Shown here: positions 1 to 64,000 of the stretch, in pieces
Numbering within the stretch: the first letter of the stretch is position 1
How the letters are laid out: each line of letters starts with the position of its first letter
Source: Candidatus Bathyarchaeia archaeon
GTDB lineage: Archaea > Thermoproteota > Bathyarchaeia > 40CM-2-53-6
Length of the DNA stretch: 64,000 nt
Assembly (NCBI GenBank): GCA_050013255.1
Contig: JBEKFP010000002.1
Span: forward strand, 384,001-448,000
Direction: 5' to 3'
Position numbers and translations under genes: made by a program
Notes under the pieces: model-generated
What the model saw: only the letters and a program-made list of their open reading frames with translations
Database searches by the model: none
Told to the model about the DNA's origin: nothing

Positions 1-1122
1 CCAGCCTTCTACGGGAACGGCGCTTGGAACAGTTGCTTTCGCCTCAGTGCCGCTGAAGTACCAGCCTGAGCCATTCGTGGCGCTGTGCGAGGAATTGATG
101 GTAAGTTGGTATTGTTTTCCATAGTTGAGTGTTAAGGTCATGTTATTGCCGATCGTTAGTCGGCGAGTTGCTTCTTTGGAGCCATCGCCCCAATTCTCAA
201 AGACTGCCCGTTGTCCCTCGCCTAATGGTACGACCTGTGGGACAGATACGGAGTATGTGCCCCACGGTATAAGTGCCTCAAGGTTTCCATTAGCATCCGT
301 TTCGAAGGTTTGGTTCGCAATGGAAATTTGAAGATGTGCATATTGAGACTCGAATCGTAGGTAAGGTTCTACGAAGACGAGAGACAAACGTGGTAAGGTT
401 ATTCCTTTTGCCTCTTGAGTTTCTCTTGAATCGAACCAAACATAGTTCTTCCAGTCGACCGAAGACCCTGTTAGGGCCAAAGAGACTTCGCTTGAATTAC
501 TGAGCGAAAGGCCTACGATCTTGGTGACATCCCACCGAGCCCAAGTACCATTGGCGGTTACTCTTGCAGTAGAAGAATCGGTCGGTATAATCGAAGGCAT
601 GTTCTCCCAGTCAATCGTGTCCTCCGTCCAATCATTACTCGGAACTGACTTTACATCAACGCTCGCGTTATAGAGAAAGTTCGTCAGCCGCACGTACAAT
701 GACAATGATGCGTTGCTAGGCTTTGCATGGACGCGTAGAATCTGTATGGGGAGAACATCAGTTAGAGTGAACTTGAGGTACGCTATGTCGCGAGCCACTG
801 GAACGCTCGGGGTGGCTTGAACGATCAATACGGGTAGACCTCCGAAGTTAGTTATTGGGGACAAATTGTCAACGAAGGAATCCTGGGTTGGTGTAACGAC
901 GGCGTGCACAATGGAGGGCAGACGACCGCTCGCAGGTGATGGAGAGAGAGGACGGCTCAGTGTAGCAGAAAATGGGGATGCCTCACTGGATCTAAGAGGG
1001 TTTATGGAATTTGATTGTGAAGTAGCAAGTTCCGCTGAAGCGATGGATGGGAGCAATAGAAGCCAAATGACGAATAGTTGTGAACCTAGAGTGTGAACTT
1101 TCGTCTCGACGTCCTCCCTCAC
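1..1122 (-). CDS. Secreted DNRLRE-like domain protein, 3' end beyond window edge
   Basis: Manual translation from GTG 1122 is open to base 1 (not in the ORF track). It has an N-terminal hydrophobic segment and motifs TPTQDSFVD, NFGG, AYLKFTL, WTEDTIDWENMP, WDVT, FDSRE, followed by a NGSGWY repeat-type segment. Confidence 0.75.
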   Translation of the reverse strand, partial: MREDVETKVHTLGSQLFVIWLLLLPSIASAELATSQSNSINPLRSSEASPFSATLSRPLSPSPASGRLPSIVHAVVTPTQDSFVDNLSPITNFGGLPVLIVQATPSVPVARDIAYLKFTLTDVLPIQILRVHAKPSNASLSLYVRLTNFLYNASVDVKSVPSNDWTEDTIDWENMPSIIPTDSSTARVTANGTWARWDVTKIVGLSLSNSSEVSLALTGSSVDWKNYVWFDSRETQEAKGITLPRLSLVFVEPYLRFESQYAHLQISIANQTFETDANGNLEALIPWGTYSVSVPQVVPLGEGQRAVFENWGDGSKEATRRLTIGNNMTLTLNYGKQYQLTINSSHSATNGSGWYFSGTEAKATVPSAVPVEGW

Positions 1123-1206
1123 AGTTTTTCTCGAATTCTCTCGATGGAGGTGTTCAGCTAGCTCAGCAGTCGAGTATAGCCTTGATGGAGGATATCAGGC
1201 GTGGTG

Positions 1207-1797
1207 TTATGGCGAATGGTCCGCACCTTTCTTACTCAGTAGGTCCCGGAGCGCCTTGTCCATCATTCGATCTCTTCGTTCCTTGTACTCATAGTAATAG
1301 AGCGAAGATAGGCCCGCAAGGATAACGAAAATCCCGAGAGTTGTTGCTCCCCCACGATATTGGTAGAATGGTGACCACACGGAGTCTAAGTGGAATTGAA
1401 ACGAGCTATTGTAGCTCGTTATCATCAGAAGGTAGGGCCCGCTCTTCGGGGCTATTGCGAAAAAGACGATTCCCTTCTGATTAGGTCCGAATGTGACATA
1501 AAGAATCGTGGGAAGGTTAATGGTAAGTTGTTGCGAATCAAACGATGCCAACAACAAGGTTGTGGCACCTGGCTTGTCAGCGAGAAAGTCTAGGTTGATC
1601 GGTGTGCCCTTATCGACGGGGGGAACGATGTACGTTGATACGGTATAGGGCGCGTACTGAGCCCTTGGACCGCTGCCCGTCATTCGCTGCGGAGTTTTGT
1701 AATACGGCAACAGTACCCCTGTAATTAGCAGCAGAACTCCGAAAACAATAGTGGCGTTCGAAAGATGTTGGAAAACTCGAGCGTTCGTAAGCGCCAC
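1207..1797 (-). CDS. Hypothetical membrane protein (N- and C-terminal TM helices)
   Basis: 196-aa ORF with two hydrophobic segments, co-oriented with the opp genes. Confidence 0.7.
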   Translation of the reverse strand: MALTNARVFQHLSNATIVFGVLLLITGVLLPYYKTPQRMTGSGPRAQYAPYTVSTYIVPPVDKGTPINLDFLADKPGATTLLLASFDSQQLTINLPTILYVTFGPNQKGIVFFAIAPKSGPYLLMITSYNSSFQFHLDSVWSPFYQYRGGATTLGIFVILAGLSSLYYYEYKERRDRMMDKALRDLLSKKGADHSP

Positions 1798-1835
1798 ACC
1801 TGGCTAATCCAGTCTTCTATTGGGTTAGGCAGATT

Positions 1836-2846
1836 CTAGACAAATTTGTCTGCGTGGTGACATGCCACATAATGGTTCGGTATCAGTTTATCTTCGAATG
1901 TCGGAGCGGTTTCCCCGCAAATTTCAGTAGCATATGGGCAGCGAGGATGAAATCTACAACCTTTAGGCGGGTTGATGGGGCTAGGCACTTCACCGGGCAA
2001 GATTACCCTCGTGGTCTTATGTTTGACATCAGGTACTGGGACTGCAGAAATTAACGCTTGAGTATACGGATGTAGGGGTTTATCGTAGAGACTGTTGGTT
2101 TCGGCAAGTTCTACAATCTCACCTAGATACATGACGGCGACGCGATGGCTAATTTGCCGGACTGAACTCAGGTCATGCGAGATATACAAATAGGAAAATT
2201 CTTTCTTCTGCTGCAGGTCGACAAGCAAATTCAGTATTTGTGCTCTTATGGAGACGTCCAGCGAGGAGACTGGCTCATCACAGACAATGAACTCAGGGTC
2301 AACAGCTAGTGCTCTAGCGATTGCCACACGTTGCCGTTGACCTCCGCTGAACTCGTGTGGATATCGCTCCGCATGATACTCCTCGAGGTTCACCATCCGA
2401 AGCAATTCGTATACTCTTTCCTTCCAATCTTTCTTGGGGATATTCTTGTGAATTATGAAGGGCTCGCTCAGGATGTCAAATATTGTCATTCTGGGGTCAA
2501 GTGAGGTGTACGGGTTTTGGAAGACCATCTGCATTTTCCGCCTCAGTTTCTTTGCATCTGCCGTCTTCCCGCCCTTACCGAAAGTTTCGAACACGTCCAT
2601 TCCGTGAAATTCAACTGTGCCTGAGGTGGGTTCTTCCAAGTAGAGCAGTACTTTCCCGGCTGTGGTCTTTCCGCAGCCGCTCTCCCCTACGAGGCCCAAT
2701 GTTTCGCTTTGTTTGATATCGAAGGTAACGTTGTCGACAGCGTGTACTTCGCCAACCTTCTTCCTTCCGATTATTCCTCGTTCAACTACGTCGAAGTGTT
2801 TGACTAGAGATTTTACTTGAAGCCTAGGTTCGGACGATTGAGTCAT
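1836..2846 (-). CDS. oppF: Oligopeptide/dipeptide ABC transporter ATP-binding protein
   Basis: Walker A GESGCGKTT, signature FSGGQRQR, CDEP, C-terminal GCRFHPRC. Start moved to ATG 2846 to avoid overlap with the upstream gene. Confidence 0.93.
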   Translation of the reverse strand: MTQSSEPRLQVKSLVKHFDVVERGIIGRKKVGEVHAVDNVTFDIKQSETLGLVGESGCGKTTAGKVLLYLEEPTSGTVEFHGMDVFETFGKGGKTADAKKLRRKMQMVFQNPYTSLDPRMTIFDILSEPFIIHKNIPKKDWKERVYELLRMVNLEEYHAERYPHEFSGGQRQRVAIARALAVDPEFIVCDEPVSSLDVSIRAQILNLLVDLQQKKEFSYLYISHDLSSVRQISHRVAVMYLGEIVELAETNSLYDKPLHPYTQALISAVPVPDVKHKTTRVILPGEVPSPINPPKGCRFHPRCPYATEICGETAPTFEDKLIPNHYVACHHADKFV

Positions 2847-2850
2847 CTTG

Positions 2851-3849
2851 CTAACTCTTCCCTTCGAGGTCGAGTTCTCTCCACCTATGGCACGCGACGT
2901 AGTGTCCTTCAGCAACTTTCTCCCATTGGGGATCCTGTTTCATGCAGATATCTTTCGCGTACTTACAACGGGGATGGAATACGCACCCTGTCGGAGGTTC
3001 GATGAGGTTGGGTATGTTGCCAGGGATTACCTCCAACGCCCTCGTTTGCGTCACGCTTGGTACGGCTTTTAGAAGTGCTTCTGTATACGGGTGCTTGGGC
3101 TGGGTGAAGAGTGTAGTTGTGTCCGCCTCCTCCATGACCTTGCCCGCGTATAGAACAGTCACGCGTTCTGTCATGTCTGCAACTATTCCCATGTCATGGG
3201 TAATCATGACCATCGTCATCCCATACTCTTTTTGGAGTTGCTTTAGGAGGTCCAGCACTTGGGCTTGGATGGTAACATCAAGGTTCGTTGTTGGTTCATC
3301 CGCGAAGAGTAGTCTCGGTTCGCAGGACAGGGCGCGAGCGATCGCAATTCGCTGTTTCATTCCTCCACTCAGTTCGTGCGGGTACGCGTTCAGCCTGCTT
3401 TCAGGCTCCTGAATTCCAACCTTCTCAAGCAACCCTAAGGCAGACTTTGTTGCCTGCTCCTTCGTAAGCCCCTTGTGAAGGAGAATAATGTCGGTGAGTT
3501 GCTTCTTCACAGTGTACACCGGATTGAGCGATGTGGTAGGGTCTTGGAAGACAACAGCCATCTTGGCGCCTCGCATTTTCCGCATTTCAGATTCTGATTT
3601 CTCTAGGAGGTTTTCTCCATCGAATTTTATGGTCCCATCGACGATTCGTCCCGGTCTCGGAACTATTCGCAGAACGGATTGAGCGGTAACCGACTTACCG
3701 GACCCAGATTCCCCAACGAGCCCTACGGTTTTGCCTTCTTCCACTGAAAGAGAGATGCCATCTACCGCCTTTACAACCCCTGCTTCGGTGAAGAAGTAGG
3801 TGCGGAGGCCAGTAACGTCTAGGAGGTTCTTCGTCATGATTCGATTCAA
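2851..3849 (-). CDS. oppD: Oligopeptide/dipeptide ABC transporter ATP-binding protein
   Basis: GESGSGKS, LSGGMKQR, ADEPTT, GCVFHPRC. Confidence 0.93.
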   Translation of the reverse strand: MNRIMTKNLLDVTGLRTYFFTEAGVVKAVDGISLSVEEGKTVGLVGESGSGKSVTAQSVLRIVPRPGRIVDGTIKFDGENLLEKSESEMRKMRGAKMAVVFQDPTTSLNPVYTVKKQLTDIILLHKGLTKEQATKSALGLLEKVGIQEPESRLNAYPHELSGGMKQRIAIARALSCEPRLLFADEPTTNLDVTIQAQVLDLLKQLQKEYGMTMVMITHDMGIVADMTERVTVLYAGKVMEEADTTTLFTQPKHPYTEALLKAVPSVTQTRALEVIPGNIPNLIEPPTGCVFHPRCKYAKDICMKQDPQWEKVAEGHYVACHRWRELDLEGKS

Positions 3850-3855
3850 CTATTG

Positions 3856-4746
3856 TTATTCACGAAGTCTCGGATTGAGCGCGTCGGATAGTCCGTCGCC
3901 CATAAGGTTGAACCCTAGGACGGCGAATACCACGGCCAACCCTGGGAAAAGCGCGACCCACCAGTCAGTCCTGACGTATGAGAACCCCTCGTTTAGCAAT
4001 AATCCCCACGTCGTCGTGTTCGCGTCCCCGAAACCGAGGAAGCTTATGATTACTTCAGTCAGAATGAATCCTGCAATGTTCAGAGTCGTTACTACAATAA
4101 CCGGCGACATTATGTTGGGGACAATGTGCCGAAACAGCAGTCGAGAAGAGCCCGCCCCAAGCGACCGCGCTGCCTGAACGAAATCCATCTCTCTAACACG
4201 AAGAGTTTCGCCGCGAACGATGAAAGCAACACCTGACCAACCAAAGAAGGAAAGAATTAACACAATCAATGTGAGTCCAAACCCCCTAAACACCAACTGT
4301 AAGAAAATTCGTGCAAAGAGAAGTATCAAGAGGATCGCAGGAATAACGAAGAACACCTGGATAACGCCTAGTACGACGTCTGAAACGATCCCCTTGAAGT
4401 AGCCTCCAAGTGCTCCCAACGCAATTCCGATAATCATAGTTAGAAGAGCGGCGGCGAGCCCTACGTAGAGGTCACCCCTAGTGCCGTGTATAACCTCGCT
4501 AAACACGTCGATTCCAGAAGATTCAACTCCGAAAGGATGCTGCCATGAGGGTGGCGTACCTGCAACGCCTTCGTAAAGGGGCTCATAGCTGCGGGGCGGA
4601 TAAGGGGCTAGCCACGGTGAAAGAACCGCTACGGCGAGGAAGAATACTACCATTGCACTTCCGATTAAAGCCGACTTGTTTCTTCGAAACCGCCGCCAAG
4701 CAACCGCCCACTGTGTTGCAGCACGTCTCTCAGCAGGTTTCTCCAC
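3856..4746 (-). CDS. oppC: Peptide ABC transporter permease
   Basis: OppC N-terminal WRRFRRNK, FVQAARSLGA loop, GDGLSDALNPR. Confidence 0.92.
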   Translation of the reverse strand: MEKPAERRAATQWAVAWRRFRRNKSALIGSAMVVFFLAVAVLSPWLAPYPPRSYEPLYEGVAGTPPSWQHPFGVESSGIDVFSEVIHGTRGDLYVGLAAALLTMIIGIALGALGGYFKGIVSDVVLGVIQVFFVIPAILLILLFARIFLQLVFRGFGLTLIVLILSFFGWSGVAFIVRGETLRVREMDFVQAARSLGAGSSRLLFRHIVPNIMSPVIVVTTLNIAGFILTEVIISFLGFGDANTTTWGLLLNEGFSYVRTDWWVALFPGLAVVFAVLGFNLMGDGLSDALNPRLRE

Positions 4747-4756
4747 TAATCCTCAC

Positions 4757-5752
4757 CTAACCAATGCGGACTCTCGGGTCAAGCATCGCATATACCAAAT
4801 CAGTTATCAGATTCGCTACCAACACCATGATCGTGATGACGACGGTTATTCCCTGGACGAGAGGAATGTCAAGGACTGACGCCGCGCGGGCGAAAGCATA
4901 GCCTAACCCTGGCCATGAGAACACTGTCTCGGTTGCAGGAGCTCCTCCGAGGGCCGCCCCGAAAGATAACCCGACAATCGTGACGACAGGAGTGATGGCG
5001 TTTCTCAAAGCATAACGATAGGTTACGGTGCGCTCGCTCAATCCGCTTGCGCGGGCCGCGAGAATGTAATCCTGCCGTAGGGCTTCTAGCATGTTGGCCC
5101 TGACCAACCTCACGATTGTTGCTAAGCTTACGTAAGTTAGAACGGCGACTGGAAGGATAAGGTGCATTAAGTAGTCCGTTATCGGGCTTCCACCCCACAT
5201 GAAGGAGATGCCCGCAGACCCACTGCTAGGCAGCCAACCAAGCTCGAACGAAAACACAATGATGAGCATTATTCCCAACCAAAATGTGGGCATTGAATAA
5301 CCAAAAATGGCAAAGGTAGTAATCGCATAATCGCTCTTCGCATACTGGTGCTTTGCGGAATAAACCCCCACAGGGATTCCAATGACCACGGCGAGCAGTA
5401 GCGAGATCACTTGAAGTTCAAGTGTGGTAAGTGTCCACGCACCAATCTGATCAGAGACCTGCCTGCCGCTTATGGAAACGCCAAGATTTCCTTGCATGAG
5501 GTTCCACAGCCAGTAGAGAAAACGTTCCCACACCGGCTTATCCAGATGATAATACGCGCGGAGAGCTGCGAGGACTGCGGGGCTGGGGTTTCTAAGGTAG
5601 ATCCTGATTAGATCAATTGGGTTTCCGGCTGCGTAGCCAACGAAGAAGGTAAGCATCGCTACACCAAGAAAGACGGGTATCATGAAGAGCAAACGCCTTA
5701 TAAGGTAGCGAAAAATGCTGGCCAATCGTATCCCTAGACGAAGTGACCGCAT
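4757..5752 (-). CDS. oppB: Peptide ABC transporter permease
   Basis: YLIRRLL, DYILAARASGL, ETVFSWPGLG, DPRVR. Start may be TTG 5725. Confidence 0.92.
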   Translation of the reverse strand: MRSLRLGIRLASIFRYLIRRLLFMIPVFLGVAMLTFFVGYAAGNPIDLIRIYLRNPSPAVLAALRAYYHLDKPVWERFLYWLWNLMQGNLGVSISGRQVSDQIGAWTLTTLELQVISLLLAVVIGIPVGVYSAKHQYAKSDYAITTFAIFGYSMPTFWLGIMLIIVFSFELGWLPSSGSAGISFMWGGSPITDYLMHLILPVAVLTYVSLATIVRLVRANMLEALRQDYILAARASGLSERTVTYRYALRNAITPVVTIVGLSFGAALGGAPATETVFSWPGLGYAFARAASVLDIPLVQGITVVITIMVLVANLITDLVYAMLDPRVRIG

Positions 5753-5910
5753 ACCGCGGCTATATTTGTTTCGTGCTCAACTATGCAGGTCAGTTGACTG
5801 CTTTTCTGCCTGGAATTTTCGGCTCTAGGATAGAGAGAACTCGCGCACCGTTTCGTTACGAGAAAATCAGAAAACTAGCTCATTTGTGATAAGGCATAAA
5901 TAGCGAGATT

Positions 5911-8289
5911 TTGGTAGCCAACACCACCGTGAAGAAAATGAATAATAGACAACTAAAAGAAATTCTACAAGGCATAGCGCTCGCACTTCTCGTTTACGTA
6001 ACACTCTCTAGTGCCGTTCCTCTATTCCTAGCACCCGCATATGCACAGTCCGCGCCAATTTTTTCCGCTACTATGATTGCCTCTACAGGTAACCCTGTGA
6101 GGCGTCAATACGCTAGCATAATCGCAGCCAATCTGCGATCAGTTGGAATCGATGCGCGATTGTTCTATGTCAACTTCGACGTCCTCGTAAACCGCATGTT
6201 CTTCGCAGGATCTGCGAAGCAGGGAAGCACCTTTGACCAAGGCGGATACGACATTGGCTTTATCGGCTGGGGATTCACATCCCCTGTGCCCGACTTCAGA
6301 GCAAACTTCGACGGCAGGCCAGCATACTTGGCACCGGCAGGCAGTAACTACGCGCTTTACAATAGCGCGGAGCTCAACGCTGTCTTTGACCAATTGTATG
6401 CTAGTGCGGATCCTACCGTTCAGAAGCAGCTAACTGACAAAGCCCAAGAAATCGTATTCAGGGACAAACCATACAACTACGTCTATGAGCCAACCGATGC
6501 AATTCCAATCAACTCGAAGTGGACTGCGTGGGGAAGCCAAGGCGTGTACAGCGAAGTAACGTTCCCCGATGTCCAGCATTGGTCAGGCGCGAACCAGTTG
6601 ACCTTCGCCGAAGTAAGCAACGTTTTCCCTGACAACAACTTGAACCCGCTCTCAACTCCCTCATCGAACAGCTTCTACGCCCTTTACGTTTACGGAGCTG
6701 TTTGCTACTCTGGTGCAGGTTTACAAGATGTTGATGCAAGAACACTGCAATTCTATCCTGCTTTGGCATCCAGCATTAATCATTCCGCAGACCTTCTCAA
6801 TTGGAACATCACAATCCAGCAAGGTGCCAAGTGGGCAGACGGAGTTGAGATAACTGCAGATGACTTCGTCTATACACAGTACCTGCTGACAAACGCAAAG
6901 GCCAACTCAGTTGGTTTGGGTTCGAACATCCAGTACCTCGGCAATTATGTCACGTTCAAGTTCAGCGACGGTTCCAGTCTCGTTGATGACAATAGCGCAG
7001 GTGCAGCTCACACAACCGGTTCGTGGACTGCAACTGGCAAGTACAGTTTCACATTTACCTTGCCAGCAGCATACGCCTTTACAGGCCAAACTTACGCGGC
7101 ATTCTCTCCAGTTCCAAAGCACATCCTAGAACAGATTCCAGCCGACCAAATTGACAGCAGTGACTACAGCACTGCAGCCAAGGCACACACCTACACTTGG
7201 GATAAGACAAAGTATGGTGGTAGCGGAACTTACACTGCAACAGGCCCCGTATGCGCAGGCCCATACATCCTCGACAACTATGATTTCACAGCGAACGTTG
7301 CAACGCTGAAGAAGAACCCATACTACTGGAACGCCACAGGTCTCCAAGCCTTAGGACAATATACGGTTGACACGTACAAGGTCGCATGGATCGAAAGCAA
7401 AGACGCAGCAATCGCTTCACTCAAGAACGGCGAAGTCGACATTCTAGACTACAACTACCAACTAGCAAAAGACGTACCCACACTCAAATCACTGCCCAAC
7501 GTAATCCTAGTCAATCAAGCAGAATTGGGTTGGCAGGAGCAGGGCTTCAACATGCAGAACCCGATCTTCGGCACTGGTGTTGATACGCCTGCAGGTAAAG
7601 CTGATCCAACGAAGGCTGCTGATGCAGCGCGCAGTATCAGGGCCGCCGTCAGCCACCTGATCCCCCGAGAACAGATCATCCACGACCTCCTAAGCGGTGT
7701 TGGAACACCGATCGCGTCTTGGATTGGTCCAGGTTGGGGTGTCTGGTATGACCCGAACCTGAAACCTGACGCGTACGACGTTAGCGCGGCAGTTCAGGAC
7801 CTTAACGCGGCAGGCTACAGCGTACAGTTCACACCGCCCGCACCCATCGCTCTGAGCGGAACACCAATGCTAGGCCAAGCGGTAACCGTAACCGGAACCG
7901 CGCGGCTCGCGCATGAAATGGTCGTCGTCGAACAGAGCACTGATAGCGGGAACACGTGGACACCGGTCGCAGCAGCGTTAGCAGACAACAGCAGCCGGTA
8001 CTCGGTCTCCGTTCCAGGTCCGCCAGCGTTCGGCACAACCTGGTACGCAGCCAACTTCACCGGCTGCGCCCTAAACAACGACACGCTAGCCATGACGCCA
8101 CTAACACCAACCCTCGTCGACCAGTACATCGACAACGGACAAAGCGCAGCAGGACCCATCCCAGGGAAACTCTCAGACCCAATCACCGTCTCCTCTACAA
8201 CAAATGACGCAATGGTCGTCCTCGTGCCGATCATCATCATAGTTGTGGTCGCGGCGCTGGTCATGAGAAGTCGCAAAAAGAAGGCATAG
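5911..8289 (+). CDS. oppA: Peptide ABC transporter substrate-binding protein (family 5), C-terminal membrane anchor
   Basis: KWADGVEITADD, GPY, KNPYYW motifs; signal peptide; C-terminal TM plus basic tail; divergent from the permeases. Confidence 0.88.
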   Translation: MVANTTVKKMNNRQLKEILQGIALALLVYVTLSSAVPLFLAPAYAQSAPIFSATMIASTGNPVRRQYASIIAANLRSVGIDARLFYVNFDVLVNRMFFAGSAKQGSTFDQGGYDIGFIGWGFTSPVPDFRANFDGRPAYLAPAGSNYALYNSAELNAVFDQLYASADPTVQKQLTDKAQEIVFRDKPYNYVYEPTDAIPINSKWTAWGSQGVYSEVTFPDVQHWSGANQLTFAEVSNVFPDNNLNPLSTPSSNSFYALYVYGAVCYSGAGLQDVDARTLQFYPALASSINHSADLLNWNITIQQGAKWADGVEITADDFVYTQYLLTNAKANSVGLGSNIQYLGNYVTFKFSDGSSLVDDNSAGAAHTTGSWTATGKYSFTFTLPAAYAFTGQTYAAFSPVPKHILEQIPADQIDSSDYSTAAKAHTYTWDKTKYGGSGTYTATGPVCAGPYILDNYDFTANVATLKKNPYYWNATGLQALGQYTVDTYKVAWIESKDAAIASLKNGEVDILDYNYQLAKDVPTLKSLPNVILVNQAELGWQEQGFNMQNPIFGTGVDTPAGKADPTKAADAARSIRAAVSHLIPREQIIHDLLSGVGTPIASWIGPGWGVWYDPNLKPDAYDVSAAVQDLNAAGYSVQFTPPAPIALSGTPMLGQAVTVTGTARLAHEMVVVEQSTDSGNTWTPVAAALADNSSRYSVSVPGPPAFGTTWYAANFTGCALNNDTLAMTPLTPTLVDQYIDNGQSAAGPIPGKLSDPITVSSTTNDAMVVLVPIIIIVVVAALVMRSRKKKA

Positions 8290-8300
8290 CAGAGTTAACC

Positions 8301-8346
8301 AAGCCTGGTAGGTCAATGACCCCAGGCTTCCCCGTTTTCTTTTTCT
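8301..8346 (+). terminator. Hairpin plus T-rich tract after oppA
   Basis: AAGCCTGG(8301-8308)/CCAGGCTT(8322-8329) with inner GGTCA/TGACC, followed by TTTTCTTTTT. Confidence 0.6.
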
Positions 8347-8367
8347 CCTATCTTAAGTGAGTGTCTC

Positions 8368-8706
8368 TTAGAACTCTAACGCCAGAAAAACCATGATTAT
8401 GAACAGCGTTACACCTGACGCAACAAAAATAAGGGCACGCCTCTCCGCTTCCTTTCGCAGTCCCAATGTGAAAGCCTCCTTAGATCCCCCAATCAACTTC
8501 CTGAATTGAGCAAAGCCAAGTGAAGATCCAAAATCAACGATCCCTGCTAAAAGGAAAAGCAGTGAAGTCTCGACGAGCAAAAGGTCTCCAAAGAGTTCCA
8601 ACGGATGAATAATTCCCTTTAGGAGAATAACAGCTAATCCGTTAACCACGAGCAGGGTTCCTGAGATCCTAAAGGATCTCAGCACGACTTGTGTATATGT
8701 GAGCAC
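8368..8706 (-). CDS. Small membrane protein (3 TM)
   Basis: 112-aa hydrophobic ORF. Confidence 0.65.
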   Translation of the reverse strand: MLTYTQVVLRSFRISGTLLVVNGLAVILLKGIIHPLELFGDLLLVETSLLFLLAGIVDFGSSLGFAQFRKLIGGSKEAFTLGLRKEAERRALIFVASGVTLFIIMVFLALEF

Positions 8707-8757
8707 GAAGAGGTTTAAGTGGGCTTAGAAGATTAAGCTAGCGAAAGGTTCAGTGGC

Positions 8758-9705
8758 ATGCCCAAGAAAGGAAGACCACAAGAGACCAAATCGTCGGCAA
8801 GGACTTACGCCTTCCTTGGCACACTTCTCTTACTGGCCATTATTGTTGCTTCGTCCTACTACAGTTCTCTGCCGAAGGTCGATCATATCCCTGATAATTT
8901 TCAAATCAACACGGCTGACTGGATGAAATTCGTCCCACAGAACGCCCAATACGTCTCTTTCGTGAACTACCAAGCGGCGATGACGACTTCTGGGAATGTG
9001 TTTCTGTTTGGATCGCAAGCCATTTTCCAGTTCTATCAACTAAACGTTAACGTGCCACCGCAAAGTATCACTTTTGACCTTGACGTGCAACTCCCACAAG
9101 CTGCGTCCACTTCCGCTGCCGTAACAGTAAGCGTAATCGGGCTCCGCAACGACACTCTTAGTTTCCTCATAAATGAACTCGCAAAGACCAACACGACTGG
9201 GTCGCAATACGATGGCTATCCGGCTTACAACCTATTGGTGGTAAGTAGTGTCGCTGCGCAGCAGAAGCTGATCAGTGTATATGTCGCAATTGTGCCAGGC
9301 GCCTTGGTACTTAGCATCGACCCCAACTCAGCAAAGTACGGAGTCAAAACCATCCTTGACAAATACGTTAGTTCAACTCCAACTTTGTTCGATAATTCTG
9401 ATGTTAGGAGGGGTGTCTATGCCAGCGGCGCCGCAGGGACATCCTACATCGCCCTGTTCGTGGGGACTTTTTCAAGCCAGTTCAACAATACGCGTATGAT
9501 AGTAAAATCGGTGATTCAGAATATTAATGGGATAAGCGTTACCAGGTCTGTACTCTTCCCCAGCTCTGACTTTGCAATGAGCGAGATAGGGCATGCACAT
9601 AATGTCTACCGGAACGCCGACTCGTATGGGGTTCTAGATGACTGGTTAGTGATATCCTATAGTTATTCAATTGACAAGCTTCGCGGGGAACTGACAGGCA
9701 TTTGA
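8758..9705 (+). CDS. Hypothetical membrane-anchored extracellular protein
   Basis: 315-aa ORF with an N-terminal TM helix. Confidence 0.7.
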   Translation: MPKKGRPQETKSSARTYAFLGTLLLLAIIVASSYYSSLPKVDHIPDNFQINTADWMKFVPQNAQYVSFVNYQAAMTTSGNVFLFGSQAIFQFYQLNVNVPPQSITFDLDVQLPQAASTSAAVTVSVIGLRNDTLSFLINELAKTNTTGSQYDGYPAYNLLVVSSVAAQQKLISVYVAIVPGALVLSIDPNSAKYGVKTILDKYVSSTPTLFDNSDVRRGVYASGAAGTSYIALFVGTFSSQFNNTRMIVKSVIQNINGISVTRSVLFPSSDFAMSEIGHAHNVYRNADSYGVLDDWLVISYSYSIDKLRGELTGI

Positions 9706-9720
9706 CGATAGATTCTTACC

Positions 9721-11568
9721 TTGCTTCTGAGATTAGTCACGCCACGCGGTAACAACATGCTCTCGTCGCGCCTGCCCGTTCTGCTGCTAGCGCTGGCAAC
9801 AATCTCACTCCTGACCACGATCCCCAACTCAAACGCAGACCCCGCTTCCGGCGCACCGTTCGGCCTTGTTTCATTCTCAACCCTTGCCACCAAGGTTGTG
9901 TTGGACTCGGGTGGTTCGGTTCACATCATATGGACAGTTCACCCGTCCAACGTCACTACTACTGCACCCGGAATATGGTACGCGAGATATGGACCCAATG
10001 GAGCAAACTCAATTCCTCCAATGATAATAAGAAACGCAACAGATATTCAATCGGCCGACCTAGTTGTGGGAAGTGACGGTCAAGCCCATATTGTATGGGC
10101 TGAGGGACCAGCATTTCAAAATTCCACATTAAATTTGTTCAATACGAATTCGGATGCACAAATCTACTATGCTGCAATCAATTCGACTGACGATAATATC
10201 ACGAATTTCGGTTCGCTCACGGGTTTTGGCAAAATCGGAATGTCGCCCTCAATATCAGTTGACAATCGATCGATACCACACGTCGTCTGGACCGAAGAAA
10301 CAATCAATTCGAAGAATCGTACTTTATCCGTATACTGCGCCACCATAACCAACCATCATCTCGATCACCCCATCCTGGTGGCCGAATACTACAACCAAAG
10401 CTTCGTTACTGCTCCTCGACCCCAAGTGGCCTTCGACACGGCCACTGCAAGTCTCAACATTGCGTGGGTCTACAGCCAACGTGCTCAGTTATCCGGCATA
10501 GTGTCACATGTCAATTTCGCGAGGATAAACGCGACTAGCGGCCAAGTTAATCGCATAGGGATAGCAGAACAACCTGAACTTCTCCTAGACGCAGAGGTAG
10601 CTAACGGTCAGAACGGCACCGCATTCGTAGTGTGGCAATCACCGGAAACGGACTCGCTCGCAACGGTGTATGTTTCCAAAATATCGAACGACGGAAGAGT
10701 ACTCTTCCTCAAGAGTTTCAAGAGATCCTATTCATCCACTTCGTACTTAACGGCATCATCGGACGATGAAGAAGATCTCTACCTGGTTTGGTATTATCCA
10801 CCCATACTCCCGCAATCCACGGTACCGGTCAGAGCTGTATCAAATGTTAGTTACATGAAGATCGATGAGGCAGGGTCTGTAACTGATTCTGGAAACGAAT
10901 TGATCCGTGGAACTGTACTCGCAATTGGAATATCAGGCAACGAAGGCCTCTATGCCGTCTCGTCCTCAGGGCTAGTACAAGTCAAAAGGCCGGCCATGGT
11001 ACCCTTCGCTCAACTAGTGATAGGCCTGGGCGCTCTTTGCGGAGTAGGCGTTGCAATCACCGAGGAAGGAAGATACAGAATTCTTCTCTCCCTAAGAACC
11101 CCCGCGAAAATGCATCCTGACCAATCATTGCAACATGATGACGAGGTACTCATCGGAATGCTAAATGAAAGACCAGGAATTCGCCTTAGTCAAATTAGGG
11201 ACAACCCTAGGAATGACATGGGATCTGTAAACCTAAGGAAGCTAGTACGACTTGAGCGAGGAGGATATGTATCATCGATTCGCGTAGGTCTGGGACGAAG
11301 GTTCTTTGGGTCGGCGCCGCTTGAGGCCGCATCTGATTACCAAACGTCGGTCGCAACTCGAATCTTGAATTCGATTAAGGACACGTCTGGCATTTGGGAA
11401 GGAAAGCTTGCTCAAGATTTAGGTCTAAGCCAACAGATCGTCCACTATCATTTGAAGCGATTGCGTTCTGCTGGGTTGTTGAGTGTCCAGATCGATCAGA
11501 GGCGAAAGTTGTACCGGCTGGCAAACTCAAACCAGGCGAGAGACGGGAACTCCTCCCTCGGAGAGTAA
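9721..11568 (+). CDS. Membrane-spanning protein: extracellular beta-rich domain, TM, cytoplasmic tandem winged-HTH
   Basis: Signal peptide; repeated HI/V-VW beta motifs; TM LVIGLGALCGVGVAI; then RPGIRLSQI and LAQDLGLSQQIVHYHLKRL HTH segments. Start may be ATG 9757. Confidence 0.75.
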   Translation: MLLRLVTPRGNNMLSSRLPVLLLALATISLLTTIPNSNADPASGAPFGLVSFSTLATKVVLDSGGSVHIIWTVHPSNVTTTAPGIWYARYGPNGANSIPPMIIRNATDIQSADLVVGSDGQAHIVWAEGPAFQNSTLNLFNTNSDAQIYYAAINSTDDNITNFGSLTGFGKIGMSPSISVDNRSIPHVVWTEETINSKNRTLSVYCATITNHHLDHPILVAEYYNQSFVTAPRPQVAFDTATASLNIAWVYSQRAQLSGIVSHVNFARINATSGQVNRIGIAEQPELLLDAEVANGQNGTAFVVWQSPETDSLATVYVSKISNDGRVLFLKSFKRSYSSTSYLTASSDDEEDLYLVWYYPPILPQSTVPVRAVSNVSYMKIDEAGSVTDSGNELIRGTVLAIGISGNEGLYAVSSSGLVQVKRPAMVPFAQLVIGLGALCGVGVAITEEGRYRILLSLRTPAKMHPDQSLQHDDEVLIGMLNERPGIRLSQIRDNPRNDMGSVNLRKLVRLERGGYVSSIRVGLGRRFFGSAPLEAASDYQTSVATRILNSIKDTSGIWEGKLAQDLGLSQQIVHYHLKRLRSAGLLSVQIDQRRKLYRLANSNQARDGNSSLGE

Positions 11569-11741
11569 GTGCAGAACACGGAAGGCGTTGCACGAAGTAC
11601 CGCAGGGAAATTGCTAACCCGACTGAATCTAGGCATTTTAATGATTCTGGCTTCAAAGCATTGCCAAATAGGACCCTAGCGTAATGTCGAAGTTCTCGTT
11701 ATAGCTTAAGAGTTTAGTTTCCTCAGTCGTGCCGACCGCAG

Positions 11742-12368
11742 ATGATTGTTGTCGAAACCCGCGAGCTGGGAAGGAAGTTCGATTCAAAGGGCACCAGCAT
11801 CGCCGCTTTGGAAAACGTAAACTTGGAAGTAAATGAGGGTGAGGTTTTCGGGTTGCTTGGCCCAAATGGTGCCGGCAAAACAACGCTGATACGAATACTG
11901 TCAACACTACTTCTGCCTTCAGGGACAGCAACTATTGCTGGATATGATGTAGCCAGCGAGACTGAGGCAATCAGACCGCTAATCAACATGGCAAGCGGTT
12001 CCGAAAGGGCAGGTTACGAGTTCATCACAGCAAGGCGAAACATGTGGTTCCTCTCTCAGCTGTACGGAATCTCTACTGAAGATTTCAAGCAACGTATCTC
12101 CACGCTCTCTTCGCAACTGGAGTTGAACGCATACCTAGACAAAAAGGTCTACGCCCTGTCAACAGGATATCGTCAACGAATAACAATCGCTTGGGCTTTC
12201 ATAAACGAGAGAGCGGCCCTCATCTCTGACTCCTGGACGCTGTATGTGAACTCGATGGCTTTTCTTGCCTTGGGCGGAATATTTCTCTTGGCGATTGGAA
12301 TCGTAGCGTTCAGCTATTCGGAGCGTATTGCTAGGGCGAAAGGTTTCATCGATAAGAAAGTAATGTAG
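11742..12368 (+). pseudogene. Deletion fusion: N-terminal part of ABC ATPase joined to C-terminal tail of an ABC-2 permease
   Basis: Walker A GPNGAGKTT and signature LSTGYRQR are present. Walker B and H-loop are absent, replaced by one TM helix and a SERIARAKG tail. Confidence 0.75.
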
Positions 12369-12405
12369 GAATGCCTACGGTCGTAGCAATCGACCTAGGC
12401 TCACT

Positions 12406-13578
12406 TTATTGGAGCTTCATAGTTTTGTTTCGTTTCTTCACCAATCCAATCATAAGTCCGAGGACAATAGCTGCTACTCCAGTCAACAGAACTATCGTCA
12501 CACTCAGGTCTGTATCCCATCCCGCTTCTATCTTCCTGTCCGAAAGCATTAGTATTTGTACAGTTAGGTTTCTTGAATTGGCCGCGCCAGTCCATCCTCG
12601 AAACCGGTCCTTCGCGCCAATCAACCCTAGGATCCCAGAGGTGCCAGTGACGGTGTCAGGTAATGATACGTAGGCGAACATGCCCTTTGGAATGGCGATC
12701 GATGCGGTTCCCGTGAAGCTTTGCGTTCCGAGGGGTGAAGTTACTAGAAATGGAGTATTTGCGTGGACATCGACGTCAAGCTTCACGTAACCGCTCGTCC
12801 ACAAGAGCGCGCCCTCATGAGACTTTGTTACTCCTGAACCCGCGATGAGCGCGTTTGCATTATCTGTCGCGCTGACGCCGAATGGAGTTTCACAACCTCC
12901 ACTCGGTTGGCAGTAGCTAAGCGATATCAAGGAATTAGTTTCCTGCCACCCGGTTGAGTTCAGGTATGAAATATGCCTGAATCTTACTGGCCCGAGATCG
13001 ATAGGGATGGGAGAGGCTTCTGTCCTCTCAGCTACCACGAATGCAGGGTCCAATGAAGGGTTGACGGTGAGATTTGAATTCGCCACAATGTGCCCATCAA
13101 TCAGAAAGGTCCAGAAGTTTGAGGAATTGGGACGGATAGCGTACGCGTGCCATGTGCCGTTGGTTCCACCTGAGCCTGTTGGGCCGATCTGATAGTAATA
13201 TTCTGACCCGCCACGATTGGGCCAGTATTGCCATTGCCATCGCGGATCGGAAGCGGGAATTATTTCCGAAGCTCCTAGGCATTTGAACTTGCCGCCGACA
13301 AAGGCGCCCTTAAGGCAGTACACTCCAGGTTCCAATGAATACCCAAATTGAATGAATGCGCCATTCGCCAAGTTGTTCCCAACCCAAAAGTAATCGAGTG
13401 CATTGGAGTAAGTGTCGTAAGCATGTGTTTCAATTTCTACTTGAACACCGAGATTATTCCTGGAGGCATCATCAGCCCAAGCACCGACTTCGATGGTAAC
13501 ACCGGTCTGCGGTGGAGCAGAGGCCAATAGGATCGAGTTCAGAAGAAGGAAGGCTGCGAAACATCCTCCCTTAGACAA
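12406..13578 (-). CDS. Secreted, C-terminally anchored protein with possible glutamic-peptidase (G1-like) fold
   Basis: Signal peptide; FWVG...FIQFG...WQYWP...VVAE...LGPVRF motif order; C-terminal TM plus KKRNK. Confidence 0.6.
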   Translation of the reverse strand: MSKGGCFAAFLLLNSILLASAPPQTGVTIEVGAWADDASRNNLGVQVEIETHAYDTYSNALDYFWVGNNLANGAFIQFGYSLEPGVYCLKGAFVGGKFKCLGASEIIPASDPRWQWQYWPNRGGSEYYYQIGPTGSGGTNGTWHAYAIRPNSSNFWTFLIDGHIVANSNLTVNPSLDPAFVVAERTEASPIPIDLGPVRFRHISYLNSTGWQETNSLISLSYCQPSGGCETPFGVSATDNANALIAGSGVTKSHEGALLWTSGYVKLDVDVHANTPFLVTSPLGTQSFTGTASIAIPKGMFAYVSLPDTVTGTSGILGLIGAKDRFRGWTGAANSRNLTVQILMLSDRKIEAGWDTDLSVTIVLLTGVAAIVLGLMIGLVKKRNKTMKLQ

Positions 13579-13681
13579 GGCAATCGCCTCGATACGGATA
13601 CGAACATGGTCATAAACCCCTTGCGCATGGCCTTCGTTCAGAAATCGTTGTTCGAGTCTGAGGGTGAACTGTTAGCGGATC

Positions 13682-14896
13682 TCACTTGATGTTGGGGTTA
13701 ATTGGGGGCTGTTGTTTCGGAATGAGTCTGCTCGCGTCAGGGATAACGGAGATCTTGGATTCTGCTCCAAGGGCACGTTGAGCCGTTTGTAATGCCGCAT
13801 TGACGGTTCGAGAAGCCCGCATTCCGAATACATTTTCAACGTAATAATCTGGAATTGTTGAGACTAGGTATATCCGATGAGAGTCAAGCGCTCTCGAAAG
13901 GTATACGGCCTTAAACCCGTCATAATTGAAGTTGTGGCGAAGCCTAGCCTCTAGATGGTGCGGCTGCTTCCTTTCCACGGTCCACTCGTAGAACTCGGTG
14001 TCGCCGTGCCCTTTGCCGCACTCCGCCGCAATGATCAATGCCCCGTTCCTTTTCAGCGCCCCGATGCCGGTTGGGAACGTTTCAATGGCTTGAAGTAGCG
14101 ATTCGTCGTCAGGCGTTCCTCCAGCACTCATTACAACTATATCCGCTAATTTCGGGATATCTCTCGTTAGAGTTGTATTCAACGCTACTTCCAGTGTTGA
14201 CACGGCTTCTCTTACATTTCCAAACGCAACATGTACCGGTTCCTTCCCAGAGTCAAGGACAACTCCCAACGCGTAAGTATTGCTTACCTTGTCACTGACT
14301 TCGTCCCGTTCTTTGCGTAGGTCCGCGGCCGTAAAGCCTGGGCGGTTTGTGAGATGACTTCGCAGAGAGCTCTCAGATGCCAGACCTGGGAAGACTATGT
14401 CGCATATTCCGGTGTATAGGAGAAAATGGTTGGGCTTCAGTTCGCCTACCACGAGCCGAAGGTCAGCTTTGAGGAAGTCTGCATTCAGCTGGGGTGAAAA
14501 CTTGCCACTGAAATCCTCAATTGGAAGGGTAGGCGACAACTTTGGGTTATGACCAGAAACAGTAGTTTCAGAAAGCGCCTCAGCGTTGAGTTCAACCGCA
14601 CTTTGCGTGCGCAAGATTGTAACCGCAGGCCTCTGGGCCCCTAGGTTCTCCAGAAGGATTTTGATCAAATCGATGGCTAGCGGTCCGTTGCCGCATTGTC
14701 CGAGGGCAATGCATGGTTGTTTAGCCTCTTTTGCGATTGTTTGGAAGCGTTCGTTAGATTCGATTAGCTTTCTTGCCTCAGTTAGGGTGTCCAATGGTTT
14801 GCTGGAGTTCTGAGTTCTGAAGATGTCGATTAGTCTCTCCTCGGGAACGCGTACGGGGATCTCGGATGATCCATATGGGAGCCAAACCTCGACCAA
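13682..14896 (-). CDS. Lactate racemase (LarA)-family protein, divergent
   Basis: N-terminal LPYGS; C-terminal ADIVVMSAGGTP, IIAAECGKGHG, IPDAS. Confidence 0.75.
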   Translation of the reverse strand: MVEVWLPYGSSEIPVRVPEERLIDIFRTQNSSKPLDTLTEARKLIESNERFQTIAKEAKQPCIALGQCGNGPLAIDLIKILLENLGAQRPAVTILRTQSAVELNAEALSETTVSGHNPKLSPTLPIEDFSGKFSPQLNADFLKADLRLVVGELKPNHFLLYTGICDIVFPGLASESSLRSHLTNRPGFTAADLRKERDEVSDKVSNTYALGVVLDSGKEPVHVAFGNVREAVSTLEVALNTTLTRDIPKLADIVVMSAGGTPDDESLLQAIETFPTGIGALKRNGALIIAAECGKGHGDTEFYEWTVERKQPHHLEARLRHNFNYDGFKAVYLSRALDSHRIYLVSTIPDYYVENVFGMRASRTVNAALQTAQRALGAESKISVIPDASRLIPKQQPPINPNIK

Positions 14897-15044
14897 GAGC
14901 CGAAAGCACCTTCCTGTAGTCCGTTTCGCTACCGATTGCTCGGGTGCTGGTTAAAGTTTCATTTACATGGGGCGAGCGAAATCCATTGTTTGAACAGCAC
15001 CATTGGATGCCGTTCAGCAAAAGAATAAACGCTGAAGTCATTCT

Positions 15045-15677
15045 ATGAAGAACGGGGAAGTTGCTGTGCGCCAAAGTCTGGGTGAGGATGATTTTACTGA
15101 GATTCTGCTGAGAACGGGAAGCCTCAAATTCGGAACATTCAAGCTTGCAAGCGGCATACTGAGTTCGTATTACGTTGACTTGCGTCTTCTTCCAGGCGAT
15201 CCCGAGGCGTTCCACAGGGCCATTAACTTCTACAGGGCCGTCGTGGAACCTAGTCTAGCGAAGAGGATTCAACGTTTGGCAGGTATACCAACTGCCGGTA
15301 TAGCCTACGCAGCCGTGTTAGCATTCAACCTCTCAAAACCGTTTCTGTATGTCCGAAAGGAAACGAAGGAACATGGCCGTGAGCGTCGAATTGAGGGCCT
15401 CCTGTTGCCAGGCGACAAGGTCTTGGTCTTAGATGATGTCGCAACGACCGGGAAGAACATCATAGAGGCGGTTGAAGCAATCCGTGGCGAAGGGGGAGTC
15501 GTCGAAGACGCTGTTGTACTCCTTGATCGACAGCAAGGCGCTAAGGAGAACCTTCGAAAGGCCGGGGTGAAGCTTCACACTTTTACGACGATACGGCAAA
15601 TTGCCGATAAGCTTCTTGCTCTTGGGACGATTGATGAAACGCAACACAAGGAAATTGTGGGGCAAATCGTTAGCTAG
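15045..15677 (+). CDS. pyrE: Orotate phosphoribosyltransferase
   Basis: FKLASG..YVDLR, VRKETKEHG, PRPP motif VLDDVATTG. Confidence 0.95.
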   Translation: MKNGEVAVRQSLGEDDFTEILLRTGSLKFGTFKLASGILSSYYVDLRLLPGDPEAFHRAINFYRAVVEPSLAKRIQRLAGIPTAGIAYAAVLAFNLSKPFLYVRKETKEHGRERRIEGLLLPGDKVLVLDDVATTGKNIIEAVEAIRGEGGVVEDAVVLLDRQQGAKENLRKAGVKLHTFTTIRQIADKLLALGTIDETQHKEIVGQIVS

Positions 15678-17910
15678 CTTTCACTTTGAAGAGCTCGTTA
15701 AGGCGTTGTTTATCATATCCTAAAGGGGACAGTAAGGCAGCGGTTGAATCGATCAAAAGCTGCTTGTACTTTTGCACATCGTATTGCACTGGCCCATCAA
15801 TCAGTTCACTCGTCAACACAGCATTTCCGGACAAACCATTCGCCTCTTGAAGTATGTAAGAAACGTTTTGCCCTGCGGAGATTTGTACACCTTCGCTGAC
15901 GAGTTGCTTCGCCGCGATAGCCTGCATCACATTATGCCTGTATTCTGTCGGGTTCTTGGAAAGCTGTTTCGTTATGAAAAGGTCCTGCAGATCCACTTGC
16001 CCATTTCGCAGTCTGTCTATGTGTTCGTGGACAAGCTTGAGAGCCCCAGGAATATGCATGCGATAGTCAGCGCAATTGCACGCTGAGGCTAGGTAATTGA
16101 TCACGTCGCTTTGGCATGTCTTAACTATGGGTGGTGTGTCTCGTCGGCGGTACTCTATGCCGCGGACCTTGATTTTTCCATTCCTGAAGGCACCGTAGTA
16201 TCTGTTAAGAACAGGAAACTCAGCGTGAACTTTCGAGGGGAGAAACATGATCCAGCGGTAAATTCCCTTAAACGAAATTGGAAGGCCTAATCTCCTCTCA
16301 ATAGTCTCGCACAAGTTGACGTAGTCACTTTCACCAGCATTGTTTCTCTTCAACCATACTGAATCCACGATCCCGTGAACAACTGAGAATCCACGCTCCT
16401 GGGCAATCTCAATGGTTTCACGAAGAACCTTGCGTGCGAAGGCGCATACAGCTATGTGCGCATCGATCTTTCCGAAACGTGCATTCTTGTAGCCAAGATA
16501 ACCAAACGATGTAATTAGCGACCATTTGAGTGCAGCCTGTCTTTGATCGTAAATATTCCTTAAGTTCGGATCGTTTGTCTTACTCATCAACGTCTTGTAT
16601 TCAGCGCGTTTGTGGAGCAGTATTCGTAGTGTGTGTGGAACTATTCCAATCTTCTTCTCGCAGATGTTGTAGTTTAGTTCCGGGACTCTTTCTCGAGTCT
16701 CGCTGTGGGCGCAGCATTGGCAGTCAATGCATTCGGGTGTGAGGTTGTATCTCATCATGAGCGTTGGGTATAGCGATGCGTAGTCTATCTCGCCTACATT
16801 ATCGAAGAGGCCAACTTTAGGTTCTAATATGAAACCGCCGCGGTCGGCTTTTAACAGTTCACTTGCGGTTTTGAAATTCTCGGGCTCGTTTTTCCTCCAG
16901 GGGATCAAGATGTCGCGGCGAAAGGCTTGGTACATTTGAAGTGAGGTCATGTTGGTGCCGATGGTTTCACGGGACGCCCGGTGCAACGGTGTGCGGCATG
17001 TTCGGGATATCTCGAAGAGTCCTTGGAGCCCGCTGTCTTCGAAGATGAAATCATTGAATGCGTCTAGGTGAAGCCTGCCGAGCAGGTGAACGGGTGTGGG
17101 TTTGTAGTAGATTCGCCCATACGAAAAGTATGATTTCCCCTGTTTATGCGCAGATTTCAGATGCCGTCCTTCGCGGTCAAGGATCAACTGTGATAGTATC
17201 TGATTCTGAAAGGCTCTTTGAATTAAGTACGGGAATAGGAAAGAGTCACCGTTCTTTGTGAGAATTATGTCAGGGTCCGCCTCCTTAACTGACCTTACTA
17301 ATTCAAGTAGTTTATCTGCCTCTGAACCAGCTTCAATTTTCAAGGCACCGCTAGAAGCTTCAACAGTCATTGACGCAATTGGGTCGCGAAAAGTCGGCGT
17401 CTTTTCAGATTTCTGAACGTGAAGCGAAATAGTTGCGCCCCTCAGCGGGGGCGTTTCGTATCGGCATGAGTACGCGTCGTCAAGCAATTCCCAATCTATG
17501 CCAGCGCTTCCGGCTTGTGCTCGGACAAAGGCAAGTGGGAAGAGGTTTTTCTCGTATAGGTATAGTTGAGTGGTTGGAATGTCAACGTTGAATAGCCGAG
17601 CATTGATCAAACACGTGGGATTGAGGCTTTGTAGGAACGTTTTGATGTCGCTTGAGCGTTGAAAAGTTAAGCGGAGAACCTTAGTTCGTTCGAAGTCATT
17701 TGGACTCACGTATTTGTAATCGACTGTGCGTTCTATCTCAAAACCGCAATTCGTAAGAAAAGCAGGAAGGCTTTCCGAATTTCTAGTCCACTCGTAAATG
17801 CTTGGGCGCCATGAGTCGAGTAGGCGGATCGGCTCACCCTTACGAGTTATCAACCAGATGACCATTCCGCCCTGAGGCGCCGGATAGAGATCAAAGAGCC
17901 ACCCTTCCAA
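15670..17910 (-). CDS. polB2: Family B DNA polymerase, PolB2 (Dpo2-like) group
   Basis: Motif A DYASLYP; motif B variant KWSLITSFGYLG; motif C variant HGIVDS (not YGDTDS); KVRGIEYRRRD. Confidence 0.85.
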   Translation of the reverse strand: MEGWLFDLYPAPQGGMVIWLITRKGEPIRLLDSWRPSIYEWTRNSESLPAFLTNCGFEIERTVDYKYVSPNDFERTKVLRLTFQRSSDIKTFLQSLNPTCLINARLFNVDIPTTQLYLYEKNLFPLAFVRAQAGSAGIDWELLDDAYSCRYETPPLRGATISLHVQKSEKTPTFRDPIASMTVEASSGALKIEAGSEADKLLELVRSVKEADPDIILTKNGDSFLFPYLIQRAFQNQILSQLILDREGRHLKSAHKQGKSYFSYGRIYYKPTPVHLLGRLHLDAFNDFIFEDSGLQGLFEISRTCRTPLHRASRETIGTNMTSLQMYQAFRRDILIPWRKNEPENFKTASELLKADRGGFILEPKVGLFDNVGEIDYASLYPTLMMRYNLTPECIDCQCCAHSETRERVPELNYNICEKKIGIVPHTLRILLHKRAEYKTLMSKTNDPNLRNIYDQRQAALKWSLITSFGYLGYKNARFGKIDAHIAVCAFARKVLRETIEIAQERGFSVVHGIVDSVWLKRNNAGESDYVNLCETIERRLGLPISFKGIYRWIMFLPSKVHAEFPVLNRYYGAFRNGKIKVRGIEYRRRDTPPIVKTCQSDVINYLASACNCADYRMHIPGALKLVHEHIDRLRNGQVDLQDLFITKQLSKNPTEYRHNVMQAIAAKQLVSEGVQISAGQNVSYILQEANGLSGNAVLTSELIDGPVQYDVQKYKQLLIDSTAALLSPLGYDKQRLNELFKVKAS

Positions 17911-17925
17911 AACAAGTGCCCGCCG

Positions 17926-19005
17926 TCATGCGTTAAGCGATGCAGGAAAGTGGTCGAGTTTTAGGTCTGATCGACCGATTGTGAAGGCGAGTTTATCGGT
18001 GATTCGTGTCGGGCACGGTTTGAGTGGGTGTTTTTCGAGCAAGAATGTAGTATCCTGTCCTGTTCGCTCGGCTTTGAGCACAACCCGTGCACGGCTCGTG
18101 AGGAATTGGCGAAGTGATGCTTCATGGTTATTTTTGCTTAAAGGGCAAGTTACGACGATGGCAACGTCGTTTTCGTATGAAAATCGGGCTAAGAATGCGG
18201 AGAGAAAATTGACCGTCTGCTTTGCCTCTTTAAAGTCCACATCTGTATCCAGGAACATGCACAGGAGATTTGCTATGACAATTAGCCCTACTTTCTCTTC
18301 ACCGAGAAGTTCAGGCAGTTTTTCTAAGATGAGGTTTACAAGCTGGTAGCATGTGAAGGCACGGGACACCTTAATTCTGCTAAGAACCTCATCGCGATCT
18401 AACTGAAGGACGCTAGCGTAGTCTGATACTTGGTACAAATCAAAAGTGTTCCCGCCGTCAATGAACACGCTTGCCGCATTGAACCCGCCCAAATCCACTG
18501 GCAGCTGCGACCGGACGCAAAGGTGTTCAGCGATCGATTGACACGCATTTTCGCCATATAGAACCGTTAATTGGCCACTATAAACGCCCCCGCACTCATC
18601 TAGATAATTCCCGAAACTTAATCGGGAACCTTTAGACAACGCGGCCTTCTGGAATGTTTGCGTAGTTTCATTAGTCAATAGTGATTTAAGGCCGGAAGTC
18701 TGTGTGCCGCTAATATTTCGCACGTGGTTGTTTCTTAGGAGAACACCAACGGGTACTCGTGTGCTAAGCGCTTGACATTTTAGCGATGCCTCCAACTCAA
18801 AATGGCAGCCAGGGCATTTGTTGAAAGTGGTGTACAGGAAGCTTTGAGGTTGCTCCAACTTGTTACGTAGGGCTAAGACGGAATTGCAAACGTCGCAGTA
18901 GTAAACGTACACAATTCGTGTAGGAAATTCTTCAGAGCAAAAGTTCGGGTCGGCAATGCACGGTGCTAGCTCCTGCAATTGCCCGATTCTATGGTCGCTA
19001 TCCAT
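17926..19005 (-). CDS. RadA/RecA-like protein with degenerate Walker A and N-terminal Zn ribbon
   Basis: GQLTVLYG, FIDGGNTFD, SRAFTCYQL. No GKT/S. CDVC...CPGC at the N-terminus. 15 bp upstream of polB2. Confidence 0.75.
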   Translation of the reverse strand: MDSDHRIGQLQELAPCIADPNFCSEEFPTRIVYVYYCDVCNSVLALRNKLEQPQSFLYTTFNKCPGCHFELEASLKCQALSTRVPVGVLLRNNHVRNISGTQTSGLKSLLTNETTQTFQKAALSKGSRLSFGNYLDECGGVYSGQLTVLYGENACQSIAEHLCVRSQLPVDLGGFNAASVFIDGGNTFDLYQVSDYASVLQLDRDEVLSRIKVSRAFTCYQLVNLILEKLPELLGEEKVGLIVIANLLCMFLDTDVDFKEAKQTVNFLSAFLARFSYENDVAIVVTCPLSKNNHEASLRQFLTSRARVVLKAERTGQDTTFLLEKHPLKPCPTRITDKLAFTIGRSDLKLDHFPASLNA

Positions 19006-19076
19006 AACGGCGAATGTTTCGGCGAAGGCTGAATAACAACGTAAGCCCCGTGTTACATGGGGTGAGGTAGCTCAAA

Positions 19077-20051
19077 CTATCGGCTTGCTCGGCGCTTAGT
19101 GACTAGCTTGCGGCCGGCGGAGTAAGGATCTATTTTGTTCGCCTCCACCTGTTTCATGATTTTCTGAAACAGTTCGGATGATGCTATCTCCTTTAATGAT
19201 ATCTCCTCAAAATACTGCTTGGCTGCCTCAAGCACCTCCGAGCGCAACCGGTCTTCTTTCGCCTTCCCCAACCCATCAGAGTCCTTAAGGTATTTTGAGT
19301 GCTGGTTTATGGCCTCCACAAGGCCAGTGACTCCTTCTCCGGACATCGCGACCGTCTTCAGGACGCGTGGCCGCCAGCCTCGGAAATGTTCGGACATCAT
19401 GATCATTTGGTCAATTTCTTGCGCTGCGCGGTCCGCATTCTCCCTATCGGCCTTGTTGACGACGAAGATATCAGCGATTTCCATAATGCCCGCTTTCAAC
19501 GCTTGAATTTCGTCCCCCATCCCGGGGGCAGTTACAACGATTGTGGTATGGGCGAGTTGCTTCACATCTACATCAGACTGACCCGCTCCCGCTGTTTCAA
19601 CAATCACATAGTCCATCGCTGACGCGTCGAGGATTCGAACCGCGTCCTCCGTTGCTCTTGCAATTCCTCCAAAATGCCCGCGAGTAGCCATGCTCCTGAT
19701 GAAGACTCGGGGGTCCGACGCGAGTTCTCCCATCCTAATTCGATCACCGAGCAAGGCTCCACCAGTTATGTGACTTGATGGGTCGACGGCAACAATTCCT
19801 ACACTGCGGCCAGCATCTCTGTAACGCTTCGCGAGCTGTGCGATTAGCGTGCTCTTTCCACATCCTGGCGGACCAGTTATACCAATGATCTGAGCCTTCC
19901 CAGCAAGCCAGTACAAGCTGGAAAGAATCGTAATTCTCGCAAGAGGATCATTTTCCGCAGTCGACATTAACTGCGATATGGCACGTCGATCGCCATGCAC
20001 AGCTTTTCGAATTAATGTGTTGGGTGTTGATTTTGCATGGGATTTAGGCAC
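19077..20051 (-). CDS. meaB: Acyl-CoA mutase-associated GTPase MeaB/ArgK
   Basis: GITGPPGCGKST, AVDPSS..GGALLGDRIRM, FIRSMATRG, NKAD. Confidence 0.93.
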   Translation of the reverse strand: MPKSHAKSTPNTLIRKAVHGDRRAISQLMSTAENDPLARITILSSLYWLAGKAQIIGITGPPGCGKSTLIAQLAKRYRDAGRSVGIVAVDPSSHITGGALLGDRIRMGELASDPRVFIRSMATRGHFGGIARATEDAVRILDASAMDYVIVETAGAGQSDVDVKQLAHTTIVVTAPGMGDEIQALKAGIMEIADIFVVNKADRENADRAAQEIDQMIMMSEHFRGWRPRVLKTVAMSGEGVTGLVEAINQHSKYLKDSDGLGKAKEDRLRSEVLEAAKQYFEEISLKEIASSELFQKIMKQVEANKIDPYSAGRKLVTKRRASR

Positions 20052-20075
20052 GAGTGTGGGCGCCTCGTTATCTTC

Positions 20076-21665
20076 CTAGATAATGGTCTTGGGATGAAAC
20101 TCCCCATATTCCTCTCTTATGACATCGCTTATTTCGCCAGTGGTACCCCCGGACTTTACAGCGCTGATTATCAAAGGCATCACGTTGATGTCGTCCTCCA
20201 AAGCCTTCTGAAGCTTTCTGAGGCTGCGAAGTAGCCGAGTTTTGTGGCGTTTTCGTTTGAAAGCTTTGGTGCGGGAGATCTGCCGGCGTACTGCTGCCGG
20301 AGCGATCTTATGGAGGGTGATGTGGTACGGTTTCGGGTCAACATATACGTTAACCCCGACTATCTTGTTAGCTCGCGATTCTATTCCCATTTGCCTCTTG
20401 AAGGCGCTATCGCGAATCTGGTTCTGGATGTATCCGCTCTGGATTGCTTTGACAGCACCGCCTAATTTGTCGACTTGATGTATCTCGGCTTTGGCTTCGC
20501 TCTCAATCTTGTTCGTTAGAGATTCCACGTAGAAGCTCCCACCCAATGGGTCAATTGCCTTTGTCACGCCACTTTCGAAGGCTATTATCTGCTGCGTTCG
20601 GAGGGCTATTTTCACGGCTTCCTCTGTAGGTAAAGATAACGCTTCGTCGAGGGAATTTGTGTGCAGGGATTGTGTGCCCCCTAAAACCGCTCCCAAAGCT
20701 TGTATAGCTACGCGCACAATGTTGTTTTGCGGTTGCTGTGCAGTCAACGTTTCACCGCTAGTCTGAGTATGGAAACGTAGCTTCATAGACTCAGGATTCT
20801 TCGAGTGGAATTTCTCTTTCATCATATGCGCCCATATGCGACGCGCTGCACGGAACTTCGCTATCTCTTCCAGGAAATCGTTATGGCATGCAAAGAAGAA
20901 GGACAAGTGTGGTGCGAAATCGTCGACCTCCAATCCTCGCTTAATGCAAGCACGAACGTACTCCTCTGCGTTTGCAAACGCGTAAGCGAGTTCCTGGACT
21001 GCGCTTGAGCCACTTTCCCTTATGTGGTATCCGCTTATGCTGATTGGGTGCCACATCGGCATCTGCTTCGCACAAAATTCGATAATGTCCACAGACAACC
21101 TCAAGGATTGCTCGGGAGGGAAAATGTAGGTATTTCGTGCGATGTACTCTTTGAGAATATCATTCTGCGTCGTTCCCCGCAATCGTGAAAGTGGAACCCC
21201 CTGCGAAGTCCCAACCGCAGCATACATCGCCAGCATTATGGCCGCCGTAGCGTTAATGGTCATCGAAGTACTGACCATTCCAAGCTTGATGCCTTGGAAA
21301 AGCAATCGCATATCTTCCACGGAACTGATGGGTACTCCTACCCGGCCCACTTCGCCCTCGGCTCTCGGGCTGTCTGAATCATACCCCAATTGAGTCGGAA
21401 GGTCAAAGGCGACGCTGAGCCCGGTTTGTCCTTGCTTTATCAGAAACCTGAAACGCCTATTCGTGGCTTCCGCGCTACCAAACCCCGAATACTGCCTCAT
21501 CGTCCAGAGCCGCGAACGGTACATTTCAGGGTAGATACCGCGCGTAAATGGAAATTTGCCCGGTTCACCCAGAATGCCTTTGGGGTAGCGAGGACTGGAA
21601 TCTGACCCGTCGTAATGCTGCTTCCCTGGCAGGCCAGGCGAAGAAGAACTCTTCCCTCCCTTCAA
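20076..21665 (-). CDS. Methylmalonyl-CoA mutase large (substrate-binding) subunit
   Basis: WTMRQYSGFG, TQNDILKEYIARN, GYHIRESG, GGTQSLHTN. Carries the Tyr/Arg specificity pair. Confidence 0.92.
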   Translation of the reverse strand: MKGGKSSSSPGLPGKQHYDGSDSSPRYPKGILGEPGKFPFTRGIYPEMYRSRLWTMRQYSGFGSAEATNRRFRFLIKQGQTGLSVAFDLPTQLGYDSDSPRAEGEVGRVGVPISSVEDMRLLFQGIKLGMVSTSMTINATAAIMLAMYAAVGTSQGVPLSRLRGTTQNDILKEYIARNTYIFPPEQSLRLSVDIIEFCAKQMPMWHPISISGYHIRESGSSAVQELAYAFANAEEYVRACIKRGLEVDDFAPHLSFFFACHNDFLEEIAKFRAARRIWAHMMKEKFHSKNPESMKLRFHTQTSGETLTAQQPQNNIVRVAIQALGAVLGGTQSLHTNSLDEALSLPTEEAVKIALRTQQIIAFESGVTKAIDPLGGSFYVESLTNKIESEAKAEIHQVDKLGGAVKAIQSGYIQNQIRDSAFKRQMGIESRANKIVGVNVYVDPKPYHITLHKIAPAAVRRQISRTKAFKRKRHKTRLLRSLRKLQKALEDDINVMPLIISAVKSGGTTGEISDVIREEYGEFHPKTII

Positions 21666-21773
21666 AGTTGCACGAACAATCCTAGGAACCAGGCACGTAT
21701 ATGACCTTGAAGGAAAACGCTCTCAGATCACCCAAAAGAACATTAACGCCCCTCCTCTGAACTTTCTAAGTTC

Positions 21774-23546
21774 GTGTGGAAACAAATGCCACCAAAACGA
21801 AAAATGAATTACTGGGCCAAGAAAGTTGAGCAAATTGCAGCCGCCAAAAAGAAACAGGGCAGGCTGTACAACCGCAAGGAGCTCCATTCCATCGCGCGAA
21901 AGCAGCGCAAATGGAGCCAAGGCGCTCTCACGGAATGGTTGGTAAAAGCACCTGAGCGCAGGGAAGCCTTCGAGAATCCCTCAGGAATCCCCATCAAGCG
22001 CATCTATGGTCCCACTGATGTGTCGCACCACGATTATCCTCGTGATGTTGGATTACCCGGCGATTTTCCATACACCCGTGGAATTTACCCTACCATGTAC
22101 AGGGGTCGCCCGTGGACTATGCGAATGTTCTCAGGTTACGGGAGCCCTGAGGAAACCAACGCCCGCCTAAAGTACCTCCTTAAAGAAGGCGAAACTGGAC
22201 TGAGCATCGCTTTCGACATGCCCACCTTGTATGGAATTGACGCTGACCATCCGAGAGCGGAAGGCGAGGTTGGCAAATGCGGCGTTTCCGTATCGTCACT
22301 CAAAGACATGGAGGCTATCTTCGATGGTATTCCGCTTGATCAGGTCAGCACTTCAATGACAATCAACGCGCCGGCTTCGGTCCTAACTTGTATGTATGTT
22401 GCAGTCGCAGATGGACGCGGATTGAGGTCAAGAAAACTGCGCGGCACCGTGCAGACGGATATTCTCAAGGAGTATGCTGCCCAAAAAGAGTGGGTGTATC
22501 CCCCTGAAGCCCATCTCCGAATTATCCGTGACATGATGCTTTACTCCACAAAACACCTCCCGCAATGGAACTATGTCAGCATAAGCGGATACCACATTCG
22601 AGAAGCTGGTTCAAGCGCCTTGCAAGAACTGGCTTTTACACTGGCCGATGGTTTTGCATATGTAGACCTAGGCCTCGAGGCTGGGTTGAAGGTGGATAAT
22701 TTTGCCCCCAGGCTGTCGTTCTTCTTTAACTGCGGAATGGATTTCTTCGAGGAAATTGCAAAATTCCGGGCTGCCCGACGAATCTGGTCTAAAGTTCTCA
22801 AGGAAAAATACCATGCGAAGGACCCAAGGTCAATGCTGATGCGATTTCACACTCAGACATCGGGCGTATCGTTGACATGGCAACAACCACTCAACAACAT
22901 CGTAAGAACTGCGGTAGAGGGCTTAGCCGCAGTAATGGGTGGAACACAATCTTTGCACACAAACGCCTACGATGAAGCCTGGGCTCTGCCAACACAGCAG
23001 GCTGCCTTAATTGCGCTGAGAACGCAGCAACTCCTGGCCGAAGAGACAGGTGTTGCGAACGTAATTGACCCTCTCGGCGGGTCTTATTATGTAGAATCGC
23101 TAACGGATGAAATGGAACAGCGAACATTCGAGTATCTCGCGAAAATCGAGGACATCGGCGGTATTCTGGCCGCCATCAAGAAAGGTTTCATCCAAAGAGA
23201 AATCGCAGACACCTCATACAAGTATCAACGTCAGATGGAAGAAGGCAAGAGAGTTATTGTGGGAGTCAATGCCTACGAAATGAATGAAGCTTCTCCTATT
23301 GAGACTCTAAGAATCGACGAAAAGGTGCGCCAGAGCCAGGTAAAGAGGTTAAATGAAGTCAAAAATACTAGGGATGCCACCGCGGTGAAAAACTCTTTAG
23401 AACAACTGCGCTCCTCTTTCGCGGATCCTGATTCAAACAGTATTTACCCGATGCTTAAAGCCGTCAAATCCTATGCGACACTTGGAGAGATCGTTGACGT
23501 TGGGAGAAAAGTGTTCGGGGACTGGAAGGAACCCTCGATACTCTGA
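21774..23546 (+). CDS. B12-dependent acyl-CoA mutase large subunit, isobutyryl-CoA-mutase-type residues
   Basis: WTMRMFSGYG and VQTDILKEYAAQK (Phe/Gln pair), GYHIREAG, GGTQSLHTN. Confidence 0.88.
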   Translation: MWKQMPPKRKMNYWAKKVEQIAAAKKKQGRLYNRKELHSIARKQRKWSQGALTEWLVKAPERREAFENPSGIPIKRIYGPTDVSHHDYPRDVGLPGDFPYTRGIYPTMYRGRPWTMRMFSGYGSPEETNARLKYLLKEGETGLSIAFDMPTLYGIDADHPRAEGEVGKCGVSVSSLKDMEAIFDGIPLDQVSTSMTINAPASVLTCMYVAVADGRGLRSRKLRGTVQTDILKEYAAQKEWVYPPEAHLRIIRDMMLYSTKHLPQWNYVSISGYHIREAGSSALQELAFTLADGFAYVDLGLEAGLKVDNFAPRLSFFFNCGMDFFEEIAKFRAARRIWSKVLKEKYHAKDPRSMLMRFHTQTSGVSLTWQQPLNNIVRTAVEGLAAVMGGTQSLHTNAYDEAWALPTQQAALIALRTQQLLAEETGVANVIDPLGGSYYVESLTDEMEQRTFEYLAKIEDIGGILAAIKKGFIQREIADTSYKYQRQMEEGKRVIVGVNAYEMNEASPIETLRIDEKVRQSQVKRLNEVKNTRDATAVKNSLEQLRSSFADPDSNSIYPMLKAVKSYATLGEIVDVGRKVFGDWKEPSIL

Positions 23547-23581
23547 ACTTCGGAGGTGGAAAGATCTCAACAACAGGGTTG

Positions 23582-24022
23582 ATGGATAGGAAGACCCAGC
23601 CGAGAAAGATTAGGGTGCTTGTGGCAAAGCCCGGGCTCGCGTAAAACCTACGGCCAAACGGGCACGACCGTGGCGCCCTTGTTCTGTGCAGGGCACTCCG
23701 AGATGCTGGGATGGAGGTAATCTACGCAGGGCTCTTGGCTAGCCCTGAACAAGTCGCCCAGATGGCCATAGATGAGGACGTTGATGTTGTCGCTATGAGT
23801 CTACTCAACGGGGCACACATGACCGCGTTCCCGAAAGTCGCGAAGGCGCTAAAAGAGAAACGGGCAAGCGACATACTGCTTGTAGGTGGCGGCATTATTC
23901 CCGAGGAAGATAAACCAAGACTAGAAAGGTTGGGAATAACGGGAAATTTCGGCCCAGGCACAACTCTGAAAGCGATCGTCGACCACATAGTGGTCCGCGT
24001 TCAGAAGGAACGCTGGAAGTAG
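23582..24022 (+). CDS. Acyl-CoA mutase cobalamin-binding small subunit, join(23582..23639,23658..24022), 140 aa after removal of the putative intron
   Basis: Joined frame reads [44 protein letters not shown]...EDVDVVAMSLLNGAH...VGGGIIP...FGPGT. The unspliced frame stops at TAA 23642-23644. Confidence 0.88.
23640..23657 (+). other. Putative 18-nt bulge-helix-bulge pre-mRNA intron (CGTAAAACCTACGGCCAA)
   Basis: Canonical 3-4-3 BHB geometry; the predicted cut sites restore the GAC (Asp) codon of DxHxxG. Confidence 0.85.
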
Positions 24023-24180
24023 CCTCAGTATTCAGCACATTAGGCTACTTTATCGAAATGCTCGATGTCGAGTATAGGATCCCGTGCGTTTGGCCCTTTC
24101 CCTGAAACCTAGGCGAAACCTTGTCGCCAATTGCAAGTAACAATCGTTTTTTGACTTCGATGTTGTAGGGCAGAACTCCT

Positions 24181-24867
24181 CTACTTGGTTTTCTGACCAA
24201 ATCGTTCCTTGACCCAGACTCGTATCGGTTCGAGTTGTTTCCTCATTCGTGCTTTTTCTTCCTCTGATCTTCTGCTCCGCGGGGGTCCTGACGGAACGAA
24301 GTAGATGTCCATGGGATTGCCGCTGGGCTGATCGACGAACTTGATTTCCACATTCATGTCGCACTCTGCGTCTTCTGGCTCGATGCCCACTAGGCGGCCC
24401 GCGATCAGAGTGTTCGCCCCTTCAACTCTGACATACGCCAATATGAAAGGCAGATCCGCCAGAAATGCTTCGCCTGCGAAGCCAAGGACTGTGAAGCAGT
24501 GAAGCGTGCCACGCATTGGCATCTCTACCCACTGAGTCTCAATAAGACGACACTTGTTCCTCCAGCAGTGCGCTCTCGGCGGGCAGAATACGTCTCCGCA
24601 TTTCGGACACTTAGTTCCGAACAGCTTCTTCTCGAGCAGTTCCTCAAAGAATTTTGAGACCAGTCCGTAACTGTGCTCGTACATCACATCCCATGGCCGG
24701 TTGACGAGCATGTATCTTGCTCTTTCGAGCTTGTCAGGTCTTGGGCCCTTGTCCCCTTCGATGATCTTGTAGCCGGCCACGTTCCACTTCCCAAGCCGGC
24801 CCCATTCACTCCATTTCTCATCGGGCTTCTTCTCTTTGAGAACTTTGTCAGGTTGCATTTCCATCAC
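24181..24867 (-). CDS. Zn-ribbon/OB-fold (DUF35) thiolase partner
   Basis: CPKCG..PPRAHC, OB-fold PFILAYVRVEGA; overlaps the thiolase stop. Confidence 0.88.
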   Translation of the reverse strand: MMEMQPDKVLKEKKPDEKWSEWGRLGKWNVAGYKIIEGDKGPRPDKLERARYMLVNRPWDVMYEHSYGLVSKFFEELLEKKLFGTKCPKCGDVFCPPRAHCWRNKCRLIETQWVEMPMRGTLHCFTVLGFAGEAFLADLPFILAYVRVEGANTLIAGRLVGIEPEDAECDMNVEIKFVDQPSGNPMDIYFVPSGPPRSRRSEEEKARMRKQLEPIRVWVKERFGQKTK

Positions 24868-26144
24868 CTCTCCATGATCATGACTGAGATCGCAGTTCCG
24901 GTGCCCGCATGGCTGTGATTAAGCCCAACCTTCGCGCCCTTCACTTGAGTAGCATTGCTCTTGTGCTTCTTTCCAATCTCCTGTCTCAGTTGCCAAAAGA
25001 GCTCGACGGTTTGGCCGATTGCCGTAGAGCCAACCGGGTGCCCGAACCCTTCCAGACCCCCGCTTACGTTCACCGGTATATCGCCGTCCACGTAAGTCTG
25101 TCCTTCCCTGATGAGCGTCTTGCCTTCGCCCCTTTTGCAAAAGTCTAGATCTTCGTAGGTTTGGAGTTCGCTCGAATCGTAGGCGTCGTGTATCTCTACG
25201 ACATCGATCTCCTTGAGAGGCTTCCTGATTCCCGCCATCTTGTAAGCGGTTCTGGCGGCGAACTTGCAGGCCCCGAAGTTGGTCAGCTCGGGGTAGGGCT
25301 CTCTGGGTTTCAGGGCGTGTTTCGGGTAGGATCGTGCCTCGCTGGGGAACATGCCATGAAAACCGGGGTTGTCGGGACGGTCTCCGGGCCTCATCATGTC
25401 GCTTCCTAGACCGAGCCCTGTTATCCAGACTGGTGTGTCGGTGATTTTCCTCGCGTATTTCTGAGAGGCAAGAACTATTACACTTGCTCCTTCGCTGAGA
25501 AGGCAGCAATCAAGCACCTTCAGAGGCCATGCAATCAGACGAGATGACAGGACGTCATCGACAGTGATCTTCTTTCCTCCACACTCGATCGGCCACTGTG
25601 CGTAGGGGTTGTCGAGGCTGTAGTTACGATTCTTCACAGCAATCATTGCAAGATCCTCCTCTGTCTCGCCGTAGAGGTACATATGACGCGCTTCCATTGC
25701 CGCGTAGTACCCAGTATAGTAACCGCCAACAGGAAAGTCAAAATCGGTGTCGCTCGCCAGCGCTATGAATTCATTCGCTTTCGCCGATGGTACCTCTCCT
25801 TGCTTCTCGAAACCGCTCACCAAACAGACTTCGGAGAGTCCTGATGCCACAATCGCCCAGGCGGTCCTAATTGCGGTGCCAGGTCCTGCCCCTCCGTTTT
25901 CAACCCTAAAAACGGGTTTCGGTGTCAACCCAAGATAATCGTGCAGAATCCATTGGAACGCAAGTTGTTGTTCGAAGTGATCGCTGAAGTAGGAACAGAC
26001 ATGGTTGTCAATGTCGCCAATCGACAGATTCGGGGTATCCTCAAGAGCCTCCTCCATGGCTTGGGCGACCATCTCCTCCTGGGTTTCATGTCTAGGTTTC
26101 TGATACCTAGAGATCCCACCTGCAACTACAGCTACTCTTCTCAA
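24864..26144 (-). CDS. Thiolase-like (SCP2-type) protein lacking the nucleophilic Cys
   Basis: RVENGGA in place of EAACAS; VEIHDAY; NVSGG..GHPVG. Confidence 0.88.
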   Translation of the reverse strand: MRRVAVVAGGISRYQKPRHETQEEMVAQAMEEALEDTPNLSIGDIDNHVCSYFSDHFEQQLAFQWILHDYLGLTPKPVFRVENGGAGPGTAIRTAWAIVASGLSEVCLVSGFEKQGEVPSAKANEFIALASDTDFDFPVGGYYTGYYAAMEARHMYLYGETEEDLAMIAVKNRNYSLDNPYAQWPIECGGKKITVDDVLSSRLIAWPLKVLDCCLLSEGASVIVLASQKYARKITDTPVWITGLGLGSDMMRPGDRPDNPGFHGMFPSEARSYPKHALKPREPYPELTNFGACKFAARTAYKMAGIRKPLKEIDVVEIHDAYDSSELQTYEDLDFCKRGEGKTLIREGQTYVDGDIPVNVSGGLEGFGHPVGSTAIGQTVELFWQLRQEIGKKHKSNATQVKGAKVGLNHSHAGTGTAISVMIMER

Positions 26145-26576
26145 GAAATTTCACTGGGGTGGTGAGCCTGTTGTGCAATAAAACATTTCGTCCCTCCGCT
26201 CCTTCAATAGGGAGTAGATCGCGTCGCGGAACTTGAGGTCTATTCTTCAGTTGCTCCTATCACGACTACCATCTCGAAACAAAACTGAGTGCTTCTCCAC
26301 CAAGTTTTCGTCGCTACTGTCGAGGGTGGTGCTCCGAGCAATAGTAAGCCTTTGACAAAATCCCGTTTGATTTCAGGCAACCAGTGCACAGGGTTTTTGC
26401 ACACACAGAACTCGCACCGTCCAAGAAAACCTCGTCGTCTCAGGTTAGGGGGCCAAGAGGTTGTCTTTGATTACGAGGAGGACAACTTCACGCGAGTATT
26501 GGGTGTGGGATAATAACCTTCATTATTACGACGCTGTATTCGGACGAGTATCCAGCGATTTGAGGATTAATTCAGG

Positions 26577-27749
26577 ATGACACAACCGCTAGCCAGTATT
26601 GTTTCGGCGGGCGTTTCGAAATTTGGTGTTCGTGAAGGGTTGTACGGAAGAGAACTCTTTGCCGAGGCCGCCAGGGAGGCTTTCGATAGTTGTCCCAATC
26701 TGAACCCAAAACGGGACATTCAAGCCCTTTTTGTAGGCATGATGAGCGACTCGTATGAACACCAGGCCCATGTTGCACCCCTCTTCTTAGACTGGATCGG
26801 CCTGCTTCCCAAGCCTGCTTTTCGGACCGAAGCGGCGTGCGCGTCCTCTAGTGTGGCGATGCGAACCGCTTTGTTTGCGATAGCGTCTGGGATGTACGAT
26901 GTCGTTCTTGTTGGCGGAGTTGAGAAGATGACACATGTAAGCACAACAGGCGTAACTGAGATCTTGGCAATGGCATCGGACTTCCCATTCGAACAATGGC
27001 ACGGAATCTCCTTTCCAGGAATATTCGGCATGATGGCTGTCGATCACATGAACCGGTACGGGACGACGGAGGAGCAGATGGCTAAGGTTGCAGTGAAGAA
27101 CCATGAGCATGGAGTGCTGAACCCAAAGGCACATTTCCAGAAGCGAATAACGGTCAACGAAGTGCTCGCGTCACGGCCCGTCGCTTGGCCCTTGAAGTTG
27201 TACGATTGCTGTCCTCGGTCGGATGGCGCTAGCTGCCTTGTACTTACGTCACCAAAGATAGCTAGGAAATTTACTGATACGCCCGTGAACATAATTGGTT
27301 CAGGCCAAGCCCAGGACACACTCAGCCTATGTGAACGAGAGAACTTCAGCACAATGAAGGTCACAAAGTTTGCTGCGCAGCAAGCTTACGAAATGGCCAA
27401 AGTGGGGCCGAAGGATATTGACGTGGCTGAACTGCATGATTGTTTTACAATAGCCGAAATCATCGCCTACGAAGACTTAGGCTTCTGCGAGAAGGGGAAG
27501 GGCGGCAAGCTCATCGACGAAGGGGCAACATACCTCGGCGGCAGGATTCCGTCGAACACTAGTGGTGGGCTCAAAGCGAAAGGCCACCCAGTGGGAGCAA
27601 CTGGAACGGCACAAGCATGCGAAATCTACTTGCAACTAACTAACCAAGCAGGGCGAAGACAAGTCAACGGAGCTGAAATTGGGCTGACAGAGAACGTAGG
27701 CGGTTCTGCGTCAACAGGCGTCGTCCACGTCTATCAACGGGGAGATTGA
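26577..27749 (+). CDS. Acetyl-CoA acetyltransferase (archaeal thiolase)
   Basis: TEAACASS, GVEKMT, ELHDCF, SGGLKAKGHPVGATG. Confidence 0.92.
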   Translation: MTQPLASIVSAGVSKFGVREGLYGRELFAEAAREAFDSCPNLNPKRDIQALFVGMMSDSYEHQAHVAPLFLDWIGLLPKPAFRTEAACASSSVAMRTALFAIASGMYDVVLVGGVEKMTHVSTTGVTEILAMASDFPFEQWHGISFPGIFGMMAVDHMNRYGTTEEQMAKVAVKNHEHGVLNPKAHFQKRITVNEVLASRPVAWPLKLYDCCPRSDGASCLVLTSPKIARKFTDTPVNIIGSGQAQDTLSLCERENFSTMKVTKFAAQQAYEMAKVGPKDIDVAELHDCFTIAEIIAYEDLGFCEKGKGGKLIDEGATYLGGRIPSNTSGGLKAKGHPVGATGTAQACEIYLQLTNQAGRRQVNGAEIGLTENVGGSASTGVVHVYQRGD

Positions 27750-28219
27750 AGGTAGCAGGAAAGATGGCAGCATCAGTGATGGCGTCACCATCAGAAGGAA
27801 CAGGTTTCATTTGCGATGAGAATGGGTCCGTACTTCCCACCGTTGAGAACTTTTACAAGTTCTGTGCGGAAAGAAAGCTCATGGGTGTGAAATGCAAGGC
27901 TTGCGGAGCGCTTCTTTGGCCCCCGCGTGGCATCTGCCCCAAGTGCTTTTCCTACAATGTCGAATGGATTGAATTCAAAGGCAGGGGCAAGCTGCTTACC
28001 TACACGATTATCCATTTTCCGCCAAGCCAATTCCAAGCCTTAGCTCCCTACGCTGTGGGAATAATGAAATTGACGGAAGGACCTCAACTGCCCGGCATGA
28101 TAAGAAACCTCAAACTTGAAGACCTACGCATTGGAATGGACCTTGAAGTTGATTTCGAAACCACGGTCCCTAAGGAATGGCCACGGTGGCCACGGTACTT
28201 CTTCAAACCTGCAACTTAG
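27746..28219 (+). CDS. Zn-ribbon/OB-fold (DUF35) thiolase partner
   Basis: CKACG..PPRGICPKC, PYAVGIMKLTEG. Confidence 0.9.
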   Translation: MKVAGKMAASVMASPSEGTGFICDENGSVLPTVENFYKFCAERKLMGVKCKACGALLWPPRGICPKCFSYNVEWIEFKGRGKLLTYTIIHFPPSQFQALAPYAVGIMKLTEGPQLPGMIRNLKLEDLRIGMDLEVDFETTVPKEWPRWPRYFFKPAT

Positions 28220-28370
28220 ATTCAAACTCATCGCAAGGGCAACCCGCCGTTAGGGGGATCCTAATCGACTTGGCACTGAAAAGGCGCTATTCCTATTGGA
28301 ATTGTCAGAGTCCTAGAATATTAATATTGGAATACGCTCTGAAGACGCATTCTGACATGTTGGCGGAGAA

Positions 28371-29330
28371 TTGGTCGTGGTAGAAGCACAACTGACTGGG
28401 GTTTTCCCCCGCTCCGAAAAGCTTGTGGAGGCCACACGAGCCCTAACGCGAGGAAAGATTTCGCAACCCGAAGTAGATGCGATCTTCGACCAAGACCTCG
28501 CTTCTCTCGTTGACCTGCAGAGCAGCGCCTCCTTGGACATTTTAGTCGATGGCCAATTGAATTGGCAAGATGTGTTCAGACCCTTTTCTGGACTGTTCAC
28601 GGGGGTCCAATTGGGAGGCCTAACAAGATGGTTCGACAACAACACTTTCTATCGAAAACCCAACATAATTCAGAAGGTAAGTTACAAGGGAACGGATCTT
28701 AGGCGATATTTCAGGCATGAGCTGCTGCCTCGAAATTCCCGTAAGAAGGCCATTCTTCCTGGCCCATTTACGTTCGCAGCGCTTGCGCAGAACTCTGCCT
28801 GCAAGTCACTCGCGGACCTTGCTGACGACCTTGCGCACGCTCTGAGACAAACTGCTAATGAGTTACAGAAGCTAGGTTACACAGACTTTCAATTTAATGA
28901 GCCAGCACTAACCGCAAACGGGGGAAGCAGACGGGACCTTGAGGTCGCAAAGCACGCGTTTGAAGTTTGCGCGAAAGGCCTAGCCGCCCACACAATCCTA
29001 CAAACATACTTTGGCGACGCAGGACCTGTTATTGATGATTTATTGGATTATCCAGTGAATTGTATCGGGTTGGACTTCTATGCCACCTCACTTGAATCCT
29101 TGGAGCAACATGATTTCAATTTGGAATTAGGCTGCGGGTGCATCGATGGAAGAAACTCGTTACTTGAAACAGCAAATATGCTGAGTAAGTTTGTTGCTGA
29201 TGTGGACGAACGCTTAAGCCCAAAGAACATAATCGTTGGCCCCAACTGCGACTTGGATTTTCTTCCCCAAAAGGTAGCGGAACGGAAAGTCCACTTGCTA
29301 GCAGAAACCAAGAGGGAGCTGGCAACATAG
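28371..29330 (+). CDS. Cobalamin-independent methionine synthase, N-terminal-half subunit (split MetE)
   Basis: GVFPRS, DGQLNW, RWFDNNTFYRKP, LPGPFT, NEP, IDGRN; no Zn ligands. Confidence 0.8.
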   Translation: MVVVEAQLTGVFPRSEKLVEATRALTRGKISQPEVDAIFDQDLASLVDLQSSASLDILVDGQLNWQDVFRPFSGLFTGVQLGGLTRWFDNNTFYRKPNIIQKVSYKGTDLRRYFRHELLPRNSRKKAILPGPFTFAALAQNSACKSLADLADDLAHALRQTANELQKLGYTDFQFNEPALTANGGSRRDLEVAKHAFEVCAKGLAAHTILQTYFGDAGPVIDDLLDYPVNCIGLDFYATSLESLEQHDFNLELGCGCIDGRNSLLETANMLSKFVADVDERLSPKNIIVGPNCDLDFLPQKVAERKVHLLAETKRELAT

Positions 29331-30461
29331 ATGGCAAGCGCGGTATTTCCCGCACAGGAAATTGGGAGCCTGCCGAAAGCTCCTTGGTTAATTTCATACC
29401 TTCGCGGAAGGAAAATAGACCAATCTGACCTAAATCAACTATCGAAGTGGTCGAAGGCCATCGGTTTTGAAGGTGAAGCGCAGGTAAGAGACCTCCTGTC
29501 CCATGCCAAGACGCCTGAAGCCGAGGAACGTACCCGAGCGCTTGCTTCATTATTCGGTATCAGGTTTCTTGAGTCAGCTGGCCTCGAATACATTTATGAT
29601 GGCGAAGCAAACCGTATCGAAATGTACGAGCATCCAGTTCGAAACTCTGAAGGGTTCGAATTCTATGGACACGTAAGATCCTTTGACAACAGGTACTATC
29701 GGAAAGCTGCATGCGTGCGCAAGCTAGGATTCCGTGAACCGTACCATCTGAAAGAATTCCTTTTTGTGAAGAAACAGGCGAAACGCAAAGTCAAAGTCCC
29801 TGTCACTGGGCCGTACACGATAGCAGAATGGTCGTTCAACGAATATTACCAGAGGCAAAATGCGGGAAAGTATTCTGACCTACGGAAACTCAAGTTCGAA
29901 GCGAAAAGAGAATTCGTTCTCGACGTAGCTAAGGAGATCATTCGACCGAACCTCCAAGCGCTTGTCAATGCTGGCGCGGAATGGATTCAAGTAGACGAAC
30001 CTGCTCTGACAACTAAACCAGTAGAGGTCCCATTCTTCGTAGAAGCATTCAATATCTGTACGCAGGGAATTGAATGTAAATTCAGCCTGCATGTGTGCTT
30101 CAGTGATTACAGCTTACTGTACCCGCACATCATGGGAATGAAAAACTGTAGTCAACTCGCTTTGGAATTCGCCAACCGTAGCGATCAGCAGGGTGTTGCG
30201 TATGACCAGCTCAAGCTTCTCACCGAGTATGGTGACGATAGAGAAATCGGTTTGGGCGTGGCGGACGTGCATGTTGATGAGATTGAGAGCCCAGAGCTTG
30301 TTGAGGAGCGAATAAAATACGCCACGAAGCTACTTGGAGACCCAGAAAGAATCTACGTAAACCCTGATTGCGGTTTACGGACACGGTCATGGGATGTGGC
30401 ATATGCAAAACTTTCCAATATTGTGAAAGGAGCGGCTTTGGCCAGACAATCGCTTTCCTAG
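29331..30461 (+). CDS. metE: Cobalamin-independent methionine synthase, catalytic subunit
   Basis: EIGSLPK, VTGPYT, IQVDEPA, Zn ligands HVC...E and NPDCGL. Confidence 0.9.
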   Translation: MASAVFPAQEIGSLPKAPWLISYLRGRKIDQSDLNQLSKWSKAIGFEGEAQVRDLLSHAKTPEAEERTRALASLFGIRFLESAGLEYIYDGEANRIEMYEHPVRNSEGFEFYGHVRSFDNRYYRKAACVRKLGFREPYHLKEFLFVKKQAKRKVKVPVTGPYTIAEWSFNEYYQRQNAGKYSDLRKLKFEAKREFVLDVAKEIIRPNLQALVNAGAEWIQVDEPALTTKPVEVPFFVEAFNICTQGIECKFSLHVCFSDYSLLYPHIMGMKNCSQLALEFANRSDQQGVAYDQLKLLTEYGDDREIGLGVADVHVDEIESPELVEERIKYATKLLGDPERIYVNPDCGLRTRSWDVAYAKLSNIVKGAALARQSLS

Positions 30462-30591
30462 TCAAGGAATATTCGAACTCTAATTGAATGAGAGGCTCCA
30501 AGCTAACAAAATGAACCATTTTTCAGCCGCTCTACTATGCATCTAAGAAATGGATGCAAACCTGGTTTAGCAGAAAGATGAGGCACATTTC

Positions 30592-31455
30592 GTGAGAATA
30601 ACTGAAATTCTGAAGAGCAACCGGCCAATGTTCTCCCTCGAGTTTTTTCCACCAAAGACGGAGGAAGGAATGAGTGAGCTCTTTGAAACGCTGAGGGAAG
30701 CGAAGAAACTACAGCCCGGGTTTATCTCTGTTACTTACGGAGCTGGCGGCGGGACGCGGGATAAGACGATTGAGATAGTCAAGCGTGCTAAGAGAGAGAT
30801 TGGTTTGGAGAGTATGGCACACCTCACCTGCGTTGGGCATTCAAAGCAGGAAATCAAAGGGCTCTTGGACGAAATATCAACGTCGGGGATTGAAAACGTG
30901 GTTGCACTTCGTGGAGATCCCCCAAGAGGGGAACCAAGGTTCGTGCCCAATCCCTATGGATTCAGATACGCAAGCGAATTGACCGCGTTCATCCACGGCT
31001 CTTACTCCCTATGCGTCGCTGTTGCCGGTTATCCAGAGGGGCATATCGAATCGCTGGACAGGGAAACGGATTGGGGCCATCTCCAGGAAAAGGTGGAGGC
31101 TGGAGCAGATTTTATCATAACCCAACTCTTCTTTGACAACCACCATTTCTTCACTTTCGAGAGAAGCATGCGGGAGAGGGGGGTGAAAGTTCCCATCATA
31201 CCCGGTATCATGCCGATTACGAATTATAATCAAATACTGCGCTTCACCCGCATATGTGGGGCAACGATCCCCGATAAGCTGGTAAAGGATCTTGAACCTA
31301 TTCAGAACAACCTAGACGCGGTCCACCGGTACGGCGTTAAACATGCCATCCAGCAATGTGAAGAGCTTCTTGATCATGGAGTCGCTGGAATCCACTTTTA
31401 CACATTGAACAAGTCAAAGGCTACTGGGGAAATAATCAGAAGTCTAAGGGGTTAG
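30592..31455 (+). CDS. metF: 5,10-methylenetetrahydrofolate reductase
   Basis: SLEFFPPK, SVTYGAGG, HLTC, ALRGDPP, ITQLFFD, HFYTLN. Confidence 0.95.
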   Translation: MRITEILKSNRPMFSLEFFPPKTEEGMSELFETLREAKKLQPGFISVTYGAGGGTRDKTIEIVKRAKREIGLESMAHLTCVGHSKQEIKGLLDEISTSGIENVVALRGDPPRGEPRFVPNPYGFRYASELTAFIHGSYSLCVAVAGYPEGHIESLDRETDWGHLQEKVEAGADFIITQLFFDNHHFFTFERSMRERGVKVPIIPGIMPITNYNQILRFTRICGATIPDKLVKDLEPIQNNLDAVHRYGVKHAIQQCEELLDHGVAGIHFYTLNKSKATGEIIRSLRG

Positions 31456-32001
31456 CATCTTCGTCGGGTTGCCTGCGTTTCCACCCACAACCAATAGTAG
31501 CGAGTCCTTCTTGACCGCATCTCCTTCTCGAACGTGAATGGATTTGACCAGCCCACTCGTGGGAGAAGTCAGCTCGTTCTGCATTTTCATGGCTTCCAAG
31601 ATCAAGAGCGGTGTTCCGGTCTCCACAGCTTCCCCTTCCTTGACTAGGATGCTCGTTATTCGGCCAGGCATGGGAGCCCGAATGCTACCACCGACGCGTT
31701 CTTCGCCCCTGCCATGTGATGCTAACGTATAACCTCCCGCTCCGATGACGTGAACCGCGGCTTGGAACGCCGCCCCGGCAAGCCAGACATCTACTTTGTC
31801 GGTGGGCAGAATTCTGGTTTGGGCGCGGATTGTATCATTGCCTGATTGGACTAAACATGTTGAAATCGCGTGGTTCGCCAATGATTCGACGTTGAAAGTC
31901 TCGCCGTCTATTGTAACCTTAAAGTCGTGCTGTCCAGTTTGTTCGACTGCAACAGTATATGCCCTTTCGCTGAGTTGGATACTGTATGTGCGCATCGCCA
32001 T
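31444..32001 (-). CDS. Biotin carboxyl carrier protein
   Basis: APMPG...LEAMKMQNE biotinylation motif. Start moved to ATG 32001 (or 31995). Confidence 0.9.
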   Translation of the reverse strand: MAMRTYSIQLSERAYTVAVEQTGQHDFKVTIDGETFNVESLANHAISTCLVQSGNDTIRAQTRILPTDKVDVWLAGAAFQAAVHVIGAGGYTLASHGRGEERVGGSIRAPMPGRITSILVKEGEAVETGTPLLILEAMKMQNELTSPTSGLVKSIHVREGDAVKKDSLLLVVGGNAGNPTKMLTP

Positions 32002-32002
32002 C

Positions 32003-33541
32003 TCACCCGCCGTGGCCCAGCATATGGTGCGCGCGCGCCCAAGTGCGCCATTTTGATGCCTCATCCGTTTCATGCGCAGGGGGACGCGCGGGGTTCCCCA
32101 GCCTGCACGTGGCTGCAGCTACCGCCGCGAATTTTTCTAACCTGAGTAGGTTCGAGTTCAATTGTGGTAATATGCTGTTCAGGTAGGTTGTGTCGAAGTT
32201 TCCTTGGATGAAACCTTCGTCGTGCATCAATAGCTTATGCAAGGGTATTGTCGTCGGCACGCCAGCTATCTCAATCTCATCCAGCGCGACTCTCATGCGT
32301 TGAATCGCCTCCTCGCGGCCTCTTCCCCGAGTGGCCAGTTTCGCAACCATTGAGTCGTAGTATTCGGGAATAGTGTAACCTGAGAATAGTGCTGAATCAA
32401 CACGAACACCCGGCCCTGTAGGGGGGTGATAATGAATTACGGTGCCCGGTGAGGGAGCGAAATTTCTGGGATCCTCAGCATTTATTCGGCAATTGATTGC
32501 CCACCCGTTAATGTGAATTTCATTCTGGGAGAGTTCGAGTGATGATGTGGTTGCGATCTTCAATTGTTCTTCTACGAGGTCGATGTTAGTCGTCATCTCG
32601 GTTACGAGATGTTCGACTTGAAGGCGTTTGTTCACTTCGAGGAAATAGAATTCTCCGGACTTGGCAAGTAGAAACTCAACCGTCCCTGCATTTGTGTATC
32701 CGGCTGCCGACAGGCCCTTCTTGGCTGCTTCATTTAGCCGCTGCCTAAGGCCTTCGCTAACTGCAACCGAAGGGGCTTCTTCAAGGAGCTTCTGGTGCCT
32801 ACGCTGTATGCTGCATTCACGTTCGCCTAGACTGACGACTTTCCCATGTTTATCGCATAATGCTTGAATCTCAACGTGACGGGGGCTGGCCAGTCTTTTC
32901 TCAATGTAGATGTCGCCCCTCCCGAAAGCTGAGAGTGATTCGAGTTTTGTCACCCGAAAGAATCTGCGGGTTTCGTCACTGTTTTTCGCAATCCTCATTC
33001 CCCTGCCGCCACCGCCGTAGACCGCCTTCAATATGACCGGGTATCCGATGTCCTCAGCTACCCTTACTGCCTCGTCCCCGTCGTTCACCGTTCCGTCGGA
33101 ACCAGGGATCACAGGGACCCCAGCCTGACGCATAGTCTCTCTCGCTGACAATTTGTTTCCCAGCTTTTCCAGGGCCTTGCTGGACGGGCCGATGAATGTG
33201 AGGCCGTTCTCTTCGCAAGCCTTAACGAAAGAACTTTCTTCAGACAGAAAACCGTACCCCGGGTGAACGGCATCGCAACCTGTCTTGAGAGCAGCGTGCA
33301 CAAGCTTTTCGATATTCAAGTAGCTCTCCGTAGGTGTCGCCCCCCCGAGGGCGTACCTTTCATCCGCGTAGCGCAGGGGCAGTGAATCTCGGTCTGGGTC
33401 CGAGTACGTTTGAACTGTGCGAACGCCGAGCTTGCGGCACGTTCTGATAATTCTAAGCGCGATTTCGCCCCTGTTGGCGATTAGCAATTTCAAAAGCCTG
33501 GCAACCTCACTGATTCGTGGGCTTGCAAGCTGTGGCTCCAA
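32003..33541 (-). CDS. accC: Biotin carboxylase subunit
   Basis: LIANRGEIA, HPGYGFLSE, GGGGRGM, RECSIQRRHQK, RLQVEH. Confidence 0.93.
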   Translation of the reverse strand: MEPQLASPRISEVARLLKLLIANRGEIALRIIRTCRKLGVRTVQTYSDPDRDSLPLRYADERYALGGATPTESYLNIEKLVHAALKTGCDAVHPGYGFLSEESSFVKACEENGLTFIGPSSKALEKLGNKLSARETMRQAGVPVIPGSDGTVNDGDEAVRVAEDIGYPVILKAVYGGGGRGMRIAKNSDETRRFFRVTKLESLSAFGRGDIYIEKRLASPRHVEIQALCDKHGKVVSLGERECSIQRRHQKLLEEAPSVAVSEGLRQRLNEAAKKGLSAAGYTNAGTVEFLLAKSGEFYFLEVNKRLQVEHLVTEMTTNIDLVEEQLKIATTSSLELSQNEIHINGWAINCRINAEDPRNFAPSPGTVIHYHPPTGPGVRVDSALFSGYTIPEYYDSMVAKLATRGRGREEAIQRMRVALDEIEIAGVPTTIPLHKLLMHDEGFIQGNFDTTYLNSILPQLNSNLLRLEKFAAVAAATCRLGNPARPPAHETDEASKWRTWARAHHMLGHGG

Positions 33542-33556
33542 GGTTGAGTCGTGGAG

Positions 33557-35119
33557 TTAGAGGGGTGGGTTGCCGTGTTTCCTTGGTGGCTTGAGTTCGC
33601 GCTTGTTCATGGAGGCTTCCAATGCGCGTATGAGCCGAGGTCGTGTTTCTTGTGGTTCGATTACATCATCGATGTACCCGCGTTCCGCGGCCACGTATGG
33701 GTTGGCAAATCGTTCACGGTAATCCTCCACTAGCCTGTTGACCACTTGGGGATTTGCGTCTTCTGCAATTTTCTTCCTGTAGATTATTTTGATGGCGCCT
33801 TCGGGGCCCATTACGGCTATCTCAGCGGTCGGCCATGCGAAATTGAAGTCTGCCCGGATGTGCTTGCTCCCAAGGACGTCATACGCACCCCCGTATGCTT
33901 TGCGTATGATGACCGTTATTTTCGGTACAGTGGCCTCACAATAGGCGTACAACAGTTTAGCTCCGTTTTTGATGATTCCTGAGTGCTCTTGATCGATACC
34001 GGGAAGAAAGCCTGGCACGTCAACGAATGTTAGAATTGGGATGTTGAATGCGTCGCAGAATCTTATGAATCGAGCTGCCTTCATAGATGATTGGTTATCC
34101 AATGCTCCCGCGTAATGTTTAGGTTGGTTTGCGACGATGCCAACGCTCCGACCGTCCAAGCGTCCGAACCCTACGACAATGTTCCGTGCCCACTGTGCCT
34201 GCACTTCCAGAAAGGTTCCGGTATCGATGACTCTCCGAATGATCTCGTTCATGTCATATGGCCGGTCCCGATCTGATGGAACGATTGAGGCGAGTTCATG
34301 ATCCATTCTTTCCGGGTCATCGCCCATCTTTACGACGGGTGGGTCGTCGAGGTTATTCTGTGGCAGATAGGAGAGCAATGCTTTGACCGTTTGTATCGCG
34401 GCGGGTTCATCTGCGGCGAAGAAGTGGCAAACGCCTGAAAGTTGACTGTGGGCTGATGCGCCGCCTAAGGCCTCGAAGGTTACGTCTTCATTGAGCACCG
34501 ACTTGACCACATCGGGGCCAGTTACGAACATGTAACTAGTTTTGTCGACCATGACTACGAAGTCCGTAAGTGCAGGAGAATAAACTGCGCCACCAGCGCA
34601 TGGGCCCATTATTGCTGAAATTTGCGGGACGACGCCGCTTGCTTGGACGTTTCGATGGAATATTTCCGCGTAGCCTCCAAGGCTCACAACGCCTTCCTGA
34701 ATTCTTGCTCCGCCAGAATCGTTCAACCCGATTATTGGCACGCCTACCTTGATGGCGTGGTCCATGACCTTGCAAACCTTCATTGCGAATGTTTCACCCA
34801 GGGATCCCCCGAATACTGTGAAATCGTGGGCGAACACGTAGACGGTGCGGCCGTCTATCTTTCCGTGGCCTGTGACGACCCCGTCGCCTAGAACTCTACG
34901 GTCCTCCATTCCAGGTGCGACGTTCGGAGTTGTTGCGAACCGGTCGAGTTCGACGAAACTGCCCGGGTCGAGGAGAAGGTCGATTCTTTCGCGGGCCGTA
35001 AGTTTTCCCTTTGCATGCTGCTCGTCGACGCGTTCTTTTCCGCCCCCGAGGGCGGCTTTCTTCCTCAGTTCACGCAGTTGATCGATTTTTGTTTTAATTT
35101 TAGAATCGGGTTCTTTCAA
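33557..35119 (-). CDS. pccB: Acyl-CoA (propionyl/methylmalonyl-CoA) carboxyltransferase subunit
   Basis: [50 protein letters not shown]. Confidence 0.92.
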
Positions 35120-35201
35120 TGTTCGTCGACCAAGTTTCGGTACGGGAGTTACTATTCAGCCGGCTTATCGCTTATTAGTCTGTGGCAGAGCGTGCAGCAG
35201 T

Positions 35202-36023
35202 TCAGAAGTCGGGATACTCCACGCCGACCACGGAACTTGTTTCAACCTGACGAATGGGACCCGGAACTGTTTTGATTCGAACTCGGGTGAATGATTCGTA
35301 GCCAGCCATGATTCCGGAGATTTCTTCGCCCTGGACTTTGATTCTTACTTGTCTTCCACGTGAGCAATCTAGTTCCTGCAGCAACACCTTTGCATCGTTT
35401 AGGTTGGAGGATGCTAGTTCGTAGACGTTCTCTATTTCCAGGAGGAGCAGGGCGATTATTGCTTCCCTGTCGACGGGTGAGCCGAGAAGGTCCTCGAGTG
35501 AGGTCGCTTTTGAGCTAAGCTCAGCTAGCGTGGTTGAGTGAAAGTTGGCGTTGATTCCTACGCCTAGAAGAGCATATTCTAATCGATTCCCTTTGAATTT
35601 GGTTTCAGCTAAGACGCCTGCGAGTTTACGGCCGCCAACAAAGATGTCGTTAGGCCAACGCACGCGCGCCTTGACGCCTAGGCTGGAGTTGATGGTGTTG
35701 GCTGCAGCTAGCGCGGCGATTATGGGTAGGGCGTTCAAAGGGTCGAGTGTTAAAGGTGGGCGGAGCAGGGTCGTCAACCAAATTCCGCCCCTCGGGGAAA
35801 ACCAAGGGCGGCCCTGGCGGCCACGGCCCGCGGTCTGTTCCTCGGAGAGAACAGTGTAACCGTGGGGGGCACCAGCGTTGGCGTGTTGTGCGGCCACATC
35901 GTTCGTCGAGGTGCACTTGTCAAGAATCTCCAGCCGTCGGCCTAACTGTTTCGTTCTCAGTTTTCTAAGGACTGAGTCACGGTCAAGGTTCGGAATGGGT
36001 CTCAAGCGGCGCATTTCCCACAA
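35202..36023 (-). CDS. birA: Biotin-protein ligase
   Basis: STND, QTAGRGRQGRPW, RWPND, KLAGVL, GVGIN. Confidence 0.92.
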   Translation of the reverse strand: MWEMRRLRPIPNLDRDSVLRKLRTKQLGRRLEILDKCTSTNDVAAQHANAGAPHGYTVLSEEQTAGRGRQGRPWFSPRGGIWLTTLLRPPLTLDPLNALPIIAALAAANTINSSLGVKARVRWPNDIFVGGRKLAGVLAETKFKGNRLEYALLGVGINANFHSTTLAELSSKATSLEDLLGSPVDREAIIALLLLEIENVYELASSNLNDAKVLLQELDCSRGRQVRIKVQGEEISGIMAGYESFTRVRIKTVPGPIRQVETSSVVGVEYPDF

Positions 36024-36340
36024 GCCATCGTTGTTAACGGCTCCAGAGTATCACAATGAGTTCAGCAGAAGATGACTCCTCTTTTACGCTTTTGAGGGAT
36101 ATTTCCTCACCCCGCACTCGGGACATGAAGCTCCTGAACGATGCTGACATCGGTAAGGTACACGCCTATGCACATCTCCCTGAAACAGTTTGGCGTATAG
36201 GGATTAAGCGGTCGCAAAGTGGGCGTGAAGCAGCCTTCTCCAGTTCTTTCGCAAGCGTTGAATCAAGGTCCCCGCTGGCATACCGTAGATGTTCGACAGA
36301 TTTATGTTATACATCACGTATAGCGTGGTTGGGCTTGTGG

Positions 36341-36610
36341 ATGACCGTTATCCCCATCAGATTGACCCGTAAGGATGCGAGGAAACTCGACCTACTAGTC
36401 AAACTAGGCATCTATCAAAGCAGGACGGAGGCGATAAGGTCCATGGTCAACGCCAAAGCCGACGAGCAGGTGACTCAGCATCTCGCCAACGAGAAAACCC
36501 TGCGAGTCTTGAAGAGGCTCTTAGAGTATGAGGGGAAGGAGGGCAAGAACCCCTTGCGCATATTGTCGGACAAGACTGCCGTAGAGATTGTGGCCGAGGG
36601 TAGGGAGTGA
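36341..36610 (+). CDS. Ribbon-helix-helix antitoxin (VapB-like)
   Basis: IPIRL..LDLLVKLGIYQSRTEAIR; overlaps the PIN gene start. Confidence 0.8.
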   Translation: MTVIPIRLTRKDARKLDLLVKLGIYQSRTEAIRSMVNAKADEQVTQHLANEKTLRVLKRLLEYEGKEGKNPLRILSDKTAVEIVAEGRE

Positions 36611-37149
36611 TGGCATGCTACTTGGACACAAACGTCATAGTTACTAGATACCTTCCAGCCGACCCCAACTTCCCCGCCGTCAACACGTTCTTCAAGAAAT
36701 CCCATGAAGCGAAGTATGGCTCCGAAATATCCGTTCTTGAATTGTACTGCGTATTCTCACGTCTGATTAAAGGTGGGGCGGTCTCTGTCGTCGATTACGC
36801 CAGCGAGTTCGAAAGCCTCAATGTTGACGAGAAGGTTAGAGTTTCAGTTGAACACGCCATTCAAACGTGGCGCTTGAGAGTGACCGTGCCCGAAATATCC
36901 TTCACCAAACTGCAGATTTCCAAGCAAGCAATCCAAATGGACCATCGGCTCTTTGAGGCAATCCGGGTTTCAAGCAAGCTCGGCCTTAAGACGCTTGACA
37001 CACTCCACATAGCCTTCGCGAGTACCCTAAGAGAAATCGCAATAGACCTAGAGACTTTCATAACTCTGGATGCAGAGATAATTTCTAAGCGAGAAGATAT
37101 TGAAAGCGAATTCGGAATTCAAGTAGCCAGTCCAGCTCCCGAGGCGTGA
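36607..37149 (+). CDS. vapC: PIN-domain toxin
   Basis: YLDTNV, TLDTLHIA, FITLD. Confidence 0.85.
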   Translation: MMACYLDTNVIVTRYLPADPNFPAVNTFFKKSHEAKYGSEISVLELYCVFSRLIKGGAVSVVDYASEFESLNVDEKVRVSVEHAIQTWRLRVTVPEISFTKLQISKQAIQMDHRLFEAIRVSSKLGLKTLDTLHIAFASTLREIAIDLETFITLDAEIISKREDIESEFGIQVASPAPEA

Positions 37150-37430
37150 AGCCAATGAATAAGACTACCAGAGGCGAGTGGAATTCCTTGCGCTCGGTTC
37201 TGCAGGTTAAGCGAAGCGATTGGGAGGCCTTCCTTAAGGAGTTCTCCGAATTCGCTAAGAAGTATGAACTCGTCCTTCGCAGGTTGGATTTGGCTGAGGG
37301 GAAGCGTAAGGCGCAAGACCAGAGCGTGAACCAGCAAGTGAAGACGGCTAGGAAAACCATGGGCCGGGTTCAGTCCGCGATTGAAAAACTCTGTAAGGAA
37401 ACAGAGGATGCATTACATGCCACAGGATGA
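37146..37430 (+). CDS. Small coiled-coil protein
   Basis: 94-aa helical ORF overlapping both neighbours. Confidence 0.65.
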   Translation: MKPMNKTTRGEWNSLRSVLQVKRSDWEAFLKEFSEFAKKYELVLRRLDLAEGKRKAQDQSVNQQVKTARKTMGRVQSAIEKLCKETEDALHATG

Positions 37431-37767
37431 GGAGAAACCTAAAGCCGAACTGTCAATCGCACGAGAGGACTGGGAACGCCTCGTATCCTCCCTAGAGAGA
37501 TTGATGGCACTCCAACGGAAAACCCTTCAGAGGTTGAAGGAATTGAACAGACGAAACGAAGTGCTGAGCCGGAAACTTCGAAAACCCACCTCCGCTGCTA
37601 GTCGTTCAAAACCCGCGCCGCATCACCGCATCGAGGTAACAGGTGAACTGGGGAGGGCACGCGTAGAGCCGGAGCGGGAGATAGCCGCGGCAAGGTTGAA
37701 GTGTTTATGCGGGCGTGAGCTGGCTTCTGGGGCTAAGTTCTGCGACCGGTGCGGCCGCAGCGTATGA
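37417..37767 (+). CDS. Coiled-coil protein with C-terminal Zn ribbon
   Basis: C-terminal CLCG...AKFCDRCG. Confidence 0.7.
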   Translation: MPQDEEKPKAELSIAREDWERLVSSLERLMALQRKTLQRLKELNRRNEVLSRKLRKPTSAASRSKPAPHHRIEVTGELGRARVEPEREIAAARLKCLCGRELASGAKFCDRCGRSV

Positions 37768-37769
37768 CG

Positions 37770-38048
37770 TTACTTTGGAACTCGTTTGTCCGTTTCCCGA
37801 ATAAGCCGAGTGATGGTTTCCCGCGTTTTCCGGAGCGAATCATCCATCTGACGCGAACTAGCTCCCATGTTTGCTTCCAGAGACTCAACCTTAGCCTTGG
37901 AGGCTTCACGGTCCTCCTGTAATTGCTTGTTAACCTTCTCAAGCTCATCGATTCTCTTGACGAGTTGTTGGCACCGATCCATGAGGGATTGGTTGTCCGC
38001 GAGAAAGGCCTCGAACTCTTTTCGGTCGACTGTGATGCGTTCAGACAT
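37770..38048 (-). CDS. Small coiled-coil protein
   Basis: 92-aa heptad-rich ORF. Confidence 0.7.
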   Translation of the reverse strand: MSERITVDRKEFEAFLADNQSLMDRCQQLVKRIDELEKVNKQLQEDREASKAKVESLEANMGASSRQMDDSLRKTRETITRLIRETDKRVPK

Positions 38049-38185
38049 GAGTAAGACTTGGCCCTTGATTGCAATCGTAGTATTTGAGCGATTTCGGCTG
38101 GGGATTTGCGTTTGGCCGATATTCTGAATTGAGAGGTAGAAGTTATATGTCGGGTCTACTGGTTTGCCGTACTTGTGAATATTGG

Positions 38186-38470
38186 ATGTATGTTCTAGAA
38201 GAAAAGCCGGAGCCTAATAGAACACGGGTTGAGATACTTGCGAAGATTCTGCAGGTTGCCTCGAATAGCACGCTCAAGACGCACATCATGTACAAGGCGA
38301 ACCTGAGCCACCGCCAGCTAGAGAAGTACCTGGCTTTGCTCCAGGAAAAGGGGCTGTTGGAACAGGTTGTTTTGGAGGATGGGACGAGGTACCGTGCGAC
38401 TCCGAAGGCTTACGAGTTTCTGAAGGATTACGAACGGCTAAATAGCCATCTCATAGCGGTTGCTACTTGA
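38186..38470 (+). CDS. Archaeal winged-HTH transcriptional regulator
   Basis: RTRVEILAKIL..KTHIMYKANLS..YL..L..YRATPKA. Start uncertain (38147 or 38186). Confidence 0.85.
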   Translation: MYVLEEKPEPNRTRVEILAKILQVASNSTLKTHIMYKANLSHRQLEKYLALLQEKGLLEQVVLEDGTRYRATPKAYEFLKDYERLNSHLIAVAT

Positions 38471-38516
38471 GAGTATGTGGATTTCATCAGCTGAACGAGG
38501 ACGGGCACGGTCGCAG

Positions 38517-38585
38517 TTGACAGATGTTTGTCAATAATTGTCCGGTTGATGTGCAGGAAAGTTAAGGATTAATGTTCTAGAACAT
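38517..38585. promoter_or_regulatory. Two palindromic candidate operators between tandem wHTH genes
   Basis: TTGACA-N6-TGTCAA (38517-38534) and perfect ATGTTCTAGAACAT (38572-38585). Confidence 0.45.
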
Positions 38586-38637
38586 GTATCCACAACATCC
38601 ATCATATCCCTGCCGACCTCATGTAAACGGAAGACGT

Positions 38638-38964
38638 GTGACTGAACTATTGAGCAAAGGTAAACGCCAGTACAGAGGACAGTTAGAGATCACAGCGAAC
38701 ATACTCGAAATCACCAAGCCCGGCTCGCGAAAAACCAATATAATGTACCAAGGCAACCTGAGCTTCGACCTCACCCAAAAATACCTGAAACAACTCGAAG
38801 ATATGCAGCTAATCGAAGTTAAGAAGAGCAACGGGGACAAAGTGTACACGATCACGGCGAAGGGCGAACAATTCCTCGCAGACTTCTACGAACTACAGAA
38901 ACACAGCGAAATTGCCGATAATAAGAAACGCGAGCTAAAGGGTGCGCTCGCGGCACGACCTTAG
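38638..38964 (+). CDS. Archaeal winged-HTH transcriptional regulator (paralog of upstream gene)
   Basis: YRGQLEITANIL..KTNIMYQGNLS..YTITAKG. Confidence 0.85.
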   Translation: MTELLSKGKRQYRGQLEITANILEITKPGSRKTNIMYQGNLSFDLTQKYLKQLEDMQLIEVKKSNGDKVYTITAKGEQFLADFYELQKHSEIADNKKRELKGALAARP

Positions 38965-39035
38965 CAACGCCTAGTGCGAAGATCATTAACTTCGCCAACG
39001 GCATCACCCTCCTCACATAAATTCGGCAACGCGTC

Positions 39036-39452
39036 ATGATTACGGATGAGGTCGCAATGGCTTTGGGAGAAGTTGCGGGGGGCCCCGATGAAGTTCTGCG
39101 GTCGCTCGGATTTACCGCTGATGAGAGCCAAGCCCTAATCAAGCGGATTGAGGATCGACAGGTTGAACGCACGCGTCGAGTGTACACTAGCCTTAAGACT
39201 TCATCCAATAAACTTCGGCGAGTAAGTATCGTTTTGTGGGGTTACAGTTTCGGAGTTTGGCTCTACGTGATAGCCATGCAACTCCGCTACCCAGAATCCC
39301 CCTACTGGCCTTTCGCTGTTTGGATACCCATCCGCCTGGATTACATAGGTGAACTAGCATTCTTCCTATCTTTCATCTTCGGAATCTTCGCGATAACCTG
39401 GACCACCCGAGAGGTACGCAACATCAGACGAATCAGAGACGAAATTGCCTGA
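39036..39452 (+). CDS. Hypothetical 2-TM membrane protein
   Basis: 138-aa ORF with two C-terminal hydrophobic helices. Confidence 0.6.
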   Translation: MITDEVAMALGEVAGGPDEVLRSLGFTADESQALIKRIEDRQVERTRRVYTSLKTSSNKLRRVSIVLWGYSFGVWLYVIAMQLRYPESPYWPFAVWIPIRLDYIGELAFFLSFIFGIFAITWTTREVRNIRRIRDEIA

Positions 39453-39460
39453 AGCCGGGG

Positions 39461-39536
39461 CGAACTACAGAAACACAGCGAAATCGCAGACAGCAAGAAA
39501 CGGGTTCTCGAAGGCGCATTAAGCAGACACAACTAA
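39461..39536 (+). pseudogene. Duplicated 3' end of the wHTH gene 38638-38964
   Basis: 24-nt identity with 38889-38912, then ELQKHSEIADSKKRVLEGALSRHN* versus ELQKHSEIADNKKRELKGALAARP*. Confidence 0.8.
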
Positions 39537-39635
39537 GTAGGCAGGTTCGTAGCTGGACGAGAAGGAAGGCGGATTTATCGGAGAATTCGTTTAGGATTTT
39601 TCTGGGTGCGTGAGAGGAGGCAGTTTACCGAGGCG

Positions 39636-39888
39636 TGCGCGCACGCTTGGAGGGACCCCCCAGGGGGGTGGTGCATTTTTTGGGGTCAAGAGGGGTTGAT
39701 TTTGCGGTTTTGGGAAACGGTTTTGGTTCACGCCTTGTCGGCCTTTCGAAGTGGATTTCGGGTTGTTTCCCCAAAAAAGTTGAGTCTGTAGTCTAGGTTT
39801 GAAGCCTCCTTTCCCGCTGTGCTATCTGTTGGAGCCAATTGGTTCACGTAGTCGACCAGCGTTCTTGGCACCGTTTGGCACCACCCCT
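39636..39888. repeat. Non-coding repeat, copy A (contains inverted GGGGTGGTGC/GCACCACCCC)
   Basis: Homologous to 41102-41325 at both ends. Confidence 0.75.
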
Positions 39889-39969
39889 TGATGGGTGGAT
39901 CCACCCTAGGATGGACCGCTGCAAGCTGAGACGAAGGGCGTTACGTGGTTGTGTTAGCCTTTGCCTTCT

Positions 39970-40046
39970 GGGGGGGTGGGTGGTGTAATTTTGTGGGGAG
40001 AACATGTTACTTTATTGATGGCTTCTCAAACCGTGCAGAGCCAAGA
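39970..40046 (+). repeat. Internally deleted copy of the upstream/5' region of gene 46189-46902
   Basis: 39970-40017 matches 46061-46106; 40018-40046 matches 46246-46274. Confidence 0.7.
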
Positions 40047-40084
40047 CGTAAATTGCAGCACACACATACACACACAGACCGACC

Positions 40085-40318
40085 ATGGGGACCAAGAATA
40101 TAGCCGTTTCCGACGAGGCGTACCAGATGCTCAAGGCGCTCAAGAGGCCTAGTGAAAGCTTCACGGACGTTATTGAGAGAATAACCCGCGGAAGCGCGGT
40201 TCTGGACCTGGCAGGAATTGTGTCCAAAACAGAGGCCGCAAGCATCGAGAAACGCGTCAAGAACATCAGAAGGCAAAGCTCTCAACGAATCCTTAGCACG
40301 GCTGAAGGGCTGAAGTAG
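40085..40318 (+). CDS. vapB: VapB-family antitoxin
   Basis: TKNIAVSDEAY..LK..ESFTDVIER..LAG. Confidence 0.88.
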   Translation: MGTKNIAVSDEAYQMLKALKRPSESFTDVIERITRGSAVLDLAGIVSKTEAASIEKRVKNIRRQSSQRILSTAEGLK

Positions 40319-40320
40319 AC

Positions 40321-40713
40321 TTGCTCGCCGACACGACCTTCATAATTGATGTAATGAGGAACGATACAAGTGCGGTTCGAAAAGCTGAGGATCTATCAGG
40401 CGGTTCAGTCGCCATCATGGTAGGAACACCGACCGTTTTTGAACTGTACGTCGGAGTGGGTTTGAGTGTGAGGTCTGCTGAGGAGAGGGAAAGGGTACTT
40501 GGTATACTCAGGTCGCTTCCCCACTTATCCTTGGACGTCGCCTCGGCATCCAAAGCGGGAATGATTTACGCCCAACGTGTCAAAGAGAAAACTAAGATTG
40601 ACCCCGAAGACGCTATGCTGGCGGGTATAGCGATCCAAAACAATGAGCCTCTGCTAACTCGAAACAGAAAGGATTTCGCAGGAATACCTGAACTGAAGGT
40701 CGAAACGTACTAG
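40321..40713 (+). CDS. vapC: VapC PIN toxin
   Basis: ADTTFIID, ELYVG, DAMLAGIA, LLTRNRKDF. Confidence 0.9.
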   Translation: MLADTTFIIDVMRNDTSAVRKAEDLSGGSVAIMVGTPTVFELYVGVGLSVRSAEERERVLGILRSLPHLSLDVASASKAGMIYAQRVKEKTKIDPEDAMLAGIAIQNNEPLLTRNRKDFAGIPELKVETY

Positions 40714-41101
40714 GGAAAAAGAAAATCGTCAAGAAGTGGAAGCAGAGGAAACACGAAACCGGCAAACACCAAGTCCACGCGATAAAAAGGGTACGCTGAA
40801 TCATTATGGTCCAACGGATTCACTACGCCGCGTGAATGCGGATTTCAAGATAAGATCCGCATTAGAAGAATGGTTCCCGTAAAGAGTGTTGACGTCCCTC
40901 GACCACGCTCTCTCCTGCGTGAACTGAAGCGGGAAGAGAAGGGGTACCAGAAAGTAGTGAACATGGCGCAGGCGAAACACGCCAGAAAAGCCACACAAAA
41001 CAACTAACCCGCGGTGGGTGGATGCCCCCTAATGTTCGGGGGGTCACCCCTTGCCATCTTTGAGGCACCCGGTGGTAGGGTGTTATACATTCTGGGTTTA
41101 T

Positions 41102-41325
41102 CGCGCGCACGCTTGATAAGGGGGATAGGGGGGTGGTGCATTTTTTGGCGTCAAGAGGGGCTGATTTTGGGTTTTTTTCTGCCTGAACTGAGGTGGCAAA
41201 TGGTTACACTCACTCATCGGGTGTATGCACCCCGGAAAATCGACTGGGCAATAGCTGTAATCACGTTACTAAGGAACGGTTCCCCTACTCAACCAGCACT
41301 CTTGGCACCGTTTGGCACCACCCCT
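41102..41325. repeat. Non-coding repeat, copy B
   Basis: Shares GCGCGCACGCTTG, GGGGGTGGTGCATTTTTTGG-GTCAAGAGGGG and CTTGGCACCGTTTGGCACCACCCCT with copy A. Confidence 0.75.
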
Positions 41326-41383
41326 GCGGCATTGTCCGCGACAAAGGAAGAGCTGTTCGAATCGTCGTTCAACTTAGACATAT

Positions 41384-41818
41384 TCACTTGTCTTTAAGAT
41401 CCCGCAAGTGCATCGTCGGAACTTCCTTTGAGGCTTTCTCGTAGAATGCGTCGTCAGCCGTTAGGAGGGTCGCTCCCGTCTTCTCTGAAGCCTTCACATA
41501 GACGCTATCGTAGTAAGTCACGTCGTTCTTCATTGCCCAAGTTAGTGCCCCCAAAGATTCTTGCTCATCCAATTCAACGCAGTCCAGTTTGAGCTTGATG
41601 AACTGTGAGAACTTCCGTGACGCTTCGTGAGCGTCGATCACTTGCTGCTTGACAGCCTTCCAGAGAGCGTTCCCAACCTCGTAATTCACAACCCCAGGTG
41701 CCTTCAGCTCGATCGCATCCTCGTGGAACTTCTGAAGAAGCAAATCCGCCTTTTCCGAGAGTTCCTCAAACAGCAGGAATCTTGCCGCCACGGAAGCATC
41801 TACAACATACACCCTCAA
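41384..41818 (-). CDS. vapC: VapC PIN toxin
   Basis: VVDASV, YEVGNALWK, TYYDSVYV, LLTAD. Confidence 0.9.
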   Translation of the reverse strand: MRVYVVDASVAARFLLFEELSEKADLLLQKFHEDAIELKAPGVVNYEVGNALWKAVKQQVIDAHEASRKFSQFIKLKLDCVELDEQESLGALTWAMKNDVTYYDSVYVKASEKTGATLLTADDAFYEKASKEVPTMHLRDLKDK

Positions 41819-42057
41819 CGGGTCTTCCTCGCTTCCCGAATTGTCTGATTTATGAATCCTCTTGGCGCGACATGCTTGCGCTTGCGAATGTCCTCAAGAA
41901 GTTCCTGCGCAGCTTTCTTCCGTTCCTCTCGCTCAATCCTCTCCGCAATCGATTCGCGAATATACCGAGACCAGTTGATAGTGACCTCACTCATCCTCTT
42001 TCTCAGCCTATCGTCGACCTTCACAGTAATCGTCCGCACGAATGACACTACCAGCAA
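41815..42057 (-). CDS. RHH-type antitoxin
   Basis: TITVKVDDRLRKRM..INWSRYIRESI; 4-nt overlap with the PIN gene. Confidence 0.85.
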   Translation of the reverse strand: MLVVSFVRTITVKVDDRLRKRMSEVTINWSRYIRESIAERIEREERKKAAQELLEDIRKRKHVAPRGFINQTIREARKTR

Positions 42058-42105
42058 GCATTACCCCAGTACACCCTAAAAGGCTTACTTTAGAACGGAT
42101 TTGAG

Positions 42106-42310
42106 CAAGAAACCCCACATGCTTCAGCGGTGGGATGAATTGCCATTCATGCAATACTAGAGAATCTTGGAGGTCATCGATTGGTTCTATCAAGTCTTCG
42201 TCTGCTACGAAGAGTTGACTCATCTGCATCGACTGAGGGATTACCGTCAGTCTCGGATTCCCATACCATCGCTTCACCTCCAGACGCGTCGGGGCTGAAC
42301 CAGAAATAAA
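42106..42310 (-). mobile_element. Possible IS200/IS605 (TnpB) end remnants
   Basis: Hairpin CCCCAC-ATGCT-TC-AGC-G-GTGGG at 42112-42134. Minus-strand WFSPDASGGEAMVWE...GNPSVDAD resembles archaeal TnpB C-terminal tails. Confidence 0.4.
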
Positions 42311-42562
42311 AGCGCTGGTTGTCCAGCGCAGCCCTCCAGCCCAGCAATTCACCGGGCGAGCTTGACCATTTAGCCAGTCAGGTTTTACGTGGTCAACAAC
42401 CAGCAACCAACATCGGCCCAGTCGGCTCTTTCGGGTACCAGAAACCCACATCCCGCCGTTGCCGGGGCTTCATCAACTGACGACTACCTTTGCCTACGAT
42501 TTCGAGCATGTATAAGGTGGATAGGTGGGTGGAAGTAATCAGCAGACGACGGACAGAACCAA

Positions 42563-42730
42563 TCGATTCAAGATTCCTGCTGGAGTACTTTCTCTTTGAC
42601 AACATGCGAACATACCAACCGGCGATTGCATAATCGCGTCAACCGCTCTGGCAAAGAAAGCCAGGATCCTCTCAGATGAGGATCTCATCACTATGAGGAG
42701 ATCAAAGGCAAATCGAATACCTGGTTCTAG
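42563..42730 (+). pseudogene. Internally deleted PIN gene, copy of 43719-44103
   Basis: 42564-42603 matches 43719-43758; about 42607-42748 matches 43985-44120; the central ~225 nt are missing. Confidence 0.8.
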
Positions 42731-42894
42731 AAAGCCACTCCCGTATCCTAGCAGAAAACCATCGTAAGCCCTCTACCAGACTTGAACAAGTAACGCGCTG
42801 AGCTAAGTCCCTGTTTGAGCCGATCATCTCAAGCCGTGCAACAAAGTCGCTCTAGCTCATGGCATACGGTTCCATACCCAGAGACTCAGCCTCC

Positions 42895-43368
42895 TCAATC
42901 CGAAGACGACTCACTGATCGCTTTGCTCGAGACGAACCTTCCGTATCTTCTGGACAGTAAATCGAGCATCTGCCTGGGTGAAAGGATCCTAATTCCTTTG
43001 AATTTCTTGATGTCCAGCAGGTGATGGTCTCCGCTGACCACGAATTCGCATTTTCCATCGTAGGCTGCGTTCAGAATCGTGTTGTCTGCAGGATCCTCTT
43101 TCACGGCCTTGAACTCAGATCTTACCTCAATCATCTGAGACGTCTTCCTGAGGAGTCTCGCCAACTCTTCAACGTTGGCGAGAGTGTAGTCAAACCTGAC
43201 GAGCAGCTCATCCCTTGACATCACTCGCACAAATTCTCGGATTATTTGTTCAGAGAGAACAAGTTGCACGTCTTCAAGGGTCAGGGCGACGTCCAACACT
43301 CTTGCTGAATTCCCTGTCCTTGAAATGAAGGCGGAGACCAATACGTTTGTGTCGAGTATTACTCTCAT
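42895..43368 (-). CDS. PIN-family toxin
   Basis: MRVILDTNVLVSA, EDPADN, VSGDHHLL. Confidence 0.9.
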   Translation of the reverse strand: MRVILDTNVLVSAFISRTGNSARVLDVALTLEDVQLVLSEQIIREFVRVMSRDELLVRFDYTLANVEELARLLRKTSQMIEVRSEFKAVKEDPADNTILNAAYDGKCEFVVSGDHHLLDIKKFKGIRILSPRQMLDLLSRRYGRFVSSKAISESSSD

Positions 43369-43640
43369 TCACGCGACTTTCTAACAGCGTGGATGAGCCT
43401 CTCGATTTCCTTCTCTGAGAGGCCGTGCGTCTTGGCAGAAGATCTGGCCTCAGCGAGAAGCTTCTTGAGTTTCAACTTCTCTTCGGAGAGTTGAAGCTTT
43501 CTCAGGACTATGATGTCTTCTAACCCGACGACGAGAAACTTGGTCCCTTCTTTCAATCCCATCTTTCTCCTGACTTGGGCCGGGATCACAACCTGCCCCT
43601 TTTGTGAAAGCCTGGTTAGTTCAAGAGCCATCCGATTCAC
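43365..43640 (-). CDS. AbrB/MazE/SpoVT-family antitoxin
   Basis: LSQKGQVVIPAQVRRKMGLKEG. Confidence 0.9.
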   Translation of the reverse strand: MNRMALELTRLSQKGQVVIPAQVRRKMGLKEGTKFLVVGLEDIIVLRKLQLSEEKLKLKKLLAEARSSAKTHGLSEKEIERLIHAVRKSRE

Positions 43641-43650
43641 TCAGTAAGAT

Positions 43651-44103
43651 ATGTCTTACTTCCGCTATATGTGCCTATGTCGTTCGTTCAAAGGGCTTCC
43701 CCATTTATCCTTGGACGTCGATTCAAGATTCCTGCTGGAGTACTTTCTCTCTGACAACCAGGAGACAAAGTCGAGGGCTTCCAAGCGGCTCAGAAGCATA
43801 GTGGAGAAGAGAACTGGCATCCTACCTACGATAGTTGTGGCCGAAATCGTGTGCTACGTCTCCGACAAACGCGGGAGGGAAGAAGCAACCCTCAGATACC
43901 TATCTCTTAAGAGAAGCGGCCTCACAATCGCCGACCTTACAGCCGAGATAGCAAGAGAAGCAGGCCTCCTGAAGAGCATACACCCGAACATACCAACCGG
44001 CGACTGCATAATCGCGTCAACCGCTCTAGCGAAAAAAGCCAAGATCCTCTCAGATGATCACCACTATGACGAGATCAAAGGCATATCAAGAACCTCGTTC
44101 TAG
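43651..44103 (+). CDS. Orphan PIN-domain protein with chimeric 5' end (possibly pseudogene)
   Basis: VDSRFL, VVAEI, TGDCIIASTA, ILSDDHHY; 5' segment matches vapC 40515-40540. Confidence 0.65.
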   Translation: MSYFRYMCLCRSFKGLPHLSLDVDSRFLLEYFLSDNQETKSRASKRLRSIVEKRTGILPTIVVAEIVCYVSDKRGREEATLRYLSLKRSGLTIADLTAEIAREAGLLKSIHPNIPTGDCIIASTALAKKAKILSDDHHYDEIKGISRTSF

Positions 44104-44229
44104 ACAGCCACTGCCGTATCCGAATGGAAAGCAAGGCGAGCAGCCAGTTTTCATTGTTTCCCGGCCTTGCTGCGTTAGTGGGTGTTGAGGTTCGCCCCGC
44201 GATTGAGACAAGCCTCACTGCCGAGCCTC

Positions 44230-44706
44230 CTATTGTTCAAGAAGAAGTTCAACTGTTTGTCTGGTTGTCCTCGCCTTTGTGACTTTCCTCAGCAACTCCT
44301 TGTCTCCCGTGACCAAGATCTCGCAGTCCAGTTCGCTAAATCCTGCTAGGACGTGCACATCTTTCTTGTCCGCTAGTCTCGAGGAGTACTTTCGAAGTTG
44401 TGACCGTTTCAGGCTTTCGCTTACCCGGATACATTTACTTGTGTATGAAAGGAATGCGGCGATTTCTTCTTCGCTTAACCCGAACTCCTCTGCGTGGAGA
44501 ACCCCGTTAACCTCATCGATGACATAACGCGTCGTCACTAGTGTGCAGAGACCGGTTTTCCCTAGCCTGAGTAGGAGGGCCTCGTTTCCTTCAAAGAGGA
44601 GACCACTGACGATCGTGTTTGCGTCAACGAAAATCGTGAGCCGTCTCTTTCCAGAGTTTTGCTCGTTCTCTCTCCACAATTTCATTAACACGTGCCATTG
44701 TCGCAC
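44230..44706 (-). CDS. PIN-family toxin
   Basis: IFVDANTIVSG, DKKDVHVL, LVTGDKELL. True start probably nearer 44640-44685. Confidence 0.85.
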   Translation of the reverse strand: MRQWHVLMKLWRENEQNSGKRRLTIFVDANTIVSGLLFEGNEALLLRLGKTGLCTLVTTRYVIDEVNGVLHAEEFGLSEEEIAAFLSYTSKCIRVSESLKRSQLRKYSSRLADKKDVHVLAGFSELDCEILVTGDKELLRKVTKARTTRQTVELLLEQ

Positions 44707-44893
44707 CAGTCTTCTTAAACCTCTTACGGAGAATCCTCAAAGTCTCCTCGTCGGCCTCAAACGGTCTAAGCAAAACCACGTCGCCCACGTCGTCAAGGAC
44801 AACGAGGGACGCGCCCCGCAGGCCAAGTTTCTCCCTCATCTTCTTCGGTATGGTTATTTGTCCTGCAGAAGTTAGTTTGCTCACATAGCTCAT
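44624..44893 (-). CDS. AbrB/MazE/SpoVT-family antitoxin
   Basis: SKLTSAGQITIPKKMREKLGL. Confidence 0.88.
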   Translation of the reverse strand: MSYVSKLTSAGQITIPKKMREKLGLRGASLVVLDDVGDVVLLRPFEADEETLRILRKRFKKTGATMARVNEIVERERAKLWKETAHDFR

Positions 44894-45139
44894 AACTGGT
44901 CTAAGCCATCTAATGATTTCTTAGATATAAGAACACAGCGTCGGTATTTGCTTCTCTGGGAAGCAGGTTGAGTGGGGACCACTCTTAGTTGAATGTCGTC
45001 TTGAAAATGCTTGGCCATGACGCTGTTGAGTTTGTACTTGTCGCTAGGACCAAGATCACCGATCATTAAGGCTCGAATTGTCCATCCCATTGTAATTGTT
45101 CTCTTGAACGTCTTTTGGATGGTAATCGTCGGATATCTT

Positions 45140-45346
45140 TCTACACGCGAGAAGGTTATGCGCCACTTGAAGAAGGCTCAGTCAGCCGACAAAGTGTTCA
45201 AAGGTTTCCGAGCCTACTACAACTTCGTACGCCCACACATGGCATTAGAGAACCACACGCCAGCACAAGCCGCCGCAATCCCAATCGAACTAGGCACAAA
45301 CAGATGGCTAGACCTAATCCGACAAGCAGCAAGAAACAGAAACTAA
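45140..45346 (+). mobile_element. C-terminal fragment of an archaeal IS6-like DDE transposase
   Basis: REKVMRHLK..FRAYYNFVRPHMAL..TPAQAA..LGTNRWLDLI; catalytic N-terminal part absent. Confidence 0.75.
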
Positions 45347-45480
45347 CTGTTTTCTTCGCACATAACCATGTTTCGATTCGTGAAAACTAGGGGAACCCGT
45401 AAGAGCGTGACTCCTTACTTAACCTAATCAGGAAAGAAAGTTGAAATTCATCAAAGCCGAAACGAGAGGAGATGAGTTGA

Positions 45481-45696
45481 ATGCTTTCGTTACTTTATGA
45501 TTTGATTCTTCGCGTAATCATCATTATTGCTCTTACTGACGCAATCATATTTTACCTGATATCCATAAAGAGCCAGAAGATAACGAGATTCGGCTATGGC
45601 GTACTGACGTTCTTGGTCATTGTTGTTACGTTGATACCGCTCATCATTAACATTTGGTTCGTCCTATGGAGATACGGCGTACTCAATGTGCGTTAG
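45481..45696 (+). CDS. Small 2-TM membrane protein
   Basis: 71-aa hydrophobic, AT-rich ORF. Confidence 0.6.
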   Translation: MLSLLYDLILRVIIIIALTDAIIFYLISIKSQKITRFGYGVLTFLVIVVTLIPLIINIWFVLWRYGVLNVR

Positions 45697-45708
45697 GAGG
45701 GAAGAAAG

Positions 45709-45984
45709 TTGAAAGGATTAACGAGCAAAGAACACCTATTCCTGCGAGTACTGTCTACTGTTATTTTCATTAATGCCGTTGTTTTCTATAATGCTTCACG
45801 TTACATGCAAACTTTCGTAGCTAATTTCTTTGAAGTCATAGCGTTTACTACTGGTCTTACGCTGTTCGTTCTTACGATACAACTGTTATTCTGGTGGAAG
45901 TATCTACGAAAACCGGACAATCAGCGATTTTGGGTTTGGGATTTTTGGACTCTAATTTCTCGGAAACCAGAGAACTCGAACTAG
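45709..45984 (+). CDS. Small 2-TM membrane protein
   Basis: 91-aa ORF preceded by AGGAGG. Confidence 0.6.
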   Translation: MKGLTSKEHLFLRVLSTVIFINAVVFYNASRYMQTFVANFFEVIAFTTGLTLFVLTIQLLFWWKYLRKPDNQRFWVWDFWTLISRKPENSN

Positions 45985-46188
45985 ACTGAGCTACTTTTTG
46001 GGTTCTGAACTGCCCCAGAACGCTAGAACACTACCACCCGATAACGCAACAGAGCACCTGGAGGGGGGGTGGTGCAATTTTGTTGGGTCAACATGTTACT
46101 TTGTTGCGCAAGGAAAAGGGTGGAGAGAGAAAGTATGGTGGAATCGCTAACGATAAAAAGCGCCTCAGCGTTTGTTGTGTAGATTCTA

Positions 46189-46902
46189 ATGTTGAAAGGT
46201 AAGTTTGCGATCTGGCTAATCCTCCTGCTCATCCCGTTGCTCTTGATGGCTTCGCAAAGCGTGCAGAGCCAGGAGTACACGACCACAACAACCCTGGCCA
46301 CTACCACCGTCGCGGTTGGAACCCAAACTCTCACAACCACGCAGCCTCAGACGCGACCGATCTTCTCGGCGCCCCTTACGATTCCGCCTACGCATGGAGT
46401 GTGCGGAATCTTCTTCGTGCAACCCTTCAACGCTACCGTCGGAGATGTTCTTACCGGAACTATGACCTCGGACAGTAAGGTTGACTTCTACGTGATGACC
46501 GATACGGCCTTCCAGGCCTGGAGCCACCAGGTCGTAGCCGGAGGAACCTGCACACCAGCTAGCCCCGTCCTAAGCCAACAAGGCACGACCTCATTTAATT
46601 TCACCACCACCATACCCTCCAACGGTGTCTACGAACTTGTCATAGACAACCTCTCCCACTCAACCGTGAACGGACAACTCACCGCTGCACTTACTGTTGC
46701 GGCGCCGGCCGTGGTCACGGCCACCGTATATTCAACTGTGACTCAAGAAAATATTCAAACGGTCATGCAGACCTCAACGCAAAACACTGGCAGCCCCACC
46801 TCTGGGACCATGCCTTTGATTGTCGTAGCGCTGATCGTTGTGATCCTCGCCGTTCTCATCTATGCGGCTAGAAAGAAACGACTCCACGCTGCAAGCAAGT
46901 AA
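46189..46902 (+). CDS. Secreted, C-terminally anchored Thr-rich protein
   Basis: Signal peptide, Thr-rich linkers, beta domain (VDFYVM..GVYELVIDN), C-terminal TM plus RKKR. Confidence 0.75.
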   Translation: MLKGKFAIWLILLLIPLLLMASQSVQSQEYTTTTTLATTTVAVGTQTLTTTQPQTRPIFSAPLTIPPTHGVCGIFFVQPFNATVGDVLTGTMTSDSKVDFYVMTDTAFQAWSHQVVAGGTCTPASPVLSQQGTTSFNFTTTIPSNGVYELVIDNLSHSTVNGQLTAALTVAAPAVVTATVYSTVTQENIQTVMQTSTQNTGSPTSGTMPLIVVALIVVILAVLIYAARKKRLHAASK

Positions 46903-47038
46903 CTCCCCAAAATCTCCGTAATAGCAGGTTCTAGAGAAACGACTCTTCCCTAATCACGGTATGTCCCTAGCCGTCTAGGGAATAACTATCGATGGTCTGC
47001 CTACCGAGTAACAGATCCGATTCGATTCCAAGAACCCT

Positions 47039-47530
47039 TCATAACCTGTTGAACTGTAAGACCTGGGGATCACGTTTCATCTTGTTCCATCGGGCTATCA
47101 TACGCCTGTAGTTTGCGCCGAGTGCTCTCGGCAGCTGCCTAGTCCAGCGGAAGTTTGAAAACTCGCTACCGTCGGCTCTTGCCTGGCCTTTAAGATGCTT
47201 GGCTGCTATGCAAACAGGAAGATCGGAGCGTAAAGGGAACCTTATCGGAAAGACGCCTACCAAGAATAGATCACGGGCAGAAAGACCATACTCTGCAAGT
47301 ATCCTTCTGGCTGCAGTTTGCAGGCGTTCACCTTTGCCGATGCGGCCTCCGGGAAGAGCCCACACGTTTCTGTAGGGCGGTATTTGTCGCCATCCGAGAA
47401 GCACCCTGCCTTTGGAATCCTCAACAATGACATCTACACACGGAATTGGGATGTATCGTTTTACTTGATTCCACAGCCCGTCCGGCATCCACTCAATTGA
47501 TTTCTTTCGTCGCAAAAGAGGGGAAGACAT
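47039..47530 (-). CDS. NUDIX hydrolase (sugar-nucleotide hydrolase-like)
   Basis: PIPCVDVIV, WALPGGRIGKGERLQTAARRILAEYGL. Confidence 0.8.
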   Translation of the reverse strand: MSSPLLRRKKSIEWMPDGLWNQVKRYIPIPCVDVIVEDSKGRVLLGWRQIPPYRNVWALPGGRIGKGERLQTAARRILAEYGLSARDLFLVGVFPIRFPLRSDLPVCIAAKHLKGQARADGSEFSNFRWTRQLPRALGANYRRMIARWNKMKRDPQVLQFNRL

Positions 47531-47640
47531 TCGAGAGACCGCTCACTGCCCGGGGTTCGCTTACGTGTAAGCTTTTGGTCGATGTCGCGTACCTTGACAT
47601 TAGAATCAAGCCCGAAGACTCTCAATCGAAGAAGGTATAA

Positions 47641-49260
47641 TCACTGGTCAGAGACAACCATCATAGCCAGCAATTTACGCGCAAACCCTAACCGCGAGCC
47701 CAGGTACCTGGAAACCAAATCTAAGTCATCCTTTCTAACGGTTTTCAGCAAACGGAGCACAGCCAAGTACGTGATGCCTCCAAGCACAACATAGACGGGA
47801 AGCAAAAGCCTGCTGTAGAGGATCATCTGCGCGCCGAAGAGAACAACCGACATAACAATCCCTGCCACTAAACTTTTCCAGATCGCCTCAACATCAAGAC
47901 CCATCGCCTTCCTTCTATCTAGAACCAAAAGCACGAACCCAGCACTAGCCACCATTGCTAGACCCCGTGCAACTGAGGTTCCAACGATTCCCCAAATTGG
48001 TAGAAGGAAATATGCGGATGCGAGGCCGACCAAGACTGAGGCTGCCGTAGCAACCATTGACATCCGAGTTCCGGATATTGCGACTAACATAGGGGTCACC
48101 CCCACGCTAAATGCGGTTAAACCGAAGGCAAGGCACAGTATCATCAGCGGCAAAGTTCCACCAACGTAGGCTTCACCGACAAAGACGGTGAGAGCAGGCT
48201 TTGCTACGGCAAGGAGGCCAAATGTCAAAGGAACAATCGTAAGACTCGCGTAGCGTGAAGCCAACCGTGTTGCCTTCCTACCACTTTCAAATCCGTCGCC
48301 TCGGCTACTCATATTTGAGAACACGGGGAGAAGGGCATTACTTATCGAAACAGAAATCCCTGCTAAGGCAGAGAAAGCGAACAACATTGCGTTATACACG
48401 CCCAAGGCCGCGAGGGGAACAAACGCTACAAGCAAGGCGCGGTCGAACCAGCTATACCCGAAGTTGAGCACGCTCCCAATATTCAAGGGCCAAGAAAAAC
48501 CAAGCAGCTTTCTAACCGAGAAAACTCCGCTAGGCCAGCCAACGACTCGAAAGATGTACACTAAATACGCCGCGAAAGTCGCCAAATCAGATAATACCCA
48601 AGCGATCACTAAACCAACAAAATCATGCAAGAGAATAATCAGCACAATGATCAAGCACTGCCTCAACAGAACTCCGGCCACGCCTATAGTAGATGCCGCC
48701 CTGAATCTCTGCAACCCGAAGAGTGTACCGATGGCGACAGGCAATGCTCCTGCAAAAATCAAAATGTCCAAAGCTAGAAATCTGAAGAGATATGCATCCG
48801 CCCCCGCTCCGAGTAGCGCCGAAGCCAACGTAGGCGAAAGAAGAAAGACGACCACAGCTAGCGGAACCGAGAAGAATATGCTGACTCGAATGGTTTGGTA
48901 AAATATAGCAGAGATGGCCGCGTTTTGGTTGGGATGCAATTCGCCGATGAATTTTGTGGCGGCTTGTTGAAACGCCGCACCATCAAGTGCTTGGCAGAAA
49001 GCCGTTACGAGTGAGAGTACAGCGAGAATGCCCATCTGTTCAGGTGTTATTATGCGCGCTAGGATTGCGAATGCGACTACCTGAGCCACAGTTGTAATTA
49101 CGTTCTGGATGGCGAGATAAGACGCGCCGCGTGAAACAATGATGGCTGGGGTTGCACCTGGTGACCTCCACCCCAATTGCTGGCTGGCTTCCAAAACGTT
49201 GCCGCGAAAAGTCTCTATCATGCTCTGTACCAGCGCTCTACAGCGGGAATAAGCCTCCAT
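47641..49260 (-). CDS. Oligosaccharide flippase (Wzx/MOP family)
   Basis: Many TM helices; ILARIITPEQMG, LLGFSWPL, FDRALL..LGVYNA, WGIVG. Start probably ~49140. Confidence 0.85.
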   Translation of the reverse strand: MEAYSRCRALVQSMIETFRGNVLEASQQLGWRSPGATPAIIVSRGASYLAIQNVITTVAQVVAFAILARIITPEQMGILAVLSLVTAFCQALDGAAFQQAATKFIGELHPNQNAAISAIFYQTIRVSIFFSVPLAVVVFLLSPTLASALLGAGADAYLFRFLALDILIFAGALPVAIGTLFGLQRFRAASTIGVAGVLLRQCLIIVLIILLHDFVGLVIAWVLSDLATFAAYLVYIFRVVGWPSGVFSVRKLLGFSWPLNIGSVLNFGYSWFDRALLVAFVPLAALGVYNAMLFAFSALAGISVSISNALLPVFSNMSSRGDGFESGRKATRLASRYASLTIVPLTFGLLAVAKPALTVFVGEAYVGGTLPLMILCLAFGLTAFSVGVTPMLVAISGTRMSMVATAASVLVGLASAYFLLPIWGIVGTSVARGLAMVASAGFVLLVLDRRKAMGLDVEAIWKSLVAGIVMSVVLFGAQMILYSRLLLPVYVVLGGITYLAVLRLLKTVRKDDLDLVSRYLGSRLGFARKLLAMMVVSDQ

Positions 49261-49625
49261 TGGCGGTAGCTGCAGAGATAAATGGTTGCGGGCAGTCCGA
49301 CCGACTGAGCTGCAACGTTGGAATCACGAATCTGCAGTTTTCTAACTGACCTTGCAATCTTACGTGAATCGTAAGGAGATTACGCCACGATAACTAAGTC
49401 GGCCAGTTGACCTTCGCGAAAAGGGACGTCGATTTCGAACAAAGCTACCCTTTGTTTTTCTTAAACGGAGGAAGGTTGGTCGGAAGCTTATATGGATAAC
49501 TAGGGCGTTTCTTCTAGCTCTTGCAATATGTCCGGAAACAACCATGGTCTTAAATGTACAGGAGTGGCATGACCGGTTAGGCCTTAATGCAGTCAGCAAA
49601 GGCTAATCCTTGAGGAACGGGCGAA

Positions 49626-52600
49626 ATGAGTAGGAAACTTGCCGCTTTAGTAGTCGTAACCATTATGCTATTTGGCGTTTTTGCCGTTAGCGCTCCGGTT
49701 CAGGCCCATTTTACACTCGGGGATTTGACTGGAACATATCGCTATCATCTGAACGATTTTGACCCGCATGTCACGGGCGTGATTGGTTACGTATGGCCGG
49801 GAGGAGGCATCAATACTTACTCGGGGCTCCCGAACGTAGCAAGCTCGGTCCTCAGCCCCGGTTATCAATCGCCCTATCCAGGCGGTAACCCGGTTGGTGC
49901 GCCGAGCAATTCTTGGTACCAGCTTGAGAGCGACGCATACGCTCCCTTCGGAGCCATACTAACAGGCTCTTCAGGCGACTTGATTTTCGCGATCAACGCG
50001 ACCGCTGGTTTTGCTGGTAGATGGGGCGGACTGGGCATCTTGATTCCCCCAGGGTTCAGTGTCCCGAACATACCGCAGGTTGTTTCAACAATAACGAACG
50101 ATTACTCAGGCATCGCCGTGCTGAGGATTGGACCGTACGACCGCTACGCGCCGGGATGGACACTAATCGAGATCCTATCCGACGCTGGAATGGATAATGT
50201 GGCGCCAGCGGCCGGACCTTATTATGATCATCAAGCGATTGATTTCACTCCTGCTGGCGAATGGTATTATGTCCGAATCAATGGAGTTCTCGCGCCCTCA
50301 GTAGCTGGAAGGTACTTCTTCAAAATCCTTCTCTACTCTGCCACACCTTCAATTTGTGGTGAAGAAGGCGTCGGATCCGGAGTACCTCTTCCACCTCTTC
50401 CAGGCGAGAGCTGCTCCGAATTTATTCCAACAGAGAACTGGCCCGTGTTGCTGGTGAAGGGTGAAGTTGATCCAGCCATCGTAACCGGAACTCTCCGGTA
50501 CGCTGGATACAACGCGTCCCTTTACGGGCTACCAATCCAGGAGGCTGGACGCGTTTATGCGAAGATGACTACGCGCCTTGACCCCTACACTGGACAGCAA
50601 CGTTCCGATCTACCAACGGTTGACGCAGTTGGATACGTGAACGCAACGGCGACCGGCCACTATGAAGTGGAAGGTTTAGCGCCGGGCATTTACGACTTGT
50701 ACGCGTCCGCGGCGGGTTACCCGCAAACTCTCTGTGCTAGCGGCATAACGATTCTGAAGGGTCAATCCCTTCACTTCGACTGCTATTTGCAACCAGGCCC
50801 AGTGATACACGGCGACGTGTTCACGAAGCACCAATTCGGTGACGAACCATGGCCCCAGACAACTTATGTTAAGGTTGAATTGTATGATGGCCCGACACTC
50901 AGTCATATACCAGATTCAAGTGCGAACCTGGTTTCTTGGTCACCATTGCCATGCGTTGCGGGAGGACAGGAACTTTACACTGGAATTTACACGGCGGGCG
51001 CTTGTGGCGACCCTAGGAATGGGGGAGCGATTGCGTTCCCGTGGCATGAATACGTTCCATCAAACGGCTACGGTTCACCGTCAGCGGCTGCCCCAAGTTA
51101 CTACCAAGTATCAACCGACGCCGCAGGCCTTCTGAATCCAAATGGGATTAAGACACAGGACCCAATGGGCGTCGGTCCCCCGCAAAACTGGTATGTTGTA
51201 GGTGGCACAACCACACCATTCCATTTCGAGTTCGGCCTGAAGGGCGAGTACGGTGCCCCAAGGGACCTGGACGGCATGGTGCCACAGGTTTATGCAACTT
51301 GGGTGAACGGGCTTACACCGGGAAGGTACTATGCGAGAGCCTGGGTCTTCAGATATGTGCAGTCCGCCCTCGACGGTTCAACCTTCCAAGAATATTCGTT
51401 TGACATAACGCCAAACGAGTGGGCTGGAGACGTCACGCTACCAATCGACCTACGTTTGAGCAGTTGGATCAACAAGACCGTATACTTCCACGACACGGCT
51501 AATACGATTGAAACGGACCCGATCGATACAGGCGCTGGATTAATGTCCGGCGTACTTGTTGACGCGAACGGCCAAGTCTGGTCATACAACCAAACCCTAC
51601 TGGGCTACAATGGTCTCTACTCGACAGGTGCCAAGTCAGGCTGGGGCAGTAATGCGTTCTTCACTCCCACAACCGTTAGGACACGGAACGATCTCGACAA
51701 GGCAAGATTGAACGCGCATGCAATTGAAAGTGGACGAGCGAACATTCAGTTCTGGGGATGGAACGATACCTGGGGAGGAGAGAATTACGGCATCCCCTCC
51801 GGCATTTACACGCCGCATGTTTACGTCCTAGGATATTTGGAGCATGGCCCAGCGGAGCAAGTTTCCGTCACACTCAGCGGCACCCCAACCAGCGTTAGCG
51901 ATCACATCTACCGAGGTACAGGCTTCAACATAACCGTCCACTCAATCGACTGGGAGCACCCAGCCGTAGAAAGGAACTGGGTATGGGGTAACCCCGTCGG
52001 TTACACTGCTACCGGCCTAGCATCGCTGGGAAGTGGACCTAGCTTCCTGGGTGATCCGCGAGCACTCATGGTTGGGGAAGAAATTGATTTGGGAATTTAC
52101 CAGAACGGCACCTTGATAGACTTTATTGGAGATGAGCCAAGTGTTCTGCAAGATACCGTGCTTACCAGCTGCCTCTTCCAGAGTCAAACAAATTCCTCTG
52201 TCCAGCTGTGCGGAGGCGGATGGGACGCTCAATCCTCCCGCCTAGGCGGACTTATGCCATACGAGGGCAACAGTAATGACGCTTACTTCGGCCAAGAGTT
52301 GACCGATGTTGGTTTCGTTGGCGGTTACACTGGAGGATCCATATACCTTTCGACACGCTCGATCCTGTTCGCGCCAGCACACTACAGCCCAACCACACTT
52401 CCCGACGGCGGAACATACCATAGCGCTGTCACGGGTTACCTGCCCCTCTACCCATCAGCCATTCCAGCGGGACAGTATGATTTGCGAGGATACACTTACG
52501 GATACGTTCAGACGAGTAAATTCACAGTGTACACGTCACCCACGCAAGTTGCCGATATCAGACTTAACCTCTTGATCGGCGTCAACGTAACCCTAGACAT

Positions 52601-53774
52601 TCTCTTCAAGAAAGAGAGCATCATCACCCCGACCGACGCCAACATGTCAGCGAGGGTGCGACTGTTCGACGACTCAGGCAACTTGGTTGCTGAATGGATG
52701 TCAAGCGAAGGCGTATACGTCCCCCACAGCGGGTTTGCGCGCGCCGCAGACGGAACCGACCAGTACCCGTTCGGCCCACTCCACCCAGCCGTACCCGTCC
52801 CGCAACCGCTTAACACTTACAATTACCTCCCCGGCAATGTAACTCTGCTTCATGTCTTGATGGCAGGCCTTCCGCAGGTACCCCCATCAGGAACCGATAG
52901 CGGAGTCATCGCACCCTTCCACCCCCAGCAGGTGTACCCCAACGACCCCATATTCGCGACAACAACCTGCGGATTCCAAATTAGCTGCTACACGAGCCCA
53001 GGCACCGCACTTGGAGTAGGCGTGCCAGGCTACTTCCCGAACACTGGTATCCTCGGCGCACCAAACTACTCGGGTGGCTGGACTGCGGAAGTTGATTTCG
53101 TAAACTGGTACTCCAACAACTCAGGCTCACCCGAGCTGCTCGACTCAGGACAGGTGGGACAAGGAGTAACGGGAGGAGCACCCTTCCCACAGTACTACCC
53201 GCCAGTCAACGGCTTACTCATGGGCGAATCATACCACGTAATCCCAGGAACCACAGCCACATCTGGCATAAGCTTCACAGAAGACAACGCCCTCAAACCG
53301 GAACTACTAGGCCACACGATGGCTCCGAACCACCTAGGACCATACTCGCAGCAAGGAGTCTGGCAAGTAGACAACGCTCACCTAAGCGGTGAGGCTAGCG
53401 GAATCTTTGAAGTCGACTTGAACGGGTTGATCTCGGGCAATGCTCTGGCGTTCACGTGGAGTAACGAGTTCCGACCTTTGAGCTGGGGCTTAGTTAACGT
53501 CGTGGGCGCGAACGGTGCGTCGTGGAACTTCTACACCTACGACGGCATCTATGAAGCGTACCTGACGCCGGGCACGTACAAGTTCACCATAAGCTCCCCA
53601 GGCTACGCCTCGCAGACCTTCTCAGTCGTGGTCTCACCAGGCCAAGCTGGGATAAGCCAGAACCTGTACCTGGAACAAAGCAACATACCCGTCCCAGAGT
53701 TCAGCGCAATCGCACTAGTCGCCTTTTCGGCACTTGCAGCGTCAGTTTACGTGCTAAGACGCAGACGAAAGTAA
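49626..53774 (+). CDS. Large cell-surface protein with carboxypeptidase-regulatory-like domains and PEF-CTERM sorting signal
   Basis: Signal peptide ending VQA; GLAPGIYDLYASAAGY and LTPGTYKFTISSPGY; C-terminus VPEF-TM-RRRRK. Confidence 0.82.
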   Translation: MSRKLAALVVVTIMLFGVFAVSAPVQAHFTLGDLTGTYRYHLNDFDPHVTGVIGYVWPGGGINTYSGLPNVASSVLSPGYQSPYPGGNPVGAPSNSWYQLESDAYAPFGAILTGSSGDLIFAINATAGFAGRWGGLGILIPPGFSVPNIPQVVSTITNDYSGIAVLRIGPYDRYAPGWTLIEILSDAGMDNVAPAAGPYYDHQAIDFTPAGEWYYVRINGVLAPSVAGRYFFKILLYSATPSICGEEGVGSGVPLPPLPGESCSEFIPTENWPVLLVKGEVDPAIVTGTLRYAGYNASLYGLPIQEAGRVYAKMTTRLDPYTGQQRSDLPTVDAVGYVNATATGHYEVEGLAPGIYDLYASAAGYPQTLCASGITILKGQSLHFDCYLQPGPVIHGDVFTKHQFGDEPWPQTTYVKVELYDGPTLSHIPDSSANLVSWSPLPCVAGGQELYTGIYTAGACGDPRNGGAIAFPWHEYVPSNGYGSPSAAAPSYYQVSTDAAGLLNPNGIKTQDPMGVGPPQNWYVVGGTTTPFHFEFGLKGEYGAPRDLDGMVPQVYATWVNGLTPGRYYARAWVFRYVQSALDGSTFQEYSFDITPNEWAGDVTLPIDLRLSSWINKTVYFHDTANTIETDPIDTGAGLMSGVLVDANGQVWSYNQTLLGYNGLYSTGAKSGWGSNAFFTPTTVRTRNDLDKARLNAHAIESGRANIQFWGWNDTWGGENYGIPSGIYTPHVYVLGYLEHGPAEQVSVTLSGTPTSVSDHIYRGTGFNITVHSIDWEHPAVERNWVWGNPVGYTATGLASLGSGPSFLGDPRALMVGEEIDLGIYQNGTLIDFIGDEPSVLQDTVLTSCLFQSQTNSSVQLCGGGWDAQSSRLGGLMPYEGNSNDAYFGQELTDVGFVGGYTGGSIYLSTRSILFAPAHYSPTTLPDGGTYHSAVTGYLPLYPSAIPAGQYDLRGYTYGYVQTSKFTVYTSPTQVADIRLNLLIGVNVTLDILFKKESIITPTDANMSARVRLFDDSGNLVAEWMSSEGVYVPHSGFARAADGTDQYPFGPLHPAVPVPQPLNTYNYLPGNVTLLHVLMAGLPQVPPSGTDSGVIAPFHPQQVYPNDPIFATTTCGFQISCYTSPGTALGVGVPGYFPNTGILGAPNYSGGWTAEVDFVNWYSNNSGSPELLDSGQVGQGVTGGAPFPQYYPPVNGLLMGESYHVIPGTTATSGISFTEDNALKPELLGHTMAPNHLGPYSQQGVWQVDNAHLSGEASGIFEVDLNGLISGNALAFTWSNEFRPLSWGLVNVVGANGASWNFYTYDGIYEAYLTPGTYKFTISSPGYASQTFSVVVSPGQAGISQNLYLEQSNIPVPEFSAIALVAFSALAASVYVLRRRRK

Positions 53775-53776
53775 AG

Positions 53777-53823
53777 GGTCGAAGAGGCACGCGTGCCACT
53801 GGGCAGCGACCTCCTTTTTTCTT
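53777..53823 (+). terminator. Hairpin plus oligo-T after the surface-protein gene
   Basis: GGTCG...CGACC enclosing palindromic GGCACGCGTGCC, then TTTTTT. Confidence 0.55.
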
Positions 53824-53844
53824 GGTTCGATTTGAAACTAGATT

Positions 53845-55692
53845 TCAGCAGAAGAGCAGAGCCAGGAAGCTGCCTACGAAAACTGCACTAGGGCCCACCA
53901 GAGAAATAACCAACCAGGTTCTCCTACTCAAACCTCTTAGCAAGTGAAATCTTCGACCAACCGCGTCCACTGGTAGCCCAATGAAGAACCCTCCAATTAA
54001 CACGCCGGCCAAGAGGCTTGAGAGCAACGCCAAATCCACCAAGTAGCCTGGGATAGGAATGAGACACTGACCTTTCGACTGAGGGCCACTATTGGGGCTC
54101 ATGCTATTTGTAATCGTAAGAATGATGCTAATCGTATGGGCAACTGTACCATCGCTGCCGCGGATGACCACAAGACCAGGTCCCGGGCTAGCGCTAGGGG
54201 CGATATTGATCGCGAAGTTTGATGAAGCGTTGCCGCCGGATGGAATATGGACTGGGTTCGGGTCGAAGCCTGATAACGTCACTCCAGGAGGCAGGTCAGC
54301 AGGAGTGAACGTTACGTCCCCCGTATACCCTGAAAGTGAATTACCAGTTACTGCGAGAGGGACTGATGTTCCTTGTGCTGAAGAGAGGTATGGGGAAGAG
54401 ACGCTAAGAGCATAATCCGAATTCGTAACGGAAAGCCTCGCGATCTTATTCGCTCCAGGCTCACTTACCCATACGTTGCCAGAAGAATCGACAATCGCAT
54501 CACTGGGCAATGTGGGACCCAACACGTATTGAGCAAACGGCCCTTCTCCGGAAGGGATGATGGAATGGGTTGTAGGAGTTACTGTATGAACTGATTCGAG
54601 GGCGTGGCTTATTGTTGGCGAAAGAACAGTCGCGGTTCCCCCGGATGGCGCAGTCATAGGAGATGATGAAAAGAGTGTGCCGTTCCCAAAGTCGTTCAGA
54701 TTAGAGACGGTTCCGTTGCCCTGCAGCGATGATTGCTCTGCAATCCAAGGTTGCTGGGTGAGTGGGTTAATGCTGATCCTCCTCGGGTTTGAACCCGCAC
54801 CGGGAATGCGCCATTCTTCAATCATATTTCCGCGTAGGACTCCAACAAAGTTGTCGTTACTAGTCCCATCCGCTACACCCTGAGTATACCACGGTTGCCC
54901 ACGAGAGTCGAAAGTTATAGAACGCGCCACAGCCGAGTCATGCTTTGGCAATGGCCAGATTGTATACTGCGCTGACGCCCGATCCCACCTGACTAGCGCA
55001 GAGAAACCTGCAAACCAAACGAACCCTGAACCTGCATGCACATCATAAGCTCCCCCTCCTACTGACGCTGGAAATGAGTCCTCGTAAAACGTAACATTCC
55101 CGGCACCTGAATCATAGATGAATTCACCGTTACTGTTTCTAATTGTCTCGGTGAACCAAACTCTGGCCGTCGTCCCAGCTTGAGGTTCAATTGAAACGTA
55201 CCCGGGTTCTGTGCTGCCTGGAAGTGAATATTCGCTGAATTTCCCTGAAGCTGGCGAGAACGCGAAAATCTTGTCGGAGGAAAATTCCGTTCCCCACACC
55301 ATAGGGGTGCCGCCGACCGATGTAACTGCGACACTGTAAGGATTCGAGTCGGAAGTGGGAATCTCCCATTCCTCGAAAGAACTTGCCCGCGAATCAAAAT
55401 GAGCGATCTTATTCCCATAATACTCAACGAACCAACAGCAATTACCTGAGTGATCAAGAGCCAATCCCCATGGGCCGCTTCCAGAGGTCGGCACAGTCCA
55501 CTCAGTAAGAGAAGCCCCTTGAAGGGTTCCTTGATTCGGTGAGCTAACCTGGAGTCCCTGAAAAGTGAACATGACAATAATCACGAGTATGAAGCATGGT
55601 CGCATCCCGTTAGATACGGTGAGCAAGCCCAGAACCGCCACGAGATCAACATGGATCCAGTATTTCTTCATTTCCCGACATCGGGGCAACAT
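53845..55692 (-). CDS. Vgb-lyase-like beta-propeller surface protein with Ig-like domain and C-terminal TMs
   Basis: Repeats EWxIPTxxSxPxxxxx..WFxE..KIA; GLPPGVT-like Ig segment; two C-terminal TMs. Confidence 0.75.
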   Translation of the reverse strand: MLPRCREMKKYWIHVDLVAVLGLLTVSNGMRPCFILVIIVMFTFQGLQVSSPNQGTLQGASLTEWTVPTSGSGPWGLALDHSGNCCWFVEYYGNKIAHFDSRASSFEEWEIPTSDSNPYSVAVTSVGGTPMVWGTEFSSDKIFAFSPASGKFSEYSLPGSTEPGYVSIEPQAGTTARVWFTETIRNSNGEFIYDSGAGNVTFYEDSFPASVGGGAYDVHAGSGFVWFAGFSALVRWDRASAQYTIWPLPKHDSAVARSITFDSRGQPWYTQGVADGTSNDNFVGVLRGNMIEEWRIPGAGSNPRRISINPLTQQPWIAEQSSLQGNGTVSNLNDFGNGTLFSSSPMTAPSGGTATVLSPTISHALESVHTVTPTTHSIIPSGEGPFAQYVLGPTLPSDAIVDSSGNVWVSEPGANKIARLSVTNSDYALSVSSPYLSSAQGTSVPLAVTGNSLSGYTGDVTFTPADLPPGVTLSGFDPNPVHIPSGGNASSNFAINIAPSASPGPGLVVIRGSDGTVAHTISIILTITNSMSPNSGPQSKGQCLIPIPGYLVDLALLSSLLAGVLIGGFFIGLPVDAVGRRFHLLRGLSRRTWLVISLVGPSAVFVGSFLALLFC

Positions 55693-56106
55693 GCATCATT
55701 GAAGCATATATCGTCCAGAATCCGGGAGCAGCATGAATGAGCCCATGCTCAACGTTTCTTACCATGTTTCTTCTCGAATCACTTGTTTGGTATATGTTGT
55801 GGCGACGCAAATATCACATCCTGATTACTCGGCAATGAGTCTGAGTCATATTGATATGTTTCCGAGTCTCATCTGATAATCGTGCCCATCTGGGTAATCA
55901 AGGAATCTTTGGATGCCAGCGGTGCTGAAATCTCCGTTCATAATTGTCAAGTATGCTGTCGATATTATATGAGATCAAAACGTGAAAAAGAAAAAATCGC
56001 CGTCAAGTCGACACTAACGCAATAGACGCTGTGATTTCATGCCCCTAATGAAGTTGGAGTTTAGAAGAAGGACAAACAGTCGAATCGGGATTGCGGTGAC
56101 ACTCAC

Positions 56107-57105
56107 ATGAGATTACTTATTACGGGTGGTATGGGTTTCATCGGCTCAAATTTCATACGGACCATACTCGCGAGCCAGAACGATGCTAACATAATTAATG
56201 TGGATAGGCTTTCATACGGCTCTAATCCCGCTAATTTGATGGGCATAGAACAGACCGGCCGGTACAGATTCGTTAAAGGAGACATCAACGATTTTGAGTT
56301 GCTCAAGGATCTGGCTAAAGATAGTGAAGCAGTCGTGAATTTTGCTGCTGAGACGCACGTAGACAGAAGCATACCTAACCCGAGTGGGTTCTACCAGTCG
56401 AATACTGCTGGCGTGGTTGCTCTTCTTGAGGTCTGCAGGTTACTTGACTTGAGGTTCTTGCAGGTTTCAACCGACGAGGTCTACGGTTCTGCTCCAGTTG
56501 AACGTGCTTTCTCCGAGGATAATAGGCTCGAGCCATCCTCCCCTTACTCGGCTTCAAAAGGAGCAGCGGAACTGTTCGTAACTGCTTGGTGCAAAACCTA
56601 CGGCTTATCAACATGCATAACGCGGTCAAGCAACAATTTCGGGTCGTACCAGTTCCCTGAGAAGTTCATACCCAAGACTATCATTCGGGCCATGCTTGGC
56701 CTCCGAGTTCCAGTATACGGATCTGGGCGGCAGATTCGGGACTGGATTTACGTCAAAGATCATTGCGAAGCACTCGAGCTGATCTTGCAAAAGGGACAAT
56801 GGGGAGAGATCTACAACATTGCTGGCGGAAACCAGTTTGAGAACCTGGAAGTCGTCGGAAGGGTCCTGGACATTCTTCATAAACCGCACGCTATCATCGA
56901 ACATGTTGAAGACCGGCCCGGCCACGATTTCAGGTACAGTCTAAACGCATCCAAGCTTGAGAAAACTCTTGGATGGAGACCTAAGCACAGCTTTGAGACT
57001 GCGCTAGCGCAAACCGTAGCGTGGTATGTTGAGAACGAGCCTTGGTGGCGTCCGCTAATCAACAACAAAATCTTGAGCCCAACGCCTTGGAAAGAGACTT
57101 GGTAG
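56107..57105 (+). CDS. rfbB: dTDP-glucose 4,6-dehydratase
   Basis: TGGMGFIGSNF, AAETHVDRSI, STDEVYG, YSASK, DRPGHDFRY. Confidence 0.95.
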   Translation: MRLLITGGMGFIGSNFIRTILASQNDANIINVDRLSYGSNPANLMGIEQTGRYRFVKGDINDFELLKDLAKDSEAVVNFAAETHVDRSIPNPSGFYQSNTAGVVALLEVCRLLDLRFLQVSTDEVYGSAPVERAFSEDNRLEPSSPYSASKGAAELFVTAWCKTYGLSTCITRSSNNFGSYQFPEKFIPKTIIRAMLGLRVPVYGSGRQIRDWIYVKDHCEALELILQKGQWGEIYNIAGGNQFENLEVVGRVLDILHKPHAIIEHVEDRPGHDFRYSLNASKLEKTLGWRPKHSFETALAQTVAWYVENEPWWRPLINNKILSPTPWKETW

Positions 57106-57106
57106 T

Positions 57107-57994
57107 TTGAAATTTCTTATCACCGGCGCAAGCGGCTTGCTAGGAAGCAAACTTCTAACGTTTGCATGTGCCTCAGGTCATGAAGTTCACTCCATCTTCT
57201 ATGAGCATTCCATACCTGAAGCACACACGCAAAGGTTGGACATTACAGACCAGCCTGCAGTAGAGAAGACCTTCGCAGATAATTCGCCTGAAGTTGTGAT
57301 CCACGCGGCATCAATCACCGACCTCGACCTGTGCGAACAAAAACCCGAACTAGCGTACAAAGTGAATGTGGCCGCAACAGGTTTCCTGGCTGAGGCATGC
57401 CGGAAGCGAGGAAGCCATCTCATCTATGTGTCAACCGACTACGTTTTCGATGGTGAACATGGAAATTACGAAGAGCATGATGAGGTGAACCCGGTTAATG
57501 TGTACGGCAGATCCAAACTTCTGGGAGAGATAGAAGTCATGCAAAAAGCGGGGGAATTCTGCATTGCAAGGACAAGTGTCGTTTTCGGATGGGGACGCAA
57601 ACACCGCCCGAACTTTGCAACGTGGGTGTACGAGAAGCTACGGGCGGGTGAGGAAATCAACGTTGTCACGGATCAGTATGCCACGCCCACGCTAAGCAGC
57701 GACCTTGCACGAATGCTGTTGGAGGCCGCAGAGCGACGAATGAGCGGAATCTATCACCTCTCAGGATCGACACGGAGCAATAGATATGAGTTTGCAGTCC
57801 TCTTGGCTCGCAAGTTCAGGCTTGATGAGAAACTCCTGAACCAAGTCAAAAGGGAAGCGGTGCAATGGATAGCGAAAAGACCATTCGACTCTTCCCTCAG
57901 CGTAGCCAAGGCTCAGGAAGCTTTCAACAACAAACCCAGAACGCTTAACAAAGCCTTGGACGAGTTCGCCGCTGAGGCTCCTGCAGGCACCTAA
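57107..57994 (+). CDS. rfbD: dTDP-4-dehydrorhamnose reductase
   Basis: TGASGLLG, STDYVFDG, YGRSKLLGE, RPFDSSL. Confidence 0.92.
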   Translation: MKFLITGASGLLGSKLLTFACASGHEVHSIFYEHSIPEAHTQRLDITDQPAVEKTFADNSPEVVIHAASITDLDLCEQKPELAYKVNVAATGFLAEACRKRGSHLIYVSTDYVFDGEHGNYEEHDEVNPVNVYGRSKLLGEIEVMQKAGEFCIARTSVVFGWGRKHRPNFATWVYEKLRAGEEINVVTDQYATPTLSSDLARMLLEAAERRMSGIYHLSGSTRSNRYEFAVLLARKFRLDEKLLNQVKREAVQWIAKRPFDSSLSVAKAQEAFNNKPRTLNKALDEFAAEAPAGT

Positions 57995-58005
57995 CTTCTA
58001 GAGAT

Positions 58006-58581
58006 TTACAAGCGCGTCTGCTTCCACACGAAGTTGTTGTCAGCATCCTTGAGGAGAGGTGCCTCTGCATCCTTCCTTGACAGTATCGGGTTTCGGATAG
58101 GCCACCCAATGCCAATATCCCGGTCGTCCCAGCGTATCCCACGATCGTGTTCGCTACTGTACTCCGCGGTGACTTTGTACTCAACCTCCGCTATGTCCGT
58201 GATTGTCAGCAAACCATGCGCAAACCCCACCGGAATCCAAATCATCCGACGATTCTCCGCTGATAGAGTCGCGGATACCCATCTGCGATACGTGGGTGAA
58301 CCCTTACGTATGTCCACGGCCACATCGTAGATTTCTCCGACAACGCACCGAACAAGCTTTCCCTGCGCATATGGTTGCTTCTGAAAGTGTAGTCCCCTCA
58401 ACACTCCCTTAGCGGTGGAATAAGAGTGATTGTCTTGAAGGAAAACTTCAGATACTCCTTGATTTGAGAACTCGCTCTTCCTGTAAGTCTCCATGAACCA
58501 GCCGCGTTCGTCATCGAGTGCCTTTGGCTCAACCGTTGCGACTTCGGGGAGGTCGTCGAATCGTTGGAACCTAAACGGCAT
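58006..58581 (-). CDS. rfbC: dTDP-4-dehydrorhamnose 3,5-epimerase
   Basis: DERGWF, QDNHS, GVLRGLHFQ, VAVDIRKGSPT, GFAHG. Start moved to ATG 58581. Confidence 0.95.
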   Translation of the reverse strand: MPFRFQRFDDLPEVATVEPKALDDERGWFMETYRKSEFSNQGVSEVFLQDNHSYSTAKGVLRGLHFQKQPYAQGKLVRCVVGEIYDVAVDIRKGSPTYRRWVSATLSAENRRMIWIPVGFAHGLLTITDIAEVEYKVTAEYSSEHDRGIRWDDRDIGIGWPIRNPILSRKDAEAPLLKDADNNFVWKQTRL

Positions 58582-58600
58582 ATGGCCACTCTCCAACTCA

Positions 58601-59470
58601 TTATCGTGGTTCGGAGGCCACTGACAGCAAGTAGGCACGGTACTCTCCGACGTAGTTCTCGGCAAGCTTTGCTACCTGCTGAGCGTCAATGTAGCCCATG
58701 CGGTATGCAACCTCCTCCAGGCAGGCAACCTTCAAACCCTGTCGGTGCTCGATTGCGGCGAAATATTGTGCTGTCTCAAGCAGTGATTCCGCGGTGCCTG
58801 TGTCAAGCCAGGCGAATCCACGACCGAACTTCAAGAACTTCAGCCTACCTCGGCGAAGATACGCTCTGTTTACGTCTGTAATTTCAAGTTCACCTCGACC
58901 GGAAGGCTTCAAGCTCGCTGCGATGTCTAGCACTTCGTTATCATAGAAATACAGTCCCGTAATCGCATAGTTGGATTTCGGATGCTTTGGCTTCTCTTCA
59001 ATCCCAATCACCAGCCCATCACGATCAAACTCAGCAACGCCGTATCTTTCAGGATCCTTCACAGCATACCCGAATATTGTTGCTCCAGTGTTCTCAGCCA
59101 GCGCCTTTTGGAGGAAGCTGGAAAGACCTTGGCCATAGAAAATGTTGTCACCCAATATTAGTGCGACTGAATCCGCTCCAACAAAGTCACGCCCGATTGG
59201 GAAGGCTTGAGCGATTCCGCCAGACGTTGGTTGCTCTGCATAGGAGAACGATAGTCCAAGTTCTCTACCGTCTCCGAGCAACCTCCTGTACAATGGGACA
59301 TCTTGAGGCGTGCTAATCAGGAGGATGTCTCGGATCCCTGAAAGCATCAGGGTGCTAAGTGGATAGTAGACCATTGGCTTATCGTAGATTGGAAGCAGAT
59401 GCTTACTAATGATACGGGTCATCGGATAAAGGCGTGTGCCAAATCCACCTGCTAGGAGGATGCCTTTCAT
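58601..59470 (-). CDS. rfbA: Glucose-1-phosphate thymidylyltransferase
   Basis: [37 protein letters not shown]. Confidence 0.95.
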
Positions 59471-59731
59471 GCGTTCAACCTACTCGGCACGTTAGATCAG
59501 ATCTTCCGCCATTCTCATGATTACCAGGAGAACAATAACATTTGCGAAGACTGTCTAAACTCACGTTTTTCATGCTCTGAACTAAAAACAATTCGAAATT
59601 GCGAAGAAGGTGCACGTAAGAATCTTCGACGTCACTTACCCCCCTTGCGAATCTGTTAGACCTTCTTTACGTTGTTGTCCCCGCGATCGTTTCATTTGGC
59701 TTAAAATCTAGTCCGAATGTGAGGGGAGCGA

Positions 59732-59878
59732 TCGTGAAGCAAGTGAGGTTGCATATCGAACTCTTTCAAGTCGGCCAGTACCGCGGCCGCTAATTCCTGA
59801 GTACACAGGGAGAAGCACGTTACTAATCGCATTGGAAACGCCAAGAAGAACTCCAAAAGCATACAATGCGGCGTTATA
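59732..59878 (-). pseudogene. Isolated internal fragment of a flippase gene
   Basis: YNAALYAFGVLLGVSNAISNVLLPVYSGISGRG...ATSLASR aligns with YNAMLFAFSALAGISVSISNALLPVFSNMSSRG...ATRLASR of 47641-49260. Confidence 0.7.
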
Positions 59879-60167
59879 CCTGCCCTTCCAGTTTCCGCAG
59901 GCACTGCGTGGCCGGTCATTCGTGCGATTGCGATCATGTCGTCACCCAAATTCACCTAGCCCAACGAGCACTAATCACTGGGATATGGACCGCAGACTTC
60001 CAACTCACCTAAACCCCACATCAACAGAGAGATTTGCAGATTCATGGTATGGGATCTTGTTGCAAGATTGCGGTGCTAACACTAGGGCCCTACGCTGCCT
60101 ACGTGATAGGTAGGATAGAAAGACGATGTGAAGAGAAATCTTAGAGTTTCCATAAAGTCTCACCAGT

Positions 60168-61301
60168 TTATTGGTTGGAGTTATGATGCTTCGAACTCAG
60201 CGACAGGTACAACTGTTCCATACGGTCCGCAACCGAGTCCCAAGAATACATTCTGGTAACTCGATCCACCGCCTTAGTTCTGTATTTCTCTACGAGGCTA
60301 GGATCTGAAAGCAATTGCCGCATCTTGTCACTCAAGTCATACACGTCCTTATTCCTGAAGGATACTCCAGCATTCCCTATCGTTTCGAGGTTCTCGGGAA
60401 TGTCGCTACAGAGGACACAGTTGCCGAAACCCATCGCGGATAAGAGAGCCGGAGAAGTCCCTTCTAGTTCCGACGCTGTCACATACAGATAAGATCCTTT
60501 GAAGAGGTTCTCCACATCCTGGCCATACACGTATCCTAGAAAGCTCACATTATTTCCGGCCATTCTTCTTAGCGACTGCTCATAATCAGGGCTGTAAGGA
60601 TCTCGGCCCACAATGACCAGCTTGAATCCGAGCTGCTCACTAATTCCGTTGAACGCCAAAATCAGATAGTGGACGCCCTTTTCGGGGACCAGTCTGCCTA
60701 CGAATAGGAGAAATTTGTTTTTTTCAACTCCATACTTCTTGAGCACTTCAACGTCAGGCAATCGTCGCGAGGTATTTGCTCCGTTTGGAATGCAGAAGGT
60801 TCTGATTCTGTGCCTAGCTGAGTACCATCGTTGCACAGACAAGGAGTCTACAATAGTCACGTGTGATAAGTAAAGGGGGAGCCAAGAGGAGGCACGAAGA
60901 GCGGTGCGAACCCATTGCGGATAGCTTGCACGGTTCCATGTAAGACCGTCCAAGCCGATGATGATTTTCCTCCCAAGAATCCTAGGAAGCAACGTGAAGA
61001 TCGAGCTGTCGGTTCCAAAGTAGTGAAGAATCTCAAAATCTCGTCCTATTGCGTCGATTGTTGAAAGGGCGGACCGTAAGGGGAAGTCAAGGAATTTGTT
61101 CGAGATGCGAGGCACATTAATCAGGTTCACTCCATTGTACTTGGAGTATCTTGAGCTTGATTCGGCGCAGTAGACAGTGACCTCATGCCCTTTACTAGCC
61201 AATCTAGTGCTCACTTCTTCCACACATGTTTCGACTCCTCCGTATCGCGCTGGAATGCCCAACGTGTTCAGGTAGGCAATTTTCAGTCTCTTAGTAGACA
61301 T
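60168..61301 (-). CDS. Glycosyltransferase family 4
   Basis: GIPARYGGVE, FVGRLVPEKG, EGTSPALLSAMGFG. Confidence 0.9.
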   Translation of the reverse strand: MSTKRLKIAYLNTLGIPARYGGVETCVEEVSTRLASKGHEVTVYCAESSSRYSKYNGVNLINVPRISNKFLDFPLRSALSTIDAIGRDFEILHYFGTDSSIFTLLPRILGRKIIIGLDGLTWNRASYPQWVRTALRASSWLPLYLSHVTIVDSLSVQRWYSARHRIRTFCIPNGANTSRRLPDVEVLKKYGVEKNKFLLFVGRLVPEKGVHYLILAFNGISEQLGFKLVIVGRDPYSPDYEQSLRRMAGNNVSFLGYVYGQDVENLFKGSYLYVTASELEGTSPALLSAMGFGNCVLCSDIPENLETIGNAGVSFRNKDVYDLSDKMRQLLSDPSLVEKYRTKAVDRVTRMYSWDSVADRMEQLYLSLSSKHHNSNQ

Positions 61302-61549
61302 GGCCCAGCGCGCCTATCGATTAACCGAAAGAAGACCAATATGCACGATAAGGTTTGAACCATCCATTCAACTACGCCAGGAGCCCCCCCAGAGATCCAG
61401 CATTTTCGTAACCTTGATCATCTCATCAGCTATCTTCATACTTACACCTCTGGTGCCGGATAAGATATTAGCTGTCGTGCCCAATGCAATCCCGGAGACG
61501 TGATGAAGGTACTCGTTACGAGTGCTAGTCAATGTGTGACTGATCTCAC

Positions 61550-62479
61550 TTGAAAGTGTTGATAATTGGTGGATTCGGATTCATAGGAAAACACGTCCTA
61601 GAGAATATTCCAGATACGCACATGGTTGCAGTGTTCTCGGACCCAGCATCCGCCGAACAAAATCGAACCTTCGCTAAGGAGCATCGGCTCAAAGTCATAA
61701 CGGGAGACATCACCAACCCAAACCAAATAAACGAAACCTTCCGTGCACAGAATCCTGACGTAACAATACACCTGGCCGCATTAACGGGCTTAACCAAATG
61801 CGATCAGGATCCATCTCTCGCCTTCTCCACAAACGTCTTCGGCACATACAACATCATCATGGGCTGCATTGCAGCCAAATCGAAACTAGTTTTCATTTCT
61901 TCACGTGAAGTCTACGGAGAAGGCAACCCAACAGCGCGAACAACCGAAGAAACAGAACCCAGGCCCAACAATTTATACGGCACAACAAAAATGTTAGGCG
62001 AACAATTAGTTCAGTGGGCAAAGTCGAGGTTCGGCTTGAATTACACTATTCTCAGATTGACAAACGTCTATGGACCCGGAGGAGCGCAGTATAACATTCA
62101 AGCGATGATCAAGAGCGGCATGGAGCGAGCGCTTATTCCACTGTACGGCGGAAATCAACTAATGAATTTAGTATACGTCAACGACGTCGCCACAGTAATG
62201 ATAAACTGCTTAACTAATCCACGCACAACTAACGAAATAATCAACGTTGGATTCGATGAAGACATGACAGTGGAAGCAATCGTGAAAGAACTAATATCAC
62301 AACTGCATGTGCCCGTAAAGATTCAGATGATGCCCATGCGGGCAGGCGAAACTCTCAGTTTTCGACCAGACCTACAAAAGATGACTACTGTCTTCCCAGA
62401 CCTAGCGAAAACTTCCTTCCGAGAAGGAATACGGAAAACAATCTCAGAATATCATAACGGCACTCCCAAGAAGAATTAG
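61550..62479 (+). CDS. NAD-dependent epimerase/dehydratase
   Basis: GGFGFIG, HLAA, SSREVYG, YGTTK, NVYGPG. Confidence 0.9.
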   Translation: MKVLIIGGFGFIGKHVLENIPDTHMVAVFSDPASAEQNRTFAKEHRLKVITGDITNPNQINETFRAQNPDVTIHLAALTGLTKCDQDPSLAFSTNVFGTYNIIMGCIAAKSKLVFISSREVYGEGNPTARTTEETEPRPNNLYGTTKMLGEQLVQWAKSRFGLNYTILRLTNVYGPGGAQYNIQAMIKSGMERALIPLYGGNQLMNLVYVNDVATVMINCLTNPRTTNEIINVGFDEDMTVEAIVKELISQLHVPVKIQMMPMRAGETLSFRPDLQKMTTVFPDLAKTSFREGIRKTISEYHNGTPKKN

Positions 62480-62557
62480 CAACGAGATCCCGTGTGTAAC
62501 TAGGATTCTGGATATTGCGTTGCAGATGCTTTAAGACATGCTCATCGGTCTACGTTC

Positions 62558-62923
62558 ATGGAACGTGAGTGGAGGTTACTGCGATGCGTGACCGGAGTGA
62601 GCATCGCGATGGGATTACTTGTTGTCCTGAACCAACTCCGGATTCCCTTCTACCCATACTACCCACGCGTGACGCACACCGTGCTCCTATCAGACTCTTA
62701 CGACCTCTACTTCCTCTTGGCTGCAAGCGTTTGCGTCCCATGGACACTATTCTTGCTGCGAAAGTTACCGAAATCTGAGTTGGCTGGCAGTCTAGCTGTG
62801 TGGGCAGCTGGTGCGTGCCTGGCAAGTTTAGGCATACCCTATGGTGCTCCAATCCTTTACGCGGCAGTAATCTTCACTGCGCTACTGAACGTGATAGTCG
62901 TGGCTGTTTCTATTCGTTCTTGA
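62558..62923 (+). CDS. Hypothetical membrane protein (possibly truncated)
   Basis: 121-aa hydrophobic ORF. Confidence 0.45.
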   Translation: MEREWRLLRCVTGVSIAMGLLVVLNQLRIPFYPYYPRVTHTVLLSDSYDLYFLLAASVCVPWTLFLLRKLPKSELAGSLAVWAAGACLASLGIPYGAPILYAAVIFTALLNVIVVAVSIRS

Positions 62924-63099
62924 GCTGCCTTGAGTCAAAGATATGTTCGGTGAAGTGATCAAGGCGAAGTCTGGCGTCGATGGTGTGAGTCTAGCAATTT
63001 TGGTTATCGCCGGTTCACATATCTAAATACTTCCCGAATCGATGATCGCATCACGGAAGCGTTGCCCCAATTGCATATTCTGTATACCATCATTCCAGA

Positions 63100-63738
63100 T
63101 CATTGTGTAACTGGCTTGGGTTCGGCGTTTGTCATGTTGAACCAAACCTGCAACCAAGCTGTTCGGTTTTCGCCATCCGAGTTCCAGCCAAACCCCCATG
63201 CATTACTATCCGTTTGCCACGTCCAAAGTTCAATGATTAATCGGAAATTGTATCCATTTGTTGCCATCCAATCTGAAATCTGATATGTTTCATTGTTGAT
63301 CTCCAAATTTAGAATACGAGTGGATCCGCCTGCCAAAGTTGCATTCGATATGCTCCAAACGAACGGCATTTCCCATGTCTCGTTGTTCTGTAGGAATTTG
63401 GCAAAATCAGTAACAGTAGGTGCGGGCGATTCTAACCCTTTATCATCGGGTGGCTTAATGGTCATGTTACTGATCTTGATGCGAAGTGAGACAAGTTGCA
63501 CTGTGCCCATGTTGTCGGTGACACCAAGATACCACGTGACGGGTTCATCGATTCCTAGGTCAGGATCATTCCTCGGGTAATAGCGAGTGGCGGTGTGATT
63601 TGCGCCGAGGATGTAGATTTGGAAGAATTGTTCGCTTGGACGTGGTGTAGTACCGACATACACCATAAGTTCGCACACGATGAGTAGAATGATGAACACC
63701 GCGATCAGTGTTCGTCGATCTTGTGAAGTGGACTTCAT
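63100..63738 (-). CDS. DUF1616-like membrane-anchored protein
   Basis: N-terminal TM, EQFFQIYILG..YYP, RLIIELW, WLQVWFN. Confidence 0.7.
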   Translation of the reverse strand: MKSTSQDRRTLIAVFIILLIVCELMVYVGTTPRPSEQFFQIYILGANHTATRYYPRNDPDLGIDEPVTWYLGVTDNMGTVQLVSLRIKISNMTIKPPDDKGLESPAPTVTDFAKFLQNNETWEMPFVWSISNATLAGGSTRILNLEINNETYQISDWMATNGYNFRLIIELWTWQTDSNAWGFGWNSDGENRTAWLQVWFNMTNAEPKPVTQ

Positions 63739-64000
63739 TTGAGACTTAGCCTCATCTGAGACGTCCGTCTGATACGATACTTCTTACGGAGTGATATTAT
63801 GAATGCAAAGACAACGGTTCCGAGAAAGGCCGCTATTGCTCCGCTTACATAGGTTAGGGGTTTGTTCATGAAAGTGCGTTGGGAGGCGAGGGTGGTAAGG
63901 TCGATCGCTTGGTTCTGCACGGTCTTTAGAGTCTGATCCACTTGCGCAAGGAGCTCAGCCTGTTGCTCTGCTTCATTAGGTGCGTTTAATTTGAGAGCTT
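63735..64000 (-). CDS. Hypothetical membrane protein, 5' end beyond window edge
   Basis: Frame open to the edge; helical segment plus C-terminal TM; 4-nt overlap with the downstream gene. Confidence 0.6.
   Translation of the reverse strand, partial: ALKLNAPNEAEQQAELLAQVDQTLKTVQNQAIDLTTLASQRTFMNKPLTYVSGAIAAFLGTVVFAFIISLRKKYRIRRTSQMRLSLK

Follow-up and report, generated by a model that had tools for sequence, protein, structure and literature searches.

The gene for the B12-binding subunit of a methylmalonyl-CoA-mutase-type enzyme in an uncultured Candidatus Bathyarchaeia archaeon from peat is interrupted by an 18-nt insert (23640-23657) that is very probably a bulge-helix-bulge (BHB) micro-intron of the hBHBh' type in the mRNA; the genome has no second B12-binding subunit of the mutase type. 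The gene lies in a window of 64,000 nt, the whole stretch of DNA that was analysed, from contig JBEKFP010000002.1. The genome is archaeal, 2.46 Mb in size, assembled in three contigs, and has many intron-bearing tRNA genes. An earlier sequence-only reading of the window had proposed a tRNA-type intron in a metabolic mRNA, a proposal that comparison with other genomes supports through same-site inserts, their geometry, frozen codon sites, intron losses and the enzymes present. From the anatomy, conservation, selection, losses and enzymes, we infer that the insert would be cleaved out and the exons ligated.

The gene extends from 23582 to 24022 on the forward strand (Table 1). A TTG at 23579 is an alternative to the ATG start at 23582, and the frame that begins at the ATG meets an in-frame TAA at 23642-44, inside the insert; beyond the 18 nt it resumes and runs to the stop at 24020-22. 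The second exon matches the Pfam B12-binding profile (PF02310) over profile positions 12-115 (E 4.6e-22), and when the profile is allowed to read through the TAA, the match begins at position 5, with that one TAA inside it. Deleting exactly 23640-23657 yields CTC G|AC GGG (L-D-G) and thereby completes the DxHxxG motif, which supplies the His ligand for B12. In the mutase B12 subunit, this motif is complete only with the insert removed. The homologues in a set of 80 outgroup genes, fetched from named genomes of Nitrososphaerales, Bathyarchaeota, Thermoplasmata and many bacteria, all carry the uninterrupted sequence K[PLVAS]GLD[GS]HDRG. The claim that an in-frame TAA lies in 23640-23657 and that its removal restores the Asp motif is thus confirmed by the sequence and by these 80 uninterrupted genes.

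Public annotation reflects the interruption. Gene callers had been predicted to report a truncated protein from 23711, and a 103-aa product starting at this Met was indeed found on 33 public contigs, exon 1 having been missed. In relatives, the B12 subunits in public records are 126-aa products that start inside the insert. Rfam and ARAGORN searches of the window gave no match at all. A self-splicing group I or group II intron was considered and rejected, since such introns need a catalytic core of hundreds of nucleotides, whereas the inserts are 16-23 nt long and no Rfam family is found in the window.

Table 1. Features of the split B12-binding subunit gene, its neighbours and other split genes of the genome. 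Bases in pairs carry the last two digits of their positions.
Feature	Position	Strand	Description or basis
Exon 1, B12-binding small subunit	23582..23639	+	19 codons and the first base (G) of the Asp codon
Predicted BHB micro-intron, 18 nt	23640..23657	+	CGUAAAACCUACGGCCAA, in-frame UAA; sequence, frame, fold, same-site inserts in 20 other species
Exon 2	23658..24022	+	AC of the Asp codon, then GHDRG...; 120 codons and TAG (24020-22)
Outer (exon-exon) helix, 5' strand GCCCG	23629..23633	+	Pairs with 23659-23663
Outer helix, 3' strand CGGGC (exon 2)	23659..23663	+	G29-C63, C30-G62, C31-G61, C32-G60, G33-C59
Central 4-bp helix, 5' strand GGCU (exon)	23634..23637	+	Pairs with 23652-23655
Central helix, 3' strand GGCC (intron)	23652..23655	+	G34-C55, G35-C54, C36-G53, U37-G52
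5' bulge CG|C	23638..23640	+	Predicted cut after 23639
3' bulge AA|A	23656..23658	+	Predicted cut after 23657
Intron hairpin GUA-AAACC-UAC (inner helix h', 3 bp)	23641..23651	+	Folding
Mutase large subunit, directly upstream of the B12 subunit	21774..23546	+	PF01642, E 1.9e-220; 35-nt gap
Second mutase large subunit, divergently transcribed	20076..21665	-	PF01642, E 1.6e-212
MeaB mutase-associated GTPase	19077..20051	-	PF03308, E 1.4e-83
cbf5 insert	L123 1789-1807; G000 contig C2 about 595040-595057	-	Exon and fold reading
EF-2 split, outside the window	G000 contig C2 about 307002-307231	-	Sequence
glyA split, outside the window	G000 contig C1 706117-706150 (loci L124/L126)		34 nt; Pfam match

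The same junction was read in relatives after a search of 61 related genomes and then of the family's full set of 59. Inserts at this very site are present in 21 species, 14 of them from the archaeon's own genus and seven from a second genus, with lengths of 16, 17, 18, 19 or 23 nt. Most of these lengths are indivisible by three and would shift the frame, which excludes translation through the insert. The BHB geometry is found in all 21 carriers, consisting of a 4-bp central helix with a 3-nt bulge on each side and an outer helix of 3-5 bp. The inner helix is more variable. It has 2-5 bp in the own genus, the 23-nt intron alone reaching 5 bp, and carriers of the second genus form at most a weak one (0-3 bp, in most cases no more than 1 bp) and so have a relaxed motif. 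A relaxed form of this kind, resembling a bulge-helix-loop, has been reported to be accepted by heteromeric EndA (PMC2738675).

The fold predicted for the archaeon's own transcript agrees with this picture. Four of the five outer-helix pairs are kept in 99-100% of the 21 species, the central helix is made of three G-C pairs and one U-G, and the 3' bulge is unpaired in the minimum free energy (MFE) fold of the own genome and of most of the 21 species. The unconstrained MFE fold contains the same outer helix and 3' bulge, with C40-G52 replacing U37-G52 so that the central helix is reduced to 3 bp; the canonical 4-bp form is only 0.8 kcal/mol above it. Against shuffled sequences, the local fold shows no significant gain in stability (z = -1.47). 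For a given site and length, the background frequency in the own genome of a BHB that is equally good, meaning an outer helix of at least 5 bp, a 4-bp centre and an inner helix of at least 3 bp, is 3.7e-6. The 3-4-3 pairings described in the sequence-only reading are all present, and the central helix is paired in 21/21 species. Further exon pairing, between 23612-24 and 23668-79, had also been suggested; it exists in this sequence, but only 79% of cells are paired across the 21 species, and this long-range pairing is not a conserved part of the element.

An alignment of orthologs, offered earlier as a check, bore out the presence and absence of the intron and its geometry, and gave less with respect to compensatory covariation. 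The exchanges seen in the central helix among carriers are GC/GU and UA/UG, and these are one-sided; no change on both sides of a pair was found in the outer or central helix among the 21 carriers. Compensatory covariation is scarce because the bases of the helices hardly vary.

Archaeal BHB motifs are cleaved by EndA between the second and third residue of each bulge (PMC2738675). Applied to this fold, the rule places the cuts after 23639 and after 23657, which is the sole pair of cuts that restores Asp. A shift by one nucleotide loses the residue, as had been claimed, with both cuts moved by -1 giving Asn and by +1 giving Ala. In 21/21 carriers, the canonical cut gives G|AC and restores GLDGHDRG. 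In the proposed mechanism, exon positions 23629-37 would pair with intron positions 23652-55 and exon positions 23659-63, leaving two 3-nt bulges 4 bp apart. A heteromeric (alpha-beta)2 splicing endonuclease would cleave each bulge behind its second nucleotide, 3' of 23639 and of 23657, and RtcB would then join the exons. The resulting G|AC junction would restore Asp to the cobalamin-binding DxHxxG motif, in a protein of 140 aa. If the message were not spliced, translation would stop after 20 residues, and any product made from Met 23711 would be without the His ligand.

A different way to deal with the insert would be to keep it in the mRNA and have the ribosome bypass it by hopping or frameshifting, as in T4 gene 60, or to make two separate polypeptides. 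The exon 1 frame does stop soon after the start of the insert, and hairpins can promote hopping. Nevertheless, this explanation is contradicted and appears very unlikely. A GAC codon arises only by cutting and rejoining the RNA, and without it the invariant Asp could not be made; nor were matching take-off and landing codons seen in the sequence. Insert lengths of 16-23 nt have no constant frame relation, and what is conserved suits an endonuclease substrate rather than a hop. A product of 103-126 aa would be without the DxH ligand.

Because the exon helices of the predicted micro-intron are built of codons, selection on the RNA becomes visible as frozen synonymous sites. The 21 carriers have 73 degenerate codons at which the amino acid never changes, and the third base is frozen in no more than six of them. 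The helices account for four of these six, through their Pro, Gly, Asp and Gly codons (hypergeometric P 1.4e-5). The same positions vary in 15 intron-less relatives, which have Pro CCC in 0/15, Gly GGG in 3/15 and Asp GAC in 5/15. On this codon comparison, the helix constraint seen as frozen synonymous sites is RNA-level selection on the putative element.

The state of the gene also bears on whether it is simply decaying, a small stop-bearing insertion having inactivated the B12 subunit. Such a pseudogene would account for the in-frame TAA and for the truncated public annotation. However, the insert persists in 21 species of two genera with both exons open in every carrier, in line with the earlier argument that intact flanking frames speak against decay, and carriers have 77-96% identity in the exon 2 protein. 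SNPs among strains are at third codon positions. The subunit is the sole one of the mutase type in a genome with two intact large subunits and MeaB, and decay leaves the frozen synonymous helix sites unexplained. The pseudogene explanation is contradicted by these observations, and we give it very little credence.

The intron has been lost more than once. In a tree of the large and small subunits, two species of the own genus that have no intron group together with 100/99 support and are nested among carriers. The insert is likewise missing from a 33.7-kb contig that is closest to another carrier. The pair and the contig have the exact GLDGHD junction and relaxed codons. Nested intron-less lineages with the exact junction indicate that the insert was removed at least twice at the predicted junction. 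For cbf5, the same pattern of loss has been described, and it was suggested that a copy made from the spliced mRNA had replaced the gene (PMC2738675).

Two short intron-less contigs from other species, L127 (IMG 3300019273, Ga0187794_1324768) and L132 (SRR29906890), retain the frozen helix codons (CCC/CCT GGG CTN GAC GGG). They may represent spliced cDNA or a very recent loss of the intron. A contig pair from the same species with and without the intron was not found, the nearest relatives of the intron-less contigs having at most 82% DNA identity.

The insert was also followed in metagenomes, where 19 runs from peat or wetland contain at least half of the stretch's sampled words. In an independent sample, a contig of 2064 nt covers 23000-23965, including the insert, without gaps. 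In two further metagenomes, an 18-nt and a 17-nt form of the intron occur together, the latter having one A fewer at 23643 and making up roughly 40% of the depth within the population. No insert-free DNA joint was found in three DNA runs read across the locus, and the strain SNPs of exon 2 are at third codon positions. One RNA run, which contains 5% of the stretch's words, had no reads placed on the mutase locus. That the insert might be an artefact of assembly or sequencing is suggested only by its small size. Against this stand the gap-free contig from an independent sample, the 17-nt variant in two other DNA runs and the same-site insert in the genomes of 20 other species. In independent metagenomes the insert is present, and no DNA joint lacks it; an artefact is contradicted and has almost no chance of being the explanation.

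The B12-binding subunit gene follows a mutase large subunit gene after a short gap, and the two are probably in the same operon. This order, large subunit and then small, recurs in all fetched carrier loci whose sequence extends far enough upstream to show it. Searched in full, the genome gave no second B12 subunit of the mutase type; its one further PF02310 match lies within a 497-aa frame. The two divergent large subunit genes (20076-23546) have one MeaB and, apparently, one B12 subunit common to both.

This arrangement invites the idea that a genuine intron serves as a switch, the efficiency of splicing setting the level of functional B12 subunit and gating both mutases. One small subunit serves two large-subunit genes, an unspliced message would give no functional product, and a role as negative regulator was proposed for the cbf5 intron by its authors (PMC2738675). 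However, the 16-23 nt, with their poorly conserved loop, show no evident sensor element or alternative fold, and at least two lineages have lost the intron without an evident change in the coding sequence. The data fit selfish or neutral persistence just as well. A regulatory switch is an unlikely addition to the micro-intron reading, if a good deal less so than decay or bypass.

The machinery that the micro-intron would need is encoded in the genome. There are two EndA paralogs, at L001 1213-1785 and L002 1204-1767, each with PF01974/PF02778. The first has the Tyr/His/Lys block, and its best match among solved structures is chain 3p1z_B (E 1.5e-38), which we take to be the catalytic alpha subunit of the Aeropyrum pernix EndA heterotetramer. 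The second is without the catalytic His and fits the structural beta subunit, so that the pair would be of the crenarchaeal alpha/beta type. RtcB is present as well (494 bits). Its 1039-aa open frame contains a 481-aa intein with an Intein_splicing domain (L121 2674-4116, minus strand; G000 contig C1 112141-113583).

Judging by their sequences, the mutase gene is not unique in this genome, and cbf5, EF-2 and glyA are split in the same way (Table 1). The cbf5 gene has a 19-nt insert between GHGGTL and DPKVTGVLP with an HBh'-type motif, in which CCCU:GGGG forms the central helix and GAC:GUC the inner helix. Its exon 1 corresponds to the DKCLD domain and its exon 2 to the rest of TruB_N, TruB_C_2 and PUA. 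In EF-2, a 28-nt insert follows ...KEQIR and contains a 7-bp stem (GACGUAG/CUGCGUC); the joined exons would read QIRNMGIIAHVDHGKT. In glyA (SHMT), the Pfam match is broken by 34 nt into profile positions 5-50 and 51-399.

A genome-wide scan for short BHB inserts, also proposed earlier as a check, did not set such genes apart. The search for BHB motifs joining two open, coding-like frames returned 3239 matches, compared with 3136-3403 in shifted controls. With a codon score added, there were 31 against 18-28 in the controls, and with the strict motif 51 against 52-59. With no excess over the shifted controls, the motif alone would not identify the intron. The mutase ranked sixth in the strict-motif scan. 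The five candidates above it were dismissed as ordinary adjacent genes (a permease pair, fumarase subunits, fibrillarin/DUF61 and others). The scan missed the relaxed-motif cases in cbf5, EF-2 and glyA, and thus gives no count of mRNA introns.

A bolder interpretation would be that this family of peat Bathyarchaeia extended EndA/RtcB splicing to the cbf5, EF-2, glyA and mutase mRNAs, each intron sitting in a highly conserved motif and the one in the mutase serving as a post-transcriptional gate on a lone B12 subunit used by two acyl-CoA mutases. Taken as a whole, we regard this as improbable.

If the mutase message is spliced, a metabolic gene joins cbf5, and splicing of archaeal mRNA by protein enzymes is broader than a single textbook case. 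The host lineage is mesophilic and globally abundant, and the host gene is part of core metabolism. With its carriers, precise losses and frozen codons, the mutase intron is a natural experiment on how an intron is kept and lost. There is also a systematic annotation error, in that the subunit is listed as a fragment of 103-126 aa on dozens of contigs; pathway reconstructions based on such fragments would score the mutase as incomplete.

A literature search of full texts outside subscription journals found no report of a BHB intron in the mutase or in any mRNA of Bathyarchaeia. Among archaeal protein-coding genes, cbf5 alone is described in the literature searched as having a spliced BHB intron within the coding sequence. 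A 2020 paper speaks of the BHB motif as occurring "in one mRNA", and a paper from 2025 cites no other work than that on cbf5. The mechanism, cleavage by EndA and joining by RtcB, is a known one, and the mutase as host gene is new in the literature searched.

The cbf5 pre-mRNA intron of Desulfurococcales and Sulfolobales (Watanabe 2002; Yoshinari 2006; Yokobori 2009, PMC2738675) is one of the closest known systems, and these two orders are the only ones for which it is described in PMC2738675. Like the mutase intron, it is a short insert in a protein-coding gene (16-44 nt in cbf5), with cuts between the second and third bulge residues. The two also have in common a link to hetero-oligomeric EndA, the disruption of a conserved motif, precise secondary losses and mis-annotation by gene callers. 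They differ in the host gene, an RNA-modification enzyme in one case and a subunit of a metabolic enzyme in the other, and in the host organism, a hyperthermophilic crenarchaeote as opposed to Bathyarchaeia from peat. The cbf5 introns are mostly described as unconventional, whereas the mutase intron has the full hBHBh' form in its own genus. Splicing of cbf5 was demonstrated experimentally, while that of the mutase message is predicted.

The introns at non-canonical positions in the tRNAs of Thermoproteota resemble the mutase intron in BHB geometry, in size range and presumably in the enzymes that process them. The difference lies in the context, which for the mutase is an mRNA whose exon helices are made of codons. 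An mRNA is also involved in the case of Haloferax volcanii HVO_1309, where the BHB site reportedly lies in the 5' part of the message, not within the coding sequence, and the enzyme is the homomeric EndA of euryarchaea. What it shares with the mutase is that an archaeal mRNA carries an EndA substrate; HVO_1309 mRNA is cleaved by EndA both in vivo and in vitro (PMC7714728). Outside the archaea, the splicing of HAC1 and XBP1 by the IRE1/RtcB system is similar in being independent of the spliceosome, in removing a short mRNA intron with a structure-recognising endonuclease and in changing the reading frame, and in metazoans, the ligation is likewise carried out by RtcB. There, however, the endonuclease is IRE1, the motif recognised is a stem-loop, and the system is regulated by stress.
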